The translations under genes were made by a program, and so were the position numbers. Under the pieces are notes generated by a model. That model saw only the letters and a program-made list of their open reading frames with translations. It was not told the DNA's origin and searched no databases. Source: Octopus vulgaris (Eukaryota). Taken from it: 64,000 nucleotides of DNA. Shown here in pieces: positions 1 through 64,000 of this stretch. The DNA lies in assembly GCA_951406725.2 (NCBI GenBank), contig OX597819.1:41664001-41728000 (forward strand). The letters are read 5' to 3'. Position 1 is the stretch's first letter, and every line of letters begins with the position of its first letter.

Positions 1-112
1 TGGGGTTAGTAGCCCACGCTCTTAACCACTATGCCATTAATGAAAAAAATTGTATAAATACATGTACAATATCTAAGCTTATTCTTCCACTTTCAGTTTA
101 ATGTTCTCCCAA

Positions 113-376
113 AGGCATATGGCATAGTGGTTAAGAGCGCGGGCTACTAACCACAAGATTCCAAGTTTGATTCCAAGCAGTGACCTGAACAATAACAATA
201 ATAACATCTAAAAATACCTTAGGAATGAGAACCTAGGTTTGAAATTTCCCCAAGACACCTGATGAAGGCTGGAGGGTATATCAGCCGAAACATTGTGTTA
301 ACAACAAACAAGACGAGGACAAATATCCGTCGAATGTAAATAATGTACATAATTCCTCATCTTTTAAATATAGAAC
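113..376 (+). mobile_element. tRNA-derived SINE (family 3) with PLE-like hammerhead-containing tail
   Basis: Head TGGCATAGTGGTTAAGAGCGCGGGCTACTAACC...AGTTTGATTCC with A/B-box-like motifs, then (AAT)n, then tail. Homologous copy at ~50757-51062 (-) and a head fragment at 1-38 (-). Confidence 0.75.
254..299 (+). ncRNA. Minimal type-I hammerhead ribozyme motif (one stem-III substitution)
   Basis: GACAC-CTGATGA-a-GGCTG/CAGCC-GAAAC-aTT-GTGTT. Stems I and II pair. Confidence 0.65.
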
Positions 377-472
377 CATGCAAAGGCTCCTTTAATGACA
401 CTAAGCATATTTATTACAAAGCTAGCATTAGAAAGTTCTATATAGAGAATATAATTGAATATGAATACTAAC

Positions 473-610
473 TGCCAGGAATTAATGCAATTCCAATCCA
501 TGTGGCAATGAAAGAAATTTCACTTCCAGAGAAGAAGTTAAATCCGTGTAAATCAGGACATGTTTCTAGGTTTGACTCATTGACTGGCAAAGGTGGTGGA
601 CAAAAATCAG
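473..610 (-). CDS. DUOX: DUOX-like exon (CP.P...C linker and start of first TM helix). The gene continues past the window start.
   Basis: TTTTTTCAG acceptor and GTTAGT donor, 138 nt, DFCPPPLPVNESNLETCPDLHGFNFFSGSEISFIATWIGIALIPG. The F.GSE motif followed by a hydrophobic helix distinguishes DUOX from soluble peroxidases. Confidence 0.9.
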
Positions 611-675
611 CTGAAAAAAATGGTTTTAAAATTATATTAAATAGATGGATTGCAATGTATTAAATAGATGGATTA

Positions 676-1852
676 CACAACCCAACAGGTATTTTGTTGT
701 TAGGATGTTTTTACCTGCTTTGGTGATTTATTTTTTTGATATGCTAATTCCTAAAATGAAATCCATCACATCTTAATTTCAAGATACTGATACTTGCTAA
801 TAATCAATGGGTGACATGCATGGGCTTTAAGATGGTCAGTTGTCTCCTGGAGCAACAAAATACACCAAATATCTATGTCTTATGTGTGTGGGACAGCAGA
901 GCCTGGGAAAAAACATTGGGTAATCAAAAAAATAGCTGTAGCAAATATTAGTTTCAGAGTTTTTTAATGTGATTGAAGTGCCTTTAGTTCTACCATGAAA
1001 AATTATCCTATTTCCTCTCCGCATCAAACTTGATTTTAGGAACCAGTCGGTTAAAGCTCTGGACAAAGATGGACCATGCTTTCACTATATCTACTGCACA
1101 TTTCCCAGTGTGAGCAGTGAAAAGAAAGAAAGTTGGAGTATTTGATGGGCCTTTAATCAGAAAACAAAGTTGAGAACTTTGTAAATTCGATGAATTGCAA
1201 TGAAGCAGCAACATGGAATTCATTTGTAATACTTGTAAATGACTTTCTGTGCAATAAGAAAGTAGCCAATTATGATGAAATAGTCAACTGCAAGCTGGAA
1301 AACTTTCCAAAGTTGGGATCAAATACGAAGAGAAAGCTGCACTATTTCCACAGTCACCTTGATAAATTCCCTGAAAAATATGGTGACCCAAGTGATGAGC
1401 AGGGAGAGCATTTCCATCAACACATAAAATCAATGGAACAAAAGCATCAAGACAGATGGAATTAGCATATGATGGCAAACTATTGGTGGAACTTGGCTTG
1501 TGCTCTTCCTGAGGTTCAGTGCTCAAGAAAATTATTCAAATACAAATTCATGGAAAATGATGTAATTTGTCTAGACATTTTAAGATTTTTACTAGCTTTT
1601 CAACAGAATTTTAAGAAAACTTCTGGTTTTGAAGAAAAACCAATTTCTATGTATGTTTGTATGTTATGCCTTGTTCCTCATAAGTTGTTTTATTGAAAAA
1701 AAAAAAAACAAAAAAAAATTTCTATGGATCCAGTGTGTTAGAATCTGAAAATACCATCCAATAATTATCATCACATCAAGATTTTGTGTCAAAAAACCCC
1801 TAATTCAGGTCCACATATTTTTGACAACAGAAAAATTTCTTGTTGGTCTGTG
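676..1852 (+). mobile_element. Degenerate Chapaev3-like DNA transposon in DUOX intron
   Basis: Imperfect TIRs CACAACCCAACAGGTATTTT / AAAATTTCTTGTTGGTCTGTG with TTA/TTG flanks. Transposase remnant LHYFHSHLDKFPEKYGDPSDEQGEHFHQHIKSME...MMANYWWNL. Confidence 0.65.
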
Positions 1853-4362
1853 TTGTAGATATTTTACAGACAAATATATTAGATTACAGGATACTAAACA
1901 GATGTATTACAGATTTATAACATTTATATTACATAGGGGTATTATAGAGGTATTATAAATAGATACATCAAATAGTTGTATTACAGATATATTATGAAAG
2001 TACTAACTAGATGTACTACAGAATATATAACATTTGTACAGACTTCATACAAATAAATATATTGAGAACAATAAGAAAAACCAAGATACAGGTCGGATAA
2101 TAACAACTAATTCGTAGAAGAAATGAGAGAAGGTTCAATGTTTGCGTCTTTTGATTTAACAACTGTTTAAATAAAATAGTTCGTAGGAAAGTTTGACGAG
2201 TTCAAATGATATGAGGAGTGTAGAATCTAACATTCTAGTCATTAGCGTTTATAAGTGCATGTCAAAAGGAGAAAAGGTACTCTTGTCACTGAGTTGTGGG
2301 TAAGTTCATTCAACAACAATGCTTCTTATAACCAGATAAACAGCATGACCTGAACTGTTAAATCCTTCCCTTTGCATTCAGCTTCAAAAATTTAATACAA
2401 AAGATTGTAAGAGAGGATCAACTATATGATAAACTTTGAAGTTTTCGTATTATGCTTGCATTAACCAAATGTTTTAAACACCGTTAAATTTATAGAGAAA
2501 CAAAATGGGAATTTATGACACTCATGCCTTTTTAGAAAGCATTAAGGATTCAAGTGAAATCAAAATTGAATCATATTTTCAGTTCACTAAAACTTTAATA
2601 TATATTCTGATGCTCATAACATGTTTTCCTCTAATATTGTCCCACAATATTTTAACTGAGCTTAATTCAAATTTTTTGTTCAAACATCAATTTCATAAAC
2701 AACTTCTATATAATCTCAACCTAGAATTCATACTAAAATCCTAAAGCTGTCTGGGTATCTGCCAATAATTTAAGAAAAGTCAAAGGTGACTCAGTGGGAG
2801 ATTCTAATGTGGTAGACAGATGCTCCAGGCAAGAGTTTATATCTTTGTCATATGAAGACGGGATAAGAGTTAACGTGTTGTAACGCATTTAATCCTTAAG
2901 CCCAACAGGGATTATAAAATGAATATAAACAATACATAATAAATATTCTTCCTGTTTTAATACCACCTCTCTATAGTTTGTGGCAAGCTTATTAACTATT
3001 TTGAGTAATTATGTTCTCAATCTTAATTCATGCCTCTGTCATACATATTTTATACAAGGTTTCAACCACATTTTCACGTTCTTAAATTTCAATTTTTAAT
3101 CTAGGTGTAGGTGTGGCAGTGTAATAAGAAGCTTGCTTCCCAACCACATGATTCTAGGTTCAGTCCCACTGCATGGCACCTTGAGTAAGTGTCTTCAGGC
3201 TGACCAAAGTTTTGTGAATGGATTTGATAGATGTAAACTGAAAGAAGCCCATCAGGTATATATCTGTGTGTGTGTGTGTGTCTTTGTTTGTCCCCCCTAC
3301 CCCATCACTATGTACTACTATGAGATCGTGTACACACATATACAGGCTGAAATTAACTTACTTTACCTTGCATGTTTTATGAACTGTTATACTATTACAC
3401 TAGCCTACCTGACATTCCATCATAACAGGCATCGATTATAATTGGTGACCGCCGTCGCATGAACACTTGTCACATCCATCGATTACATTACATTATATAT
3501 ATATATAAATTGGAGAAAAACCACTATTATGTAATTCAAACAATGATAGACATAAACAATATCATAAAGAAAAAATAAAATATATTATAAAACATATAAC
3601 TAGATCACAAAAAGTACAACAAATGAATAAACAATAAGTAAAAAGACTACGTATGTTTCATGACTATAACTTCAATTCGAATTACAATTAAATTTAAATT
3701 TAATCAAAAAACAATTCAATTTTAAAAGTATAGTCACTTCTCAGGTCATCAGTAATAACAATAATAGTTAAATAAATAATCAAATAAAATAAAACTATAT
3801 TTCTTAAAGAAATAAAAACATGATTCTTATTGAAGAAACTCCATTAACTAAATTTGAAACTTAAAATTTATAATTATTATATGTGAACTAAAATCTAAAA
3901 GTATTAAGTATGATTGATTTGTAAAACAGTTTGTAACATAAAATATTAGAGTAAAGGTAGTGAAAAGATATACTATAATTTGTTAATATTATTCTCAAAG
4001 CTAAAATATATCTTCACAGATTAAATACAGCATACATATCTATTCTCTCTATCTACTCACCCCTACCAATACACTCTCAAAATTTCATTCACACCACAAG
4101 ACCCCTCTGAATGAACAGCATATGGAATTTATGCCTCTACACTCATAACAAAATATGAACTATCTGAATCTAAATACCATGGACAAGAAGCATTTCTACC
4201 CAGTCCGCACTGCACTTTCCTTGGATAATGTAACTGCAGCATCCTACATATAGTTTTACTTTCATTCTTTTATTTCCCTTTCTACTTCCTATATCCATCC
4301 TTTTCCAAAATAAGTCCTTATATTGAACTCTACTATTTCCCTCTAGTTAACTCCCTCATATC

Positions 4363-4410
4363 GTCTCTGGTGAAGGGATATCCCTAATATCCCAGAAACA
4401 GCTTTAAGAC
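4363..4410 (+). ncRNA. Degenerate type-I hammerhead motif in PLE-derived repeat
   Basis: GTCT-CTGgTGA-a-GGGATAT/ATATCCC-a-GAAAC-AGCT-tTA-AGAC. Same repeat family as 43928-43973. Confidence 0.55.
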
Positions 4411-4499
4411 TACCTTTCTCTTTATAAATGTCTTATAAATTCCACACAGCCTTGTTTTGTTGTCTCATTTTATTTAACATATATGCATATATATTGTGA

Positions 4500-4770
4500 G
4501 CCCCATGTGGGTAGCACGTAAAAAGCACCATCTGAACGTGGCTGATGTCAGTGCCACATAAAAAGCACCATCTGATCGTGGCCCCTGTGCTGATGGCACG
4601 TAAAAAGCACCCACTACACTCTCGGAGTGGTTGGTGTTAGGAAGAGCATCCAGCTGTAGAGACACTGCCAGATCAGATTGGGGCCTGGTGCTGCCTCCTC
4701 ACTTCCCAGACCCCATTCGAACCGTCCAACCATGCCAGCATGGAAAATGGACATTAAACGATGATGATTA
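4500..4770 (+). mobile_element. SINE/LINE 3' fragment with (ATG)n tail
   Basis: Three near-identical ACGTAAAAAGCACC units, then ...CATGCCAGCATGGAAA...GATGATGAT. Related copies at ~10527-10655 (-) and ~14410-14650 (+). Confidence 0.6.
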
Positions 4771-4898
4771 TACATATATATATGTACTGCATAGCTGTGT
4801 GGTTAAGAAGTTTGCTTCCCAACGCCACAATGTAGGGTTCTGATTATATAATCCATGTGAAATATAATGAAACATATAAATGCAAAAAGACAGCATAC

Positions 4899-5017
4899 AT
4901 AGTGATCTGGTGAATACATTATCTTGCAGGTAAACTTTTGGAATGTTTGCAACAAGTTGAATTATAGAACCCATTGTAATATTTCGAATTTCTGTAATTT
5001 CTTCCTCTGTAAATATC
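4899..5017 (-). CDS. DUOX: DUOX-like exon
   Basis: AG acceptor and GTATGC donor, 119 nt, IFTEEEITEIRNITMGSIIQLVANIPKVYLQDNVFTRSL. Confidence 0.9.
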
Positions 5018-5574
5018 CTGTAAAATAAATAGATAGATAGATAGGTAAATAGGCAGGTAGGTAGATAGATAGGTAGGTAAATAGGCCAGTAGGTACATGG
5101 ATAGGCAGATAGATAAATAGAAATTCTCTTTACAGTTAAAATTACTCTTGGATATAGAGTTAGAAAAAGTAAAATTTAAGAATTAACTACAATACAGTCA
5201 ACTTAGCTGTAAATAGGTACTATAAGTGGTGCAACCCATAATTGTACTTTTGCAGTGGTGGGCTTATCTATATAGGATAAACTACATCAGGGTTGATTTC
5301 TTTTTATTTTTTTCTTCTTCTTCAAAAGTCTAGTCAGAGCAAGAAAGGTTTCATTGATATCCTTTTGCAGGCCTTCAGGTCTGGCAAGAGACAAAGAAGT
5401 CATTCTCTGACAGGGGACTTGGCTCAAATACTTGCAATGGAGTGGCCTCCACTAAAGGTTTCCAATGGCTAGGTGATGTCAATAATTGATGAAGTCTACA
5501 ACTCAACAACTGGTGCAGTCCATTCAACAAACTTCTATAATTTCCATTTGCCCCAACTTCACTCACAAAGCTTA

Positions 5575-6028
5575 TGTAGTGACACTACTGTGTAAGCTTC
5601 AGCGCACATGCGCAGAATGGGATTACTTCTGGTTGGCCACCGGAAGTTTCCTCATGCGCAGGAACTGCAACCTGAAGCACCCCCATTAATATCGGCCTTT
5701 CTGGAAGAGCAGCGTTAGCGGGCGGACGTGGCTACGATTTCTCTCAGGGAAAAACCTACGCACAGAGAAGCTCTCTCTTCGAAGCGGGAACGAACACCGT
5801 ATCTTCTTGGCTTACCCAAGTGAACATTTGTGTACAGTCCTGTGGACTTGGCTGCCGGTTCACCCATAAGAAATATATAAGTACATATTTTACCTGTGAA
5901 CCTGAAGAATAAACTACTATTTATTGTTATTGAAGACAGCCGGATTTTTGGTTCCGTTTCTTCAACTTGTATGTGACAAGATAAGACCAGACACCCCTCC
6001 AGTGTTCCTGAACTCTCATCTTGTTACA
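5575..6028 (+). mobile_element. Solo LTR (probably Gypsy-type) inserted in an old SINE
   Basis: TGTAG...TTACA termini, 4-bp TSD CTTA (5571-5574 / 6029-6032), AATAAA at 5908. CpG-rich relative to its flanks. Confidence 0.7.
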
Positions 6029-6389
6029 CTTAGTTCATCTTGAAGCTACAACAGAAAACACTTGCCCAAGTGCAGGCCATAGTAAAGTGAACTTCTAAAC
6101 CACACAGCCCTGCCTGCTTGCTTGCTGACCGTAGAAATATTACATAAAAACAAGCATCAGTGTTCCCATTGGTTTATTAGAATAAAATAACAGGGTAGAT
6201 CTGAGTTATTTCTCCCAATAAACGTATGATTCCAGTAAGTAAATGCCACAAGTTAATTTGTCTCATCATTAATTAGTTGTTAGCTAACCTAACTACCAAT
6301 TAAAAGATTACCTAGTTATATTAATGTTGTAGCTCATTACTTCTTTGCAACAAATTAACTTTTGCAATTTAAAAAATTTTTTTTTTTAC

Positions 6390-6565
6390 CCATTTTGTAT
6401 ATTTTCAAACCAAAATCGATCTCCATCCCTCAATCGTAACAGTTGTTCTTTTGTCAGGGTTCTTATTAGTTCTCCTGGTCCATTTGCAGTAGTTTCCATC
6501 AGAGCTCCAGTAAATATATCAATGTTATCTAAAGATTTATGCACAGATTCCATATTTTTTATCAG
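6390..6565 (-). CDS. DUOX: DUOX-like exon
   Basis: AG/GT boundaries, 176 nt, LDNIDIFTGALME...GPGEL...EQLLRLRDGDRFWFEN. Confidence 0.95.
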
Positions 6566-6764
6566 CTGAAAATAGATTATATAAATAAAGTATACAATAT
6601 ATAACAAACAAGGGAAATAATTCAAAAATCAAAGGCATGAAAAAGTCAATTCAATTAAAAGGTAATTTCTTGAATCCTGTATGCAAAATTTTTTAATTTG
6701 ATGAAATTTCATTTAGAGTTGAAGAAAGAAAACAAAAGCCAAGCAGCAAATGTTAGCAACCATA

Positions 6765-7287
<523 letters not shown>

Positions 7288-8170
7288 AACTTAAAAAGAA
7301 AGGAAAATTATTTTTAAAAATTAGGAATTAATTTCTAAAATTAATTTCCTTTAGAGTCATCTTTCCTTGAAGAGAAGAGACAACTACGGTCATAAGTTTC
7401 GGTCTATTTGACCTCCTCAGCACAGTGCAGTCTAACAGAGCCAGCAGACCAGGAGCTAGATTTTCATATATAGAAAACAAATTATCCCTTACCTGTAAAC
7501 AAAGATCATACTGAAAGATTGATATGGAATGAAATGGAAAGCTGTGAGATACATGACCTTCTCACTTGATTCACCAGTGTCTTATCTCTACATCAAATTC
7601 CTGTTTTTCTTATATCATTAGTAACATATAATTTTGACCGGGTGGGTGTGTCAAAGAAGCACAAAATCTAAACAGGAGGGAGGTCGTTTTAGCTTATCAA
7701 ACCCCACTTGGCTGTATGAATGTAAATGGAATCAATTGGTTTCACCAGAGAACTTCTTCAGTTCTCAACTAATGAATCAGTTGGCTATCAGACAAATTGT
7801 CTTGTGGTATTTCATCACATCTTAACAGTTTATGTTCATATCCCATTGTAGCCCACTTTGTTATTCTCCCCTCCCTAAAAGTTTTTAGCCTTGTGTCTGT
7901 ACCAGGAATTCTAGCCAAGATTTGAACACCCAAACTCTTAATTCACCAATAGTAAATCTTAGCACTTTCACCAACTTGCATTTTTAAGATGTATTTTCAT
8001 GAAGTCAGTCGCAGCAAATGTTTTTATATTGATATGGAATTGACTAATCAGAAATGTTTGTTTAACTTTTCTTGACCCTACAGTTCATAACCCAACCTTC
8101 TAATTTCTGTTATAGAAACAGACAATGAGGGCCATTCAGAATTATTTTTCAATCACAGGTTATCTTTTAA

Positions 8171-8386
8171 CCCTTTAGTATTCACATTACTCTGTCAGAA
8201 ATGATTATTTATTCTCATTGTTTTGTATTAATCATGCATTATGTTATAGCATTGTGATTTTGAAGAGGTAATGTAATTTTTAGAAGGATATTGTAGGGTT
8301 AGTGCGAGAGGCCAGACCTGGCCAGTTTGATAATAAAGCAGGTAGAAAATTTTTGGCTGGATATGGCCGGTTTAAATACTAAAGGG
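8171..8386. mobile_element. piggyBac-like MITE
   Basis: TTAA|CCCTTTAG...CTAAAGGG|TTAA. Relatives at 16000-16220, ~17520-18070 and ~19760-20375. Confidence 0.7.
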
Positions 8387-8734
8387 TTAAGTGAGAAATA
8401 CATCAGCTACAGCAGTTTGTTTTCTAATTCATAAGTCATGGACAGCAGTTTCTGATCAGCTTTAACGTTGATGTGTTCATGACTGTGACAATAGTGTTCA
8501 CTGATTTTGAACTCAGAGAACACTATTGTCAGTGAACACTATTGTCACTGTCATAAAACCAACCATTTTTGCCTAATTGTTAAAACACCTACATTCATGT
8601 TTACATCTTATCAAAAGCTATCAACTTGCATGCTGCTATCACACACACCGGATAAATTTATCTATTTGTATCCTTCCAGGAGACTGTTGCTATCTCAAGT
8701 AATTTGTTTTCTAACGTTTTAATTAAATAATTTA

Positions 8735-9139
8735 GGCATAGGAGTGGCTGTGTGGTAAGTAGCTTGTTTACCAACCACATGGTTCCAGGTTCAGTCCCAC
8801 TGCGTGGCACCTTGGGAAAGTGTCTTCTACTATAGCCTCAGATCGACCAAAGCCTTGTGAGTGGATTTGGTAGACGGAAACTAAAAGAAGCCCGTCGTAT
8901 ATGTGTATGCACATATGTGTGTGCGTGTGTGTGTGTATGTTTGTGTGTCTGTCCCCCATCGCTTGACAATCGATGCTGGTGTGTTTACATCACCGTAACT
9001 TAGTGGTTCGGCAAAAGAGACCAATAGAATAAGTACTAGGCTTACAAAGAATAAGTCCTGGGGTTGATTTGCTCAACTAAAGGCGGTGCTCCAACATGGC
9101 CACAGTCAAATGATTGAAACAAGTAAAAGAGTAAAAGTG
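8735..9139 (+). mobile_element. SINE family 1
   Basis: Full-length match to the family 1 head, body and tail. Confidence 0.85.
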
Positions 9140-9888
9140 AAGAATCACCAATTATTCATTTTAATCATTTTGTTGCCATATTTCTGTTAACATATGCTGC
9201 TGCTTTTGTTTCTTTTTTTAAGATAATGAAGAATTTTGTAAAATATCTTTCTAATTATTAAGCTGGGATCTCAATTTCGAATAAAATTTTGATGGCAAAT
9301 TATAATTTAGACCATTTTAAGACAGTAAAGTTTATCGTAGAACTTGGAGTGGTCTCAGGTAGGTTTGATGTCTCTCTTTTCTACAATATACCAACTCCAA
9401 ATGCTTACATGTAACAACCAAGTTTATGCTACCAAAAAATCATAAGGATTATTAACCATTTGGTTTCTTTGCTATATTTTTGTTGAAACACACTGCCTTT
9501 GTTTCAGTTAATTTAAAAATTAATGAAGCTTCCGCAATATAGCTCTGTCATTAAGATGGAGTTTAGAACATAAGTCAACATGAAATTCTAATGGAAGGTT
9601 TTAACGTGGAGATTCTGGGTGAATTAGCATCAAGAGGGTTAAAATTCATCTTTTGGATTCCTATAACCAAATATGTATTAGTAATAGGACAAAATATTCG
9701 TTTTAAATTTTGACACAAAGTCAGCAATTCTAGGGGATGAGGTAAGCCAATTACACCAGCTCCAGTGTTCAACTGGTATTTTTACTGACCCCAAAAGTAT
9801 AAAAGAAAAAGTCAAACACAGCAGAATTTGAATGCAGAACACAAAGATGGACAAAATGTCACTAAGCATTTTGACCGGTGTGCCATTG

Positions 9889-10099
9889 TATTTCTTTACT
9901 GCCCACAAAGGGCTAAACAAGGACAGACAAAGAAATTAAGTCGATTACATCGACTCCAGTGGGAAACTGGTACTTTATTTATCGACCCCGAAAGGATGAA
10001 AGGCAAAGTCGACCTTGGCGGAATTTGAACTCAGAACGTAACGACAGACGAAATACGGCTATGCATTTCACCCGGCGTGCTAACGTTTCTGCCAGCTCG
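9889..10099 (-). mobile_element. Young SINE family 2 with Tx1-like tail, nested in an older family 2 copy
   Basis: 14-bp TSD CCGGTGTGCCATTG (9875-9888 / 10100-10113). Tail reads TTTAGCCCTTTGTGGGCAGTAAAGAAATA on the minus strand. Confidence 0.8.
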
Positions 10100-10177
10100 C
10101 CGGTGTGCCATTGATTCACCAGAATGACACCTTAACAGGGGAAAATATTAATCATAGAAAATAATGAAATATCTTAC

Positions 10178-10350
10178 CTCTGGATTAGATTTAGCTAATT
10201 CTGGGTTGATATCTTGCCAAGATTCAATTTTTTTCATTCCGAGTGCAGCTCTTGCAGTATTGTAATCAGGGAGTCCATAATCACGACCTTTCATTATTAT
10301 CTGGACAACTTTGTCTTGTAAATTGTAATATAAGGTGCCATGATTCCGCC
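10178..10350 (-). CDS. DUOX: DUOX-like exon
   Basis: AG/GT boundaries, 173 nt. Contains KGRDYGLPDYNTARAALGM, the animal heme peroxidase signature. Confidence 0.95.
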
Positions 10351-10954
10351 CTAGAATAATTACCATTACCAAATTAATATTTTTTTTTCCGTTATATGAA
10401 TATATGTCTTTGAAATAAAGTTCTTAAGTTAATCAACATTTCAAGGGCTTGGGCTTATATTTTTTAACCAGTCCTTGAAAGAAACTTGGAAGTTCATGCC
10501 AAAGGCATTTCTAATCTAGTCACAATTATCATCATCGTTTAAAGTCCACTTTCCATGCTGGCATGGGTTGGATGGTTTGACTGAGGACTGGCAAGCCAGA
10601 TGGCTGCACCAGGCTCCAATCTGATCTGGCAGAGTTTCTACAGCTGGATGCCCTTATCATTAATACAGCATCATCCTCAAAACTTTAATAACACACAACA
10701 CTAATAACCACTTCATTCAGAAGACCATGCTGTATCAAGAGCCTTTGTCCCCCATTAATTTTAGTAAGCCCTCAAGTTCAACATCAGCATAGTTTAGTGA
10801 ACTCCATCCTCTTGTACAGTATAACATCTGATAAAACCTGTTGGCAAAGCCTACACTGACTTGAGCAACAACAGTAGAGTGGAATGTGCCTTTGTGCTCA
10901 CACAAAGAGATATTTTGAGCCATCATGAGAAGTTTGATGTATTTATTATGAAAG

Positions 10955-11210
10955 TGTATGGTTCAGTGGTTAGAGCATTGGGCTCACAATCATGAGGTAG
11001 TGAGTTCAATTTGTGGACCTGGCGATGTGTTGTATTCTTGAGCAAGATACTTTATTTCACATTGCTCTAGTTCACTCAGCCATAGAAATGAGGCACGACG
11101 TTACTGGTGCCAAGCTGTATTGGCCTTTGCCTTTCCCTTGGATAACATCAGAAGCAAGGAGAGGGGAGACTGGTATGCATGGGCGACCACTGGTCTTCCA
11201 TAAACAAAAG
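10955..11210 (+). mobile_element. tRNA-derived SINE family 5
   Basis: TGGTTCAGTGGTTAGAGC head and TTGAGCAAGATACTTTATTTCAC core. Relatives near 42795-43010 and 40410-40535. Confidence 0.55.
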
Positions 11211-11763
11211 TAGAAGACATTTACCCAAGGTGTCATGCAGAGAGACTGAACCCAGAACCATGTGATTGGGAAGCAAGCTTCTTACCACACAGCCACACCT
11301 GTGCCTCTGCATATGTTTGTCCCCCACAACTGCTTGACAATTAGTGTTGGTTTGTTTATATTCCCAAACTTAGTGGTTCTATAAAGAGACCAATTACGTA
11401 AGCATCATATTCAAAAATAATTACTGGGAGTGATTTGTTTGACTAAATCTTGCAAGTGCCCCAGCATGGTCACAGTCCAATGACTGAAACAATGAAACAG
11501 CAAAAAAAGTATTAAAAATATAGATAAAATAAAACTTAAAATGCTCAAAGAATTTTTGAAATGCTCTGTGTAGAGAAATGAAAACATTTCCGGAATTGTC
11601 TCAATAGACAGCAATTTCATAAACTAGAGAATAATATTTAAGAATAACAAAGATATACAGGAAACTTTCTGATGGAAAGTTTTTCTCAAAAGAGAAAATG
11701 GTTTAGCCACATCTGTAATAAAAGATTGAAGTTTGATATTCTAAGCATTTCTGAAATATTCAC

Positions 11764-11866
11764 CTTTAAAATCATCCACAATGGTCATATCATCTGCTTC
11801 AGCTGGTTGAGAAGTCATGCCATAAAGAAATTCTTGAAAAGAACTCTCATATTCTTTTAGATAGTC
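11764..11866 (-). CDS. DUOX: DUOX-like exon
   Basis: AG/GT boundaries, 103 nt, DYLKEYESSFQEFLYGMTSQPAEADDMTIVDDFK (GM.SQ..E..D motif). Confidence 0.9.
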
Positions 11867-11927
11867 CTAATAGAATAAAAAAAAAATAATAGAGTGTCAG
11901 AATTTTATAAAATTTAAAATTTATACA

Positions 11928-12362
11928 GGCGCAGGAGTGGCTGTGTGGTAAGTAGCTTGCTTACTAACCACATGGTTCCGGGTTCAGTCCCACTGCTTGG
12001 CATCTTGGGCAAGTGTCTTCTACTATAGCCTTGGGCCGACCAAAGCCTTGTGAGTGGATTTGGTAGACAGAAACTGAAAGAAGCCCGTCTTATATATGTA
12101 CATATATATATATATATATGTGTGTATGTATATGTGTGTGTGTATGTGTGTGTGTCTGTGTTTGTCCGACCAACACCGCTTGACAACCAATGCTGGTGTA
12201 TTTACGTCCCCATAACTTAGCGGTTTGGTAAAAGTGACCGATAAAATAAGTACTGGGCTTACAAAGAATAAGTCCTGGGGTCGATTTGATCAACTAAAGG
12301 CGGTGCTCCAGCATGGCCACAGTCAAATGACTGGAACAAATAAAAGAATAAAAGAAAAAGAA
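11928..12362 (+). mobile_element. SINE family 1
   Basis: Full-length family 1 copy. Confidence 0.85.
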
Positions 12363-12391
12363 CAAATCACATAGACACACAAAATAAATAT

Positions 12392-13227
12392 TAGTAGAAG
12401 ACACTTGCCCAAGGTGCCACACAGTGGGACTGAACCTGGAACCATGTGGTTGGTAAACAAGCTACTTACCACACAGCCACTCCTGCGCCTAATATAGATT
12501 TTTTTTAAACCTGTAATTTCATACCTGAGACATTAAAATTATTGAAATGTGGATTATAACCTACAAAATTTTGCAAACACATGTAGTTGAGTGAAATATA
12601 TTACTTCAAGGTGATATTTGCTCTTTTATTTGTATGCCATATATTTTTAGATTTAAATTAATGAAAATACTGACATGTTTTATGAGAAAATGTTTACAAA
12701 AGCAAAAGAAAATTTTAATTCAATTCTTTAACATTAAACTGGCCATATCTAGTCTGAATATTCTACCTGTTTTATGATCAAATCAACCAGATATAGCTTA
12801 TCACACATACTCAGCAACATTATTTGAAAAATAAACATAGGCGTAGGAGTGGCTGTGTGGTAAGTAGCTTTCTTACCAACCGCATGGTTCCAGGTTCAGT
12901 CCTACTGCATGGTACCTTGGGCAAGTGTTTTCTACTATAGCCTTGGGCTGACCAAAGCCTTGTGAGTGGATTTGGCAGACGGAAACTAAAAGAAGCCCGT
13001 CGTATATATGTGTATGTGTGTATGTTTGTGTGTCAGTGTTTGTCTCCCCAACATCGCTTGACAACCGATGCTGGTGTGTTTGCGCCCCTGTAACTTAGCG
13101 GTTTGGCAAAAGAGACCGATAGAATAAGTACTAGGCTTACAAAGAATAAGTCGTGGGGTTGATGTGCTTGACTAAAGGCGGTGCTCCAGCATGGCCACAG
13201 TCAAATGACTGAAACAAGTAAAAGAGT
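12392..13227. repeat. Intronic ~835-bp duplicate of 19424-20250
   Basis: Near-identical unique AT-rich spacer (AATATAGATTTTTTTTAAACCTGTAATTTCATACCTGAGAC...) between an inverted SINE head and a full SINE. Confidence 0.9.
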
Positions 13228-13682
13228 ACATATTTAGCTTTATGACCACAATCTTGGTTGTGAGTCTAAGAAGTTTGCTTTGCAACAATGTGATTTTAGG
13301 TTCAATACCACAGTATGACACTTTGGATAAGTTGTTTGCTGAGTTACAGGTTGCCTGGAGCTTTGTAAGTGAAATTTAATAAGTGGAAACTGGAGAAATC
13401 TGTCAAGGTGACCATTTTTGTTCTTGAGTGGTAGATTTTGTCCATCTCCCAGTTTGATGGTACACCACCTGATTCTTCAGTATATTAAGCAGAAGCTTCT
13501 CTGTTGCAAGTATTTAGACTTGATCTAAGTCTGTAGGTATAGAATGGCTGAATGGTATGGAATTGTAGTGTAAAAATGGGCAACTATTATTTTCTATAAC
13601 CTAAATTCAACCAAATTCCAATTGAGTTACCAAAAGGCACACCAAACATTTATTAGATATTACAATATAACAATCAACTTAC

Positions 13683-13743
13683 TTGTCCTTTCCAAAATGT
13701 ATTACAAAATCTCAATGGATGTCGGTAATTGCATGAAGAATCT
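13683..13743 (-). CDS. DUOX: DUOX-like exon
   Basis: TTTATAG acceptor and GTAAGT donor, 61 nt, DSSCNYRHPLRFCNTFWKGQ (DUOX C...RLC..W motif). Confidence 0.9.
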
Positions 13744-15819
13744 CTATAAAAAGGAAATTAAATTTCAAAAACAATGAAATTTATTAAAATATATTTATAA
13801 ACCAAATGTTTTAGAAGAACTGAAGAACAGGAACATAACCATGAGCAACATATTTGGATAGTTTTCTTTAAAATTCCCAAATATTTATCACAATTTTTTT
13901 CAAAGAGAAATTCATTTTGGAAGGATATTTTAAAACTAGGCACAGGCTATGGTAGAAGGTATGTTGCCTAGTGGTCAAATAACTAGGCTCTTGATTATAA
14001 AGCTGTAGGTTTGATACTTGGTCATTGGAAATACAACATCCTCCTGAGCAAGGGACTTTAATTCCTCCAATCTAGTTGGCAGGCAAAATATTAGGATTAA
14101 TAGAGCACTATCAACATCAAATTAGTGTGACAATATTAATAAGTTATTAGTATGACCAAAACCCTTTAGACATGAAGAGGGATACATTTCACAGTTGACT
14201 GCTAAACCCTACATATTCCCCTTTTTTCACAGACTGTATTAGAGGTGGAAATTGGAAACCTTGTAGTATAGTTTGGCTTAAATCAATATAATTAACACAG
14301 AATATTTGCAGCATAAAAATGTTGACAGGTTTTGGCAGCAACAAGGTTAGATATAGCCAATGCTCTTTGGATGATGAGTCTCACAATGGCAATGAGAAAT
14401 GATTGAGACTGTTGGTGATTTGCTGTGCTTCAGAAGACACACCAAGCTTTGTGAAATTGTAGTTGTGGCTAGTGCTGGTGATACATTAAAAGAGCCTGGT
14501 ACCCTCTGAAGTGGTTGACATTAGGAAGGGCATCCAGTAAGAGAAACCAAGCCAAAACAGGACTGGAACTTGGTGCAGCTCTCTGACTTACCAGTTCTAG
14601 TCAAACTAACCCATGCCAGCATGGAAAATGGATACTAAATGGAGATGATTTAAGTGCAGATTAATATATATGATATAGTAAATCAAAAGTAATTTTTAAT
14701 CAAATGAAATTATATCTGTAATTTGAGTTAATGATAAATTTTATCAAGTAAAGCAAGAGAGATAACTTCCAAATCCAAATTGATTAAAAATTGTTTGGTG
14801 GTATGAAGTAGAGAGTGAATGTCTTACTTGGACTTAACAAACCTAAGAATAGTTGTGAGAATAAGGCATTTGAATGAAAAACGTGCACTGATTCACCAAT
14901 TTAAAATAATGAAATAGGAAAACTTCCTGTATTAATGAAATAGCTAAGTGGAGGCTAACATATTCTATGTAGTAAATCAATATTCCAAGAATTAAAATAC
15001 CAATTCTTTTCCAGGCCTTTTATCTATATAAATTCACAAAGTAATAAACCTAAGAATTATAGAATAAACTTTGTTAATACTGTATAATGTTCTGTACTTT
15101 TTATTTTTCAGAAATTTATTAAAAGAATCTCTAATTAAACTCAAAGACACATTAAAAAAAACTTTCTTTTATTAATTCTGTGATAACTAACAATAATTAT
15201 ATATTGGATTCAGTATTTACGTGACTATAACTCATGAATAACCCTAATTGATTAAGGAATAATGAACTTGAGTCAAACATGCAAAAATGTTAGATGTTGT
15301 ACTGGCAACAGTTAATCCAGTTTCTTCAGATTCTAACCTGACCAGTTTCACAAAAACTTGACCCCCTAGAAATAGCTTCTGTTTCAAACGATGACCAAAA
15401 CAGCATGGTGTGTATTTTAGCATTATCAGTCATAATTATCAACATTATCATTATCACCACTATCAATGTGCTTAGCAACATTTCATCTATCTTTATGATC
15501 CGAGATCAAATTCAGCTGAAGTCAACTTTGCTTTTTATCCTTTCAGGGTCAATAAAATAAGTAACTGTAAAACACTGGGGTTGATGTCATCAACTAGTCT
15601 CCTCTACTACTTTGTCTTTCAACAGTATTTTTTCCCATTCTTTACAATCTCAGTTCAAATGCTGCCAAGGTTAACTTTACCTTTCATCCTTTCAAGGTTG
15701 ATTAAATAAGTACCACTCAAGCACTAAGGCTGATGTAATCAACTGGCCTACTCTCACCCAAATATCAGGCCTTGTGCCTATAGTAAAAAGAATTATGATT
15801 AGTAGCAAAAAATAATTAC

Positions 15820-15916
15820 CTGCGATAAATGACAGATGGCATCAATGTCAAATAGTAGTTCATAACAACAGCATCGTAAATCGCAGACAAACTAGGATCA
15901 ACACTTGGTTTGTAAC
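15820..15916 (-). CDS. DUOX: DUOX-like exon (proximal-heme helix region)
   Basis: AG/GT boundaries, 97 nt, (G)YKPSVDPSLSAIYDAVVMNYYLTLMPSVIYR(R). Phase-consistent. Confidence 0.9.
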
Positions 15917-15999
15917 CTAATAAAATGCAACACAGAAGCTTAATTATTCAGAAATACAAGCCAAACAATATTCAACATTTAATTAGGGATCAATATTAA

Positions 16000-16220
16000 C
16001 CCTTTAGTGTTTAAACTGACCATATCCAGCCCGAATATTTTTTCTGTTTTATGTTCAAACAGGCCACACCCAGCCTCTCACACCTAGCCGCTAACATCAT
16101 TCTAAAAGTAAACAATTGCTTCATCAAAATCTCAAAATTATGAGACAATGCATGGATTAATTCAAAAGAATATGAATAAATAAGCATTACATGTGACTAA
16201 GTAATCCGAATACTAAAGGA
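16000..16220. mobile_element. piggyBac-like MITE
   Basis: TTAA|CCCTTTAG...CTAAAGGA|TTAA. Confidence 0.65.
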
Positions 16221-17717
16221 TTAAAAAGAAACAGAAATATTAGAAATAATTATGTGGTGAGGGAAAGGGAAAATGACAAAGTTTATCACAATGACAAATA
16301 TTTTAATCATTTCAGTAAGCATGGGAGATAACTCCATGTATGTTTAAGCTTTATAAGGCCTCCGCAAAGCATAAACTTCATTGTATTTTCCAACCAGTTA
16401 TGAGAAAATAGGTATGCTCATTTGTAATAAACAAAGAGACAAATTTTAGGGAAACTTTTAGTAAATGCAGAATGAAAACTAATATTTACACCTTGTCTTC
16501 ACATGCTTTCTTCTCTTTCTCCAAGGCAATAATTCTATTAAGGATAATGTTTAAAGTATTGTGAAATCTTTGCAATGTTTACAAAGCAGAAGATTTTTCT
16601 AAGTTTTCACATTAGATATTAAGCATTATTAACATTTAATGTGTTATTTGGTGAGGGATCAAATCAGAATGTATTTGATTTTATGTAATAATGATGATGA
16701 TCTTTTCTAATATAGACACAAGGTCTGAAATTTTGAGGGACAAGGCTAGTTGTACACTAAGTCCCATGCTCAACTGGTACTTGTTTTATAAGCTGTTAAA
16801 GGATGAAATTCGAATTCAGAACATGAATAACTAGAAGAAATGCCACTAAGCATTTTGTCTGATGTTATAATGGTTCTTTCCACCTTAATAATGGTTTCAA
16901 ATTTTGGCACTAGCCAACAGGTTCATATGGGGTGGGACTGGCTAGTCAATTACATAAGCCTTAATAGTCAACCTCAGTGTATTTGAACTCAGTGTATTTG
17001 AACTCAAAATGTAAAGATGGACAAAATGCCAGTAAACATTTTGGTTGGCATGCTTACAATTCTACCAACTTGCTACCTTAATAAAAAGGGTTAGAAGAAT
17101 TTTGGCACAATGCCAGCAATCTGAGATGAAATTTATGGATAGTATTGATTTGACTGGTACCTCAGATTTTGTCCTTAATGGTTTATTCAAAACCATTAAG
17201 AGCAAAACCTATGATACAATTCAAAGTAATATTATTTGTATACGTGTGTACGTACATACATACATAAATTATTTTTTTATCATTATGTAGAAATAATTTC
17301 TTTTATATTTGGATAACAAGAATTTGTACTAATAATTTGCTCATTACTTTTATAAACAAATTATTATTGGTTCAAATGCTAATGGCGTTAGATTTGATTC
17401 AAACTTTTCCGCAAATAGAACTCTTGAGACTTAGAATGCAAACCAAAATCTACTGTAGAAGAAAATACACTTACATATTATTTGAAATAGATTTTATGCC
17501 AAAAAAAAAAAAAATATCTAAAGGAATCGATGATTCAAATCAGCCATATCCGACCCAAATATTCAATCTGTTTTATATTCAAATTAGCCAGGTCTGGCCT
17601 TTCACACCCAGCTTACAAAATCATTCTAAAAATAAACAATTACATCATTGAAATCTCTAAGCAACAAGATAACATAAGAGAAATTCAAAACAATGTGAAT
17701 AATTTAAGCATTGCATA

Positions 17718-18022
17718 TCTTTATATATAAAACTGAAGTTGTGTGAGAGTCTGTCTCCTCCGATTTAGATTCCTAACTACTCCCACATTTTGCGGTGCAG
17801 TTTAACCAAAAGCGGGTATCTTATAGTCGTGATTCATATCGAGCCCTTCTGGGTATTAGTGCGCGTCTACGAGGAGTCTACGATTTAAAAAAAAAATTTC
17901 CCATCATTTTTCGTTTTTTTTATGCATTTTTTGCTTTGTTTATATAAGGGAAGTAACTCTCTAAAAATGCTTATATAGTTATTTCCCTTACAAACCCGAG
18001 CAACGCCGGGTGATACTGCTAG
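17718..18022 (+). mobile_element. Non-autonomous Helitron
   Basis: 5' TC after A. 3' hairpin CCCGAGCAACGCCGGG followed by CTAG|T. No TSD. Confidence 0.75.
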
Positions 18023-18101
18023 TCCTTAATAATGTGAATAATTAAGCATTGTAATCTGAAAGCTAAAGGGTTAAAGTGGCTCAAAAAATGTAAAACCTTA
18101 C

Positions 18102-18162
18102 CTTGATAGGGTTCAACAGTTTCATTGAGGAATGTTGGTAGCCATTCATAAATTACAATGTT
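18102..18162 (-). CDS. DUOX: DUOX-like exon
   Basis: AG/GT boundaries, 61 nt, NIVIYEWLPTFLNETVEPYQ(G). Phase fits both neighbours. Confidence 0.93.
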
Positions 18163-19130
18163 CTATAAAATAAATATAACAATAAATACAGATTCAAATT
18201 CTACATGAAATTGTGTGGTTAACAAATTTGCTTCCCAACCATATGGTTTCAGGTTCAGTCCCACTGTGTAGTATCTTGGACATGTGTCTTCTATAGCATT
18301 TTGGGGCTAACCAAAGCATTGTGAGTGGATTTGGTAGGTGAAAATTGAAAGAAGTGTGTGTGTGTGTGTCTCCTTGTCTTGACAGTCCATGGTACGTTTA
18401 TGTCCCTGTAACTTAGCAGTTCAACAAAAAAGACTGACAGAAAAAGTACTAGGCTTACAAAGAGTCCTGGAGTCAATTTTCTCAACTAAAGGTGGTGCTC
18501 CAGCATGGCTGCAGTCAAATGACAAACAAGTAAAGGAAAAAAAATACTGTCTTTATGTATGACAACTATTTCTCAGAACTTATTTTCATATCAAGGTCAT
18601 AGTAGCAAGCAAAGAACTGTACACAAGTTGACAAGGATATACTACATGTAGAGCAGAATATTAAAAAACAAAAAACCTTTCATTCCTGCATAAATAGCTC
18701 TGGGTCAATGAAAAGACCTCTATATGGTCCCTAGAGCTACTAGGATCATATAGTATTTTTGCAGCCAAATATTCCTTAAATTATATCTGTTATATTTCCA
18801 TTCCCATCTAAAAAGGATATTTCACTTTCAGTCCTTTTCATTAAAGCAGTACTGAATGAAACTGCATTAAATTAGCTAATCCTGAAATGCACAATATCAC
18901 AAGAATCATACTAACTTTGTTTACATTCATTTTGAAGGAAGTGAAAGATTATGTAAGAAAAAGAACTAAAATTCCCTATTTTATTATTCCTTTCTTGCTC
19001 TGTAACAGAATCATTACAGGACTGGGTTTTTGACTTAGAAATTTTCAACAAGATACTTTAGTACATAAATTTCCAAAGATTATTGAATCATAGAAAAGGT
19101 TTTGTAATAACAAAGAAAATAACATCTACC

Positions 19131-19327
19131 CTTACTCTTTTACTTGTTTCAGTCATTTGACTGCGGCCATGCTGGAGCACCACCTTTAATCAAGCAACTT
19201 GACCCCAGGACTTATTCTATCGGTCTCTTTTTGCCGAACCGCTAAGTGACAGGGACATAAACACACCAGCATCGGTTGTCAAGCAATGTTGGATGGGATA
19301 AACACAGACACACAAACACACACGCAC

Positions 19328-19358
<31 letters not shown>

Positions 19359-19521
19359 CGACGGGCTTCTTTCAGTTTCTGTCTACCAAATCCACTCACA
19401 AGGCTTTGGTTGGCCCAAGGCTATAGTAGAAGACACTTGCCCAAGATGCCACACAGTGGGACTGAACCTGGAACCATGTGGTTGGTAAACAAGCTACTTA
19501 CCACACAGCCACTCCTGCGCC
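19131..19521 (-). mobile_element. SINE family 1
   Basis: Full-length reverse copy. Confidence 0.85.
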
Positions 19522-19865
19522 TAATATAGATTTTTTTTAAACCTGTAATTTCATACCTGAGACATTAAAATTATTGAAATGTGGATTATAACCTACAAAA
19601 TTTTGCAAACACATGTAGTTGAGTGAAATATATTACTTCAAGGTGATATTTGCTCTTTTATTTGTATGCCATATATTTTTAGATTTAAATTAATGAAAAT
19701 ACTGACATGTTTTATGAGAAAATGTTTACAAAAACAAAAGAAAATTTTAATTCAATTCTTTAACATTAAACTGGCTAGTCTGAATATTCTACCTATTTTA
19801 TGATCAAATCAGCCAGATATAGCTTATCACACATACTCAGCAACATTATTTGAAAAATAAACATA

Positions 19866-20260
19866 GGCGTAGGAGTGGCTGGGTGGTAAGTAGCTTTCTT
19901 ACCAACCGCATGGTTCCGGGTTCAGTCCCACTGCATGGTACCTTGGGCAAGTGTTTTCTACTATAGCCTCGGGCTGACCAAAGCCTTGTGAGTGGATTTG
20001 GTAGATGGAAACTAAAAGAAGCCCATCGTATATATGTGTATGTGTGTATGTTTGTGTGTGTGTTTGTCTCCCCAACATCGCTTGACAACTGATGCTGGTG
20101 TGTTTGCGCCCCTGTAACTTAGGGGTTTGGTAAAAGAGACCGATAGAATAAGTACTAGGCTTACAAAGAATAAGTCGTGGGGTTGATGTGCTCGATTAAA
20201 GGCAGTGCTCCAGCATGGCCACAGTCAAATGACTGAAACAAGTAAAAGACAGTAAAAGAG
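19866..20260 (+). mobile_element. SINE family 1 inserted in a piggyBac-like MITE
   Basis: Full-length copy with AATAAACA on both sides. Confidence 0.85.
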
Positions 20261-20400
20261 AATAAACAATCACATCCTCAAAATACTGAAGTTTCAAGAT
20301 AATGCAGGATCGATATAAAACAATGTAAATAAATAAGCATTGCATTTGATAGAATAATTTGAATGCAAAACGGTTAAAATGAATAATGTTTTATATTTAC

Positions 20401-20564
20401 CTGTAATGAAGCAATTACCCAACTTCGAGCTTTATAAAATAATTCATCAGCATTCCTTTCAAAATGTGGCTTAAATTCATCAACAAGGTAATTGTGCCAC
20501 CGAAAGAACAACACACTTAGTGTAATAAGAGCAGGATTTTCATGTGCATGGTGATTACCGAATT
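20401..20564 (-). CDS. DUOX: DUOX-like gene, 5'-most exon seen (peroxidase-homology domain)
   Basis: AG/GT boundaries. Translates FGNHHAHENPALITLSVLFFRWHNYLVDEFKPHFERNADELFYKARSWVIASLQ, matching the DUOX NP..L...LF.RWHN...AR..VIASLQ block. Ends in phase 0. Confidence 0.93.
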
Positions 20565-20691
20565 CTGAAATTCAATGATCAGTGAATCATGTTATTAAGT
20601 GGTGATAACAATTATAGTTTGGTTGAAGTTGGTTTAAATGCTTACTTCTCTTTGATATGTATTAAAATTATCATACTTATTACATTGTCAG

Positions 20692-20729
20692 CCCTCTATG
20701 TTTAGCCCCTGGTGAGCAATAAAGAAATA
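20692..20729 (+). mobile_element. 38-bp 5'-truncated Tx1/SINE2 tail insertion
   Basis: CCCTCTATGTTTAGCCCCTGGTGAGCAATAAAGAAATA flanked by a 10-bp TSD ACATTGTCAG. Confidence 0.75.
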
Positions 20730-21354
20730 ACATTGTCAGTGCCATCTTGACTTTATTTTTATATCCCTGAGTTATTTCCCTTGATCTTTGCAGAAGTGCA
20801 TGCACACACAGACACGCACATACAAACACATACCTATATGTTCTATCACTCTTTTACTCCTTTGTCTCAGTCATTTGACTGCAGCCATGCTGGAGCACCG
20901 CCTTTAGTCGAGCAAATAGACCTCAGGACCAGCATCAGTTGTCAAGCGATACCTCCCTCCCCCTCTCTCTCATATATATATAATACAAAGTAAGTTAGGG
21001 GTTATGGATGTAACCCACTAAGGGATATTATCTATCCAATATACTATTGGAAAAGTACCCAGATTCTTAATACATAAATGTATTTAATTGCAATGCAATT
21101 AACTCATTTATTGTATTAAACAAGGGAAGGTAAAGAAGTATTTTTACCATAAATTTATAATACAAATAAGAAAATGGAGAAACAAATTTAGTTTGTTCAT
21201 CAACTTTCAGATATTAGAATGTTGGATTATTTATTCATTTAACAAAATGAGAACCTTAATAGCATACATATATATCTTATAATTCAATACATATAAGATA
21301 AGAATACAAATTATAAAAATCATAATATAAATTATTGAAATCATTAAAGCACTT

Positions 21355-21490
21355 CTTACAGCTGTTTCAGCCTATGATTAAAAGTAGTTATTTTTATTTT
21401 TATTGCCTATAGTTGTCAACATAATGAGGTTATAGGCACTTAAAAATAGGGTACTTATATATATATATATAACCATAGGCCTCGTCAGAG
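21355..21490 (-). ncRNA. Hammerhead motif with long stem II in PLE-derived repeat
   Basis: CTGACGA-GGCCTATGGTTA...TAATCATAGGCT-GAAAC-AGCT-GTA. The core is intact but stem I is only ~2 bp. Confidence 0.55.
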
Positions 21491-22069
21491 GTTATAAGGG
21501 TGCATGTATGTTTGTGTATATGTGAGTTTTATACGGTTTATTTTTGTATATATCTATTCATGTCTTAACTTACAATTGTATTGATTATTGTAGGAACTCT
21601 TTGTTTACATTTAATATCTAAAAGTTAATTTAAAGATATACATTGTTAATACAAGAGACTAACATGATTTATTTACTTAATAATTAGACCTTCTATTATC
21701 TAACAACAGATCAAGCATATAAATTCAAATGTATTAACCAGTTAGAAATAACTTGAGATTTAAAATAATCGCTCCCTAATCCCCAATAATTTTGAAACTC
21801 TAGAATATTAATATAACATAAAGCATAGCTATTATAGCTTATCTATCATACATAATCAAAAGCTTTATTTTTTGTTGAATTATTCTACGATATTATATTA
21901 TTTAGATGGATATAAATACAAATATAGGTATAATATTAACTTCAACTTTGACGAAAAGAAAAAAATACTCATTTGAATTTTACACTTGAACTTGTTTGTA
22001 TTAAGAGGATATATATACTGAAAACCATAGTCTAACTGTATGTTTTATATATTTATATGCATGTATATT

Positions 22070-22110
<41 letters not shown>

Positions 22111-22761
22111 TTATTTGTATGGATTGTTGATTGTTTATCTGGTATTATAATATTTGATATGTTAGAATCTATTATAATATGTATTGTCAAGTGAAGATTA
22201 CTATAAATATAATAATATTGTTATTATCGATCAACATAATATTATTATTATTAATAATTTATTATTATTTATGTGGTCATAAGCATAGACATGTGTATAT
22301 GTTCCAGTATATGTGTGTATATATATATATATGTATATGACGAATGCTATATTTACTTGGACCTATTGTCTAATTGTGTTTATTTATGTATTTTACACAT
22401 GTAAAAGTATATACACTCTCCTTATGTATGTATATGTGTATATATGCATATGTCTATATGGATATTTGTTCAGATTTTTTATATACATTAAATAATACGT
22501 GTACCATGTTTAATGTATTAATATTGATATTTTAAAATTCCTTATAACCTCTGACGAGGCCTATGGTTATATATATAGGTACCCTTATATGGTTATATAT
22601 ATAATTACAACTGCTTAAAAAGAATCTTACAATATCATGAACAATTTTATGATTTTATTTAAAATTCTGAATCCATGCATATTCTCTGATGAAGGAAATG
22701 TGGATTACTGAAATTGGCAAGGATTTACCTATACATGTCTTCACACGTTCCTGGATGTATC

Positions 22762-22861
22762 NNNNNNNNNNNNNNNNNNNNNNNNNNNNNNNNNNNNNNN
22801 NNNNNNNNNNNNNNNNNNNNNNNNNNNNNNNNNNNNNNNNNNNNNNNNNNNNNNNNNNNNN
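22762..22861. other. Assembly gap (100 N)
   Basis: Run of exactly 100 n, typical of a placeholder for a gap of unknown size. Confidence 0.99.
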
Positions 22862-23639
22862 CAAGATTTTGGGCTCAATAAATTTATAATCAGTAATTCT
22901 TTTCCGTATACGTATTCGTTCAGTGTATGAACATTACCGACTTGTGGAGTTATGCTGAACAACTGTAAGACGCTCACACCGCCGCCTTGTGTGTGTGTGT
23001 GTGTTGGTAAGGAAGTTTTATTTCTGTTTGATTATTAAGAGGCGAAAGAATAAAACGTAGTGAACGTGACTGGGAGAATTAACGATAAGGTTCTTCCTCT
23101 CTGATCAAGCCTTCATCAAATCTTTCAAGTACCATCTGAACAGAAGAAAGGTGAAGGCAGAGTGATAAGTGATGATGTTGAGCTATGCGTAACCGAACGG
23201 GCTCACTAACTATAGACAAGTGGCTGTAAGCTAGAGACCACAACTGGTAAAGCTTACTTGCCATTGGTTGTCAAAGTAATCTAGGATTATTACACTTTGA
23301 GTATACACCTTTTTACCTTGAGCTGGAAAAATATTAAGTTTGTTGTTGGGCATTTTCGCTTTATTTTATATTAAATTTACTTGTTTAACAACATTTCTTC
23401 GTCTGACGAAAACGCCCCGAAAAATTATAGATAGGTTTTTGGCAATTTTGTAAACACGAACATGAGTTTAAAAACGAGCAAGTTTGACAAAAAAGTAAAA
23501 ACACATAACACTTAAACACGGGAAAACTCGGATATTTGTACTGTACATAAAATATGACGGAATTTCACCTCTGGCAAAAACAAAGATGGAAACAAACACG
23601 GTAAATCTTTACCAGTGTTGCAGCTAAAAAATAATTCTA

Positions 23640-23753
23640 AGGGTTCAGTTCCACTGCGTGGTACCTTGGGCAAATGTCTTCTACTATAGCCTTGGGCCGA
23701 CCAAAGCCTTGTGAGTGGATTTGGTAGATGGAAGCTGAAAGAAGCCCGTCGTA

Positions 23754-23784
<31 letters not shown>

Positions 23785-23988
23785 CTGTGTTTGTCCCCCA
23801 CCCCAATATCGCTTGCCAACCGATGGTGGTGTGTTTACGTCCCCGTAACTTAGCAGTTCGGCAACAGAGAGCGATAGAATAAGTACTAGGCTTACAAAGA
23901 ATAAGTCCTGGGGTCGATTTGCTCGACTAAAGGCGGTGCTCCAGCATGGCCACAGTCAAATGACTGAAACAAGTAAAAGAGTAAGAGT
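23640..23988 (+). mobile_element. SINE family 1 (5'-truncated)
   Basis: Begins at the B box. Body and tail match family 1. Confidence 0.8.
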
Positions 23989-24044
23989 GTGTTTGAACTC
24001 TTAAAATAAATAAATAAATAATAATGATGATGATGATGATGATT

Positions 24045-24940
24045 TTAAATTTTGGCACAAGGCCAGTAATTTCGGGGGAAGAGATGTAAGTCGATTACAT
24101 CGACCTCCGTGTTTAACTGAACTCTGAAAGGCAAAGTCGATCCCGGCAGCATTTAAACTCAGAATGTAAAGACAGACGAAAAGCCGTTAAGCATTTTGTC
24201 CGGCGTGTTAACGATCTAATCGACCTCTCCCTTCCCCGAAATTGCTGGCCTTGTGCCAAAACTTGAAAGCTATATTAAGGTGGTGAACTGGTAGAATCGT
24301 TAGCACGTCGAGCAAAAATGCTTAGCGGCATTTCGTCCGTCTTTACGTTCTGAGTTCAAATTCCACTGAGGTCGGCTTTGCCTATTATCCTTTCGGGAGT
24401 CGATAAATTAAGTACCAGTTGAGTACAGGGGTCGATGTAGTCGACTATCCCCTCCCCCAAATTTCAGGCCTTGTACCTATTGTGGAAAGGTTTATTATTA
24501 TTATTACTACTACTACTACTATTATTATTATTATTATAATTGTGAAGGTGGTGAGCCGGCAGAATCGTTAGCATGCCGGGCGAAATACTTAGCGGTATTT
24601 CGTCTGCCGCTACGTTCTGAGTTCGAATTCCGCTGAGGTCAACTTTGCCTTTCATCCTTTCGGGGTCGATTAAATAAGTATCAGTTACGCACTGGGATCG
24701 ATATAATCGACTTAATCCGTTTGTCCTTGTTTATCCCCTCTGTGTGTAGCCCCTTGTGGGCGGTAAAGAAATAGGTATTTCGTCTGCCGCTACGTTCTGA
24801 GTTCAAATTCCGCTGAGGTCGACTTTGCCTTTCATACTTTCGGGGTCGAAAGTACAGCTGAGTACTGGAGTCAATATAATCGACTTATCCCTTCCCCACC
24901 AAATTCCAGGCCTTGTGCCTTCAGTAGTAAGGATTATCAT
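24045..24940. mobile_element. Cluster of SINE family 2 copies, including a nested Tx1-tailed copy
   Basis: Repeated GGCAGAATCGTTAGC...GCCTTTCATCCTTTCGGGGTCGAT core (resembles the MetaSINE-type domain). Tail junction at 24773|24774. Confidence 0.8.
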
Positions 24941-25815
24941 TATTTTTATTTTTATTGTTGTTGTTATTTACGCGCTAATTGGTAGAATGGAGAAATATGA
25001 TGAAGTGGCTAGCATCTGATTCAAAGCAAACTCAAGGGTAACTCTCGTGGATTTCTGACCCCATTTTCTATAAGAGTAGGAGGCAGATTCACATTAATGT
25101 GACGACCAGGGAACCCAAACACGACTTACTCGAGGGGGTTCCTACATAGGGGTGAAGGAGAAGAATGCGTGACATTCATCCTAGTGTCAGTATACTTATC
25201 ACAAACAAAGAAAAAAAAGGAATCTCAGTAATTATTGGGATTTCTTTCTCCTTTTTGGCGAACTGTTAACTTACGGGGACGTAAACAACTCAACGCCGGT
25301 TGTCAAGCGACGGTGGGGAACAAACATACACACACGCGCACACACACACACACACATAAACGACAGACATGTTTCAGATTCCGTCTACCAAATCCACACG
25401 CAAGAATTTGGTCGTCCCGAGGCTATAGTAGAAGACACTTGCCTGAAGTGCCAACGCAGTGGAACTGAACCCAGAACCATGTGGTTGAGAAGCAAACTTC
25501 TTATCACACACCCATGCCTACCCCTGTCTATAAACGAAGTCTTTCTACATTACAAAGAAAAGGATGTGTTATGAAAAAAATAGGAAACAAATGTAGAATA
25601 AAGAATGCTTTATCGGGTCTAGTTACAAAAGTTAGCGTGTGAATAGCTTATAAGGAAATCGTCAGTAAGTTTTTTTTAGCTAGAAGAAAGGTAAAGCTTA
25701 AAAAAAAACGTATGAAATTTACAGCTGAAATTCAAGCTGTTATATTGACTGATTTCCTTCTTTGCGAAGGATGGGTAGTCTGGTAAGTACGTATGTATGT
25801 ACGTATGTATGTATG

Positions 25816-26159
25816 TAGGACCGATCCTAATGTTGCTGGCATCCCGGACTAGCTGGACTTCGGCGTGTACAAGCTGACGATTGTAGAAATTTTCTTGTCT
25901 TTGTCACGCTCTCCTTGGTGCCCCCGAACACATGGCGCCCCAGACGACTGCCCGAGTTGCCGGTACCTTGAGCCGGCCCTGTGTGTATGTATGTAGGGTC
26001 GACCCTAGGGATGCTGGCTCCTCGGACTAGCTGAACTTAGGCGTTTACAAGCTGACGGTCATGGAAATTTTCTTGTCTTTGTCACGTCCTCCTTGGTGCC
26101 CCCTAGTACATGGCGCTCTGGGAGACTGCCCGAGTTGCCGATACCTTGAGCCGACTCTG
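25816..26159. mobile_element. Two tandem ~165-bp hAT-like MITEs in a (TATG)n tract
   Basis: Diverged direct repeats 25816-25981 and 25994-26159 with termini resembling CAGGGCCGGC...GCCGGCCCTG. Confidence 0.6.
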
Positions 26160-26859
26160 TATGTATGTATGTATGTATGTATGTATGTATGGTAACATGT
26201 AACCCAGTACAACCTGTTGCATGGTCGGGCCGTCGGCGTCTAAACTGGCAAACCCACCAAGTTTGCTTGGTGAGGAGGGTGTTTATTGGACACCCTGCGG
26301 GATGAAAAACAAAACCCGTCAAAGAGCAGAGGAACTATTGAGAGTCAACGGCCATCCAATAAGTGTATTTTTTTAAAGGCTTAAGGCTGTATCATGTGCG
26401 GGGACATAGAAATAATTGAACTGAATAACCGATCGCGCGGTTAAACCATTGGGAGTGAAGGATTCCTAGCCTTTGTTAGGGCATCCTTCTAGAAGTTAAC
26501 TCAGGTAACTGGGATAACTCTGGCATAAAACCTGCGACTCGGTGGTTACCGATGATGTTGTTTTGTTCTTTTCGGATTATGGCTGCTGTTGCTTAGTGAG
26601 TGGGATTGACTCAGTGCACAGCCTTTCCTCACTTTAAAAAAAATATTCTTGCACAGGCATTGCACGATAGCAACATTGTTCATAATTGTTGATCGTGCTG
26701 TGAGTCTCAACTGAAAAGCTGGTTGTAGCCTTAAAAAGCAAATAAAAGTCACATTCGATCACAGCACCAATAACAGTTAAGCTTTGTGCAATGGCCATAC
26801 TCGATAACGAAGGGGCAGCCACCATCATCATCATGTATGTATGTATGTATGTATGTATG

Positions 26860-26890
<31 letters not shown>

Positions 26891-27427
26891 TGATTTCAAG
26901 TTTTGGCGCAAGGCCAGCTCTTTCGGGAAGGAGCTAAGTCGATTATATCGACTCCAGTGTTCAGCTGGTGCTTATTTTATCACCCCCGAAAAGATGAAAA
27001 ATAAAGTCGACCTCGATGGCATTATTATATGTATTTATATAATGATTGCTTCTATTTTCAACGCATGACCATTAATTACATGCTATTTATAAATATATAT
27101 GAACCCAGGACCATGTGGTTGGTAAGCAAGCTACTTACCACACAGCCATTCCTGCGCCAAAAATTATATTGTGAATATATAATATATATATATATATTCA
27201 CAAAGGAATAGAGAGAGAGACAATCTGAAGACTATGGAAATATTTTTTACCTATTTAAAGAGTATGGAAATATCTACAAAACATTTCACTTCCTTTTTTT
27301 CTCCAGTTTAATTGTTTTCCTTATTTTACTCTTGGTTAATAAAGTCCAAAAGACGGGAACCGATACTAAAATGTATTTTTAAAATTCTTTTAGCATTTTC
27401 TACCTTGTCTTATCTTCCTGATATATA

Positions 27428-27679
27428 TTGGGTTGGTGCATAATTATTGCGGCTTTTTTTCAACAAATTTTATTCAACAAAAACAGTAATATCACGTAAC
27501 AAAAACATCTTTAAATGATTATTCCGGAGCATATTCACCATCTACTTCAATTACTGCTTCCCATTTGCTTGGCAGACGGTCAGACCGTTATTTAAAGATG
27601 ATTGTATTAAATATTGTTATTGATTTTGTTGAATAAAATTTGTTAAACAAAAAGCCGCAATAATTATGCACCAACCCGG
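27428..27679 (-). mobile_element. Mariner deletion derivative / MITE
   Basis: TIR TTGGGTTGGTGCATAATTATTGCGG (Hsmar1-like) and ~100-bp inverted arms. Internal DRLPSKWEAVIEVDGEYAPE* is a mariner transposase C-terminus. Confidence 0.85.
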
Positions 27680-27799
27680 TATGTGTGTGTGTATTAAATT
27701 ATATAATAAAGGATGAAATCATTTATAATTTTATCAGGAGGCCAGCGCGAAAGTAAAAACCTTTTATGTAAATTTTACAAATATTATAATAATTATATA

Positions 27800-27940
27800 C
27801 ATAATTATAACAAGGGGTTGGCATTATGCCTCTCCACGCGCTGAAAATGGACGCCAAATCCTCAGAGTATTTTAAGGTGGTGTTGGCGTCTATTCTCAGT
27901 GCGTGGGGAGGCATAATGCCAGTACCTTGTTATAATTATG
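27800..27940. repeat. Imperfect ~140-bp palindrome (foldback/MITE)
   Basis: CATAATTATAACAAGG...GGCATTATGCCTC / GAGGCATAATGCC...CCTTGTTATAATTATG. Confidence 0.8.
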
Positions 27941-27946
27941 CATATA

Positions 27947-28002
<56 letters not shown>

Positions 28003-28057
28003 ATATGCATACATACTTGGAAAAGGATGCGTGGCATTCAATCATATAATAATATAA

Positions 28058-28114
<57 letters not shown>

Positions 28115-29087
28115 CGTATATGTACATACTTACATCTATACGTATATATATATATGCGTATGTGGGCACAGGACGTCATGAAACGTGTACGACAAAAACA
28201 TACGAAGCACGAGTACATGGAATATGAACTATATTTTCGAACAACGAAAGACACAAATGGAAAATAAGACAAACAACATAAAGAAAGACCCTTCATCAGT
28301 CGTGGATTGTGGTTCTACTCTCGTATTTCGAGCATTTAACAACAATATGCGCTTTCGGTAAAACAGTTGCACCTCCAAAGCAAATTAAATAAAATTTGAG
28401 ATTTTGCGGAGGGTCAAAATAGGTAACACAAACAGGACAGTGAAAACAAACAGGAAGGACTGCTAAGCCTAAATGAGGTTGTGGTGACGAACGCGCAAAT
28501 CAAGCTTAGATAGGAGACAGACAAGAACACATCTTCCTTGTTCCAGCTACAACGGAGAGAAAGAAAGAAACACAAGTTAGGAGAAGAAAGAAAGATGGCC
28601 AATGGTTACGTGGAGCCACGTAAGCAAAGGAGGAGTGAGGGAGAGAGAGTGACAGAGTAATAGGAGAGAACAGTGGGAGAAGAGGAGGTAAAAGAATAAG
28701 AGAGAGAGAAAAACGAAAGAGTAAAAAGATCGTATAGAGTGCACATCAGAATTATGAAGATAAAACTTACTTGAAAGAGGATGCGGGGCGATACATACAT
28801 ACATACATACATACATACATACATACATACATACATACATACATACATACATACATACATACATACATACATACATACATGCATGCATACATACATGCAT
28901 ACATGCATACATACATTCATGCATGCATATACAGCATATTGGATAAAGTTAGATAAGGCCAGTTTATGGGATTACTCTGGGTTTTTCGTCCATAAAGCGC
29001 TTAGCTTTACTGCGTATCTTTATCTATACACACACACATATATGTGTCTGTGTGTGTATATGTATGTATAAGTATATGTATATATAC

Positions 29088-29126
<39 letters not shown>

Positions 29127-29339
29127 TACATATATACATAATATATATATATATATATATACATATATACATAAAAATATATATATATATATACATAAAA
29201 ATATTAATATATATATACATAAATATATATACATACATAAATATATGTGTGTATATATATATTTATATACATATATACATAAATATATGTATATATATAT
29301 ATATTTATATATATATATATATATACATATATACATAAA

Positions 29340-29385
<46 letters not shown>

Positions 29386-29426
29386 TATATACATATATAC
29401 ATAAATATATGTATATATATATATAT

Positions 29427-29472
<46 letters not shown>

Positions 29473-29509
29473 ACAAATGAAAGACAGAAGATGGAATATA
29501 CAAGAATAT

Positions 29510-31720
29510 ATTACTAATCACAACAATTGTTTCGACACATGTAGCATCGACTCCTCTTGTGAGACACACAAAAACTTGTTCTGGAGTATCCTGTGGTGCG
29601 GACGTATCTCGTTGGGTGATAAATAAATAAAAATAAACTCGTTAATATGACAGTTCCATAATGCAACTTTTCGTTTTGTAGAGAGAAAAACAACCAGACG
29701 GAGGAAAATTCGTCATATATATATATATAGAAGATTCAAAAATAAGATTGCAGAAGATAAAAAGGGAAACGAACACTTAATCCAGCGAGAAAAGTATTGA
29801 AAGTAACCATTAACCGATATGGATGTATAAACGCCCTCGAGCAAGCTGCATGGCACGAGTGCACACGCTCACACAAGCATTAGCAAAACTGTGAGCATAC
29901 GCACACGCGAGGTTAGGCGCACTCACGATTACAAAACGAGTTAGATACTTAGTAGGTGTTTAGAAGAACGGTGAGGTTTAAAGTAAATTTAAGTTATCCA
30001 TACAGGCGCAGGAGTGGCTGTGTGGTAAGTAGCTTGTTTACTAACCACATGGTTCCGGGTTCAGTCCCACTGCGTGGCACCTTGGGCAAGTGTCTTCTAC
30101 TATAGCCTCGGGCCGACTAATGCCTTGTGAGAGGATTTGGTAGACGGAAACTGAAAGAAGCCTGTCGTATATATGTGTATATGCGTGTGTGTGTGTTTGT
30201 GTGTCTGTGTTTGTCCCCCAGCATTGCTTGACAACCGATGCTGGTGTGTTTATGTCCCCGTTACTTAGCGGTTCGGCAAAAGAGACCGATAGAATAAGTA
30301 CTGGGCTTACAAAAGAATAAGTTCCGGGGTCGAGTTGCTCAATTAAAGGCGGTGCTCCAGCATGGCCGCAGTCAAATGACTGAAACAAGTAAAAGAGAAA
30401 AAAATACCTTAAAGTAAGATAAAATAAAATTCACTAAGTTAACTGTTACTCAAAATTCATTCTCACTGCATTGTGCAAAAGTACATTTATATGCTTGTAG
30501 GCATCTCGATATTCTTTCAGAAATTCTATTAAGTATCTTTTCGTTAGTCCACAGAATAGACAGGGATCCCTCGGAGCAGAGACGGCATCTCCTGGAAATT
30601 GCACTGTATGGTTTTGCCTGTCTAACTTATGGACCAAGTAATGTAGTATTTCGCATAAGCCTCTTTCAGTCGCCATATAAAATCTGCCAAAGATGTTGAA
30701 TGTCTCTTATTGATTGACCTAAAGCTGGCAACATGATTACGATAACGATTCTTAAATGAATCCGCCGTCTGCCCAATGTAAACATAGGGCCCTCCCCGTG
30801 TGTGCACGGTACATTTATATACAAGATTTGTACTCATACGGAGATTCATCAAAGGACATTTTGATTTATCTTTGCATGAGCATTTATCGTTTTTATTTGT
30901 ATATAAAGCAGTCCTGACTCCATTCACCGGCATTGTTATCGTGCTAGCTGTACCAAGAGTACTTCTACTACTACAAATTGATCGAAGTTGATAATTATCA
31001 ATGCGATTTACATCTCCTTGGTTAGCATTTAGATGTATATGCCTGCTAGATCCAGTAGGTGGGTTATTGAACCATCGTCGCATTTTTCTATTGTTTATGC
31101 GATGCATAAGCTACTCCAGATTTAGCGTAGGGATACCTTCACGGTGTGCCGATTAAAAATAGCATGGTACCGATTGGATTTAGGAAAACATTTGTCCAAA
31201 GCAGCAAAAAATTTTCCAGCAATCCTTTTTGAAACGTGCAAACCGAAAACTGGGTTGAATCAGAAGACATCCTGATTCCTATATCTGTTGTTAGGTTTAT
31301 TTGATCTAGTGTGTTGTACAAAATTGGAACAAGTAGATGTTGCATGTGTCTATGAGTTTTCTTTGGTAGATCATTGACATGACCAATTCCTTCTAGCCTG
31401 TATTCTTTATCCGAGTGATTTCTCAAACGGTTACGTTGTGATGGCATACGATGTGTATCTTTTTGAAGGAATTACCAGTTTTGCTTAACCCTGAATCTTG
31501 TATATATTGAATTCAATCACGGTACCCATCCTTAGCTAGAGCATCATTATAATAAGATGCATGAGATTCGAAAATTTTACTGGTAGCAGATAATCTAGAA
31601 ATTCTAGTAGAAATATTCTTAACTAGTCCCAGTATAATCAAGGGTGGGTGGTTGAATGTTATGTTAATGTACTTAATATGATCGTTCGGTTTATGAAATG
31701 GTTCAAATAATCCAGAATCA
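29510..31720 (-). mobile_element. Penelope-like element 3' remnant (RT C-terminus, GIY-YIG endonuclease, pLTR), interrupted by a SINE
   Basis: FHKPNDHIKYINITFNHPPLII...ISTRISRLS, then CSCKDKSKCPL...LVYKC...YIGQTADSFKNRYRNH. Frameshifted. Confidence 0.85.
30005..30398 (+). mobile_element. SINE family 1
   Basis: Full-length copy with CpGs intact. Confidence 0.85.
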
Positions 31721-31753
31721 AGACATACATACATACATACATTCATGCATGCA

Positions 31754-31869
<116 letters not shown>

Positions 31870-33053
31870 GAGTGGCTGTGTGTAAGTTTGCTTGCTAACC
31901 GACCACATGGTTCCGGGTTCAGTCCCACTGCCTGTACTCTTGACTCTGAAATGATCTTCGTGGTTAACCGCATCAGGATGACGGTAGGTAATGCTTTTAA
32001 TATCATTTCCTTTTTATATAAATTAGTCTGAAATTGTTGAATACATTTCTTTCAAATTAGGTAATTTCAGGGTTGGTCTGCAATCATTTATAATTAAATG
32101 TTTTCTTTCAAAATATTTTTTTTTCTTTTTTATTAAACTGGACTAGTATTTCGAATGAGCAATAAGTATCAAAGCATTTAACAATGAGCATTAAATATCA
32201 AAGATAAAAATAAATCATTTTGTTCCCTTATCAAACTTTGGGCCTAACAACCTAAATGAGAAAACCGATATGACTGAATAAGAATTTTTAAAGGGCTTTT
32301 ATTGTTAGGCTGAGGTCAAGCAGTCGAATCCATTCAACCATGTCGTCAGTCTTTAGCAACATCAACTACAAAGAACTTGAGAGAGGTGACAGACTGAGAG
32401 AGGACAAGAACCTTCACATATTTTCAGCATTGCAAGATTTTGGAGTTATTTTTGTCAGAATAAAGCTATCTTCAAGAATCCAAGTAATGCTATGTATTGA
32501 AGAGTAGCCGCAGATGCTGGTCATGTTGTTGTTCTTGTTGTTTGCTGCTACTGTTGTTGTCACATACTTTTTATTTTGATGCTACTTTGCTTCAGAAGTT
32601 GGTTAGTCATAAATTCCCTTGGGAATTTTAAGCCCAACTTCATCACTTTTATTTATTTATTTTTGTTTTTTGTTTTTGCTTTGGAACGAAATCTAGTTTC
32701 AAGCATCTTATACAGTTAATTTTTTAGACACTATTTTCTGAAACTGGTAAAATTATGTAGGGGGTGCAAATTTTGATCTTGCACCACCTGAAAATTCCAA
32801 GGGGTGCAGTTGCACCAGCTGCACCCCCTGTTCCCGGGCCCTTGACAGCATTGAAGCATTTGAACAATTAGATGCAGTTGTAATGCCTCGGTTGAAAATA
32901 TTGTGGCTCACGTAGTACACACAAACTCACGCTCACACAGACACGGAAGTACATATATGTGTGTATGTATGTGTATATATGTGTGTGTGTATTTGTGTGT
33001 GTATATATTTATATATATACACATATATATATAAGTAAATATACACACACACA

Positions 33054-33091
<38 letters not shown>

Positions 33092-33277
33092 CACACACAC
33101 CTAAGTATCGAACCACGAGAATGAGTGATCAACACCGCATTGGTGGACAAAAATTCTTTATTTGTGTATTAATCCTACCATTGGAGATTCTGTTTCATCG
33201 TCGAGATATTTCTTAACATGAAACCAATCGTAGCCTTAATACACAAATAAAGTGTGTGTGTGTGTATATATATATAT

Positions 33278-33491
33278 ACTCTTTTTCTCTCTTACTTGTT
33301 TCAGTCATTTGACTGCGGCCATGCTGGAGCACCGCCTTTAGTCGACTAAATCGACCCCAGGATTTATTCTTTGTAAGCCCAGTACTTATTCTATCGATCT
33401 CTTTTGCCGAACCGCTAAGTGACGGGGACGTAAACACACCAGCATCGGTTGTCAAGCAATGCTAGAGGGACAAACACAGACACACAAACAT

Positions 33492-33522
<31 letters not shown>

Positions 33523-33682
33523 CATATATACGACAGGCTTCTTTCAGTTTCCATCTACCAAATCCACTCACAAGGCTCTGGTCGGCCCGAGGCTATAGCA
33601 GAAGACACTTGCCCAAGATGCCACGCAGTGGGACTGAACCCGGAACCATGTGGTTGGTTAGCAAGCTACTTACCACACAGCC
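33278..33682 (-). mobile_element. SINE family 1
   Basis: Near full-length reverse copy. Confidence 0.85.
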
Positions 33683-33731
<49 letters not shown>

Positions 33732-34129
33732 AATATATATTGGGAGAATTCGCAAAAAAATACAAAAGACGAAGACAGGTAGTGTAGACAACAAACAGAT
33801 GTATTAGTATAACGCTCGGGAAGTGAAAAAGTCTTTAATGTTTCGAGCCTGCGCTCTTCCACTGAAAAGAACACAGAAAGAAACAAGGAAAGAAAATAAA
33901 GATCCGCTTTTGCATGTTCCCATTGTTCAGACAGATTTCATATAGCCTGATACCCTTTCCATCGCCAAGCCTCACCTGTTTCAAAGTAAGACAATCAATA
34001 TTTCACCATACCCAGACACGATTACACCGGAAGACTGTAAACAAAAGCATTTCTTGCTGACAGTGACACTCGCTTATAATTATTGCACAATGTCAAGATA
34101 ATGAAACACTAAAACACGAACACACACAT

Positions 34130-34197
<68 letters not shown>

Positions 34198-35254
34198 GCA
34201 TAAATATACATACGTTCACATATATATATATATATTAACATTATCATTTAAATATCGTGCAGCATTTTATGAAATTGATATGCATTTAACCCTTGTCCAA
34301 CAATAAACACGTTTCTCAGCCCATAATCTATCACCCCGTGAGCTTGTATATCCTCCTTCATTATTTGATAAGGGTTGATCTTAGTCGGGTTGACTTAGTC
34401 TAAATATTACTCTGGGAAAATACGTTGTTGAGAAAATAAATAAATAAAAAATCCAGTTATAATACCTTGAAATCGTATAAGCAAATGTAATTTGGTGTGA
34501 ACCAATAGGAACGATTGTGGACTGAAATGAATAACGCCTTCCCGGGTCAAATGGCTATAGATAATTACATAAGGAAATCATAAATAAATTTTTCATAACC
34601 AATGAAAAGAGACCACAAAGTGTGACTTCTAGAGTCGAAATTCGAGAAAGATATTTATACAATTATTTAGGATTGGTAGTATTTGCATAACGAATACTGG
34701 GAAATTTGATAATAAAATGAAAAGAAATTACTTCCTATCAGAAACATCACAGCAATAAAATGATCAGACCTCGAAGAATCGAGTGAACCTATAACTACAC
34801 CCTGCCTTTTTTTTATTTTGAAAAGTCAGCAATGTTTAAGGGAGAGTATATTCTTTCCTATTCTAGGCACAAAGCCCGAAATTTTTGGGGAGGAGGGCAG
34901 TCGTTTAGATCGATCCCAGAACGCAACTGGTGCTTAATTTATCGACCTCGAAAGGATGAAAGGCAAAGTCGATTTGAACTCAGAACGTAACTGCAGACGA
35001 AATACGAATTTCTTTATTGCCCACCGGGGGCCAAACATAGATATGGACAGTACAACTGATGGGATCAGTGAATCGATATGATTTTACATAAATGTGACAT
35101 CAAAATTAAAATACAATACATAAAAATCGAATGGAATACACAGTACAAAAACAATACAAATGGAGCGATGATCAAGTTACGCTCCGATCCCACAAGCCCC
35201 GATCTACCGCTGATACCTTTTTATTTTTCCTTTTTTTTTTTTTTCCTCGTCTAT

Positions 35255-38200
35255 TCACACGGTTCCTTGCACGCACAACACTCGTGCAACATACTTCCAT
35301 CTCTTTTGGAAGGTACACTCTGACAGACACCTCTTCTCCAGCCACAGTTTCCTTTTCAAATGAAAAGAAAAAAGGATCGTAAATTGTCACCAGAGATAAA
35401 GTTGCCTGTCTTAATTCCTTTTATCCTAGTCTTCCATACAGCCTCTTTTGCTATTGCTACAACCGTGAGAAAACAATTCTTACCTTCGTTCGTTAGAACT
35501 CCCGGTGGGTCAATTTTTATAATTGACTCAGTCGACAGCCGTACTCTTCCTTCGCCGGACAACAGATGTTCAGCATAAGCCCACATTTCAGTTATCTCCG
35601 GACACTGAACAATAGCGTGAGGGACGGTTTCCCTGTCCCCTCCGCATCTTGGACAGGTCGGCGACTGACGTTTACCATGTCTTGCGAGCTTATCCCAAAC
35701 GGGCAAGGCACCTCTGTAGCATTGCCAGGTTAAGGACTTTTGGAAGTAGTCCAACGTTCTCAACCCGAATGTACGATGAAACAAGCTGTCCAGTTGAATA
35801 AATCCGAGACCTAGAGTCGACCCCAGGCCATCGTCGCATTCAGACTCTACCAACCCACTATATAAAATCTGTGTGGAACCCCCACCGCTGGCGTTGCCCG
35901 AGCGCCGGAACAGCAAGAGGGCCTTACGGCACTCTTTATGCCACTCACTCGACCTCGGTCTACGAGAACACCAGGCTTCCTGTTCGCAAAAACTCTTGAA
36001 CTCAGGGAACATTTGTCTGGCCAGCGGAGACCACATCCGTTCACTATCCAGGAGAATCCAGAGGTGCCTCAACCTCAACGCATGTCTGCGCATCATTAAC
36101 CAAGGCATCCCTAAACCTCCATTTAAAGGCTTTTGACAGCAGACAGAGCGTTTCACAAGTGGCGACCTGCCCTTCCACAAAAAGCGAAAGAGCTGTCTCT
36201 CCAACCTGATCAACCACGAATCCGGACAGGGCACGACGGTCAGGCGGTAGGTAATGACCGATGCGATAAACACATTGGCCACTTCCGCCCTCCCTTTCAG
36301 GGATAGCCACCGCCAAGACCAGGTCTTGACTACTGCAGCCACCCTGCTCAATACTTCCGTCCAGTTCTTCTCTATCTGGAGGCCTGGTCCAAACCAGACT
36401 CCCAGCAACTTAACCGGTCCCTCCGTCCAGCGCCTAACAACACTGTCTGAAGGCATCGACTTGCCAACCCAGGTGCCGAGCTGCAAGCCGACCGACTTTT
36501 CCCGGTTAATCTTTGCTCCTGCTACCTCCTCGTAAGCCTCAATAGTCTTACCTACTTCACGTAGGCGTGCCACTGTGGTTACACTGATAGTGATATCATC
36601 CGCGAAAGCCGTAACAAACTCCTCTAGTCCTGGTTCTCTCGGGATGCCACTCAACCTTTGCAGTAATGGCTCGAGAGCCATCACATACAAAAGTGGTGAA
36701 AGCGGACATCCTTGACGAACCGAGCGTCTGATACAGAACGGCTTCGAAAGAAAACCGTTCACCCGAACTATCGAGTCAATGTTGTGGTACAAAGCGATAA
36801 ACCACCTGAGGAAGCCAAGGCCCAGGCCAAACCGCGCAAGTACAGTCGCTAGGTATCGATGGTCAACCCTATCAAAAGCTTTAGACTGGTCCAAATGCAC
36901 CAATGCCCCACCTTTGCCAGATTTATTACCAAACCTCTCTATGGTATAGCGAATAAGATGGAGGGTATCCTGAATGGTTCTGCCTGGGATGGCACATGTC
37001 TGTGCCTCCCCGACTATACCATTCGCGACACGCGCCAACCTTTTTGCTAGAACCTTGGCCAAAATCTTCACTTCTGCGTTTAACAGAGTGATGGGCCTGA
37101 AATTCTCTAGAACGTCCCCCTTGTCCGGGTCCTTTCTGACCAACGTCACTACTCCCCGCACAGATCTGGGGATAAACCCATTCTGTTTCCAGTTCGCGTA
37201 CACGTCAGTCAGTAGTTGCCCGAACAAGTCTGGCATACATTTATACAGCTCGTACGGAAGACCATCAAGTCCCGGTGACTTACCCGCTTTACAATCGGCC
37301 AAAGCCTCCATCACCTCCTCAGGTGTGATTGGCCCTTCGCAAGACTCCGCATCCGACCCCGAGAGGCACGGCAGCCCGGTAAGAAAGTCCTCGAGGGCTC
37401 TCCCACCACCAGGACCGCCGTCACCCCCGAACAGCTGGGCGAAGTACTCCCGAAAGACCTCACACATTTTCTCGGGTTCGTTTATCAAGACACCATTTTG
37501 ATTCGTCAAAGACCGAATAGAGGAACTATTTCCTTGCCGAGCTTCCACCACTCGGGCCCATCCAGCGGCTTTGATTCCTTCACTTCCCATTGCACGTAAC
37601 TTAGCTCTGGTAATACTTCCCATGTGGTGGGCTTCAAGATGCTGGTTTAACTCCAGTCTTTTCACCCTCGCTTGGTCTGTATTACCAGTCCTCCAGGCTT
37701 CTTCTAGTTCCTTAACTAGACCATCTATTTTACATCCCTTCTTAGCTAAACTTATGCTAAACCTAATAGACTCATATTTGATGGCTCTTTTTAGGGCGTA
37801 CCACCATTTGTTATTAATGATGGTACCTGTTAATGCCCTCTGTATTAACATCTTGATCCGCTTTCTGTACTCCTCAATCGCCAAAAGGGACGTATTGAGT
37901 TTCCAGTAGCCAGATCCCTGTCTATGCAACTTATCTACCGTCAGTTTACAGGTAACCATCTTGTGGTCACTGTAGCTGACTAGAAAAACTGTGGACACTC
38001 AACTATGGACTTATCTTTTTCTCTAATTAAAATCCTATCTAGATATGTTCTGGTAGACCCGTCACTATTTGACCACGTCCACTGTGGAGTGTTCGGGTGC
38101 TCCAACCTATATGGATCTGCTAGCTGAAATTGACTTAGCAGATCCCGAAAGCCTGGGTTACATTTTCTGTTCATGTTCGAGTTTGAGCCAACACAATCTG

Positions 38201-38648
38201 TGTGTGCTGCACATATTGTATTAGAGTCTCCTAACACTACTAGTGAATGCGACGTGGCTAGGAACTTTCCTAGGCCACGAAAATATTCAGTTTGCGGGCC
38301 AATAATGTTTGGTGCGTAAATAGCGACCAGCCTGATTGTCTTGCCACAACTGAATGTCAAGTCGAGAACGACCAGCCTGCCTTCTGGGTCAGAAAAAACC
38401 AACTTTTTCTCGGCTACCCGGTTTCTTTTTAGTAGGACCAACACCCCACCCCCACCTCCCGCCCGACTCGGAGAAACGCATTTCTCGTAGCCGTTCAGGA
38501 GGGGGAGCAGATCTCTTGGCCCCTTCACCCGGGTTTCCGTTGCAACAATTACATCCAAATTTCTCGACCTGATGTCATTCAGAAAGCGTCCTTGCTTCCA
38601 GCTTGACAACAGGCCATGAACATTTAAACAACCAATGTGAATAGCCAT
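35255..38648 (-). pseudogene. LINE ORF2: APE endonuclease, RT and C-terminal zinc finger, with two frameshifts
   Basis: LNVHGL/ATET/GDSN/YLDRI/SDH (APE); KSPGLDG, FRPITLLN, KAFDRV, RQGCPLSP, FADD (RT); CPRC...H...C. Frame changes at ~37985 and ~35370. Confidence 0.92.
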
Positions 38649-38659
38649 CACTTACCTGT

Positions 38660-40192
38660 TTAATTAGGTTTGTCCGGTGGAGGGGGACCCTCCACCTTTT
38701 TCTGATCCAGGGTCGGAGGTGGACGGTCTTGGGAAATAGATTTGTCAAAATCCCGTCTCACCACCGACACAGAATTATCAGGTGGAGGGGGAATCTCCAC
38801 CTTTTCCTTTTCTCGCGGGATCGGAGCTGGTAATCCATGAAATATCGACTTGTTAAAATCTAATCTCAATGAAGATACAGTCTTTCTGTACTTATTTTGT
38901 AGAATTCTATAAGTCTTATTTGAGACTTCATATATGTCGTAATTGATAAATTCCTCTGAAAGGTTATCAATTTTTTTTACAGTCTTTATGAGTTGAATGT
39001 CTCTCATGAGCTCAGTATCTTTAGTGTATACGGCTATTATGCCTTTTTCTTCTTTTTCTCTTCTGGCAGTCTTTTTTGGTCGTTGTTCTGTAGTAGTCGC
39101 CTCTCTCGGCTGGGTTGCTGGTTGTATTTTTCTTTTGTTTGTTGTTTTTTTCTCATCTGTTTCTTCTTTATCTTCTTCCTCTTTGTCTTTTTTCTCCTCT
39201 TCCTCCTCTTCTTCATTTTCCTTGCAGTTCCTTCTGAATGTGGCCTAATTGACCACATAAAAAACATCGAGGTTTTCGGCCCTCAACAAACACCACGAGG
39301 TTCTCCTCCCCTACCTCAATTGTCTCAGGAATTGTTTGAATTATTTTAGGGTCCGCTTGAATGAGAAGATTAATTGTTTGACCATCCCAGCGTGGGTTTT
39401 CCGTAGCGGTAGCCTGGAGGAGAGTAATTTTTTCTACCTCTTTGATTAGGACTGCCGCCAACAACCACATAGGTTCGACCTCTGGTGGGACCCTTGTAAT
39501 TTTTATTCGCGACGTCCTCATCCCCATATAATAGGGGATTAACTCCACGTCGTTCGTTTTCAACGTTTCAACTGAGTTCTTATGTGCTATTTCTTTATTG
39601 GTGAACCTTACTTACACCGTTCCGAATTTTTTTCCTCTTCTCAGAAATACTACGTCGCCCAATATTGGCTTTAAGCACTTTTCTATTTTCTCTTCTGACA
39701 TTCTTTCAATTTTTCTTTTTTGTAGACAATATGTTTTGAAAATTATTGTTTTTTTGCTTTTCTTCCTGTAATAACTTTTGCGGAGGTTCAATTTTCACAC
39801 CGTTGTCAGTTATTTCCATCATTTTGCTGTATTTCATAATTTCGCTTTTATTCGTCGACAGTATCTGGGTTCCACCCCCAGCAGCCAACGCAAACCTTTT
39901 TTTTTCCATTTTTTGGTTCTATCTGGATGCTAGGCACATCAATTATTCTCTTCGACACAATGCCTTTGTTCTCTGGCAAAGTCGGAAACTCTTCTGGTGA
40001 AAGTTCTGACGAGCTCTCAGACACATCTCCAAAAATATCAAATATATTATCCTCTCTGCTATTCCTTCTTGTAGCGGGAGAAACCCCTATTTCCTTGTCT
40101 GTAGTTAGCTCCTCGCCGGACATGTATTTCCTCCTCTCAACAGGAGAAACAAGTATTTCTGCTCCAACGGTAGGCTCCATGCTAGACGACAT
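38660..40192 (-). pseudogene. LINE ORF1 (Tx1-type, zinc knuckle), disrupted
   Basis: Fragments in several frames with CFLCGQLGH knuckle. Homologous to ORF1 at 59015. Contains an in-frame TAA in GTV*VRF. Confidence 0.8.
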
Positions 40193-40814
40193 TCTTTCCC
40201 CCAAAGGGGGAATGAACAACGCGTGCTACCACAAGCACTAAGTGTTTTCAATTGAAAACTCCAACAGTTAAGTTATTCAACAGTTTAACAAGAAACAATA
40301 GTTGTTAACAATATTAACACCACGAAACAGCAATTCTTACTTCACGAACACATGTGCGACAGACGAAATACGGCTACGCATTTCGTCCGGCGTGCTAACG
40401 TTTCTGCCAGCTCGCCGCCTTTTGAAATGAAGTGTATTGCTCAAGAGCACAATGCATCACCCAGTCAGGGAATCGAACCCAAGATCTACCGATCCTGAGT
40501 GCAACAGCCTAATCACTAGGCCACACGCCTTCACTTGTGGGGAAAATATTGGTTTCAAATTTTGGCATAAGTCGATTAGATTGACCCCAATGTCAAACTG
40601 GTACTTATTTTATCGTTTGTCTATGTCACTTAAGATATACCAGTTATCTTGCCAGCCATGACATTTTATTCTTTTTTTATTCCTTTTAACATCCTGGTTT
40701 AAAATTACAATTTTTTAAAAAGAAAAACACTGATTAAATATAATACAACTAATAAGCTATAGGTTACTCTAATATTCTACAATAATAAAATAAGATAAAG
40801 AAAAAAGTTATTCA

Positions 40815-41180
40815 AGCGTGGCTGTGTGGTAAGTAGCTTGCATACCAACCACATGGTTCTGGGTTCAGTCCCACTGCGTGGCACCTTGGGCAAGAGTCTT
40901 CTACTATAGCCTCGGACCGGACAAAGCCTTGTAAGTGAATTTGGTAGACGGAAACTGAAAGAAGCCCGTCGTATATATGTGTGTGTGTGTGCGTGTGTTT
41001 ATGTCTGTGTTTGTTCCCCCAACATCGTTTGACAACCGATGCTGGTGTGTTTACGTCCCCATAACTTAGTGGTTCGGCAAAAGAGACAGATAGAATAAGT
41101 CCTGGAGTCGATTTGCTCGACTAAAGGCGGTGCCCCAGCATGGCCGCAGTCAAATAACTGAAACAAGTTAAAGAATAAAA
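40815..41180 (+). mobile_element. SINE family 1
   Basis: Family 1 head, body and tail. Confidence 0.8.
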
Positions 41181-42102
41181 GGATATAGATACAGAATGAA
41201 TATGAAATACGAAGTATTAAATATATAAACTACATAATGTTGGGAATCACTTGTTCATTATAACGTGAAGCAAAGAACCAAAAACATTTTCACATAACGA
41301 CGCTGCCAGCTCGTCGCCTTAAGAGGGGCAGATAATGTTTATGGCACTGGTGGTGTCATAGACTTCATAAGTCTGTGGCCATACTGGGGCACCGCCTTCG
41401 AGTGTTTAATCCAGTAAATAGACCCCAGTACTTATATTTTTTAAAGTTTGATACAAAAACATGTCTGTTTACATACAAGGAAAGTTTTGATATTTGCTTT
41501 TGCACTGAAATAAGTAACACATAATATTTGTATTATAGTATGTACGCATGTGTGTAACGAGAACAGTCATTTTGAGAATGTGTATGTGATAAAATATCTT
41601 CGTTTACCAACCAGATATCTTGTGTCGAGGTGAATAAGCATGTGAGTCACACGTGGGAGATTGCGCGTGGAGCTGCAATGAAGACATGTGTCTTTGACCA
41701 AAACCTGGCTGGAACTGAGACCGTTTCTACAGTGTAGCTCAGAACGAGGCTAGTGTCTCAGAACGAAGCTACTGTATCAAAGCGAGACTAGACGCCTCAT
41801 CGATATATTCGTCTACTGGGCAGGTCGACTCACATATTACTATGCCTAATTTATGTAGCTCTGCTACAAAATCAACAGACTAGATATATGAAAAGATTGT
41901 TAAACAAGGAGACTGACACATTAGTTTAAGACTTTGTCTTTGCTCTCAGTTCTTTTAGCTGACCTAGATGACCCAGGTGATCCAGTTCTTTATGGTTCTA
42001 TAGCATGTTAACATCCATCAATTGTAATTATATACAATCGTTTTCAAATGTTTTTTTCCGGGATTTTTTTCAAGAATAAGCTTTGAGCTTATCCTTGTAC
42101 AT

Positions 42103-42484
42103 GGAAGCATTCCGTCGGTTACGACGATGAGGGTTCCGATTGATCCGATCAACGGAACAGCCTGCTCGTGAAATTAACGTGTAAGTGGCTGAGCACTCCA
42201 CAGACACGTGTACCCTTAACGTAGTTCTCGGGGATATTCAGCGTGACACAGAGAGTGACAAGGCCGGCCCTTTGAAATACAGGTACAACAGAAACAGGAA
42301 GTAAGAGTGAGAGAAAGTTGTGGTGAAAGAGTACAGCAGGGATCACCACCATCCCTGCCGGAGCCTCGTGGAGCTTTAGGTGTTTTCGCTCAATAAACAC
42401 TCACAACGCCCGATCTGGGAATCGAAACCGCGATCCTACGACCGCGAGTCCGCTGCCCTAACCACTGGGCCATTGCGCCTCCAC
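42103..42484 (-). mobile_element. Young tRNA-derived SINE family 4
   Basis: Head GGAGGCGCAATGGCCCAGTGGTTAGGGCAGCGGACTCGCGGTC...GGTTTCGATTCC. 10-bp TSD CCTTGTACAT. Confidence 0.85.
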
Positions 42485-43014
42485 CCTTGTACATATGCTA
42501 TGGTCTTTCTAGGCTTCTCTTTCGACCATGGAGCTGGCCATACATCAGAACTGTTGGAATTGTGTCGTCACAAATCATTCGGACAACATGACCAATCCAT
42601 CTTAATTAGGATAGCAATCGAAAAGATTCAATACCACCAAGTTTACATTTAGAGAATATGTCAATATTCAAAATTCTGTCATGCAGGGTGTATCTGCAAA
42701 TGGTCCGAAGACACCGCTTACGAAAGACATACATATATTTGTGTGTACATGTGTGTGTGTGTGTGTGCGCGCGTGTGTATGTATGGAAGAGCATGATTTA
42801 GGGATTAGAGAGTTCTACGCATGATCGTAAGATTGTGGTATCGTTTCCTGGACCGGGCGATGCGCTGTGTTCTTACTCCTGTAACGTTCGTACTCCAGTC
42901 CATTCAGCTGGCAAAAATTAGTAAGCCTGCGGCGAACTGTGAGTGATATATATGCCATGGAATCCGAGAAACCGGTTTGATGAGTCTATGACTTGGAAAG
43001 TTCCATTGGTCCCT

Positions 43015-43072
<58 letters not shown>

Positions 43073-43339
43073 AGGGACCAATGGACCTTATATATATATA
43101 TAAAGGGGCAGGCAACAGGTTGCTTAGCTACATACCGAAAAATTAGAAACAGCAGTCAAAGACTGTTTATTTCTATTTTCTACAAATGAGACTTCACATA
43201 CGACATATACAAAATATATATTGAACTTTTTTTTATAAAAGTTCCTACCGTTAATGGTTATATTTACATGCCGAAATCTACCCGTAAATAATTATTGTTG
43301 TTTTTTTTTTAAACTATTAAAACTATTATTTACTCTTAT

Positions 43340-43378
<39 letters not shown>

Positions 43379-43570
43379 CGAAACACGCATTGAGTCGAAC
43401 CAGGGGCAGCTGATGAAGGGGAATATTCTTTGTATTTTTTGTCTTGTCCTCTGTTTTTTCGTTGTTAAAAAAAGTCCGTTTCCTTGTTTGATTTTATGTT
43501 TTCGTTTCCCGTTGTGTTCTACGTTTATTTGTGGTGTCCTGTACTCACACACACACACACACACACACAC

Positions 43571-43632
<62 letters not shown>

Positions 43633-43927
43633 TGTATATATATATATCGATGTAGGTATGTACATATATGTATGCATGTTTTATTTATTAAATTGTTATT
43701 ATCTATATATATATATATATGAGAGGTATTGGTATCCAGAAGACCCAAGGTAGCACGTAAAGCTATGTAAGTGCCATGGAAGAAGCATAGTTAAGCTCCC
43801 GGTTTGATAATAATATGAGTGAGGAGTCTAATGCGGGTCTTGTATGAGCATGTATATGTTAAATAAAATGACACAACAAAGCCAAGGTTGTGTGAAATTT
43901 TCAGTACATTTATAAAGAGAAAGTTAG

Positions 43928-43973
43928 TCTTACAGCTGTTTCTGGGATATTAGGGATATTCCTTCATCAGAGA
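43928..43973 (-). ncRNA. Minimal type-I hammerhead motif with intact catalytic core
   Basis: TCT-CTGATGA-a-GGAATAT/ATATCCC-a-GAAAC-AGCT-GTA-AGA. Palindromic stem III ACAGCTGT and GUA triplet. Confidence 0.65.
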
Positions 43974-44100
43974 AGATGTGAAATGGTTAAATAGGGGGAA
44001 ATAGTAGAACTCAATATAAGGTGTCATTTTGGAAAAGGATGGAAATGAGTATAAAGGGAAATAATGGAATAATTGTACAAATAAAAATGTATTTAGGGTG

Positions 44101-44144
<44 letters not shown>

Positions 44145-44278
44145 GCATACATATGTATGTATTTGTATGTGTGTGTATGTGTGTGCACGCACGCGCATGC
44201 ACACGTTACACCACTGCATGCAAATGAAAACAAGCTTAGAATATCGAAATCTTTCGTTTCGGTCACACTGATAGGCTC

Positions 44279-44710
44279 AGGCGTGGCTGTGTGGTAAGAT
44301 GCATGCATCCCAACCACATGCTTCCGGGTTCAATCCCATTGCGTAGCACCTTGGCTAAGTGTCTTCTACTATAGCCCCAGGCCGAGCAAAACCTTTGTGA
44401 GTGGATTTGATAGACGGAAACTGAAAGAAACCCGTCGTATACATGTGTGTGTGTATGTGCGTGTGTGTGTGTGTGTGTGTGTGCACGTGAGTGTATGTGC
44501 GTGCGTGCGCAGGTCTTTGTATCTCTGTTCCCCACACCACTTAACAACCAGTGCTTGTTTATTTGCGACCCCGTAATCTAGCGCTTCGGCAATAGAGAAC
44601 GATATGATAAATACCAGACTTTAAAATAAGTACTGAAGCCAATTTCTTCGGCTAAAACTCTTCAAGAGTGTGCTCCAGAATGGCTGCAGTCCAGTAAGAG
44701 ATCAAAGAGA
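44279..44710 (+). mobile_element. SINE family 1 (older)
   Basis: Diverged family 1 copy. Confidence 0.75.
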
Positions 44711-45268
44711 AAAAGAAATGTGTGAGCCAACAATTTATATAGCTTTGTAAATAAGAGACCAATCCTCTTTAAATGTCAAAATCCATTGATTGCTGAAAAC
44801 AGAAATAAGTCTAAGTAATCAAAAAGAAAAAATTAACGTGAAGGAGTGTATCGCAGTAGAACCAGATAAAAGATCTGTTTAGAGACGGATATATCAATGT
44901 GTGCAACCCGCAGCAGGGCGCCGCCAAATAAAGTGTATTTCACGAAAATTAAATCCTTTAGTTTCTCTACAGCTACGCAGTTTACGACTTAAGATAAAAA
45001 GAAAAGGGAAGAAATATGTTTCTAAAACTATGAACTATTTTTCTAAGAAACTTCCTATCTTTTTAAGAAATTTCGCAGAATATTGAATTTAGCTTAATTT
45101 ATTTGTGTCTCGAGTTATGCCGTGTTGGTGATTCCAAGGGAAGATGAAATAGTGCTATACATGACTGCCAACGACTAAAAACTTTAAGAATTTTATATTA
45201 TGTCAGAGAAAAAAGATTTAGGTATGCATGTTCTTCAACTTAACTTAGTTTAATCCAGAAGAGATTTT

Positions 45269-45702
45269 GGATCTTTTCGGTTTGAACGGCAGTTTTTTCT
45301 AGCGGTGTCATATGAAATTGTCACCCATAATTATGACCCTAGTATCGATCTATTGCATTTCAATCTATTTTAGGGTTAGGGTTAGTTAGGGTTATGGTTA
45401 GGGGTGGGGGGAAGGGTATCTTATTTTTCTTCACAAATGTAAATAAACCCAATCTGTTTCTTAAACGAGGGACATATTCATACGGCACAGAATGTTTTTT
45501 ACCTGAATAGACGTCACTGATTGGTTGAAATTGCAGAAATTGAAGAAAAAAAGCAACAAATATCTTACAAACTATAGAATTTTCTCAATAAAGCCAAGAG
45601 AAAAAGATGCTTTATAAACACATTCTACCAGTATACGAAGTTTAAAATTTTTTAGTTGCCTAGAAATTATGTTAAAAACTGCTGTTCAAACCGAAAAGAT
45701 CC
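45269..45702. mobile_element. MITE with GG termini and 8-bp TSD (Merlin-like)
   Basis: TIR GGATCTTTTCGGTTTGAAC(G/A)GCAGTTTT, TSD GAGATTTT on both sides, internal TTAGGG-like repeats. Confidence 0.8.
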
Positions 45703-45968
45703 GAGATTTTTCTCCTCTGATAGTAAATCACCAGAAGTAAACTACACGTTCATAATAACAATTTTTTCACCATTCGTCTCCTACGATCTATGTTTGTGCT
45801 TTTATACACCAACCGCCTGTATGAGAGGATCTCTCAAGGCTAATATCGCAGTATTCGATATTCTAACTAGGCATTCATGTTTAGTTGGATATAAAAATTG
45901 TCTTTTGGTATTAATACTGCTTCCATCATTAATAACAAGTTATATATTTTCAATTATATATTAATGAA

Positions 45969-46000
<32 letters not shown>

Positions 46001-46004
46001 AAAG

Positions 46005-46674
46005 CAGTGGTTCTCAACTAGGGTCCTTATGACCTTTAAGGGTTCACATAAGACTTTGTTGTTAAAATTTATGGCAGAAACGAAGGCGGCGAACTGGCAG
46101 AATCGTTAGCACACCGGGCGAAATGCTTGGCGGTATTTCGTCTGTCTTTACGTTCTGAGTTCAAATTCCGCCGAGGTCGACTTTGCCTTTCATCCTTTCG
46201 GGGTCGATAAATTAAGTACCAGTTACGCACTGCGGTCGATCTAATCGACTTAATCCCTTTGTCATTCCTTGTTTGTCCCCTCTATGTTTAGCTCCTTGTG
46301 GGCAATAAAGAAATAAGAAACGTTAGCACACCGGGCGAAATGCTTGGCGGTATTTTGTCTGTCTTTACGTTCTGAGTTCAAATTCCGCCGAGGTCGACTT
46401 TGCCTTTCATCCTTCCGGGGTCGATAAATTAAGTACCAGTTACGTACTGGGGTCGATCTAATCGATTAGCCCCCTCCCCGAAAATTTTGTGCCTTGTGCC
46501 TAGAGTAGTAAAGAATAACGTGATTATATTTCTACAATACACAAAAGTTTTAAACAATTTTCTCATAAAATTCCATAGAATATATAATAAGGCTTTTTAA
46601 AACACCAGATAACTGTGAGGGTCCATAGGTATCAAAGGGCTCCATAGGTAAAAAAAATGGGTTGAGAACCTCTG
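46005..46674. mobile_element. hAT-Charlie-like MITE containing nested SINE family 2 copies
   Basis: TIR CAGTGGTTCTCAAC / GTTGAGAACCTCTG. TSD CTCTAAAG / CTCTGAAG. Confidence 0.75.
46083..46315 (+). mobile_element. Full-length Tx1-tailed SINE family 2 inserted in the head of another family 2 copy
   Basis: AGAAACG duplicated at 46076-46082 and 46316-46322. Tail TTTAGCTCCTTGTGGGCAATAAAGAAATA. Confidence 0.75.
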
Positions 46675-47639
46675 CTCTGAAGCAATAATTGTTTCATTTA
46701 TTGTATTATTATAATTAGGGCATCGTGAGTTGTGAATAAAATACATGTACGAGTTCCGTGTGTGTGTATATGTGTGTGTTTTCAGGGATTGGGGAGAATC
46801 GTTTGAGGGTCCTATTTTGGGATATGTTTGGGGACCCCTGCACCGCAAGGAAAAAATAAGTAAAAATGTTTTAAGCGACTGGCTGGGAGTGTCCCTTAAT
46901 GTTTCACCTCTGTTTTTTCGTCTTTTTTTTTTTTTTGTTATCTTAGTCGAGAGAGAAAGGTAGTACTTAAGTCCTATACAGTGACACTGAGACTGGTAGG
47001 AAAGAAAGGGGAAAGTATCCTTGTTTCTGAAACCTGATTACCCGCAACAGAGTGAATGCAGCTAAAAAGAAATAAAAGAACGTAAAAGATGTCAGCTGAT
47101 GGTGTTGAACCGGGTGACAGATTAAGTCTACCATCCGAGTAGTTCATGATGAGATCTGAACTCGGAACACAAAAGAAACTGAAATGTAAACACATGAACA
47201 AAATTAGAACAAAAGCAACAACAACAAAAACAAAATACAAATTACAAGAACGTATATAAACAGAAGATACAAATATTACAGGCATCCCCCCCACACACAC
47301 ACTAAATAAACATAGACGCACATAGAGATATAAGCATGCGCAAATGAAGACATACAATAGAAATACAAAATGGCTGACGGTTAGTAAGGAGAGACACAAA
47401 TAAGTGAGAAGAAAACAAAGGACCACTGATGCGGTCACAGGAGTGTGACGAAAGAACTTTGGCCGAAATAAGATTAAGATTAATGTAAAAAATAAATATC
47501 ACTGAAGCAAAATAACACCAAATATATAGTGCGTGTGTTTTTATTGGCTAAACTGGCAATATGACCATTCCGAAATATAACAATATCTGTTTCAACACAC
47601 GACTTCACATAAAAAATCTTGCACAACAAATATTTAAAC

Positions 47640-47686
<47 letters not shown>

Positions 47687-47800
47687 GGAGTAAACACATA
47701 AATGTGAAACAAGGTGGAAGAAAGAGTACTCAAATACCAAGGGTAGACTAATATGCTTTATTTAAAAGCAGCAGAAATTCAACAAAACCTCGTCGGACAG

Positions 47801-47867
<67 letters not shown>

Positions 47868-48312
47868 TGGGGTGGGTGCTTTGGACACGCGCATCTATTC
47901 ACCCAGCGGGACACCTATGATTCTAATTGCTGAAAGCGATAAAGGCGTACGCCAGAACTAGGCTGGTACAAATTTTAAGTTGTATGGACAGGAGCAACTT
48001 GAAATGAAGAGCCTTGATTAGGGACAAAACACGCCTTCCACTCCAGGAACCGAATTCACTACATTTATGAGCTAAAGGCCAGTGACCTAACCACAATTCC
48101 GTGCGCTCTTCCCAACTAAAAGTAAAATTTCATTTGACTGAGAATTTTCTATCAGGATACATCATTCAATGCCTCACCATCACACTCTCATTTATCATTC
48201 TTTTAAAAGTATTAATATTAGAATTGGAAGAGAAGTGAAGAGTTTTTTTGAGTAGGAAAGCGAAACCGGATCGCGTACACACCACGCGGGATACTTATCA
48301 CAACAGAACGGC

Positions 48313-48585
48313 CAATGGTTCCGAAAGTGGGCAGTACTGTCCCCTTGGGGGCGGTGGAAAGATCCAGGGGGCGTTGAAGAAAAGCGGGGTGATAATGGGG
48401 TGGCCAAAATAGGGTGATAGATGTAAATATATATATATATTAATAGCTTAATTAGGTTTAAGTTTTATTTGTGAAATGCAGTTGTTTTGAATTTGTCTAC
48501 ATTTGTGGTGGGGAGTGTGAGGAGGCGCTAGGAATGTGGCCTGGGTATCTAGGGTCGGTAGCCTGAAAAAGTTTGGGAACTACTG
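48313..48585. mobile_element. hAT-like MITE
   Basis: Imperfect TIR CAATGGTTCCGAAA / TTTGGGAACTACTG. TSD not clear. Confidence 0.5.
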
Positions 48586-48785
48586 GTGTAGGCCAGTACT
48601 CTTTTTACTAGTAACGTGACTAACGTGACAACGAAATTAGCTGTGCTTGTTAAAGGCGGGTTGCAAAGCAAAACATTGTATTCAACTATTTTGTTTACAA
48701 GGTTTTCATAATATGCTCATTCAAAGCTGTCAACAGAGTTCTCAATATTGTAAACGTTTCGAAATAGCCAAATAAAAACAACCAT

Positions 48786-48832
<47 letters not shown>

Positions 48833-48981
48833 TTGTGCGTGCGTGCGTGTGTAGTTAAATATATATATGTATGTGTATACGTATGTATATATATATGTAT
48901 ATTTACATATCTAAGTATACACACACATACATACATACATGCATACATACATACATATGTATATATATATGTATATATATG

Positions 48982-50420
<1,439 letters not shown>

Positions 50421-50488
50421 CCTCATTGAGAATAATTCACTTGATTTGAACCCCTGTGATGCCGGAATTTTTATTCCCTAATAAATAA

Positions 50489-50570
<82 letters not shown>

Positions 50571-50661
50571 CGAGGTATAAACAGTAGCTGCACGACAATG
50601 TGAAGTATATTTGTCACTTAAAAGTGGCAAATATACTTCACATATATCTATATTATATATT

Positions 50662-50915
50662 TAGGGTGGGGAAGCAAAACTTGCACTAAAAGTGACACTA
50701 TTTCACAGCAACTACTATACCAAATCATATGAAACCTAATGCAGAACAAAGAATACACTTCTATATTTAAGAGATGAGGAATTATGTACATTATTTACAT
50801 TTGACGGATATTTGTCCTCATCTTGTTTGTTTAGGCTGATATACCGTCCAGCTTTCATCAGGTGTCTTGGGGAAATTTCGAACCTGGATTCTCATTCCTA
50901 AGGTATTTTTCGATG

Positions 50916-50981
<66 letters not shown>

Positions 50982-51374
50982 TCACTGCCTGGAATTGAAC
51001 TCGGAATCTTGGTGTTAGTAGCCCGCGCTCTTAACCACTACGCCACTACGCCATATGCCCGTGGACTAGACCATGTGGAGTATTTTGGAGCATGCCACCA
51101 ACAAAACCTCCTACCCAACATCAACTCTCTTAAGGCAGCCATCAATGAGAAGTGGATCATGATGTCCAGTGACTTCTTGGTGAAGAGTTTTGCGGGGTTC
51201 TGGGATCGTACGGAGGCTATAATTGCAAACAATGAAAACCACACAGAATAAACTATTCGTTTTGTAATGATGTGAACGTTATTAACCTATTTTTGAATTA
51301 CGAAACCTATTGAAGCGCAATTAGAGTTTCAAATGTTACAACACTTTTGCAAGTTTGGCTTCTTCCACGCCCTG
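50662..51374 (+). mobile_element. Internally deleted Tc1/mariner-superfamily element with a SINE family 3 inserted
   Basis: Imperfect TIRs AGGG.G.GGAAG..AAACTTGCA..AAAGTG. Transposase C-terminus NINSLKAAINEKW...RTEAIIANNENHTE*. Confidence 0.65.
50757..51062 (-). mobile_element. SINE family 3 (hammerhead 3' half deleted)
   Basis: Homologous to 113-376. Retains GACAC-CTGATGA and stem II but lacks GAAAC..GTGTT. Confidence 0.8.
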
Positions 51375-51641
51375 AATATCGTCAATGAATCATATATTTT
51401 AAAAAGAAGCACACTCTAAAGTATATTAAAGTAATAAAGTTAATATCCGTTCATAGAGTAACCAATGGTTTCATATTCACAAAAGCTTTAGCCTCGCGGA
51501 CGTGTCATCAGTCTTTATATGTGCATGTATGTGCATATATGCACACAAATATACACACACATAAACATACACACGCCCTCCCCCCCCCCCACACACATAC
51601 ATACATACATACATACATACATACATACATACATACATACA

Positions 51642-51677
<36 letters not shown>

Positions 51678-51823
51678 TATGACGGGCTTCTGCACAATTT
51701 TCGTGAACCGAATATCAACCATAGACTATAGTAGAAGACACTACCGCAAAGTGCTGCGCTGCATGAACGAATCCAGGAACACTCTCTTCTGAAATGAACG
51801 ATATATATATATATATATATATA

Positions 51824-52168
51824 TAGCTGAAGGATTAAAATTAATCAAAGGACATACTAAGTATGTCTACCTGCAGGAAATAACAGTCAAAACTCTTATT
51901 TAAATCACCGAAATACACTGATAACTACAGAAATCAAGCGTCCGACGGCAAACAGACTATGACAGCCTCCCAACGTACATTTAAGTATTTAAGTATTTAA
52001 ATACTTAAATGTACATTGGGACATTGTCTTAGCCCGTTTGCCGTCGGACGGTTGATTTCTGTAGTTATTATCTGTGTATTTTGGTGATTTAGATAAAAGT
52101 TCTGACTGTTATTTCCAATAATTAGACATACTTAGTATGTCCTTTGATTAATTTCAATCCTTCAGCTA
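51824..52168. repeat. ~345-bp near-spacerless palindrome (foldback element)
   Basis: AGCTGAAGGATT...GGACATACTAAGTATGTCTA...CCGACGGCAAAC arm mirrored around TTAAGTATTTAAATACTTAA. Confidence 0.9.
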
Positions 52169-52595
52169 TTTAATGCTTTTTAGGGCCTGCAAATGCCCAT
52201 ATTATTGATTCTGTTATTATCGTTTTTAAATTGTTACACTAGATAATAACAGAGTCAATAGTATTTTCGCAAATTATTCTTTCGTGAATTATTTGTTACT
52301 GGAACACCGCTTTAAAGGCTTTTTTAAGTTGAAGTAATCGACCCCAGGACTTATTCTTTGTAAGCCAAGTATTTATTCTATCGTTCTCCTTTACCGAACC
52401 CTTAAGTTACGGGTGCGTAAATATACCAACACTGGTTGTCAAGCGATGGTGGGGGGACAAACACCAACGCAAAGACACTCACATAAAAATATACATATGT
52501 GTGAGTACGACAGGCTTCTTTCAGTTTCCGTCAACTAAATCCACTCATAAGGTTATAGTAGAAGCAAGTTTCTCACCACACAACCACGCCTACGC

Positions 52596-52656
<61 letters not shown>

Positions 52657-52848
52657 GTTCATAGGGTTACAATCCAAGCTGTGTCTTCGTGAAGCACACC
52701 CGCTTATTCCAGTATTCCAAAATTGTTCGTAGATGTTAAAGTTGTGTAAGTTACGCACGCATGTGTTCAAAGATACGGAAAATAGTTTTTGTCTTTTTTG
52801 CAGAATAATTATATATGAAAACAAGAGATTAGAAAAAAAAATTGACAT

Positions 52849-53040
52849 TATTTATTTACCATTACGTGTGTTTCATTTGCTAATAAGAGTTATAAAATTG
52901 TACATGTAGGTACAACATGTAAGACGTCTCCTATTCATGTAAGATATCTCCCAGCGGGAGAAGCCTTACATGTTTATCTTACATGTACAATTTTAAAACT
53001 CCTGTTACCAAATGAAACACGTGTAATGGGGAATAGATAT
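52849..53040. repeat. Imperfect ~190-bp palindrome
   Basis: CCATTACGTGTGTTTCATTTG...AAAATTGTACATGTA / TACATGTACAATTTT...CAAATGAAACACGTGTAATGG. Confidence 0.8.
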
Positions 53041-53088
53041 TCCAAACATAATTTCTCCGATCACCTGTTTATATATACACTCTCACAT

Positions 53089-53135
<47 letters not shown>

Positions 53136-53288
53136 TACATACATACATACATACATACATACATACATACATACATACATACATACATACATGCATGCAT
53201 GCATACATACATACACACACACATACATACATACATACATACATACATACATACATACATACATACATACATACATACATACATACAT

Positions 53289-53560
53289 AGTTATTCTATA
53301 GATTTCATGTTCAGGTTTATACCTGTAATGATTGGGGCCCTGAGATATGTAACACACTGCCTAAATACAAATCTTGAGAAATTAGGCTTCTCAAAACCAG
53401 AAAGGAGAAAGCAAATTCGAAGACTACAGATCCGGTCCATCACTGGAACTGTAAAAATCTGTAAAACTTTCCAGAAGTTTATCATTTAAATATATATGAG
53501 CATGTCTAGATATGCAACTATATGCATGAGAATACATACATAAAACATACAAATTTGCAC
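53289..53560 (+). mobile_element. 3' fragment of an RLE-type (R4/NeSL-like) non-LTR retrotransposon in (CATA)n
   Basis: FRFIPVMIGALRYV...LQIRSITGTVKICKTF resembles the P..IGA.G...LQ.....GT..I C-terminus of RLE elements. Confidence 0.55.
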
Positions 53561-53764
53561 ATACATACATACATACATACATACATACATACATACATAC
53601 ATACTTACATACATACATACATTGTACAGAAAGTAATGCAAAATTGAGCATCACTTTGTTATTGGCATAGGTCATTCGACTCTTCTTCGCCCTCCGCTTC
53701 CATTTTCTTCTTCCTCTTCATCATTGTCGTCGGCGGCGGTGGCATCATCTTTTTCGTCTTCTTT

Positions 53765-53806
<42 letters not shown>

Positions 53807-53890
53807 TTCTTCTTCTTCTTCTTCTTCTTCTTCTTCTTCTTCTTCTTCTTCTTCTTCTTCTTCTTCTTCTTCTTCTTCATCATCATCATT
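53765..53890. repeat. (CAT)n(TCT)n compound trinucleotide microsatellite
   Basis: Seen directly. Confidence 0.95.
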
Positions 53891-54339
53891 GCCGGCAAGC
53901 AACGCGCCGTCATTGAATGCCAGATGAACGAGAGGGCTGCAGGTTCTCACATGTTATTTATAGAAATGACGCCAGTGACACCCTCAAAGTGTACAAGATA
54001 GATGACGAAATTTAAAGAAGGAGAAGCCCGCTTGGAAGACATCAACTGTTATTGTTCACATGAATCACCAGAGGGTGAACAAATTAAATTGCCAGGTCGG
54101 ACGATTCACAGTCCGTGAACTTCAATCCCGGTCATCTTCGTCATTGACAGCATGAGTTATTCTTGGAATGTAACTTTTCAATCAGTGACAGCGCATCAAA
54201 ATGTGATGGGCGATTGATTTTGAAATTTCTATCTTATGACTTGTTTGAAAATCTTGTAATACACAGCAGTGCCCTTTCTTGTTTTGTGGGGCTCAACAAT
54301 ATCCGCATTCTTCCGGAAGTTTCATAGGCTTCAAACTTA

Positions 54340-54935
54340 CTTTTAATAAGAGTGACGAAATTCTGGTTTAAGCACTCCATATGACCCCTTCATAACTTTT
54401 TTCTTATTTTGGCGAATTTTCAGAAAGGTTTTGCGAATTTGCGTTCTACACGCGAGAATTCACACGATTAGGGGAAAAAAACAACATTTTTTAATTTTCT
54501 AAATCCCTTGCTCACCCTCCAGAATTCCTAAAATTTCCACTCTTTTTCGATTATTTTTTTTTAATTAAAGTTTAAAATACGGACACTCAGAATTTTTTGC
54601 TTAAATCCCAGCAAATGTGTTTATGGGGAGAAAAATATTGAAAAACATCAATACACATCAGAGTGATAAAGAAACGAGAAAGTTATCAGATAGTCGTGAG
54701 GTGTGCTAAAAGTAATAGCTAAATCGCACTTAAATCACATGGAAAAAAAATTTCTTTTTTTCGCACAATTGCAGGCGTGGCTGAGTGGTAAAAAGATTGC
54801 TTCCCAACTATATGGTTCTGGTTTCAGTCCCACTGCATGATACCTTGGACAAGTATCTTCTACTATGGCCTCGGGCCGATCAAAGTGGATTTGGGAGATG
54901 GAAACTGGGAGAAGCCCGTCGTGTGTGTGTGTATA

Positions 54936-54999
<64 letters not shown>

Positions 55000-55345
55000 T
55001 ATGTATATGTGTGTTTGCGCTCGCGCGTCCCACCACCGCTTGACAACCAGTGTTGGTATGTTTACGTCCACGTAATTTAGCGGTTCGGCAAAGGAGACAA
55101 ATAGAATAAGTACTGAGTTTAGTAAAAGCATTTAAGTACTATGGTCGATTCATACGACAAAAAATTCTTTGGCCGCAGTCTAATGACTGAAACAAGTAGA
55201 ATACAAAAAAAAATTATTTTAATCGCCCGAATTCCCGTATGTAGAAAACAAATTCGCAAAAATCTTCTGAGAATTCCAAAAATTAAAGAAGTTATGAGGG
55301 GTTATATGGAGTGCTTAACCCAGAATTCCGTCATTAGATTAAAGA
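54340..55345. mobile_element. TIR element with a SINE family 1 inserted (54773-55200)
   Basis: Inverted arms AATTCTGG(T/G)TTAAGCACTCCATAT(G/A)ACCCC..CATAACTT at both ends. Confidence 0.65.
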
Positions 55346-55473
55346 TAAGTGGCTTAGGTGGATCTCTTTGAATCTCCTTCCTAACTGTCTTTGCATTTCG
55401 ACTGCATTTTCAAACAAAAGATTTAGGTATGCATGTTCTTCAACTTAACTTAGTTTAATCCAGAAGAGATTTT

Positions 55474-55889
55474 GGATCTTTTCGGTTTGAACAGCAGTTT
55501 TTTCTAGCGGTGTTATATGAAATTGTTACCCATAATTATGACCCTAGTATCGATCTATTGCATTTCAATCTGTTTTAGGGTTAGGGTTAGGGTGGAGGAA
55601 GGGTATCTTTTTTTTCTTCACAAATGTAAATAAACGCAATTTGTTTCTTAAACGAGGGACATATTCATACGGCACAGAATGTTATTTACTTCAATAGACG
55701 TATTTGATTGGTTGAAATTGCAGAAATTGAAGAAAAAAAACAACAAATATCTTACAAACCATAGAATTTTCTCAATAAAGCCAAGAGAAAAAGATGTTTT
55801 ATAAACACATTCTACCAGTATACGAAGTTTAAAATTTTTTAGTTGCCTAGAAATTATGTTAAAAACTGCCGTTCAAACCGAAAAGATCC
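55474..55889. mobile_element. Second copy of the Merlin-like MITE
   Basis: Same TIRs and interior as 45269-45702. Confidence 0.8.
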
Positions 55890-55940
55890 CAAACTTCTTG
55901 TAATATCCCTCCTAAACTGCCCTTACACTTCAACTGCATT

Positions 55941-56218
55941 TTCAAAATTCTTCCAACACTTTAGGGTTCATTTACTTTATTCAAAATTCTTCCAACACTT
56001 TAGGGTTCATTTACTTTGTTCAAAATTCTTCCAACACTTTAGGGTTCATTTACTTTGTTCAAAATTCTTCCAACACTTTAGGGTTCATTTACTTTGTTCA
56101 AAATTCTTCCAACACTTTAGGGTTCATTTACTTTGTTCAAAATTCTTCCAACACTTTAGGGTTCATTTACTTTGTTCAAAATTCTTCCAACACTTTAGGG
56201 TACATTTCCTTTATTCAA
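55941..56218. repeat. 39-bp minisatellite, ~7 copies
   Basis: Unit TCAAAATTCTTCCAACACTTTAGGGTTCATTTACTTTGT. Confidence 0.95.
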
Positions 56219-56948
56219 AGTTTAGTCTGACTCCCTTTATTTCTAATGGGTTAAACCGATAAAGAAATTAAAATTGAGTTATCAGATGTTAAAGTGTGTA
56301 TACGTTTTTGGGATGACTCTGTATGTATATTTATATACATACACCAAGATATGTGGCTGTATATATAAGTATGCGAGTGCGTGTATGTATATAAGTTATG
56401 TGTTTGCATATATATGTGTTTGCTTGTGTTTGTGTGTGTATGTGTATACATTCACACAATTTATATATGTGTGTTGTGTGTTTGTGTACGCACATATGTG
56501 TGTTCATATATGTGTGTGTGTATGTGTATGCGCGCATGCGCACGCAATATCAGCACCACCATTGAATAATCTTCGGATTTATATTTGATTGTGTGCAAAT
56601 GTAAAGACAAAACGCCCTAAACAAGGCGGCAGAAAATAAATAAATGTTATTTAATTAAACCAATTTTATTACATTTACTTTATATTTATTAGCTCTATTA
56701 TCTATTAAGTTTACACTTGGACAAAACAATTTTAAAATCAGAATACGTCTACTCCGCCATCAACACATTCTTCCGAAAATATTTTGACACAAAACAATGA
56801 ATAACAAAATGTTGTTTTTCAGAAAAAGGAAAAAGAAAAAGAAAAGAAAAGAAGGAATATTTACGAAAATTTAGTATTCGAAGTTGTCTACCACTGCAGC
56901 CCCCGGTCACTGACACGTCAGTGAATTTAATAGACGACAATAACAAAG

Positions 56949-57290
<342 letters not shown>

Positions 57291-57994
57291 AAAACTTACT
57301 TGGAAAAGGATGCGTGGCGTTCGATCATATAATAATATAAATATATGCAGATATACATACCCATATGTACATCCCTACATATATATGTATATATACATGC
57401 ACATATGGGTACAGGACACCAAAATACGTTGAACACAATGAGAAACGAAAACATAAAAACTAAAACATAGAGACGAACCTTTTTTCGAACAACTAAAAAA
57501 ACAAACAGAGAAATGAGACATACAACATAAAGAATATTCCCTTTCATCAGTTGTCCCTGTTTCATCTACTCAGCGTTCCAAAGGCAAGGACAAGACGCGA
57601 CTTCGTTGAAACAATCCTTCTCGCAAAACAAATTGAATAAATTTGGGATTTTGTGCGGAGGGTGAAAGTGGTAACAAGAACAGGACAGTGAGAACAAAAC
57701 AGAAAAAAACTGTTAAATACATATATCTATCTATTTATTTATGTAGTCGTTGGTTATACCATTGGCTTCAAGTCTATTATTGCTCTTGTCAATATAGGCG
57801 AACTGTTGGCCGGAGGTAAAAAAAAAAAAAACCTTTTCTCTAACGGAGGTAAAAATACAGTCTTGGTCGGTAACGTTGTGAAAAGAACACCTAAATGGAA
57901 TTCTTCGAAGCGAAAACCTCTTCACGTATATGAAATGTGTATTTTTGTGTAACTGTGCGTGTATGTGTGTGTGTATATATATATATATGCTTAT

Positions 57995-58465
57995 ATGGAA
58001 CTGATCGCATGATTTAACACTAACAAGGGAAGAGGCAGAACAAGGTTCACCCAGTTTGGTATAGCCGACTTTTAACCATCTATATGAAAAGGGCTACTGG
58101 CCAAGGAGCTTTCTTTCGCGAGGGGCTTAACTAACATTAGCGACAGAAATATAGAAGTCATTGTGCATGCCAGAAAGGCAATGGTATTCAACATAGGATA
58201 GGTATGGGTCACGCAATCCGACCCCATGGGCTCCTTTTACGTAGCGATGGGAACCTTCGATAATGCTGACGTATGCGACCTCATTGGGTTGTACATCCTC
58301 GATACCTTTAGGAAAAAGTTCCCCTCTGTCCTATTTGGCCTCTACAGAAATGTCTCCTTGACCATCTGTAGCGAGGCAAACGGGCATACACTAGACAGGC
58401 TTAGAAAAAATCTAATAAGCACGCTTGCCTCCATGGGATTGAAAATCACCATAGAGACCAATTTT
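57995..58465 (+). mobile_element. Penelope-like RT fragment
   Basis: FGIADF*PS...FYVAMGTFDNADVCDLIGLYIL...GLYRNVSL...GLKITIETN corresponds to a decayed PLE RT MGS.DGAE...GLYRDDGL region. Confidence 0.75.
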
Positions 58466-58469
58466 TTCT

Positions 58470-61400
58470 ATTGAAATTGTTGTCTATTGTTGAATATTTT
58501 CGAAAATTTTTGTGCTTTTTCCCGGTGACGGGAGAATGTAATTGTTGAAATATTGAACTTATTAATATTATTAATATTGAACTTATTAAAGCCGTTATAG
58601 GCTTTATTGCCCCCCCCCCCCAGCTGGGGTGGCATTTGAACTATTATTCTCATTAAGAGGAAAAAAATATTATAGGTTTCCCGTTTTTTGGCATAAGCAA
58701 TTTATTATTGCTAGAAAATTTTAATTTTAGCCGTTGTAGGCTCTATTGTGCAATCCGCCACTAGCGTGGGCGAGATTTGGACTATTGTCCTCGTTGTGAG
58801 GGGAAAAAAAATATTATAGGTTTCCCGTTTTTTGGGGGATTCTATATTTTATTATTGTGTGAAAAAAAAAATAATTTCGAACGTTGCAGGCTTTATTGCT
58901 ACGTCTCCCCACCACCACCAACAGTTGTCCTCGGTAAGAGGGACAAAAAAAGTAAAAACTTATAGGTTTCCCTTTTTCTGGGATTAAATTGTATTTCATT
59001 TATTTCGAACGAATATGTCGGTCGAAATAATCCAAGAAAAGAACCAGCTGCATGAGCCAGCAAAAAAGTTCGCGGCAGTAGCCGCTGTGTCTTCAAAAAT
59101 TATTATAATTGAAACGGAGAAGCTCTCCGAGCATTTTGAGAGAATGAAAGAGGGTGGGGATATAAAGATCTCACCCTCCCCTAGTGCTGAAATTTTGAAG
59201 AGAAGGAAACTCGTTTACAAAACCTACTGTCCTTCATCGAAGAAATTCAAGCACTTCGAAAAGTGCGAAATAGAAAAATGCCTGGCCCCTATATGGAAAG
59301 ATATAAAATACATAGCGAAGGGCCGGGCATATGGAACAATAGAGGCCAGATTCGAGACGGACGAAAAAGCCCAAGAGCACTCAGTGAGTCCTCTAAAAAC
59401 GAAGGAGGTGGTGCTGCTCCCAACATACATGGGAAAGAGAACAGCACGCGTCCGAATAAACGACGTACCACCAGAAACTGAGACAAGGGAGGTGATGGTC
59501 GCCCTGTTGTATAACAAGACGGACAAAATCACCTTCCTCCAAATTACATGCACTGCCCCACAAAATTGGCAAGGGCAGAGCATCTCTGCGATTATTCAAG
59601 GAACGCAACAAGACATTGAAATGTTGCCAGAAAGAGTGCTCTTGGGGGAAGATATTGCCCTCAATATTCAAGTAAAGGGCAAAAAGCCCACGTGTTTCGG
59701 ATGTGGCAAAAAAGGCCACATTCGTGTAGACTGTGAAATATAGAAAAAAAGAAACTAAGTGCGTAGACATCAGGCCCTTCAACTACAGAAAATTACCCCA
59801 AACCCGCACACAAATTAGCCCCCTCAGAAACAAATACTCCCACCCCACCATCTGTGGCACCCGCTCCCAAACAAAACACTCCAAAACCCCAGGCCATGCA
59901 CACGCCGGTCCCGACAGAAACAAATGCACCCACCCCTCTGAAGTAACAACTCCTCTGGAAGACACCATGGAGGTGACCGAGGGGAAGTTCAAGACGCCCA
60001 GAAAAAAGAGAATACATGTACCTTCCCCACCCATATCCCCCACAAAGAAAAAAGAAGAAAAACAGCACACCACAGAGAAAAAAAGGATCCCGCTCCACTG
60101 TCCCAAAAGAGAAAATAAAAAAACAAAAACGGAACAAAAACCCTGTTAAAGTTTGATACCAGGGATAAATATATTATGGATATTTTAAAAGAGCACCACA
60201 CCGTGGAGCTGTTGCAGCAGCCCGAAGACACGGAAGAGAGATGTGCTTGGATATCAGAAAAACTGCATAATGAAACGAAGGGTAGGCATCCGAGGACCAT
60301 CACGAACATCCCGGACCTTCCGCGGTATTTGATGGTGTTTTTGAAGGAGCAGGAGGAAAGGACTGCCTCACGTGTGGTGAGGTCAGCCCCAGCATCACCA
60401 ATAAAAGAAAAAAGTGAAAGAGTAAGTAGAACCCTTGCTTTTCTTTTGTTATAAATGACTGCACTTAACCTTGGGTGTTTGAATGTGCGTGGTCTGAGCT
60501 CGAAGTGGAAGCAAGCTTGTTTCTTCGACGACCTCAGATCACATGATATGCATGTGATGGTTGCTACAGAGACCAAGCTGGACAGTCTACAAGCCTTCTC
60601 GCCCCTCCGAATGACTATGAGAAAATCATGTCTCCTAGCCGGACCGGAGGGCGAGGGGGTGTAGTAGTACTGGTTCGAAAAGGCTTGGCTCTGCAGACAA
60701 GTACAGTCTATGTAGACCCAGCAGGTGGGCTGGTCGTCCTTGATGTGACATACAGCAGTAAGGACTTCAGGTTGATCGGGATCTATGCACCTTGTGCTAG
60801 AGGATTGATTTCAAACTGATTTTTATCGGCGCCTAGAGAACTTTCTCGTGACGTCGAAGATATTAATGGTGTTAGGTGACTATAACGCTATGTTATAGTG
60901 ACTATAACGTGCATCGATGGTGTTGGCTCGATCTATAGAAAAGTAAACTCACGTCTCGTGGATCTACTCAAGCGGTTTCAGCTGGCAGATCGTTACAGAC
61001 TTGACCATCCGAACGTCCCAGGGTGGACCTGGATGAGTGGCGACGGAAGGTTCAAGTCCTATTTAGATAGGATAGTGATAAGAACTGGAGATAAGTTTAG
61101 TTTTAGCTGTCCACGGCTTGTCCAAGTAGCATACACTGACCATAGAATGGTTAAGTGTAGACTGGACATAGATAGTACAGTTAAGAGAGGATCCGGCTAC
61201 TGGAACTGAACAAGTCTATTTTGACTTGCGAGGCATACCGTAGCAGGATTGAGGAATTAGTACAGAGGGCGTTAACCGGCGCGGTGGTTAATAACCGATG
61301 GTGGTTCGCCCTGAAGAGAGCCATTCGTTTTGAGTCTATTAGGTTTAGCCGTCAGCTAAGACTAGATAAGGCCAGAATAGAAGGGCAACTAGTTAAGGAC

Positions 61401-63785
61401 CTAGAGGAGGCGTTGAGGTTGGGCTCTGCATCTCACATTTTGGCAGCGAGAACGGCCTTTGACCGTCTCCTCAAAGCCAAACATGAGGGGTGCAGAGTTC
61501 GGGATAAAGTGCGCGCATTGGGCCGTGAGAGAATTAATGTTGCCGGACAGGCCCTTACGGTAGAAACCCAGCGTGGCAATGATGCCAATTAGCAGCAGAA
61601 TGGGAGAATTCCTAAGTCTGCGAGCCGGGAATGGTGACGTTGATCAGGAAGGACCCGAGCAAGGGGGACGAGATAGGGAACTTCAGGCCCATAACTCTGT
61701 TGAACACAGAGTTAAAGATTTTGGCCAAGGTGCTAGTGAAAAGGTTGGCGCGGGTCGTGGACAAACTTGTCGGGGAAGCGCAAACGTGCGCTATCCCGGG
61801 CGGGACGATACACGAAAATCTCCACTTTATACGCTACTCCTTAGAGAGGATGGGGAAGCTTTCTGGCGCAGGGAAGGGGGCACTGGTACATTTAGACCAG
61901 ACTAAGTCATTCGATAGGGTCGACCATCGGTACTTGGCAGCGGTCCTCGAAAAGGCTGGCCTGGGCCCGACTTTCCACGGTTGAATTGTTGCATTGTACA
62001 GTGACATCGAGCCCGTCGTAAAAGTGAACGGTTTCCTTTCGAAGCCATTCAGGATCGAGCGCTCAGTGCGTCAGGGGTGTCCCATGTCCCTTCTTTTGTA
62101 TGTACTGGCTCACGAGCCATTATTGCGGAAGTTGGAGGCACTAGGGGGCGCTCCGCATGATCTATGGTGTGGAAGAGGAGCTACGGCGTATTCGGATGAC
62201 ATCTCCATTATCGTGGCGGATGAGGGCCAGCTTCCAGTGGTGGAAGAGGCTATCAAAAGTTATGAGGCGGTGGCAGGAGCAAAGGTTAACAAGGACAAGT
62301 CAATTGGTTTGCAGCTCGGCACCTGGAGGGGCAAGCCGATGCCGTCCAATAACGTCGTGGGGCGTTGGACGGAAGGTCCTGTTAAGCTGCTCGGAGTCTG
62401 GTTCGGGCCAGACCTCCAGATAGAGAAAAATTGGAGTGAGGTGGCCAGCAAGGTGACTGCTCTAACCCAGACTTGGTCTGGGCGGGCGTTATCTTTGCTA
62501 GGAAAGGCGGAGGTGGTGCAGATGTTTATAGCATCGGTTATCACCTACCGTCTGACTGTGGTGCCTTGCCCCGATTTGTGGCTGAACAAGTTGGAGAGAA
62601 TCCTTTTCCACTTTTTGTGGAAGGGAGGAAAGCCACTCGTGAAGCGCTCTGTCTCCTGCCAGAAACCGCTAAAGGATGGGCTAGGGGTGCCTTGGCTGAG
62701 GATGCGAAAATTCGCGTTAAGGGCACCTCTGGCTTTACCTGGATGGAGAGCAGGTGTGGTCACAACACGTTCGGTTCTACCTTCCGCAATCAATGTCCTT
62801 AACGGATATTGGTAACTGGATCAAGCAGAGACCTAGGCTGGGGGACTGACAATTGGAGTGCCGCCAGGCACTTCAGCTACTCTCTCGGGCGGGCAATGCC
62901 GGCAATAGGAGTTCCACCGCGGATTTCTATAGTGGGTTAGTGGAGGTTAAGTCCGAAGACGCCTTGGGGGAGACCCTGGGCTACGATGAAAATCAACCTG
63001 TTCCGGAGAACTTTCGGGCCGGGGTATCTGGACAATTACCAGAAATCCCTGGCTTGGCAGTGTTTCCGTGCGGCGTTACCTGTTCGTGATAAACTGTCAA
63101 GGCACGGAAGTGCCGTCTCGCCGACATGTCCGAGGTGCGGGCAGGACAAGGAAACCGTCTTGCACGCATTTGTGGAGTGTCCGGAATTAACGGGACTGAT
63201 AGTTTTCGCAGAGCAACTGTTGTCATCGATGGGAAGAGTACAGCTATCAGCTGAATCTATCATCGAGATTGTGCCGCCTCCTGCCCTTAACAGGGAAAAG
63301 AAGGCTTGTTTTTTCTGCGTAATAGCCATACTGAAAGAAACAGTATGGAAAACGCGTGTGAGAGGCATATTGTCGGGTACCTTTGTATCCGGCCAGGGGC
63401 GGGTTAACTTTTTTAGTTACTACCTCAGTAATAAGATCAGGCTGGAGAGAAAAGGTACCTGTCACGAGACAGATTCATGAGAAGATTGAAGCCTGTGGCG
63501 AGGAAGCTGGGAGTGTTTGGCACCAGGTAATTGAAAGCCCAAACCAGGAAAGAAAAAGCAAGGGGTCTACCCTGGTGGTCGGATGCTTATCCTTCAGAGA
63601 AGCCATTACAAATTTCATTTGTAATGAGCAACGCTTAAGTCAAAAGTTATAAACATGTTTATTAAATCATTGTATAATTTAAATTGTAAATATTTAATCG
63701 CTACGGCTACTTCACCCTTTTATGTTTGTCTATTCTTGTTCGTCCCCTCTTTGTAATGCCTTCATGGCAAATACTTATGAAATAA
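58470..63785 (+). mobile_element. Second, diverged and degenerate Tx1/L1-clade LINE
   Basis: ORF1 from 59015 with CFGCGKKGHIRVDC. ORF2 from 60455 (APE, RT with YSDD, CPRC..H...C) has many frameshifts and an internal deletion near 61595. The 3' end abuts a SINE family 1 head. Confidence 0.92.
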
Positions 63786-64000
63786 AGTAGCTTGCTTACC
63801 AACCACTTGGTTCCGGGTTCAGTCTCACTGCGTGGCAACTTGGGCAAATGTCTTCTACTATAGCCTCGGGCCGACCAAAGCCTTGCGAGTGGATCTGGTA
63901 GACGGAAACTGAAAGAAGCCCGTATGTATATGTATGTGTTTGTCTGTCTGTGTTTGTCCCACCAACATCGCTTGACAACTGATGGTGGTGTGTTTACGTC
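63786..64000 (+). mobile_element. SINE family 1 lacking its first ~24 nt
   Basis: Starts AGTAGCTTGCTTACCAACCAC directly after the LINE tail. Confidence 0.85.

Follow-up and report, generated by a model that had tools for sequence, protein, structure and literature searches.

Insertion of an octopus SINE at a fixed position within copies of its own family

Known systems with fixed insertion sites

The closest known system appears to be that of the crocodilian Tx1-Mar LINEs and SINEU, for which insertion sites fixed inside another repeat, the DNA transposon Mariner-N4_AMi, are described (Kojima, 2015; PMC4494074). According to this study, tandems of SINEU arise by sequential insertion and were initially mistaken for a subfamily, and some Tx1-Mar LINEs have SINE-like 5′ ends. 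The repeats analyzed here were found in a stretch of 64,000 nucleotides of the Octopus vulgaris genome (contig OX597819.1, positions 41,664,001 to 41,728,000 of the forward strand; hereafter the window). In both systems, fixed sites in a repeat are used by a Tx1-type LINE as well as by SINEs regarded as its passengers. In the octopus, however, the target is the head of the SINE itself, which makes the donor homologous to the target and would leave no recognizable 5′ junction, whereas tandems of SINEU sandwich a visible duplication. The octopus system is thus a variant of Tx1-type repeat targeting with homologous donor and target.

For R2, the literature describes RNA carrying upstream 28S sequence, a heteroduplex of cDNA and target and, as a result, uniform 5′ junctions; in a minority of cases (about 5% in one species) a tandem duplication is formed instead, and altered target-like 5′ bases are propagated with the element (PMC3774820). 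R2 differs in its restriction-like endonuclease, its rDNA target and its ribozyme, while insertion in the octopus is into a dispersed and mobile repeat that is at the same time the passenger. Melanogaster-type R1 elements, which are APE-type, are described in PMC2718515 as forming either precise, duplication-free junctions via upstream-target annealing or, with downstream cleavage, a duplication of ~14 bp, and tandem R1 arrays arise by repeated insertion. The two outcomes and the arrays formed by repeated insertion resemble those proposed here, but R1 is autonomous, resides in rDNA and involves no SINE self-insertion. For SART1Bm and R1Bm, target-like bases at the 3′ end of the RNA were proposed to determine where reverse transcription starts (PMC7265360); this annealing of RNA and target is experimental there, whereas here only base covariation suggests it. 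No report of a SINE targeting its own head was found in the literature covered (subscription journals, repeat-database reports and supplements lay outside it), and such nesting is not described in the available parts of PMC13282606 and PMC4758252.

The SINE, the LINE and their common insertion site

Short, non-coding, high-copy and flanked by target duplications, the repeat is a SINE. It occurs in two variants with a common head and body, T with a LINE-like tail ending in AAAGAAATA and H with a different tail and the subtypes H1 and H2; all SINE positions refer to the T consensus of 232 nt. For the T tail motif at least 107,409 exact genome matches were counted, a lower bound since the search pattern fixed one further letter. 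In unique DNA, T copies are flanked by target duplications of 12-18 bp, which start immediately behind the tail and show a preference for GGTA(T/C)T and related sequences. Accordingly, the target preference can be regarded as genuine though relaxed, and position 49 fits it best. A wholly RNA-derived origin of the GGTA after the tail was considered and rejected, since it is present in both duplication copies in six of seven selected and in most other cases. Of 34 duplications at unique sites, 4 begin with G in the 3′ copy but not in the 5′ copy, and none shows the opposite pattern.

Motifs at about 12-22 and 74-84 of the SINE, compared by eye with the consensus, resemble the Pol III boxes A and B, and an Rfam search returned neither a tRNA nor a ribozyme match. 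The target site is located at the loop of a predicted 12-bp, GU-containing RNA hairpin, and the tail end GAAATA is, by inspection, the reverse complement of positions 51-56. The last ~35 nt of the T tail resemble the LINE of the window at 35007..40359, and an upstream stretch resembles the second LINE of the window. The exact T tail was found on no LINE in 30 examined loci of 97 matches; these candidate partner-LINE loci turned out to be deleted, truncated or duplicated SINE tails.

In the window, a SINE dimer is located at 24546..24945 on the plus strand, and its SINE-SINE junction at 24773|24774 reads ...GTAAAGAAATA|GGTATTTCGTCTG (window 24760-24786). The head (24546..24593) covers consensus positions 1-48 with 6 non-consensus bases in 48, including 20T. 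It is followed by the inserted unit of the T variant (24594..24773), consisting of the SINE body 49-170 and the LINE-like tail; the T-specific 3′ tail (24714..24773) resembles the 3′ ends of both LINEs in the window without matching them exactly. Head, body and tail of this first unit (24546-24773) are uninterrupted, in agreement with the first-pass annotation, which had reported a dimer without separate 5′ junction. The downstream unit (24774..24945, plus strand) resumes at position 49, as called from the T consensus, and represents the rest of the host SINE; its body markers and its tail are of the H2 type, and TTA/TTG repeats continue from it to about 24969. An unoccupied, older H2-type monomer with a mutated target site lies just upstream of the dimer (24277..24500, plus strand). 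The window contains 7 copies of the 12-mer GTATTTCGTCTG, where 0.23 would be expected, and one exact junction form has 1,719 occurrences in the 2.8-Gb genome against 0 for a reversed control.

The dimer of the window is a genuine position-49 junction, yet it is atypical. Over positions 50-125, only 3 of 75 sites distinguish its two halves (96% alike), whereas the median among 66 dimers is 12%, which places it among the lowest four. Its head is host-like, 20T being the H2 state, and may be partly host-derived in this copy. Given the unusually similar halves and the host-like head, a later conversion of this copy is likely; local conversion or duplication may have been involved.

A full-length L1/Tx1-type LINE with broken reading frames (35007..40359, minus strand) is inserted at the same position. 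Its 5′ side is flanked by the host SINE head 1-61 of the 44G/49C variant (40360..40420, minus strand) and its 3′ side by the H1-type host remainder from position 49 (34850..35006, minus strand); the 3′ end reads ...AATAAAGAAATT|CGTATTTCGTCTG at the junction 35007|35006. Both junctions thus fall on consensus position 49 in the same orientation, as the first-pass annotation had stated; an additional observation is that the two differ in base 49 itself, with G next to the SINE tail and C next to the LINE. With Pfam matches of its ORF2 to Exo_endo_phos, RVT_1 and zf-RVT, i.e., an AP-type endonuclease, a reverse transcriptase and a C-terminal zinc-binding region, the LINE belongs to the L1/Tx1 group of non-LTR retrotransposons. 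The closest solved structure to its protein is human L1 ORF2p (E 1e-50; R2 1e-14 to 1e-20), and a homologue search returned unnamed proteins and Argonauta hypothetical proteins only. The label Tx1 is taken over from the first-pass annotation and is provisional. In PMC4494074, target specificity is assigned where one sequence accounts for over 20% of the flanks; here, all of the 30 LINE 3′ ends fetched and 78 of 85 LINE-type ends from an independent pattern search are located at position 49, the latter counted by eye among 100 of 101 matches listed, with 15 SINE-type rows set aside.

The LINE ends are 0.55-0.68% diverged, compared to 3-4% for the SINE flanks, which are mixed and whose markers do not follow the LINE variants (p 0.08-0.96). 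Conversion of host heads to 44G/49C by the LINE was considered and is unneeded, since the LINE flanks match ordinary 44G/49C hosts in divergence. At the 5′ end, which starts with YCGCACATG, the junction hardly varies between the full-length copies; these make up the large majority of 39 regions retrieved. The first bases of the LINE are similar to positions 62-65, yet in 17 of 30 cases they do not match the 3′ copy, and position 62 follows LINE-internal variants (p=0.013), which indicates that the YCGC travels with the LINE RNA, as in earwig R2. Most of the LINE copies retrieved by a 3′-end query are full length (5.35 kb; L161-L199), which is unusual for LINEs and possibly tied to the mechanism of 5′ joining. 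Nearly identical LINE body sequence was also present in public runs labelled as three other organisms, so the family appears to be shared with close relatives.

A second L1/Tx1-type LINE, whose reverse transcriptase is 65% identical to that of the first, was observed at about 58500-63787 (plus strand). It ends in a related tail and is joined, at about 63788, to another abundant SINE, an arrangement suggestive of a sister system in which a different SINE serves as target. The stretches 30622-32013 (minus strand) and 58000-58470, with GIY-YIG-like and RT-like parts, resemble fragments of a Penelope-type element; a profile search of 30622-31110 gave no Pfam match.

The first-pass annotation had suggested a histogram of tail junctions along the SINE, which was compiled from the DNA around most of the 100 tail matches listed, reaching to about 2.7 Mb on contig C1 and including few of the last dozen. 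Among 124 tails, 55 join position 49, 3 position 16, 3 other SINE positions and 63 non-SINE DNA, so that 55 of the 61 SINE-joined tails fall on position 49, a sharp peak common to LINE and SINE. The exact junction AAAGAAATA is present in 71 of 77 position-49 cases. Site use varies with the tail subfamily: 55 of 101 TAG tails join position 49 and 1 position 16, whereas of 43 CAA tails 5 join each site. For one exact host type, 2,700 occupied and 2,413 empty sites were counted, with arrays entering more than once. Self-targeting at position 49 is therefore real and genome-wide.

Other sites are used as well. In the window, a second dimer (46084..46516, plus strand) shows a T unit joined to its host at the minor site, position 16 (junction 46316), and this dimer sits inside an element with terminal inverted repeats (46003-46680) that resembles a DNA-transposon MITE. 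Another T unit (9889..10101, minus strand, junction 9888) is located at position 21 of an old host and has a visible 5′ junction and a 12-bp target duplication, and a 5′-truncated T tail in unique DNA (20692..20729, plus strand) is flanked by a 10-bp target duplication (20682-20691 and 20730-20739). Recurrent antisense T insertions at about position 136 (L149, L231, L235 and others), where the opposite strand reads GGTACTT, suggest a second site fitting the same motif. At L011 (G000:C1:4512681), a T tail and positions 49-63 are followed by a different tRNA-like SINE, so a third element may use the position-49 site. Furthermore, head-only tandem repeats with a 64-65-bp period and up to 8 junctions occur at visible 5′ junctions (G000:C10:17996025-17996501; L065/L066, L078).

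Origin of the dimers and fate of the host head

The first-pass annotation had named, as the main alternative, that the dimers are one fixed composite subfamily with outer target-site duplications of its own. The invariant junction and the outer duplications flanking many dimers fit this, but the latter are equally expected from the host's own insertion. The downstream halves comprise H1, H2 and several T types, a subfamily mixture that refutes a single composite, and H-type downstream halves are never closer than 7.9% among 40. Downstream halves are more diverged than upstream halves in two sets (8.0 vs 4.8%, n=33, 24:7, p=1e-4; 5.3 vs 4.1%, n=46, 26:13, p=0.009). Congruence between the halves is absent (Mantel r 0.037, -0.02 and -0.022), and within-element controls are congruent (r 0.12 and 0.042, p<=0.002). 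The co-inherited halves with common diagnostic mutations that characterize an Alu-like dimeric subfamily were thus not found. At least 4 rare variants are common to 5 of 2,346 pairs of downstream halves (69 H1 halves), compared to 0 of 1,431 monomer pairs; these 5 pairs involve H1/H2 intermediates and look like subfamily intermediates. The genome also contains full-length T copies at position 49 that show both of their junctions (89 pattern matches), including copies with a duplication at the same site, e.g., L022 and L063. The downstream halves being mixed, older and incongruent, a fixed composite is extremely improbable, and the dimers are well supported as independent insertions.

Local tandem duplication or gene conversion at the DNA level might also produce 184-bp repeats. 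Private mutations common to neighbours were found in a few arrays (L017, L018, L257), 4 of 63 T-T pairs share at least 3 of them, and the halves of the window copy are unusually alike. Most neighbours, however, share none (42 of 63 T-T and 29 of 40 T-H pairs), and T-H dimers, LINE insertions at the same base and target duplications are unobtainable in this way. While a minority of arrays are local duplications, the process is very unlikely as the general source.

For the 5′ side, 238 position-49 junctions were parsed, excluding loci picked for visible junctions or LINEs: in 160 of them the head is uninterrupted, 43 have another tail in its place, 25 lack a head, 7 show a head with a deletion, and in 3 the 5′ junction can be seen. 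Of 170 headed junctions, 3 thus have a separate 5′ junction that is visible. When matched for an intact target, head divergence is 6.0% in 38 dimers and 9.9% in 33 empty H1 hosts (p=4e-4), and the dimers are like 112 T monomers (5.9%; p=0.41). The T-type 44G is present in 11 of 36 dimer heads vs 2 of 33 hosts, and host-type bases occur in the first units of dimers at position 62 in 4 of 37 and at position 64 in 2 of 37 cases. As the heads of dimers are unlike those of matched hosts, the host head is not simply kept. Head divergence follows the newcomer only (rho 0.31 vs 0.09), and head-to-body linkage is lower in dimers (r 0.02) than in monomers (0.06-0.11). A weak link of head positions 25-49 to the host half is retained (r 0.03, p=0.014), and H2-host dimers carry a weak host signal (9.2% vs 16.1%, n=14). 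Position 20, considered as a host marker, proved misleading for H1 hosts. The mismatch of outer duplications amounts to 9.1% in dimers, 9.9% in hosts and 6.6% in T monomers, a trend only (p=0.10-0.15), and to 7.7% in the full, unmatched H1 set, nearer to T monomers; outer-duplication age is uncorrelated with the age of either half. In Logan contigs of public runs, which break inside the SINE, no empty allele was observed.

Joining of the 5′ end by homology, as proposed in the first-pass annotation, remains the best explanation for a hidden junction that is the rule, with the modification that the host head is mostly replaced rather than retained; from the sequence comparisons, homology joining likely replaces most of it with the head of the newcomer. 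In the mechanism that we consider likely, target-primed reverse transcription (TPRT) attaches a T copy at position 49 of an older member of the same family, and the cDNA pairs with and replaces the homologous host head. The observations that it draws on are the position-49 peak, the precise 3′ junction, the 12-18-bp duplications that start there both in unique DNA and in the few copies with a visible 5′ junction, the independent older hosts and the newcomer-type heads. An endonuclease of the L1/Tx1 lineage would nick the bottom strand at 48|49, reverse transcription would begin exactly at the tail end, and the second strand would be primed inside the head through annealing of cDNA and host. 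Where annealing fails, the top strand would be cut about 13-17 nt downstream, leaving a visible duplication. The SINE RNA necessarily contains the head, and the junction statistics fit homology 5′ joining of the R2/R1 type. Each insertion would regenerate two targets, so that arrays with a 184-bp period could grow by repeated insertion, a minority of them probably arising by local duplication.

A T copy in a host might alternatively be transcribed through the host remainder and the longer RNA re-inserted as a ready dimer, giving composites from many sources. Newcomer-type bases in the head and at positions 62-65 of the first unit (C in 48 of 56 dimers whose host has T at 62) and the 7.7% outer-duplication mismatch of all H1 dimers, against 6.6% in T monomers, agree with this, and a head age that follows the first unit is predicted by re-insertion of such composites as well. 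However, visible-junction source loci are rare (3/170; the 89 exact matches), so composites predict common sisters in the 2,346 pairs, of which only the 5 marginal ones were found. Inspection of the 25 head-less cases revealed no truncated dimer with a duplication of its own, and the weaker head-to-body linkage in dimers also stands against re-insertion, which we regard as improbable but as the main competing explanation.

Base 49, LINE lineages and implications

The first-pass annotation had further concluded that one endonuclease made both insertions. The position is indeed common, but the base is opposite: the LINE family of the window joins C at position 49 in 31 of 32 cases, with 44G/49C heads in 33 of 34, whereas the T SINE joins G in 72 of 77 and C in 3 of 77, compared to C in 24 of 153 intact heads (p=0.009). 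A sister LINE lineage, 88-93% identical and with its sequence seen at one locus (L218), joins G; G-type ends make up 28 of the 85 LINE-type ends listed, of which several coincide with hits of a further search and the others are candidate LINE ends. The same position, a similar tail and a similar duplication length speak for the window's family as the single source of the endonuclease. The opposite base, the existence of the G-joining lineage and the divergence of that family, which at 0.6% is far younger than most T copies (about 4%), make this unlikely; the nicking enzyme would more probably come from the G-junction sister lineage. Either sister enzymes differ in preference or the read-through end of each RNA picks base 49, and the single-enzyme reading stays possible if the RNA, not the enzyme, sets this base.

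The second option leads to a tentative view of a self-guiding SINE, in which copies residing in their own family would be transcribed beyond the tail into target sequence, the read-through end of the RNA would pair with the nicked strand, the landing site would be inherited via the RNA and old heads would be overwritten by young ones. Lineages would then have their own sites, with G49 in the main SINE, C49 in the young LINE and a more frequent use of position 16 in the CAA-tail subfamily. It is consistent with the covariation of base 49 with lineage, the dependence of site use on tail subfamily and the 3′-side-only G in 4 of 34 duplications, although sister enzymes with different preferences also explain most of this. 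If true, tens of thousands of loci would have their Pol III promoters renewed by self-insertion.

The usual relation of LINE and SINE is reversed in this system, as the passenger provides landing pads for itself and its carrier. Extrapolated from 44% of the 107,409 tails, tens of thousands of natural events are available, and this set bears on 5′-end joining and second-strand priming of non-LTR elements with an L1-like enzyme and homology of donor and target. Repeat annotation would label the dimers a subfamily, and SINE ages based on the head would be biased young.
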